IMG/VR virus record: IMGVR_UViG_3300035698_017129
Origin: an uncultured virus (IMG/VR IMGVR_UViG_3300035698_017129)
Lineage: Duplodnaviria > Heunggongvirae > Uroviricota > Caudoviricetes
DNA length: 20,000 nt
Reading direction: 5' to 3' (one strand)
Numbering within the stretch: position 1 is the first letter of the stretch; each line of letters opens with the position of its first letter. Positions 1 through 20,000 of this stretch are shown here, piece by piece. A program made the translations under genes and the position numbers. The notes under the pieces are model-generated. The model was given only the letters and a program-made list of their open reading frames with translations, had not been told where the DNA came from and did no database searches.

Positions 1-738
1 GGAGACGATCCTACCAAGGGTGTCACTGATGACGGCAACCTCAAGATGCAGGTGCCGCTAGGGGATATTGATCCCTTCGACCACGGCGCCGCGCAGGATG
101 CTGTGCGCGAGCAGCAACGCGAGAACGGCACTGCGCCGCCCGACATGCCGGTAGCGGAGCCGCTACCGGTTCGTAACCCGGCTATGTCGATGGACGCCAG
201 TGAACCTCTGCAGGAGGAGATGGAGCGGCGCTTCAGTCAGGAGTATGGCGACATCACCGTGAAAGTCGACGTCACCGAGCGTGACGCGTTTGTTCGCTCT
301 GCCACACTTGATGAAGAATTCGTCCTCGTTATTGAAATCGACGGCGTAGACATGACGGTCACCGTCGCAATACCTCCGGACGAGTTTACAAACAGCGCCG
401 CAGCCGCAGTGAATCACTGGGCCAACGAGGATTTCATCGACAAGGACAGTGACCTGCAGTGGTTGCTTGCTTTCCAACAGGTGCACGTGTGGTATCAGGT
501 GCGCGCCATCAATGGCGAGCCCACACCATGGTCTGACTACTGGGCAGACGGTATGCCGCCGATTAAGCAGCTGCGCGCCGATATGCGTGACACTGACAAC
601 TTCGATGTGTTCTTCCAGATGAACGCCGTGCGGTGGCGTATGATGCTGGACGCGGTCCGCACTGCTGAGCTGAAATACAAGATCTGCCAGGAGAACTGGC
701 AGGACCGGTCTTTTTTCGGTGGCGCAGATACCGACTGA
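1..738 (+). CDS. Putative tail assembly chaperone (gpG-like), probably 5'-truncated
   Basis: Frame 1 is open from base 1 (GDDPTKGVTDDGNLK-MQ...), so the ATG at 46 may not be the true start. Acidic protein two genes upstream of the tape-measure-like ORF, with an in-frame T TTT TTC heptamer at 711-717 near its 3' end. The function is inferred from position. Confidence 0.55.
   Translation, partial: GDDPTKGVTDDGNLKMQVPLGDIDPFDHGAAQDAVREQQRENGTAPPDMPVAEPLPVRNPAMSMDASEPLQEEMERRFSQEYGDITVKVDVTERDAFVRSATLDEEFVLVIEIDGVDMTVTVAIPPDEFTNSAAAAVNHWANEDFIDKDSDLQWLLAFQQVHVWYQVRAINGEPTPWSDYWADGMPPIKQLRADMRDTDNFDVFFQMNAVRWRMMLDAVRTAELKYKICQENWQDRSFFGGADTD
711..717 (+). other. Candidate -1 programmed ribosomal frameshift site (T TTT TTC)
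   Basis: X XXY YYZ heptamer in the correct phase (TCT TTT TTC). The -1 frame has no stop from 669 through to the ATG at 738 and is the frame of the 738..1133 ORF. Confidence 0.6.
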
Positions 739-1133
739 TGGTAGTCGCTTATCTGCGGGGTCTCCTTCGCAACCATAAATTCGGCTCACGCTCTATGGCC
801 ACCGAGGAAATCATCCTCGAAGCTTTGAGTGCCGAACTCTTGGCGAAAAACATTGAGTCAGGGACGGCGAGTGATTTGGCCATTTTACCGCTGCTGACAC
901 CGGAGAGTATTACCAAGACTACGACGCAGGTGGCAGACAGGCTGGGGCGTGCAGCAGAGCTGCGCCTCCTCGACATCTATAAAGTGGCTGATCAAATTTC
1001 TGGTAATCTGAAGCGGGATAACTCGAAAAACGAGCTATCCTTGTATCAAGTCTACCAAATTGCAGAGAAAACAGGTATCTTTGAAGCGTTCGACGAACAC
1101 TACAACGAGGACGACTTCAAGCCGCTTCTATGA
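738..1133 (+). CDS. Putative tail assembly chaperone C-terminal extension (gpT-like) or hypothetical protein
   Basis: 131-aa helical-looking ORF. TGATG overlap with the upstream gene, ATGA overlap with the tape-measure-like gene, and in the -1 frame of the slippery site. Confidence 0.5.
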   Translation: MVVAYLRGLLRNHKFGSRSMATEEIILEALSAELLAKNIESGTASDLAILPLLTPESITKTTTQVADRLGRAAELRLLDIYKVADQISGNLKRDNSKNELSLYQVYQIAEKTGIFEAFDEHYNEDDFKPLL

Positions 1134-4132
1134 ACCCATACGATTCATATTTCCTGGACTACACCGGTTACGGCCCGACAGGGATGGGAAACGCACCGTC
1201 CGCGCGGGAAATGCGGATGCAAGCGATGAACCGGTTTCGCACGGATCGGCTCAGCACAGCCATGCAATACATCGACCCCTACATCTCGGCTGCGGGGCAA
1301 ACTGCAATGCATACGCTGACGGGAGCGCAGAACAGTCCTGCCCAGGCGAGGCGCGCGCTTTATAGCTCAGCCGGCGGGCAAGGAGCTCTCGACGCAGCGA
1401 TGTTGGCGAGGCGAGGAGGATTCCTGGGCCAGGGCGACCCGGTCAACTACGCAGCCAACATTGCCGGAGGTATAGCAGGTGGCGGCTTTCAGACCAGGGT
1501 GCACGGGCAGACCATGGGAGGGAGCAGCATCTACGGCCAAGGTGGCGTGCAGGGGCAAGGCGCTCTATCGGAGCGCGTGGCTATGAATTTCGCCAAGGGG
1601 ATGCTATCAGACTTGTATGGGACAGGCACGCCCGACCCCAGTAAGATGTTCGGGTTCGATATGGAGGAGGCGTCCGGGGTGTTCAATACCTTGGCTCGTC
1701 GCGGCGCGATTGGGCGCGTGGCGAGTGTGAAGATGAACGCCAGCGTCTCCGAGCGACTATCTGCAGCGAGGGACGGGGCGATCGATCCGGATTTGAAAGC
1801 AGGCCTGGCCGGCGTCCAGGTGACCGACCTTGAGGGGTTGAACAGGGTTATCGATTCAACCGATGATAAGAAACTCAAGCGTGAGCTCATCAAGATAAGA
1901 AACTCAACCTCAGCGATCCAGATCAGCGACCAGGAGCGGCAGCGTGTGTCGAAGGTGGTGCGCGAGGTCACAGAGGGCATGGCAGCGCTAGCCGATGTCT
2001 ACGGCGAACTGAGTGCCCCGGAGCTGCAGCAGAAGCTCGAGCAAGTCTCGGGTAAGCGAATTACCAACTCACAGCAAGCGCGGGAGGCCAAGCAGATGGT
2101 CAACTCTCTCCGCGGTGCAGCAGAGATGAGCGGAATGGACCCCCGCGCGTTCATGCTCTGGTCAGGCGACATGCAGAGCATGCTGCAAGGTGATGTTTCC
2201 AGGTCCATGGGATTTGACCAGCGCACGAGGACACAAGCGACTCGTATCACGGCGGTGATGCATAACCAGATAATGGGGGACTCTGCGATCTCCGCGAAGA
2301 TTGCGCAGGACAACGTGATGCGCGCCCGGGAGAACATGCCAGGCGTCAGGATATCAGACGCCGCGACTCTCGACGAGATCTACGCCGACAAGCGACAGGG
2401 CCGGACACAGTTTACCGACCAATACAAGTCGGTAGCCATGACCCAGGGAGGGTTGGACCAATTCTCTGGCGCAGCTCGAGGCCGAGCAGAGGGGCTGTTG
2501 GCTGAGTTTAAAGCTGCCAACAACGACTCCAGCTTGTCACCAGGAGAACGTGCCCGCAAGAAAGCCTTGATCGCCTCTCAGTTGAAAGGTGAGTGGGCGC
2601 AACTCTACGGCGGCGACTTTAACATGGCTGCAACCTCACGAGGAGGTAAGGACGCCCTGCTGGCCGCCTACGACAGCCCCGCCAATGCGGCAGAGATGGA
2701 GAGTATGGCGATGACCGGCCGCCGCAACGACGTCAACGTAACCCCAGTGGCACGCAGACTTGGGTCGATGGGCGCTGGCGGTTTGGCTGAGGCGAAGCAG
2801 TTGCGCGATAAGATGGGGCTCAGGGGTATGGGCGACTTCATGCGTGACAGCAGCGGAGCGGATGATACTCCGTCCGTCCGCCGTCAAAAGCAGAAGAACA
2901 TTTTGGCGCAGGCTGGTATCTCCGGGGCCGAGGCGGACGATTTCATGGATCGGTTTGTCGGTAAAGACGGGCAGCTGAAGGATTCTAAGGGATTCGGCGA
3001 GTTAGCAGCGGGAATCGGACGGGCAGGTTGGACACCTGGGATGTCCGTCTACGACCAGGAAGCTATCGGAAATGCCAAGATGGGCATGATTGGCGCAGGG
3101 ACGAACCGCAAGCGACTCAGGGCCGGCGACCAGAGAATCTCCATCGGGAGCATTGCTACGGCGCTCCTTACTGGCGGTATCTCAGGGGTCGCGGACTCCG
3201 ACACAATGGCGCTGACGCTTGACGCACTGAAGAGTCGAGGAGCTCTCCCCGACTACGAAGGTGTGAATGCCAATGGTAAAATAGTGATGAAGAAGGCAGG
3301 CACCGGTTATGCCTCTGGGATAGACTTCTCCAAGGGTATAACGAAGGGCGGCCTCGGGAAGCTCAGCAAGTTGCACGGTAAGAACCTGGATCTCCATAAG
3401 AAGCTAGGCTTCGAGACCATGGATGAGCTGATCGCAGCGACGGAGAAGGATCCTAGTCTACGCGCCCGGGCGATCGGTATACTCCAGTCTGACCCAGATT
3501 ATGTCGGGCTGAACCTTGACGGCGAGGCGGACTCGATGACTGCAATGACTGATGAAGCCCGCGCAGGTTGGGTGAAAACAGGCGAGCTCGACGACAGCGC
3601 TAAGTTAGCAGCCGGGATGGACATCATTAACCAGGATGTTCTTGGTATGAACTCGCGGGCGTCGCGAATCAACTTAAAGAAGAACGGGAAGTTCGACGCG
3701 TCCATCTTTGAGGCGGATAAATTCAACGGTATCACAGGTAAAGCCAATGTTAGTGGTTTAGCATGGGGCGGTAAACACCGCCTCGAGATGGGCGGCGGCC
3801 TCGGGCGACTCATGAGCCTCGCCGGCGCGATCAACAAGGGTGGCGCCATGACCATGGTTGGCCTCTCCCAGGTGAATGAGGACGGCGCGCTGTCCGATGA
3901 GTTGCAGTCGCAGTATGATGCGCTGGCTGCTGGCGTGGCGGCCAACGGAGGGAAAGACCTCGCAACAAATTATAGCGACAGAGAGGGTAAGAAGACGGGG
4001 TCAGCCGAGAAACAGATGGCGGAGATCAAGGCCTCCATCGATAAACTTGCGGCGCATAACGGTAACGCCACGATCGTGACGGAGATGACGGTCGAGACAA
4101 TGAAAGTGATCGAGAAAACCGACGAGAACTGA
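1130..4132 (+). CDS. Putative tail tape measure protein
   Basis: 1000 aa, rich in Gly/Ala/Met, Cys-free, with long amphipathic helical stretches (e.g. ERQRVSKVVREVTEGMAALADVYGELSAPELQQKLEQV). Lies between chaperone-like genes and baseplate genes. Confidence 0.65.
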   Translation: MNPYDSYFLDYTGYGPTGMGNAPSAREMRMQAMNRFRTDRLSTAMQYIDPYISAAGQTAMHTLTGAQNSPAQARRALYSSAGGQGALDAAMLARRGGFLGQGDPVNYAANIAGGIAGGGFQTRVHGQTMGGSSIYGQGGVQGQGALSERVAMNFAKGMLSDLYGTGTPDPSKMFGFDMEEASGVFNTLARRGAIGRVASVKMNASVSERLSAARDGAIDPDLKAGLAGVQVTDLEGLNRVIDSTDDKKLKRELIKIRNSTSAIQISDQERQRVSKVVREVTEGMAALADVYGELSAPELQQKLEQVSGKRITNSQQAREAKQMVNSLRGAAEMSGMDPRAFMLWSGDMQSMLQGDVSRSMGFDQRTRTQATRITAVMHNQIMGDSAISAKIAQDNVMRARENMPGVRISDAATLDEIYADKRQGRTQFTDQYKSVAMTQGGLDQFSGAARGRAEGLLAEFKAANNDSSLSPGERARKKALIASQLKGEWAQLYGGDFNMAATSRGGKDALLAAYDSPANAAEMESMAMTGRRNDVNVTPVARRLGSMGAGGLAEAKQLRDKMGLRGMGDFMRDSSGADDTPSVRRQKQKNILAQAGISGAEADDFMDRFVGKDGQLKDSKGFGELAAGIGRAGWTPGMSVYDQEAIGNAKMGMIGAGTNRKRLRAGDQRISIGSIATALLTGGISGVADSDTMALTLDALKSRGALPDYEGVNANGKIVMKKAGTGYASGIDFSKGITKGGLGKLSKLHGKNLDLHKKLGFETMDELIAATEKDPSLRARAIGILQSDPDYVGLNLDGEADSMTAMTDEARAGWVKTGELDDSAKLAAGMDIINQDVLGMNSRASRINLKKNGKFDASIFEADKFNGITGKANVSGLAWGGKHRLEMGGGLGRLMSLAGAINKGGAMTMVGLSQVNEDGALSDELQSQYDALAAGVAANGGKDLATNYSDREGKKTGSAEKQMAEIKASIDKLAAHNGNATIVTEMTVETMKVIEKTDEN

Positions 4133-4134
4133 TT

Positions 4135-4602
4135 ATGGGAACTGCCATCGAAACTTGTAAGGGTCACATCCACATCTTCACTGAGAGTGGCGTGGCCACG
4201 GGTAGCTCCGGGTTCTACGCGATTGACCCGTCGATCCCGGATGCCTCCAACTCCAAGGCGTTGATCCTGGGTGTTCCGCTTGCCTTCCAGGAGATCGTGC
4301 AGCCGACGACTACGCTGGACGATAAGCGTGTGCTCTATTTGTTCGGCACCGCCTGGAACCAGATGTCTGTCTCGGGGATACTCCTACTGGGCGACAGCGG
4401 TACGGGAGGCGCGCAGTTAGGCGAGCTTCTGAAATGGTATAACACCAACAGAGTCAGCGAGCTAAGGGGGCCGATAAGTGTGTCCCTGGGGACGACCGCA
4501 CTCGACGCCTACGTCACTGGGCTGCAGCTCGGCCAGGCCAACCCGAAAAATAACACTCAGATGTTCACCATAATGATGGTGACCGCAGACGTCACACCAT
4601 GA
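4135..4602 (+). CDS. Putative tail tube initiator / baseplate-tube junction protein
   Basis: 155 aa directly after the tape measure. The beta-strand pattern QPTTTLDDKRVLYLFGTAWNQMSVSGILL is compatible with a tube-like fold. Positional inference. Confidence 0.45.
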   Translation: MGTAIETCKGHIHIFTESGVATGSSGFYAIDPSIPDASNSKALILGVPLAFQEIVQPTTTLDDKRVLYLFGTAWNQMSVSGILLLGDSGTGGAQLGELLKWYNTNRVSELRGPISVSLGTTALDAYVTGLQLGQANPKNNTQMFTIMMVTADVTP

Positions 4603-5507
4603 GCGATCCAATCACCATCCACGTAAGGACCAACCTTTATTTGTGGCTCCTCACGGGCAGGTCGAACGACTTCTTCAATGAGCCCCTCAACACGGGCATC
4701 GTGTATTCGATCGCTGACACCCCGGTTGATGTGCAGGAGCTCCGCGCATTGTTGCGCGTCAACGATACTACGACTGACTTCTACGTTCTGGCAGCACTGG
4801 CTGCGGCGAGAATGTCCACCTCGTTCATCCGCACGCTCCCACACGAGAATGACTCTGTGTTCGTGAACGGGTTCCTGACTCTTCCGCCAGTCTCCTCAAG
4901 CCGCACCATGCTGCCTGCGAGCGGATACACGTGGCCGGCCATTGACGGTGGTAGGGCGGGCCAGGACGGGTTCACACAGCTGGTGTTCACCAGCCTCGGG
5001 TCGGGGAGGGCGTCGATCACGACCAACGCGGGCGGCGAGGACACTACGGATTATTCACTCACAGCGGAGGACGGAGGCGCGACCTACCGGTTGAGCTTCG
5101 ACAAGGCCGGCGAATACGGCGTCGACGCTCACTTCCAGGTCGCTGCCTGGACCGCCGGGGACACAGTGGTCTTAAAGTTCTCACCGACGCGGTATCCGTT
5201 CAGGGCCGTCACCGATAGCATTGACCGAAGCGGCCTGGCAAACAGTATGATGAACTCAGAGGGCACGCTGCAGGCCTACGCTGAGACTTCTAACGTGGCC
5301 ACGAAGGTAGGTCTGGCTGCGCTCGCTATAATCCGGCGCATGCTACGGAACATCAACGACGATCAGTCCGGGTTCACAATCACCACGTTGTTTGATTCGA
5401 CAGGAGTCGAACCCTTACGAAAGATTTATGACATTGACCCAGTGTTCACTGGAGGCTTAGGTGACGTAGAAATAGACGACAAGGAGCCTGTAGGATTCGA
5501 TGCCTGA
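4599..5507 (+). CDS. Hypothetical virion/baseplate protein
   Basis: 302-aa ORF overlapping its neighbours at both ends. Helical termini flank a beta-rich middle. No recognised motif. Confidence 0.55.
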   Translation: MSDPITIHVRTNLYLWLLTGRSNDFFNEPLNTGIVYSIADTPVDVQELRALLRVNDTTTDFYVLAALAAARMSTSFIRTLPHENDSVFVNGFLTLPPVSSSRTMLPASGYTWPAIDGGRAGQDGFTQLVFTSLGSGRASITTNAGGEDTTDYSLTAEDGGATYRLSFDKAGEYGVDAHFQVAAWTAGDTVVLKFSPTRYPFRAVTDSIDRSGLANSMMNSEGTLQAYAETSNVATKVGLAALAIIRRMLRNINDDQSGFTITTLFDSTGVEPLRKIYDIDPVFTGGLGDVEIDDKEPVGFDA

Positions 5508-6966
5508 AGATAAACCAGAAGTAGCGGTCGTATCCGCCGAGATCAACGGAGGGGAATACTCTCCGGAAACTTTGAGGTTCTCGATGGACATCAACAGCTT
5601 CCCGTCTGTATCCGCCACCATTGCGCAGACCGACGGCCCGGAGACTGTGAAGTCGCCTGGCTCTAGCCAAGTATTGAGCAGGATAGCGAGACTGCAGACC
5701 GAACGCCTGGCGGGACGAACTGTGCCAGACTTCTCCGTGACAGCCGACGACGGGCGCGGGGGTTCGGTATCCTACGAGGGGTTCATCTCTGCTCCCGTGC
5801 TGGATCTATCCACGGTCAGCACAGTGGACAAGTTTAACTCAGTCGGAGAGGCGGCCCTACTGGACGCGCTCGACCTGGGCATCTACCGCAGCAATTATAC
5901 GACGGCGAGGGAAGAGGCAGGGGACGCCAACTTGGAACCGATCACTGCAGCGACCGACGGCGACGTGCCGACCACCATATCTGAGATCACAGACGTGCTC
6001 GTGAGCAACTACGACTTCGTCCTGTCGGAGGAATACATGCCGACAGCCCAGGAGCTGATTCGGATGCAGCACGAGATCAACACGGGCGGGCCTTTGGAGC
6101 TCTGGACAGCAATCCTGTTCAATAGTGATGTGAGATACGAAAGCTGGGACGCGGCGATCAAGGAGGCCCCCGAGATAGGGAGGGGCCTGGCGGAACGAAT
6201 CAAGGACATGCTGGAATCACCTACGCCGGGGTTCTGGAACAAGCTGCGCGCCTTGTCGTCTGCCTTCCAGATGTATTACGTGCCTGAGTTTGACGGTGTC
6301 GGCTACCTGGAGAGGGCCGACAAGAAGGTTGCTGACCCAGAGGTCACGATCGAGGCGAGCGTATCTTCGCTCTCTGTGACCGACGGCAGCCCCAGGATCC
6401 TTCAACCCGGCGGCGTTGTCATGATGATGCGCGGATCCCCGGCAACACGCACGGAGGCTCAGCCTAACCCTGCGGTCCCGCGCATTGTGGCCTTCGCGCC
6501 CAACCCCCTCCTGTCTGGGTTCATACACCGGGAGCCAGCGCCGTTCTGGTTGCTGCGCGAGGAGGGTATCCCCATCTTTGGGTCCGAGGTGGAGACGGTG
6601 AATGCTCCCGCCGCCGACGGCAAGGTCAACCTGGGTTTACCGAGCAGGGAGGAACGCCGCGGCAAAGCCGTCGAGTTCAAAGCGAGAGTAGACACGGTAT
6701 CGGAGGGTATCATGACTGAGATGTGCGAGGTGATGTTCAAAGACATACAGCTGGCACACTCCACGGCGACGCTGAATCTGCCGCTAGATTTTTCATTGAG
6801 CGAGAATGTAGGGAAGCGCGCCACCATAAGACTTAGCAACGGCGAAGGCGGCTACCGCGAGTTTACCGCATTCGTCCGGGGTATTACGCACAGCGTGGAT
6901 CTCAGGCAGGGGCGCAGCCTCAGCTGCCATACTCAGCTGAAGCTCAGCTACGCCAAATACACTTAA
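5500..6966 (+). CDS. Putative baseplate hub protein (T4 gp27 / P2 gpD-like)
   Basis: 488 aa. The C-terminus ATLNLPLDF...VGKRATIRL...FTAFVRGITHSVDL...HTQLKLSYAK resembles the terminal barrel of hub proteins, and FQMYYVPEFDGVGYL resembles their central region. The position fits. Confidence 0.55.
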   Translation: MPEDKPEVAVVSAEINGGEYSPETLRFSMDINSFPSVSATIAQTDGPETVKSPGSSQVLSRIARLQTERLAGRTVPDFSVTADDGRGGSVSYEGFISAPVLDLSTVSTVDKFNSVGEAALLDALDLGIYRSNYTTAREEAGDANLEPITAATDGDVPTTISEITDVLVSNYDFVLSEEYMPTAQELIRMQHEINTGGPLELWTAILFNSDVRYESWDAAIKEAPEIGRGLAERIKDMLESPTPGFWNKLRALSSAFQMYYVPEFDGVGYLERADKKVADPEVTIEASVSSLSVTDGSPRILQPGGVVMMMRGSPATRTEAQPNPAVPRIVAFAPNPLLSGFIHREPAPFWLLREEGIPIFGSEVETVNAPAADGKVNLGLPSREERRGKAVEFKARVDTVSEGIMTEMCEVMFKDIQLAHSTATLNLPLDFSLSENVGKRATIRLSNGEGGYREFTAFVRGITHSVDLRQGRSLSCHTQLKLSYAKYT

Positions 6967-6967
6967 C

Positions 6968-9900
6968 ATGAGCGACGACAACTCGAGCACCGAAGAAGAA
7001 CAACGCCTCTACCGTGAGCGTGCTCTGGCGCGGGGTCAGGACGCTGACTGCGACCCTGTTGAATTGGTGCTGCAACCTGACGTAGACCCGGTAGCTCCAG
7101 TAGCTCCAGCTGAGAAATGCGACCCACCAGAGGAGGCGCAGGAAGCGGAGTTCTTACCCGCACGTCCGCTGCCGACCGCTGATACACCACCGGATCTTCT
7201 CCCCGAGCCCTTGTCGGTCCTGAACCGCGCTGTGTCTGTCCCGTGCCCGGGCAGCTCCATTGCCTTGGGTGGCAGCTCTAACCCCAGTAATGTCGGCGCC
7301 GGCGAAGACGAGCAATTAGTTTACCTCGATGAGGTAGAGGAGATCACGCAGGACGAGGTGTTCCGCCTCGCTGTTCATATTCCAGCGTTACAGGCGCATG
7401 TGACCTCTGACCTCCTCGCCGCAATAGACGGGGCTGACTTCACCGCATTCGACGCAGAGATCGTCAATATTACGCAGACCTCACCGGCGATCGCCGTCTT
7501 AATCCGCGTCGACCTAGTGGCGGCGTCGGTGCGTGCTGACGCTGTAGCCAATACCATCGCCCTCGCAGGGCTGTCGTGCGGATGGCTCAACGCTGAGCTC
7601 TGGGTGACTTGCCAGGTAGCCACGCCCGGTTACGCCATCGCTTACTCAGACCCAGCAGCGGCCGTGCAAGCGGGCCCTGCTGCGGCAGGGACGTTCTCAT
7701 CCGAGATCGACCAAGCTGACGCGGACGACCAGGCGGCCAGGTCTCTGGCACTTGAATTAACCTGCCTCGTGCTAAACAATACGCTAGAAGATATCTCTTG
7801 CTCAGACGTCGCCGGGATGATCGATGAGACTATGGAGTTGCCAAAGTGGCCTGTGAACTGGACCAAAGCTGCAGACCCGGTAGAGGCTGCCAGAGGTAAC
7901 CAGGTCGTCACGCTCGAGGCCCAAGGTGCCGGCACCTGGACAGTGGCGGACTGGGATGATTTCGAGAGTAACACAGAGGCGGTCGACTTGAATGACCTGA
8001 ACGGTCAGCAGTTCATGCAGGAGTCACAGGTCGGCTCTGGTGAGCGCCGCACGCTCAGAACTCGGTCACGCGTCGACGTCGGCGACGTCAGGACAGCCGC
8101 AGCTACCGTGCTGGAGGCCAATGCGATCGCTTACAACCTTGCTGTGGCAGAGCTGGACTGCTTCGTCCCCAACCGACCTAGAGTGATTTCCTGTATTTCC
8201 GCGGACTATGGGGAAGCAGACGTCATCACACGATCCGGCGGGTTAGGGCTTTCGGCTGCTGACGTGGGCCGTGAGGTCATGTATGCGGAACTGCTGGGAG
8301 CTGACTCAGCTGCTCCCGGCGAGCGTGACAACGCTTATTTAACCGCAAACTACGGCGGCCCTGACTACGAGCGCACTAACCAGGGCGTCGTCAACTACGG
8401 CCTGAACCCGGAGGCCGCAGATACTACGATCGCTTTCGAGGTCTACGTCTGGCCTGGCTACTTCTCAGATGTGGACGTCGCACTCGTGGAGGCCACGGCA
8501 GGTAATCATGCCCAGGGCTTAATGCAATGCCTCTGGATTTCCCTGAAGCATCGCAGCGCCTGTGCGTCGACCGAGGCGGATCGAGACCAAACTGCAACGA
8601 GCACGCAAGAGGACCTGTCCTCCAAGTTCTCTGACGGTGATGTCTCTGACGAGGGCGCAATCCTGGACACGGATCGGTCAATCGATACGAACGAGCTGCC
8701 CCGTGGATTCCTGACGCAAAGCGATTATCCAAACAAGACCGCCGACCCCACGATGGTTGGAGCCTACCAGTGGCCTGGTTTACCGGCGATTACACAGTCC
8801 GGGTTGTCCTGTCTATTTGTCTCCTGCAAGACGGCTTGCTGCGAGCCGAAGCCCGACGACCGCACTCACAAGGTCAACGGCATGGCAAATTACGCCACCT
8901 GGGGCGCTGCCGTGACAGTCCCGGCCGACGTCGGGTCTCAGGTTGCATTCATCGGTGCCTGGTCTGCGGCGCTTGCCAGTAAAACTTTTGTGGCCTGTAA
9001 CGCTTTAGAACCTGTCGGCGCCTTCACGCCGCAATCAGTCTACGATGATTGCGGTATCACATCGCCGCCCGCGTCATCTGGGACGAATGCTATCGCAGAC
9101 ATCGGCCCCAACTCAGGCGCTTACGGGACTCCGGCTCGGTTCAAATACGGCGGGATACTACCGTGGGGGCAGCAGTGGAAAGCTCCTGTGGGGAACGTAG
9201 TGCCGGACGATGGAGTCCTCCCCGGGGAAGTTAAAGGGTGCAACATTATTGCGACTGGGTCGATAGCCTCAGACGAATGGGGGTTCTACCATTGCGCAGA
9301 GGGTTACGCTGAAGGCTACGAACTCGATGGGCTCGGGGCGCAGGCGCGGCAGCTGGCGATAGGACGTTTGGACTGCACGCATATTGCGTGGCCCAGGCAT
9401 TTGGTCAACTGCCCGCAGCCTAACCAGAGAGGCTTTGCTGCGGCCACGACGATTGACATCATTACCGAGGGAACCTCCACGCGTGAGGCCAACGAGCAGG
9501 TCGAGAGTCTCATGCTGCCGCAGCTGAAGTGCAGGGACATGCACAACTTCATGCTTACGTTCAACGGGGGCGGTGGTGGCGGCAGCGACGGCGAGCTAAA
9601 CCTCTTGGGGCCTGTGGTGGCGAACATCGGCGGCGTTGACGCATGCCTGCCTGCTGGCCTGTCGGAGGCTATCCTCTACGAGGACGACTGCGAGACAGTC
9701 GTTGACGCTTTTGCGATGGATGCGGACGTAAGCTCCCACGTTTTCATCGAGGTCAAATGCTGCACAGACCTGGACCCTGTGCCGCCGGAGAAACGGATGA
9801 TTTTGCACGTCGAGGCGGCGGACGCCGCAATCGCTTCTGAAATTCGCAATGTTGCTAATGATTCTCTCCAGAGAGGTAAGTGGGGTCTACCATCTGGCCG

Positions 9901-10564
9901 CGCCAAGCTTGCGACCATGAGAGCAGTAGCTGGTGCCGGTGAGATCTGGTATATCGGGAGCTACTACGTGGAAAACACCACGGGGAACGGTAACTCCTCC
10001 GAGGACTCCGAGAGACTCGTAGTGCAGGCCCACTCCGGCCCCATCACCATGAGCCAGACCTGTTGCAATACGCAGCTGCAGGAGTGGCGCATATCCCCCG
10101 GCGCAGATCAAACGACGGTGGACTTGTTTGTCGGCACCATCTCAGGCATGGGCTTGTCGAATGCTCCGCCGGACACCTATAGTATTTTCACGAACGAGGA
10201 GCTCACCATGCTCGGTGGAGGCGCGGCGATAACTTACATCTGCCTCGAAATAACATTCGAGCCCAACTCTGTGGAGGTCCCGTCCGGCGTGGGATACAGG
10301 ATCGCAGACGGCGGAACAATTACCGATACGACCCTAGAGCTCAAGACTGCCGCCACACTGTCTGCTTACACGGCGACAACACCTGTAATCGACGGGACGA
10401 CTGGTGCTGCCACTACGGACGGCGTATTCCTGATCATCATAGGGTCCGCTGTAGGAGGTAGTGTAACAAACACACGCATCGGCGCCCTGACGGTTTACTT
10501 CTGCGCGCCGAATAGCGCAGGCGTCGTGTCGGACGGGAACGACTTCGTCCTCCCAGCCCCGTAA
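6968..10564 (+). CDS. Large acidic Cys-rich repeat protein, putative tail appendage (DUF5977-like repeats)
   Basis: 1198 aa with about 30 Cys by manual count. Recurrent helix-L-x-C-x(10-11)-C units. AGTFSSEIDQADADDQA resembles the DUF5977 core as recalled. A GGGGGG linker precedes beta-rich C-terminal domains. Confidence 0.55.
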   Translation: MSDDNSSTEEEQRLYRERALARGQDADCDPVELVLQPDVDPVAPVAPAEKCDPPEEAQEAEFLPARPLPTADTPPDLLPEPLSVLNRAVSVPCPGSSIALGGSSNPSNVGAGEDEQLVYLDEVEEITQDEVFRLAVHIPALQAHVTSDLLAAIDGADFTAFDAEIVNITQTSPAIAVLIRVDLVAASVRADAVANTIALAGLSCGWLNAELWVTCQVATPGYAIAYSDPAAAVQAGPAAAGTFSSEIDQADADDQAARSLALELTCLVLNNTLEDISCSDVAGMIDETMELPKWPVNWTKAADPVEAARGNQVVTLEAQGAGTWTVADWDDFESNTEAVDLNDLNGQQFMQESQVGSGERRTLRTRSRVDVGDVRTAAATVLEANAIAYNLAVAELDCFVPNRPRVISCISADYGEADVITRSGGLGLSAADVGREVMYAELLGADSAAPGERDNAYLTANYGGPDYERTNQGVVNYGLNPEAADTTIAFEVYVWPGYFSDVDVALVEATAGNHAQGLMQCLWISLKHRSACASTEADRDQTATSTQEDLSSKFSDGDVSDEGAILDTDRSIDTNELPRGFLTQSDYPNKTADPTMVGAYQWPGLPAITQSGLSCLFVSCKTACCEPKPDDRTHKVNGMANYATWGAAVTVPADVGSQVAFIGAWSAALASKTFVACNALEPVGAFTPQSVYDDCGITSPPASSGTNAIADIGPNSGAYGTPARFKYGGILPWGQQWKAPVGNVVPDDGVLPGEVKGCNIIATGSIASDEWGFYHCAEGYAEGYELDGLGAQARQLAIGRLDCTHIAWPRHLVNCPQPNQRGFAAATTIDIITEGTSTREANEQVESLMLPQLKCRDMHNFMLTFNGGGGGGSDGELNLLGPVVANIGGVDACLPAGLSEAILYEDDCETVVDAFAMDADVSSHVFIEVKCCTDLDPVPPEKRMILHVEAADAAIASEIRNVANDSLQRGKWGLPSGRAKLATMRAVAGAGEIWYIGSYYVENTTGNGNSSEDSERLVVQAHSGPITMSQTCCNTQLQEWRISPGADQTTVDLFVGTISGMGLSNAPPDTYSIFTNEELTMLGGGAAITYICLEITFEPNSVEVPSGVGYRIADGGTITDTTLELKTAATLSAYTATTPVIDGTTGAATTDGVFLIIIGSAVGGSVTNTRIGALTVYFCAPNSAGVVSDGNDFVLPAP

Positions 10565-10568
10565 TCGG

Positions 10569-11435
10569 ATGCCTACCTTCATACTGCTCAGCTCAGACAA
10601 TAAATCGACGACACAGTGCGTGTTTTGTTCGGGGCCTCGCGAGTTGTTTACGGAGTTTTTCATTCGCCGCCGGGGGCGTGGTTTGGAGGCTTTTGCAAAC
10701 GCCAAGAAGGTAGATTTGATTGTTACCACCCCTGCTCACGCGGAATCCGGCTGGTATCAGACTGGGACATACGAAGAGACTTGGCAGCTCTGGGACACCC
10801 TCGCGGATCCTCAGGAGGTGGTATCTACCGCGACAGTAGGTTACGATTGGGTGTCGAATGGGCCCAAGGTTGTGTTGACCATCGGCGCTAAGGATGTGGT
10901 CGAGACTCCATTCGACAACCGCGGCTCATCAGGCGTTGGGGAAGAGTGGCGCATCCAGGTATCCGAGCTGAATAGTTTGGCGGACGAGGTGGTGAAGGCT
11001 GACATTGTGAGCGTTGTCTCAGATCTGTCAGCGGAGCCGTGGTTACCGATTGGTGATATTGTTAACAGCCGCGGATCAACTGGCTACGATGCTAACGCTG
11101 GTTACGGTAGATCGCTCGAGGTTGAGTGGCAGCCTTATTCCGTCCCCTACGACTTCGGCGCCGGTACATACGACGTGGTTAAAACGGACCCCGAGTCTGT
11201 CGGGGTGGGGTCCATTGACGGGATATATCAGTTCGGCGACTGGGCGGCAGAAACACCTGTCCCGGAGAGCGTCACCATCCCGTGGGACGCCACCGGCTAC
11301 TTCTGGGACGATACCATTTGGAAGACCCTCGCATTCGCAGAGGACACGGAAGGATGGGCGCAGACGACTAACGACACGGATGAGTTAGATGTATGGGGTT
11401 ACCCCTATGTTTACGCAGATCATTATTCCACATGA
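10569..11435 (+). CDS. Hypothetical Trp/Tyr/Asp-rich protein, probably virion-associated
   Basis: 288-aa ORF starting 4 nt after the preceding stop. Acidic, aromatic and beta-rich composition. Confidence 0.55.
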   Translation: MPTFILLSSDNKSTTQCVFCSGPRELFTEFFIRRRGRGLEAFANAKKVDLIVTTPAHAESGWYQTGTYEETWQLWDTLADPQEVVSTATVGYDWVSNGPKVVLTIGAKDVVETPFDNRGSSGVGEEWRIQVSELNSLADEVVKADIVSVVSDLSAEPWLPIGDIVNSRGSTGYDANAGYGRSLEVEWQPYSVPYDFGAGTYDVVKTDPESVGVGSIDGIYQFGDWAAETPVPESVTIPWDATGYFWDDTIWKTLAFAEDTEGWAQTTNDTDELDVWGYPYVYADHYST

Positions 11436-11438
11436 AAG

Positions 11439-11467
11439 TTGACACCAGGGGCGGCGGGTCTTAGATC
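11439..11467 (+). promoter_or_regulatory. Sigma-70-like promoter TTGACA-N17-TAGATC
   Basis: Perfect -35, 17-bp spacer and a weak -10 (3/6) in a 38-bp intergenic gap. The ATG at 11474 follows the -10 after 6 nt. Confidence 0.55.
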
Positions 11468-11473
11468 TGTAAC

Positions 11474-11860
11474 ATGTCGCTCTTTATCGCAACGCTTCTC
11501 GTAGCCACTTGGACTGCAGCGTGGCTGCACTGGATCTTCAAAGGGGAAATTCGCCAATTTCTATTCGCTTATTTATTTCCAGCGGCCTGGCGGAGCGGGC
11601 GGACACCAGCGGATGTTTTATCGCTCAGCGGTGACGAGATGGAAATGTTCATCGCAGCTGAGTCTGCTGCGCCGGCGTTCGTGCGCGGCGTCCTGGGTTG
11701 CCCGAGTTGCCTTTCCGCTTACGTGTCGGCGGTTGGTGTGGTGCTTGCCAACGTCTGCATAATGCTGCCGTCTCTTGGATTTGTCGGGGCGGTGTGCGCT
11801 ACACCGCTGGTCTGGGCAGGAGGAGCCTGGGCCGGGCATAGATTCCACAGCCGCTTCTAA
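11474..11860 (+). CDS. Small membrane protein with CxxC (DUF1360-like)
   Basis: 128 aa. N-terminal hydrophobic helix, then VLGCPSCLSAYV leading into two further hydrophobic segments, similar to the LxCPxCxSxW signature recalled for DUF1360. Confidence 0.55.
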   Translation: MSLFIATLLVATWTAAWLHWIFKGEIRQFLFAYLFPAAWRSGRTPADVLSLSGDEMEMFIAAESAAPAFVRGVLGCPSCLSAYVSAVGVVLANVCIMLPSLGFVGAVCATPLVWAGGAWAGHRFHSRF

Positions 11861-11865
11861 CTTTT

Positions 11866-12279
11866 ATGCGAATACGAATTTTCAGAGTAGACAAGTCGAC
11901 AGGGGATCGTATCCCGTGGATCATGCTGCTCGACGACGAGCAAGTATTAATCGACGAATACGTCGACACAACGGGCGGATCATTCGTTCCCTCGCGCTCA
12001 AGCATGCATTTAGGTGATAGCCCGGAGAAGCCGGCCCCTGTCAGACCCGAGCGTAAAGTGGCTGTAGCGGTGGCGAGGTGGGCATCTGAGATAATAAAGG
12101 AAAACCCTATCTCCGGGACTGATGCCCTGCGTCTTCAGTATTTCGAGGAACTCAAGGCTCTCAAAGATTCCCACAAGGCGGCAGGCACAGATTGCCCGGG
12201 GTGTGAGCTGTCTGCCTTGATGCGCCGCTACAGGTCTAAACTGGAGCAGGAGGGGAGTATCCTCGATCGCCTGGTATGA
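11866..12279 (+). CDS. Hypothetical protein with C-terminal helix-CxxC-helix motif
   Basis: 137 aa containing LRLQYFEELKALK...DCPGCELSALMRRYRSKL. Confidence 0.6.
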   Translation: MRIRIFRVDKSTGDRIPWIMLLDDEQVLIDEYVDTTGGSFVPSRSSMHLGDSPEKPAPVRPERKVAVAVARWASEIIKENPISGTDALRLQYFEELKALKDSHKAAGTDCPGCELSALMRRYRSKLEQEGSILDRLV

Positions 12280-12443
12280 AACCTCCCAAGCTGCCAGGTA
12301 TGGAAGCGTTCCCGGAGATGGAGAAGAAGTATCGCGCTAAGTATATGGTGGCGGGCCGCGTCAAGAGTTGCGCAGCGTGCGAGCGCTCCAAAGTCGTGAA
12401 GGCATTCCGGATTCAATTAGAGCGGCGACAGCAGGGCGCGTGA
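12276..12443 (+). CDS. Small basic CxxC protein, 55 aa (not in the ORF track)
   Basis: Manual translation: MKPPKLPGMEAFPEMEKKYRAKYMVAGRVKSCAACERSKVVKAFRIQLERRQQGA. It has an ATGA overlap with the upstream gene, fills an otherwise empty gap, and resembles the upstream protein's C-terminal domain. Confidence 0.7.
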   Translation: MKPPKLPGMEAFPEMEKKYRAKYMVAGRVKSCAACERSKVVKAFRIQLERRQQGA

Positions 12444-12468
12444 CAAGAGGCCCAAAAAGTCGTAGGAT
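12440..12468 (+). promoter_or_regulatory. Sigma-70-like promoter GTGACA-N17-TAGGAT upstream of the sigma gene
   Basis: 5/6 -35 match, 17-bp spacer and 4/6 -10 match across a 34-bp gap. The ATG at 12478 is 9 nt after the -10. Confidence 0.5.
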
Positions 12469-12477
12469 AGTCACGCT

Positions 12478-13212
12478 ATGGATCCATCCTTTGAAACCCC
12501 ACCTGCTGCCTTGCCGGATACCACCGAGTCGCTCTACGACAACTGGAAGCTGGACCCATCCCCGGCCAACATGGGACGCGTGGTAAAGTCCATGGACAGC
12601 ACCATCGGTTACAAGCTGTCTTCGATGGGTGTGGGGAACAACCCTCAGATGCGCCACCAGGCCCGCTTGTTCGCCGCTGACGCTGTGCAGAAGTTTGACC
12701 CAGGATCCGGAACAACGCTCAGGACGTGGACGCAGAGCCAGCTCCAGAGCATGCAACGCTTCAAGCGGGAGAACCAGGGGCCGGTAAAAGTTCCCGACCG
12801 CGCCGCCATCGATGCGTGGAGTATCGAGCGGTCCAAGCGGGAGCTGGAGGACGAGACGGGCTTAGAACCAGACGTCAAGCAGCTCGCTGATAGGTCCGGG
12901 TTGTCGGTCAAACGTATCGCCGCAGTGCGGAAGATCACGCGCCCCGTGGCTGCGGAAGCACAAATGTATGAGGACGGCAACGAGCTACCGGACTATCTTG
13001 GTGAGGCGCTCGAGTATGTTTACGACGGATCGGACCGCATCGACAAGAAAATCATCGAGATGACAACAGGCTACGGAGGAACCCCGATGCTCAACAAAAA
13101 GGACATCGCGCTGAAGTTGGGGATCTCCGCATCTCAAGTGACGAGGCGCTCCGACAGAATCGGTATTCAAATCCAGGAAATGGACACGCAGATGGAGGAC
13201 GCATTCTCATGA
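12478..13212 (+). CDS. RNA polymerase sigma-70 family factor (SigF/SigG/FliA-like architecture, regions 2-3-4)
   Basis: AVQKFDPGSGTTLRTW resembles region 2.3. RENQGPVKVP resembles the region 2.4/3.0 junction. ELEDETGLEPDVKQLADRSGLS resembles the region 3 HTH. KKDIALKLGISASQVTR resembles the region 4 HTH. Confidence 0.85.
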   Translation: MDPSFETPPAALPDTTESLYDNWKLDPSPANMGRVVKSMDSTIGYKLSSMGVGNNPQMRHQARLFAADAVQKFDPGSGTTLRTWTQSQLQSMQRFKRENQGPVKVPDRAAIDAWSIERSKRELEDETGLEPDVKQLADRSGLSVKRIAAVRKITRPVAAEAQMYEDGNELPDYLGEALEYVYDGSDRIDKKIIEMTTGYGGTPMLNKKDIALKLGISASQVTRRSDRIGIQIQEMDTQMEDAFS

Positions 13213-13505
13213 GAGCCCACGGTATAGCTGACTTAGACGAGCGGACGCTGGCATTTCAGGAGCACCGCCAGGAAATTCAAGGGCGGATCCCCAAGGGGCC
13301 TTTCGAGTTCGCTGCCGACCTGGACTTCTCCGACATAGAACCGACCGCCACAGACCCACCGGTGGTGCAACGATTTAAGCTGGCTGTGAAACGTGATGCA
13401 AGGTATGCGGTAGCGTCCGCGCCGTATCTGCTTATCTTTGGGATGAGCCAATCCCTGAGATCCATTTACGACGGGGGCGGACAAATTCAAGACGGAGGCG
13501 GATGA
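13209..13505 (+). CDS. Hypothetical protein
   Basis: 98-aa ORF with ATGA overlaps at both ends. Confidence 0.55.
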   Translation: MRAHGIADLDERTLAFQEHRQEIQGRIPKGPFEFAADLDFSDIEPTATDPPVVQRFKLAVKRDARYAVASAPYLLIFGMSQSLRSIYDGGGQIQDGGG

Positions 13506-13906
13506 TGCGAGCACTTAAAATCAATTTCAACGGACCCAACGAGGTCTCGATCGACTGGAACGGAGAGGTCGAGGGCTTATCGTCGCTAGCGCAACGTGCC
13601 GGAGTTGCTGTGATGACGCAGGTCGGCTCGGACAAATTTATACCCAGCCGGGGAACTGCCGTTGCTCGGCGCTTATTCAGCTACGGAGTATTCGACCTCG
13701 TAGGCATGCAGCACACGCTCAACTTCGGCGCACTCAAGGCCCGACGGGACATGCAAGCTTATGAAGAGAACACACGAGCTGACGAAGACCGCACGGCCGC
13801 CGTCCGCATGAGTCTGATCGATGTGTCAGATAATGTGGCCGCTGTCAGTGTCTCCGTCACCAACCAGGCCGGCCAATCAACCCGCGAAATCGTCGAGATC
13901 GTATGA
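13502..13906 (+). CDS. Baseplate wedge / sheath initiator (T4 gp25 / P2 gpW-like)
   Basis: 134 aa. GLSSLAQRAGVAVMTQVGSDKFIPSRGT fits the gp25-family pattern Q...T..GS....P..G[TS]. Immediately upstream of a J-like gene, with GGAGG before the start. Confidence 0.7.
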   Translation: MMRALKINFNGPNEVSIDWNGEVEGLSSLAQRAGVAVMTQVGSDKFIPSRGTAVARRLFSYGVFDLVGMQHTLNFGALKARRDMQAYEENTRADEDRTAAVRMSLIDVSDNVAAVSVSVTNQAGQSTREIVEIV

Positions 13907-15657
13907 ACCTTAGTTTTACCGAAGAATTTTACCCAGATCTGAGCGAGCTGACCGAAGCGCAACTGGCCGAGGCTCGGGCAGAAGTCGTGGCGGTCCTCCA
14001 ACCTTCCATGCCGGACGTGGACCTGTCACCCGGGACACCGACCGGAGACTTTTGTGTGACGCCTCTCGCCGTATACCGCGCTGGGGCTGAGGAGGCCAAT
14101 AACAGGTTGATCAGCGATATGAATCTGGCGAACGTCGCTGATGGGTTGATTTACTCTTGCTCGTTCGTCCAAGCTTACCTGGGGAACTTCGCCGTTTACG
14201 ACGTGGAGAACCTGAAGGCTACGGGGCTGGTGAGGTTGACCTACACCGCCGCTACCGCCCGCGTGATTGCGCGGACCATACGATTCCGGTTCGGGACAAC
14301 GGACGACTGGACCATTAAGGTAGCCGACCCGACAGCGACGGAGATCACCGTATTGGCCCCGGGCAGCTCGCACCCAGGCGACGCCGACACTTACATCCTG
14401 GCTCAGACCTCCGCGACCACCTGGTCTGTGGATATCCCTGTGGAGGGTGTGCTGAGCGCCCCGATCGAGGCTGGGTCTGCTGGAACGTCTACTGAAGTTC
14501 CTGCAGAGTTGGTGGGGATCGCAGCTGCCATCGACTTTCTTTCCGGACTACCGTCCTCCTCGTTGTCTGATCTGGCCAAGATGGCACGCAAGATCGCATT
14601 CTCGCTTACTGCTGGCTCGCGCGCAGCAACGAAGGCCCTCGTCTACCGGAATTGGCCGGAGTCGAACATGGTGTCACCCGTAGTCCCAGGAGACACAGAG
14701 ATGCAGCGTGTGGCTGCCGGCGCTGCTTTGGCACTCCAACCTCCTGCGGTGGACCTCTACTTCAGATCCGCTCGCGATATGCAGCGGGAGACGCAGAACA
14801 TCCGACTGGACTACGTCCTACCTGACGGCGGCGCCGACAAAGTGTTCCGCGGTGTGTTGCCTCTTTTGCACCGTCCATCCCGTATCGTCAGCGTTGAATG
14901 GTCCGGGACCACCACCACAAGCTTAATCACCAGCAAGGTCATTTACAGCAAGACGGACAGAACTGATCTCTACGGTAGCCTGCACTGCGGGACGCGCTAC
15001 GAGTCGCTTTTCGCCGACGTAGTTCCTGTGGTAGACGGCGGCGACCTCCCTCTTATTCCTCGCCTGGATGACGGTAACGGCGGGTTGTATGCGATTTTCA
15101 CGGTCGTCTACGATGCCGACCCTCTCCTGGAGACCGTGTCTTCGCTGTTGGAGTCCCCGGACTACCGCCCTGCTGGCGTTGATGTATTGACCAAGTCCGG
15201 CCCCTTGATTCTGTTGAGCGACATCACTGTGACCTACACCAAGAAGCAAGGCGTGAAGACGACGCTGAGTGTTGCCAGGGAAAAAATAGTCGAATACCTG
15301 CGGACGGCCGGGTCTCCCGATCCTTTCCGCGTCACAGAGATCCACGACATCGTCCGTAACGCAGGGGCCGAGAGCGTGATCTCAGTCGACGTTACCGGTC
15401 TAACTACCGTGTCGGCCGGTGATCGCCTTCTTCGCGACACCGTAGTCGACCCAGGAGACGCAGACATAACGGACAACTGGGCGACCGAGTCGGACGCTTT
15501 CGATACGGACGCCGTCACAACGATTGCCGAGCTCACCGCCCCTAACCACATCGTTGACGGAGAGATATCCGCCGGAATACCTGATGCCTGGGCAGCCACC
15601 ACGCGCACTGTACGCTACGCTGTCGACCCGGAGAACGTGAATTTCGTTGAGACCTGA
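13903..15657 (+). CDS. Baseplate J-like wedge protein (T4 gp6 / P2 gpJ family)
   Basis: 584 aa. N-terminal PDVDLSPGTPTGDFCVTPLA, then KATGLVRLTY and VVPGDTEMQR...AVDLY, all typical of J-like proteins. Follows the gp25-like gene. Confidence 0.75.
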   Translation: MNLSFTEEFYPDLSELTEAQLAEARAEVVAVLQPSMPDVDLSPGTPTGDFCVTPLAVYRAGAEEANNRLISDMNLANVADGLIYSCSFVQAYLGNFAVYDVENLKATGLVRLTYTAATARVIARTIRFRFGTTDDWTIKVADPTATEITVLAPGSSHPGDADTYILAQTSATTWSVDIPVEGVLSAPIEAGSAGTSTEVPAELVGIAAAIDFLSGLPSSSLSDLAKMARKIAFSLTAGSRAATKALVYRNWPESNMVSPVVPGDTEMQRVAAGAALALQPPAVDLYFRSARDMQRETQNIRLDYVLPDGGADKVFRGVLPLLHRPSRIVSVEWSGTTTTSLITSKVIYSKTDRTDLYGSLHCGTRYESLFADVVPVVDGGDLPLIPRLDDGNGGLYAIFTVVYDADPLLETVSSLLESPDYRPAGVDVLTKSGPLILLSDITVTYTKKQGVKTTLSVAREKIVEYLRTAGSPDPFRVTEIHDIVRNAGAESVISVDVTGLTTVSAGDRLLRDTVVDPGDADITDNWATESDAFDTDAVTTIAELTAPNHIVDGEISAGIPDAWAATTRTVRYAVDPENVNFVET

Positions 15658-18257
15658 TGAGAGCCGACTACCAACTCCGTCACCAGCTTTACGGCCAGCA
15701 AGGCTCCCTGTGGGAGCGGCAGGTCGATGACACCACGCGCACACGTATCCGCAGCATCGTCAAGGAGGCCGGCAACGCGCCCACTCTGACGGGACTGGAC
15801 CAGGCTGCAGCCGGCGCTATCAACTCTGATAGCGTCCTCGTGGAGGATGTTACCTTCAGCTTCACGGACGGTAACTTTGCTGTCGTGGGACAGCACCAAC
15901 GTGATTACAGCTTTCGCGCAGGGACTACGAGCAGCGGCTTACGCCTACATGTCGCCTACAGAGGGGCCTCTGCGGCCACTGATACAGATCCTCTTCCAAC
16001 GCAGATAGCACGGGTCACGGCTGACTTCCTTCGCCGCGTCGACGCTGATGCTGGGAATCTCTCAGCGGACCGCGACTGGTATCTCGTTCCGATCCCCCGC
16101 GGCTTAACTCCGCTGGCGATCACCGGACGCGAAGCTGATGTTTACCTCGTCAACGGGATCGACTTCACCGCCTATGACGGTTACATCGCGATGACTGACA
16201 ATCCTGGCAGGGTTCTGCCGCTGGGGTTGGTTCGCGTAAACTCCGCCCTCCAGAGTGTTTCCTCGCCGAACTCTTTCGTGCTATCGGCGCACGCAGACCG
16301 TAGCGGAAGCCGCTACCTCTCCGAGTATGCTTACAAGACCCAGGCCCTCGCCACGTTCCAGAGAGCTGCGGCGGAATACGCCGGCCTCTACGTTACCCAG
16401 GAGGCTGACGTCGTTCTGGCTGCCCGGGAAACTGGCGTCGGGATTTGGGTCTACAGCCTGGCTTTCGCCGGTGCGATCGAGATCAGCTACCCGCATACGC
16501 CGCTGGCCGCGCATCAGCAGTTACCTCCTGGCTTCATCATCAGCGGCAGGTTCGACGTGGTCGCCTCGCGCTACAACGACACCGTGAATCTCAAGAAGAC
16601 CGTCGCAGCCAGTTGGACTGGGGGCATACGCCTGGATGGTATTCTTCCTGTGAACGGGTTGACCTGGGACGGTCAGGGGCCGGTCTCGATCGACTCGGTC
16701 GCGAATGGACCTGCAGGTCAGGGAGGTAAGCCGCACATCAGACTGCATTTTACAGGGGACGCAGCCGTCCTGGATCGCTTCTGGGAGTTCCAACGGCTTC
16801 ACGAGGTGCAGACGAACGAATATCTCTACGACGCGCTGAGCAGTCCCTCCATGCCCGGAACGGTAGATTTCTGGGACTTGCTCGAGGACTTCTACGGGAT
16901 CCAGCTGTTCCTGGTGCTGATGGATTACCACACGCCTGCGATCAGCTCTCGCATGCGGCACTTCCTCGTTGAGCACCGCCCTCAGTCGTGCAGTATGATG
17001 TTCAGCATCAATGTCGGCGTGCCTGAGGTGGCCCTCGCCCTCGATAACCAAGGCGTCCCGTTGCTGACTGAGCATGGGGACTACGTCCTCGCCGACGGGT
17101 ATTCATCGCCAAGCGGGCCTTATCCGTCCTCAGGTGGCGCCTTGCTTGTGCAAGTCACACTCGTGGTCGATCACACTGCAGGCGTGTTTGACAACGCCGA
17201 AGCCAACATCTGGAACAACTCTGGAGCGGGTGACCTTACAACCGCCTTCTTCAACATCACAGACCTGTCGGCGGACATGGAGGCCAACTACCCTGGCCTC
17301 ATCTACGACTACGACGTCGCTACGTCCGCCAGCGCTATCACGGTCAGGATCGACGTAAGCGTAGCCGGCGACATCCCAGGGTTCACGTTCGACGCAGGGG
17401 ATAACACCCTCGTCCTGTATCCGTTGTATGAGGTCACGATGACGGCCGCAACCAACAACTACGGGGGATTCTTCCTCGGTCTCGCTTATTCGTGGAACAA
17501 CTCTGGAGTCGGCGACTTCGCGCCACTGTTTTACGACTCCGTCAACATGACCGCGCAAGCCAACGGAGATTACCCGGGCCTTGTTTATGACGTGAACATT
17601 GTTTACTCCAGCCTACCGGACCTCACCATCTTCCTCTCGAAGACTGTCGCCGACGCCATCCCAGGCTACGCCCCAGCCGGCAATACGCTCGTGGGCGTGC
17701 CTTCTATGGTGATTACACTGACGGTGGACCATACGGCCGGCGTGTTTAACGACACCCGCTCCTGGGTCAACACTGGGTGCGGGGTAATCGGCAGCTGCGC
17801 CAACAACGTGACTGATCTTCAGGCGCAGACTAACGCGACCTTCCCGGGTCTCATTACATCTATCAACACAGGCGCGTCCGCCAGTTACATCCTGGTAACA
17901 CTCGACACTGCAGCGCTCTTCGCTTGCACGGACTACGACCCTGACGGCAACTCGATGGCGTTGTGCGCCCCATTCGTGGTTACGGTCACAACCCCGCACG
18001 CCACGACTGGTAACGGCACCTTCGCAAACGGTGATTACTACAACCTGGAGAACCTGGCAGACCAGTGCGAGGATAACGTGGTGGGGGTTGTCAACACGAC
18101 CAACACCAATCACCCGGGCCTTGTGTTGTCCAGTGACTACGCAACATCTACCGCGTGGTACACGCTGACTCTCGACCCTGCCATCATAGCGGCTAACAGC
18201 CTGAACGTTTCGGCAACGATGCCAGCAGTCTACTGCTACGGTTCTGGAGGACCTTAA
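15657..18257 (+). CDS. Putative baseplate wedge protein (gpI/gp7 position) with C-terminal tandem domains
   Basis: 866 aa with a TGATG overlap with the J-like gene. The N-terminal ~450 aa end in FLVEHRPQSC. A Ser/Gly/Pro linker is followed by four ~90-aa repeats. Confidence 0.55.
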   Translation: MRADYQLRHQLYGQQGSLWERQVDDTTRTRIRSIVKEAGNAPTLTGLDQAAAGAINSDSVLVEDVTFSFTDGNFAVVGQHQRDYSFRAGTTSSGLRLHVAYRGASAATDTDPLPTQIARVTADFLRRVDADAGNLSADRDWYLVPIPRGLTPLAITGREADVYLVNGIDFTAYDGYIAMTDNPGRVLPLGLVRVNSALQSVSSPNSFVLSAHADRSGSRYLSEYAYKTQALATFQRAAAEYAGLYVTQEADVVLAARETGVGIWVYSLAFAGAIEISYPHTPLAAHQQLPPGFIISGRFDVVASRYNDTVNLKKTVAASWTGGIRLDGILPVNGLTWDGQGPVSIDSVANGPAGQGGKPHIRLHFTGDAAVLDRFWEFQRLHEVQTNEYLYDALSSPSMPGTVDFWDLLEDFYGIQLFLVLMDYHTPAISSRMRHFLVEHRPQSCSMMFSINVGVPEVALALDNQGVPLLTEHGDYVLADGYSSPSGPYPSSGGALLVQVTLVVDHTAGVFDNAEANIWNNSGAGDLTTAFFNITDLSADMEANYPGLIYDYDVATSASAITVRIDVSVAGDIPGFTFDAGDNTLVLYPLYEVTMTAATNNYGGFFLGLAYSWNNSGVGDFAPLFYDSVNMTAQANGDYPGLVYDVNIVYSSLPDLTIFLSKTVADAIPGYAPAGNTLVGVPSMVITLTVDHTAGVFNDTRSWVNTGCGVIGSCANNVTDLQAQTNATFPGLITSINTGASASYILVTLDTAALFACTDYDPDGNSMALCAPFVVTVTTPHATTGNGTFANGDYYNLENLADQCEDNVVGVVNTTNTNHPGLVLSSDYATSTAWYTLTLDPAIIAANSLNVSATMPAVYCYGSGGP
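17148..18254 (+). repeat. Four degenerate ~90-94-aa intragenic repeats
   Basis: Conserved [YFH]PGL[IV] in all four units. VDHTAGVF in units 1 and 3, WNNSG in units 1 and 2. Exact DNA repeats TGGAACAACTCTGGAG (17211, 17493) and ACCCGGGCCTTGT (17572, 18112). Confidence 0.85.
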
Positions 18258-18274
18258 ATCACAGAAGCTGCGGC

Positions 18275-18303
18275 TTGCCACGTGACGCCTCAGGAGCTAT
18301 CCT
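18275..18303 (+). promoter_or_regulatory. Sigma-70-like promoter TTGCCA-N17-TATCCT
   Basis: 5/6 -35 match, 17-bp spacer and 4/6 -10 match in a 52-bp gap. The ATG at 18310 follows the -10 after 6 nt. Confidence 0.6.
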
Positions 18304-18309
18304 TGATAA

Positions 18310-18699
18310 ATGTTTAAGCTGACACGAGAAGAGACCGATGAAGCTGACGCTATCGCGAACCGCCACCAGTGGCCCGTGAAGTTCACGGCGTTGTATTCTG
18401 CGGACGACTCGGTCGCTAAAATCTTTGTCATGCACCAGGCGCCAGACGGCGACGTGTTCGCCGACAGCCTGTCCTGCATCGCCAGCGCGATCCAAATGAC
18501 TGACCTCCCAGAGGACGCCCCTGTGTCCGGGAGTCCGTTCTACCGGGTGAACGTGGTGACGAAATTGTGTCGCAGCGCGAAAGCTGCTGACGAATTCGTG
18601 GAGAAGGTGGGTTACGCTGTGCAGGACCTGGCAGACAACCTGAGCTCTGCCGCCACTCTATCCGTTACTGAGGAGACAACCATAACACCCGCGACGTAA
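18310..18699 (+). CDS. Hypothetical phage protein
   Basis: 129 aa containing SCIASAIQMTDLPEDAP...PFYR...LCRS. TAATG overlap with the next gene. Confidence 0.6.
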   Translation: MFKLTREETDEADAIANRHQWPVKFTALYSADDSVAKIFVMHQAPDGDVFADSLSCIASAIQMTDLPEDAPVSGSPFYRVNVVTKLCRSAKAADEFVEKVGYAVQDLADNLSSAATLSVTEETTITPAT

Positions 18700-19142
18700 T
18701 GGCATTCCCGAATCCAAACTTCGCCATCCCTGGCCTGATGGAGATCCAAACTCCCAGGGCAGACCTGGACGGTGCTAACGTCATAGAACCGCCGATCGAC
18801 TTGCACGGGTTCTTTGTGTCTGGAACTGTCGGGGTCGGCGACGAGATTCAAGGGGAGTTAGTGCACGACGTCGTGTTCAAGGAGTGGCAAATCGTCAGCA
18901 ACGGCGCTGTCCCCGGAACTGTTGAGCTGGACGTATGGGTCACTACGAACGGTGCGACACCTACGGTTGACGACTCCATCTGCGACGGTCGCTACCCTGC
19001 GATCGTTGTTGAAGGCACTACAGGGGCCGGAACTACGGGCGGGTTCTCCACTACCGGGTTCTCCGAGGGGGATAAATACACCGTCAAAATTCGCGCGATC
19101 ACAGGTATCGTATCCATCTTTTTCTCACTGACTGACAGCTAA
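18699..19142 (+). CDS. Putative tail-fibre-associated beta-domain protein
   Basis: 147 aa. The pattern WQIVS...GTVELDVW...PTVDDSI...P...GFSTTGFSEGD resembles a beta domain recalled from phage fibre proteins. Directly upstream of the fibre gene. Confidence 0.5.
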   Translation: MAFPNPNFAIPGLMEIQTPRADLDGANVIEPPIDLHGFFVSGTVGVGDEIQGELVHDVVFKEWQIVSNGAVPGTVELDVWVTTNGATPTVDDSICDGRYPAIVVEGTTGAGTTGGFSTTGFSEGDKYTVKIRAITGIVSIFFSLTDS

Positions 19143-19143
19143 C

Positions 19144-20000
19144 ATGGGAGCTATTCGCGTATTCAAAAGATTCCAGAGCCTCCTCGACGTTGATTTCTCA
19201 GCGGCGGCGGAAGGCTTTGTCCCGACATATCGCACCGCTTCCGGTAAGTTTGAGATGGGGGCTGGCGGCGGCACCACTAACCACGGACTACTAGTAGGTT
19301 TAGGTGACGACGATCATCCTCATTATCTTAATAACGCAAGGGGCGATGCAAGATACGCAAGCACAGCCCAAGGAGCTAAGGCAGATTCTGCTTTACAGGC
19401 GGGAGACAACATCTCGCAACTTAACAATAATTCAAACTTTACTGGCGATCAGGACTTGTCAGGGCTCCAGCCAAAACCATCAGAAGGTCAGTTTGTCGAT
19501 GGAGACAAGGCGAAGCTCGACGGGGTCTCTGGAACGAACACAGGCGATCAGACGGGAACGGAGATCAAGGCGGCTTATGAGGGCGTGTCGGATACGAATG
19601 CTTTTACGGATGCGGAGAAGGCAAAGCTGGCGACTCTGTTCGGCGGTGTCAATAACCTCGCCGCGACGACGGCCCCGGATGCTGATGATGACGGGGCTGA
19701 TACGGGTGGCAACGGTGCGTTTTCGGTGGGGTCGCTTTGGGTCGATCTGGTGGCGGACGAGACTTATCGCCTTGTGGATGCTTCGACGGGTGCGGCGGTC
19801 TGGCTGAACACGAGTGTGACGGTCGATGACTTGGCTGCGATTGCGATCTCGGGCAATGTGTCGGATCTGGTGGGCACGCTGTTGACGGCACAGATCGGCA
19901 ATAACCAGGTGACGAACGGCAAGCTGGCGGAGATGGCGCAGGCGACGATCAAGGGCCGGGCGTCTGCTACGGGGACTGGCGATGCGGTGGACCTGACGGC
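19144..20000 (+). CDS. Tail fibre-like protein, 3'-truncated (not in the ORF track)
   Basis: ATG 1 nt after the previous stop, open to the window end (at least 285 codons): MGAIRVFKRF...HGLLVGLGDDDHPHYL...STAQGAKADSALQ...DGDKAKLDG...TNTGDQ...EIKAAYE...NAFTDAEKAKL...FSVGSLW...VTNGKLAEMAQATIKGRA...GTGDAVDLT. This is a string of short fibre-shaft-type motifs. Confidence 0.75.
   Translation, partial: MGAIRVFKRFQSLLDVDFSAAAEGFVPTYRTASGKFEMGAGGGTTNHGLLVGLGDDDHPHYLNNARGDARYASTAQGAKADSALQAGDNISQLNNNSNFTGDQDLSGLQPKPSEGQFVDGDKAKLDGVSGTNTGDQTGTEIKAAYEGVSDTNAFTDAEKAKLATLFGGVNNLAATTAPDADDDGADTGGNGAFSVGSLWVDLVADETYRLVDASTGAAVWLNTSVTVDDLAAIAISGNVSDLVGTLLTAQIGNNQVTNGKLAEMAQATIKGRASATGTGDAVDLT

Follow-up and report, generated by a model that had tools for sequence, protein, structure and literature searches.

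DsbB and VKOR are quinone-linked thiol oxidases that cross the membrane with four helices, also depend on a second cysteine pair, and are oriented towards the periplasm or the lumen. The poxvirus E10R-A2.5L-G4L pathway and the Mia40-Erv1 system make use of small helical carriers that do not have the thioredoxin fold. In the Rad50 zinc hook, an antiparallel helical hairpin carries a CPxC at its tip; each chain brings one CxxC, and therefore two chains are needed per metal. Recent structures have demonstrated that disulfide bonds hold phage virions together. According to the Discussion of PMC13576161 and the cross-linking section of the preprint 10.64898/2026.07.24.740622 (both 2026), no phage-encoded disulfide machinery is known, and these sections state as open whether the disulfides of phage virions form spontaneously or with assistance.

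Here, we describe a three-gene CxxC cassette that lies among the tail genes of a large, uncultured phage from water. It is a candidate, still unproven, for a phage-encoded system by which disulfides or a metal would move between proteins at the cell membrane. The window, that is, the whole stretch of DNA analysed (20,000 nt), contains the following features:

6968–10564, plus strand: Cys-rich tail protein of 1198 aa, encoded where a central hub or spike gene would lie
11439–11466, plus strand: promoter-like element (TTGACA at 11439–11444, a 16-nt spacer, TTAGAT at 11461–11466, then 7 nt to the ATG)
11474–11860, plus strand: ORF1, 128 aa, with CPSC at residues 76–79 (codons 11699–11710)
11866–12279, plus strand: ORF2, 137 aa, soluble, with CPGC at residues 110–113 (codons 12193–12204)
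12276–12443, plus strand: ORF3, 55 aa, with CAAC at residues 32–35 (codons 12369–12380)
12478–13212, plus strand: divergent sigma-70-family protein of 244 aa (pI 5.2), whose gene follows the cassette immediately

The preliminary description of this DNA had reported three adjacent, tightly coupled small ORFs with one CxxC each, and all of them were located exactly as claimed. A gap of 5 nt separates ORF1 from ORF2, the ends of ORF2 and ORF3 share the 4 nt ATGA, and the three are genuine, coupled and syntenic genes. ORF2 and ORF3 contain no hydrophobic segment and neither a signal peptide nor a lipobox. Searches of Pfam, PHROGs and NCBIfam returned no match for ORF1, ORF2 or ORF3 of the window, and Rfam gave no match on the window. 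A CxxC is present in 4 of the 19 ORFs of the window, and all four are consecutive. Since 29 of the 141 plus-strand ORFs of a complete relative also carry a CxxC, three in a row alone are not very rare, and conservation of the motif is a stronger argument than the run itself.

The CxxC was kept in 60 of 60 ORF1 relatives, 8 of 8 ORF2 relatives and 8 of 8 ORF3 relatives, at overall identities of 20–60%. In the eight-sequence alignments, the invariant columns of ORF2 included C110, P111 and C113, and C32 and C35 of ORF3 were invariant, even though the identity of ORF2 and ORF3 across the loci was only 33–45%. The preliminary description had held that its reading would fall if the cysteines varied among homologues; they were invariant in all three families, and none of the other findings that it had named as fatal was obtained. 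The order ORF1-ORF2-ORF3-sigma factor-baseplate was repeated in all related metagenomic loci of sufficient length, and tblastn detected ORF2 homologues in all 16 true related loci. Two further matches from the metagenome scan, L020 and L021 (36% over 45 residues), were spurious and were excluded from every count. The related loci all belong to one phage lineage. Among the cultured phages of INPHARED, tblastn detected neither ORF1 and ORF2 nor the sigma protein, the Cys-rich protein, the baseplate gene or two distant ORF1 relatives. A bacterial genome scan returned two short spurious matches and nothing else. For ORF2, a word-indexed protein search and a single-protein viral scan were both empty, and the Atlas offered no usable lead. 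The gene set described for the 'moraphage' lineage (PMC12619734) differs from that of this phage.

It was also claimed that the cassette has its own promoter-like element. The TTGACA is perfect, and of 11 upstream regions compared, four (the window, L007, L008 and L015) have TTGAC at the matching offset of -36/-37, but TTAGAT matches TATAAT at only three of six positions, and a consensus promoter scan did not call the element at 11439–11466; the claim is thus confirmed in part. As no Shine-Dalgarno-like stretch precedes ORF1, the mRNA would be nearly leaderless. Downstream of the cassette, the sigma gene matched Pfam Sigma70_r3 (E 7e-6) and phrog_351 (E 1.3e-11), and its matches to NCBIfam SigB/F/G (E 1.2e-8) were far under the cut-off. 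ATGA overlaps couple its translation to that of the three genes behind it, the last being the baseplate wedge gene at 13903–15657, which matched phrog_6 weakly (E 1.1e-4). Weak matches to tail-fibre PHROG families were found at 19144–19998. The gene order and the phrog_6 match are consistent with the baseplate module in which the cassette had been placed, although these PHROG matches are weak.

ORF1 consists of an N-terminal membrane helix (residues 3–22), a loop of about 50 residues, the CPxC (C76/C79), a hydrophobic stretch at 77–120 and a short, basic C-terminus, with about three membrane segments. Searches found 17 homologues, and 49 representatives at E<=1e-3. In the 60-sequence family alignment, P67, C76 and C79 were the sole invariant positions, and beyond C76/C79 no Cys column exceeded 6 of 60 sequences, so that the family has no second cysteine pair. 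The AF2 model (pLDDT 98) placed the first cysteine at a break that precedes a long hydrophobic helix at 77–127, which agreed with the earlier claim that CPSC stands at the start of a hydrophobic helix; residues 77–127 form a single unbroken helix in this model, at odds with the helical hairpin that we assume for the stretch 77–120. Averaged over the 60 sequences, loop 1 contained 5.6 K+R and the C-terminus 1.85, compared with 0.1 for the N-terminus and 0.07 for the turn. By the positive-inside rule, this distribution suggests that the CxxC, at the start of the membrane helix, and the C-terminus probably face the cytoplasm, the side on which ORF2 and ORF3 would also lie.

Matches below threshold suggest that ORF1 is a divergent small membrane protein of the DUF1360/phrog_781 type. 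The phrog_781 profile matched 23 of the 60 family members (best E 1e-5), and every other PHROG family matched two members at most. In the complete relative G001, the sole phrog_781 match (E 0.033) was the ORF1 homologue; ORF1 of the window itself gave no match to phrog_781 at E<=1. Of the 23 distant family members, five reached 12–18 bits with the DUF1360 profile PF07098, under the gathering score of 21 bits, and these alignments covered HMM positions 52–100, always over the CxxC region. ORF1 and all 19 close homologues failed both the PF07098 and the phrog_781 profile; against ORF1 and 18 close homologues PF07098 found nothing even at E<=10, and it had no match in either of the two complete relatives, so that by gathering score ORF1 falls outside PF07098. 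The architecture of ORF1 is that of DUF1360, with about 100–140 aa and a CxxC that opens the C-terminal hydrophobic region; DUF1360 itself presumably bears its CxxC at that position. The feature and structure neighbours of ORF1 in the Atlas were DUF1360 clusters. The ORF1 model gave only weak matches in BFVD (best E 1.2), with three DUF1360 proteins among the highest TM-scores, and a profile search from the ORF1-family alignment returned only its own members. The link to DUF1360, which the preliminary description had raised, is therefore borne out by family members and Atlas neighbours, but only at sub-threshold scores. DUF1360/phrog_781 occurs in phages, Bacillus and actinobacteria and shares with ORF1 its size, N-terminal helix, loop and CxxC placement, while the family description includes no partners like ORF2 and ORF3. 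As this family has no known function, membership would explain little about ORF1.

ORF2 is composed of a three-stranded beta unit (residues 1–33), a disordered linker (38–55) and a helical domain (61–128). In its AF2 model (pLDDT 80), the CPxC (C110, C113) lies at the tip between helices 86–106 and 112–128. The domain around it is all-helical, unlike the beta-alpha-beta-alpha core of the thioredoxin fold, where the CxxC stands at the N-terminus of helix 1. ORF3 is a strongly basic protein (pI 10.2, net +9). Alignment of the ORF3 and ORF2 families with hhalign gave 95.6% at E 1.1e-8, and local HMM cross-matches between them gave E 0.0014 and 0.0033. On these profile comparisons, ORF3 is a paralogue of the C-terminal helical hairpin of ORF2, with its CxxC predicted at the tip. 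A natural fusion of ORF1 and ORF2 was found in P0014, of which residues 144–211 match ORF2 59–127 (E 1e-14); it suggests that the ORF2-type soluble domain and the C-terminus of ORF1 share the same side.

The HMMs of VKOR (PF07884) and DsbB (PF02600) did not match ORF1, Pfam gave no Erv/ALR (PF04777) match for ORF1–3, and thioredoxin and glutaredoxin HMMs did not match any of the three; each of these families was likewise absent from both complete relatives. By these profiles, the cassette proteins fall outside all of these families, and no cofactor-binding family was detected. Human VKOR aligned with the ORF1 model at noise level in Foldseek (E 3.1–5.8, TM 0.20–0.23). With the ORF1 model, Foldseek found no PDB match at E<=0.001, and the best hit of the VIA wide search (Z 6.5, RC-LH1 protein W) was also at noise level; the ORF2 model again gave nothing at E<=0.001 in Foldseek PDB and a noise-level best Z of 5.2 in VIA wide. 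No Erv appeared among the matches listed in the fold searches with these two models, and PDB sequence searches with three profile alignments, those of ORF2 and ORF3 among them, gave nothing under E 0.4. No resemblance to VKOR, DsbB or Erv/ALR was seen in HMM, profile or fold searches. The earlier interpretation is supported in part: the conserved cysteines, the sub-threshold DUF1360 link and a candidate client with a disulfide-like cysteine pattern speak for it, and a likeness to VKOR, DsbB, Erv or the thioredoxin fold was not seen.

Compared with the described systems, ORF1 is like DsbB and VKOR in that its CxxC opens a membrane helix at the interface and that its putative partners are soluble CxxC proteins. 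It differs from them in having about three segments and one cysteine pair, which probably faces the cytoplasm. The poxvirus pathway also consists of three viral proteins with Cys motifs, one of them membrane-associated, and serves Cys-rich virion clients in a reducing compartment. The cassette lacks the FAD domain of Erv/ALR and any member with a thioredoxin or glutaredoxin fold, and no homology to the poxvirus or Mia40-Erv1 systems was found; its likeness to the poxvirus pathway would be one of logic only. The ORF2 model shares with the Rad50 zinc hook a helical hairpin with a CPxC tip, whereas the long coiled coils and the ATPase of Rad50 are absent here, and neither sequence nor fold searches gave a match.

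The tail protein upstream of the cassette contains 30 Cys (2.5%) and no CxxC, and the Cys content of the other non-cassette ORFs is 0–1.6%. Among relatives at 38–54% identity, 26 of these cysteines are conserved, and the protein has repeated L-x-C-x(10-11)-C units. Its variable cysteines were gained or lost together (530 with 609, 907/908 with 932, and 1092 with 1179). This pattern behaves like that of disulfides, as bonded partners would vary in this way. A single ORF (10569–11435) lies between this gene and ORF1 in the window, in agreement with the earlier statement that the cassette is two genes downstream of a protein with about 30 Cys. In the relatives, 4–7 kb of variable sugar-modification genes lie between the two. 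The Cys-rich gene and the cassette occurred together in all related loci with enough upstream sequence (L004/L005, L007 and L014, and as a fragment in L015). The co-occurrence expected from the preliminary description was thus seen in every such locus, but because the loci all come from one phage lineage it is not an independent test.

The explanation that we tentatively place first is that the cassette forms a thiol-exchange module, anchored in the membrane, for the maturation of the Cys-rich tail protein. ORF1 would sit in the inner membrane and expose its CPxC where a membrane helix meets the cytoplasm, ORF2 and ORF3 would be soluble paralogues that each offer one CxxC at a hairpin tip, and the N-terminal beta unit of ORF2 could hold a partner or the client. 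The three cysteine pairs would exchange with each other, and oxidising equivalents would pass from ORF1 to the soluble hairpins and then to Cys-rich tail proteins, with the 1198-aa upstream protein as the main candidate client. The cytoplasmic orientation of the ORF1 CxxC, contact among ORF1–3, redox activity, an electron acceptor and the identity of the client are what we infer here. In the models of ORF1 and ORF2, each chain has just one CxxC, at the start of a helix; such a site cannot bind Zn alone, and in known proteins it is typical of exchange chemistry. The invariance of the CxxC in all three families despite the low identity of ORF2 and ORF3, the paralogy of ORF3 and ORF2 together with the P0014 fusion, the probable placing of the ORF1 CxxC on the cytoplasmic side with ORF2 and ORF3, and the 26 conserved cysteines and pairwise-varying ones of the 1198-aa protein also argue for thiol exchange. 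As the two complete relatives contain no thioredoxin, glutaredoxin, Erv, VKOR or DsbB, the cassette is the sole candidate if the phage supplies such a function. On the other hand, ORF1 has one cysteine pair and about three segments, compared with two pairs and four in DsbB and VKOR, its helix 77–127 is unbroken in the model, and neither fold nor profile searches linked the cassette to VKOR, DsbB, Erv or thioredoxin. The cassette is fixed beside the sigma gene and 4–7 kb from the Cys-rich gene in the relatives, their co-occurrence comes from a single lineage, and a CPxC at a hairpin tip fits a zinc hook equally. Virion disulfides may also arise spontaneously after lysis, which would count against a relay. 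We consider it rather doubtful that this is the first phage cytoplasmic disulfide relay, in which a DUF1360-type membrane thiol oxidase facing the cytoplasm, perhaps quinone-coupled, would feed two non-thioredoxin hairpin carriers that staple the Cys-rich tail-tip protein before lysis.

Almost as likely as thiol exchange, and so itself an uncertain proposal, is a metal-bridged scaffold or regulator, along the lines of the alternatives named in the preliminary description. The CxxC of two chains would share one Zn, as in a zinc hook or clasp, or a bridging Fe-S cluster, and so tether ORF2, ORF3 or both to ORF1 or to each other. The complex would act in tail or baseplate assembly or would hold and release the sigma factor, in the manner of a membrane-tethered anti-sigma factor or a checkpoint. 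The helix-CPxC-helix of ORF2, with its invariant Pro, resembles the Rad50 hook, the three CxxC probably lie in the cytoplasm, a compartment in which pairs of this kind usually bind metal, and the P0014 fusion fits a stable complex. A co-fold of ORF1, ORF2 and ORF3 with Zn scored 0.02 with ORF2 as the partner, against a mark of 0.32, which speaks neither for nor against binding. The cassette lies immediately upstream of the sigma gene in all 14 loci that reach that far, and ORF3 is very basic where the sigma protein is acidic; the adjacency comes from a single lineage, however, and is not independent. The sigma protein is 70–77% identical across the loci, compared with 33–45% for ORF2 and ORF3, and the CxxC of ORF1 is invariant far outside this lineage, which suggests an intrinsic role; both points weigh against this reading. 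A zinc anti-sigma factor (ZAS) was ruled out, as ORF2 and ORF3 have no conserved His four residues before the CxxC (HxxxCxxC) and no Pfam match.

Two further readings appear improbable to us. The CxxC sites could relay a thiophilic metal, such as Cu(I), between the chains and to or from the membrane protein, as chaperones of the Atx1/CopZ type do, and so load or protect tail proteins. Metal chaperones do use a single CxxC at a helix N-terminus, as seen here in three consecutive proteins, but neither a ferredoxin-like HMA fold nor a GMxCxxC motif is present, no metal-transporter family was detected, and a need for Cu in a tail module is not obvious. ORF1 could instead be a holin-like, superinfection-exclusion or other membrane effector with structural cysteines, and ORF2 and ORF3 accessories that are chemically unlinked to it; this we hold to be just as improbable. 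Its size and two to three membrane segments are typical of a holin, and 1 of the 60 family members had a weak holin PHROG match (E 0.26), but a conserved cytoplasmic loop of 50 residues with an invariant CxxC is atypical, and the three genes are translationally coupled and once fused. ORF2 and ORF3, without signal peptide or lipobox, are not spanins, and the only recognised lysin (Amidase_2) of G001 is about 57 kb from the cassette, so that a lysis cassette is unlikely.

The cassette provides a compact three-gene candidate for phage disulfide formation that is amenable to testing. Its design, a membrane CxxC protein with two paralogous single-CxxC hairpins, two of the three being tied together by a natural fusion, is unusual, and ORF2 and ORF3 would define a new family of soluble CxxC hairpins. 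Whatever the chemistry, it would give a first functional handle on DUF1360/phrog_781. If the cassette controls the sigma factor, it would represent a new kind of phage transcription checkpoint within a baseplate operon, and if the relay is true, the widespread DUF1360/phrog_781 proteins would constitute a previously unrecognised class of thiol oxidases in the membrane.

The cassette lies within a tail and baseplate gene block of an uncultured phage, and every gene of this part of the block is on the + strand:

before the Cys-rich ORF, + strand: a 1000-aa ORF without Cys, then three mid-sized ORFs
6968-10564, + strand: Cys-rich ORF, 1198 aa
10569-11435, + strand: orphan, 288 aa, between the Cys-rich ORF and the cassette
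11474-11860, + strand: ORF1, CPSC
11866-12279, + strand: ORF2, CPGC, gap to ORF1 of 5 nt
12276-12443, + strand: ORF3, CAAC, overlap with ORF2 of 4 nt
12478-13212, + strand: sigma-70-family gene, directly after the cassette
between the sigma gene and the baseplate-wedge-like gene, + strand: two small ORFs
13903-15657, + strand: baseplate-wedge-like gene, 584 aa (phrog_6, E 1.1e-4)
after the baseplate-wedge-like gene, + strand: an 866-aa ORF, then a tail-fibre-like ORF

The preliminary description had placed here three consecutive, coupled small ORFs with one CxxC each, two genes downstream of a protein of about 30 Cys, and both points were confirmed; the 1198-aa ORF has 30 Cys, zero CxxC, and a single orphan between it and the cassette. 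CxxC occurs in just 4 of the 19 window ORFs, and these four are adjacent.

Homologues of ORF1 numbered 17 in a word-indexed search, and an exhaustive profile search returned 49 representatives at E<=1e-3. Scans of IMG/VR and metagenomes gave 16 true related loci (L004-L019), L020 and L021 being spurious scan matches that were left out of the locus counts. ORF2 homologues were present in 16/16 related loci by tblastn (two cut by the locus end), ORF3 in 14/14 loci (11 by tblastn; L007, L018 and L019 by ORF reading) and the sigma gene in 14/14 loci reaching far enough. Identity to the window was highest for the sigma gene, at 70-77%, and no gene in the region is more conserved; the baseplate gene had 55-70%, ORF1 38-57%, ORF3 33-46% and ORF2 33-43%, where 33% belongs to a locus-end fragment in L012 and the others range from 35 to 43%. 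The invariant residues were P67, C76 and C79 in a 60-sequence alignment of the ORF1 family, whose other Cys columns reach at most 6/60, and C110, P111 and C113 in ORF2 and C32 and C35 in ORF3 (8 sequences each). The cysteines, whose loss in homologues had been set beforehand as a refutation test, were kept in 60/60 ORF1-family, 8/8 ORF2 and 8/8 ORF3 sequences. G001, a complete relative, carries a single copy of the cassette, and local HMM searches of it found no further copies.

The window ORF1 had no match in Pfam, PHROG or NCBIfam models. Its Atlas neighbours are DUF1360 clusters (features 0.90, 214 shared; structure TM 0.50-0.62). The model phrog_781 matches 23/60 family members (best E 1e-5; every other PHROG at most 2), and its sole match in G001 (E 0.033) is the ORF1 homologue. 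PF07098 gave sub-threshold matches in 5/23 distant members, all covering the CxxC region, but none in any of 19 close homologues, nor in two complete relatives. Our reading is that ORF1 forms a divergent branch within the DUF1360/phrog_781 superfamily and falls short of the curated membership threshold. We take B. subtilis YjcA to be a DUF1360 protein. Its gene is described as a sigma-E-controlled sporulation gene in PMC517825, and a passage of the B1 mycobacteriophage preprint gives DUF1360 no function.

Hydropathy and the charge distribution (mean K+R, n=60: 0.1 at the N-terminus, 5.6 in the loop, 0.07 in the turn, 1.85 at the C-terminus) suggest that the N-terminus of ORF1 likely lies outside, followed by helix 3-22 and a conserved loop of ~50 residues inside. 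The CxxC would likely sit at the inner end of the second hydrophobic stretch; the short turn that follows, rich in indels, would be outside, and the basic C-terminus inside. The AF2 model (pLDDT 98 in every block) shows residues 77-127 as one 51-residue helix, at odds with this hairpin. The family alignment has indels in mid-stretch, and the charge pattern fits the hairpin.

ORF2 and ORF3 had no match in Pfam, PHROG or NCBIfam models. In the AF2 model of ORF2 (pLDDT 80), three beta strands form one unit (1-33), which a disordered linker connects to a helical domain; C110 and C113 lie at the turn joining helices 86-106 and 112-128. ORF3, which is strongly basic (pI 10.2), aligned to this hairpin with the CxxC in register (hhalign 95.6%, E 1.1e-8), and HMMER searches of a small database gave cross-matches at E 0.0014 and 0.0033; by profile comparison, ORF3 is a paralogue of the ORF2 C-terminal hairpin. 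In the metagenomic protein P0014 (214 aa), ORF1 is fused to the ORF2 hairpin domain, a single observation on one contig. This may be a read-through artefact, because another apparent fusion, P0035, resembles an upstream-ORF extension.

Between the Cys-rich gene and the cassette, the relatives carry a variable island of 4-7 kb whose genes are of the sugar-modification type (glycosyltransferase-, hexapeptide-acetyltransferase-, methyltransferase- and sulfotransferase-like). The cassette thus keeps its place beside the sigma and baseplate genes, and not beside the Cys-rich gene. The window has in place of this island the 288-aa orphan, which carries an N-terminal CVFC; none of the retrieved loci contains a homologue of it.

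Variable island: window 10569-11435; L004 5200-9950; L007 3750-9950; L006 800-2500
Regions with TTGAC upstream of ORF1: window 11439-11473; L007 9935-9970; L008 213-248; L015 3778-3814

The cassette had been credited with its own promoter-like element. In four lineages TTGAC indeed stands at a constant distance (-36/-37) from the start codon of ORF1, but the second box, T-T-A-G/A-like and ~8-13 nt before the ATG, is weak. No ribosome-binding stretch is present, and the arrangement suggests a nearly leaderless ORF1 transcript. ATGA overlaps link the sigma gene to the three genes that follow, through the baseplate wedge gene (12478-15657), a location and coupling that are odd for a transcription factor. 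The sigma factor might be virion-associated or assembly-coupled.

The Cys-rich protein had no match in Pfam, PHROG, NCBIfam or cultured phages. Its alignment (four sequences from three lineages, 38-54% identity) has 25 fully conserved Cys columns and one shifted by a residue. Its repeat unit is A-x3-A-x2-L-x3-L-x-C-x(10-11)-C, for example near residues 204/215, 266/278, 398/409, 521/532 and 803/815. The variable Cys are gained or lost in pairs (530 with 609, 907/908 with 932, 1092 with 1179), and so appear to behave like disulfide partners, although three lineages are few.

The ORF1, ORF2, baseplate, Cys-rich and sigma genes had no counterpart in cultured phages (INPHARED, tblastn). The complete relatives measure 184 kb (G001, with terminal repeats) and 200 kb. 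The family scan of G001 covered 134/189 crude ORF calls; it omitted ORFs <60 aa, the majority of minus-strand ORFs and 8 ORFs that spanned slice borders. G001 has genes for RNA polymerase subunits resembling beta and beta', for two sigma-like proteins and for a PolA-UDG fusion, as well as for an NAD-dependent ligase, a peptide deformylase, helicases with inteins in their genes, a bactofilin-domain protein of 1056 aa and an Amidase_2 lysin ~57 kb from the cassette. Six-frame family searches of the two complete relatives found no thioredoxin, glutaredoxin, Erv, VKOR or DsbB.

One invariant CxxC per chain in three consecutive, coupled proteins points to inter-chain chemistry, which could be thiol-disulfide exchange or a metal that the chains share or hand on. 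We tentatively favour a relay, which would start at the membrane protein ORF1 and end at the Cys-rich tail proteins, because the candidate client shares the module and resembles a disulfide-bonded protein, no other redox gene was seen in the complete relatives, the invariance of the ORF1 CxxC extends well outside the lineage, as for a catalytic site, and small helical non-thioredoxin carriers have precedents in poxvirus A2.5L and Mia40. Against it, no oxidase signature was found in the cassette, ORF1 has one Cys pair only, and fold searches with the ORF1 and ORF2 models gave no match. The thiol-disulfide interpretation of the preliminary description is partly supported.

Nearly as likely is a complex bridged by Zn or Fe-S, which would serve as a scaffold or have a regulatory role, perhaps towards the adjacent sigma factor. 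The CxxC sites would face the reducing cytoplasm, the sigma gene is the only fixed neighbour of the cassette, and the CPxC at the hairpin tip is reminiscent of the Rad50 hook. Metal handling, in the sense of passing a metal from chain to chain, is unlikely, and a holin-like or exclusion role equally so.

Phage-encoded disulfide machinery is treated as unknown or an open question in the Jabs preprint (10.64898/2026.07.24.740622), and likewise in PMC13576161. The membrane family of ORF1 is known but uncharacterised, and the soluble CxxC hairpin family of ORF2 and ORF3 is new.
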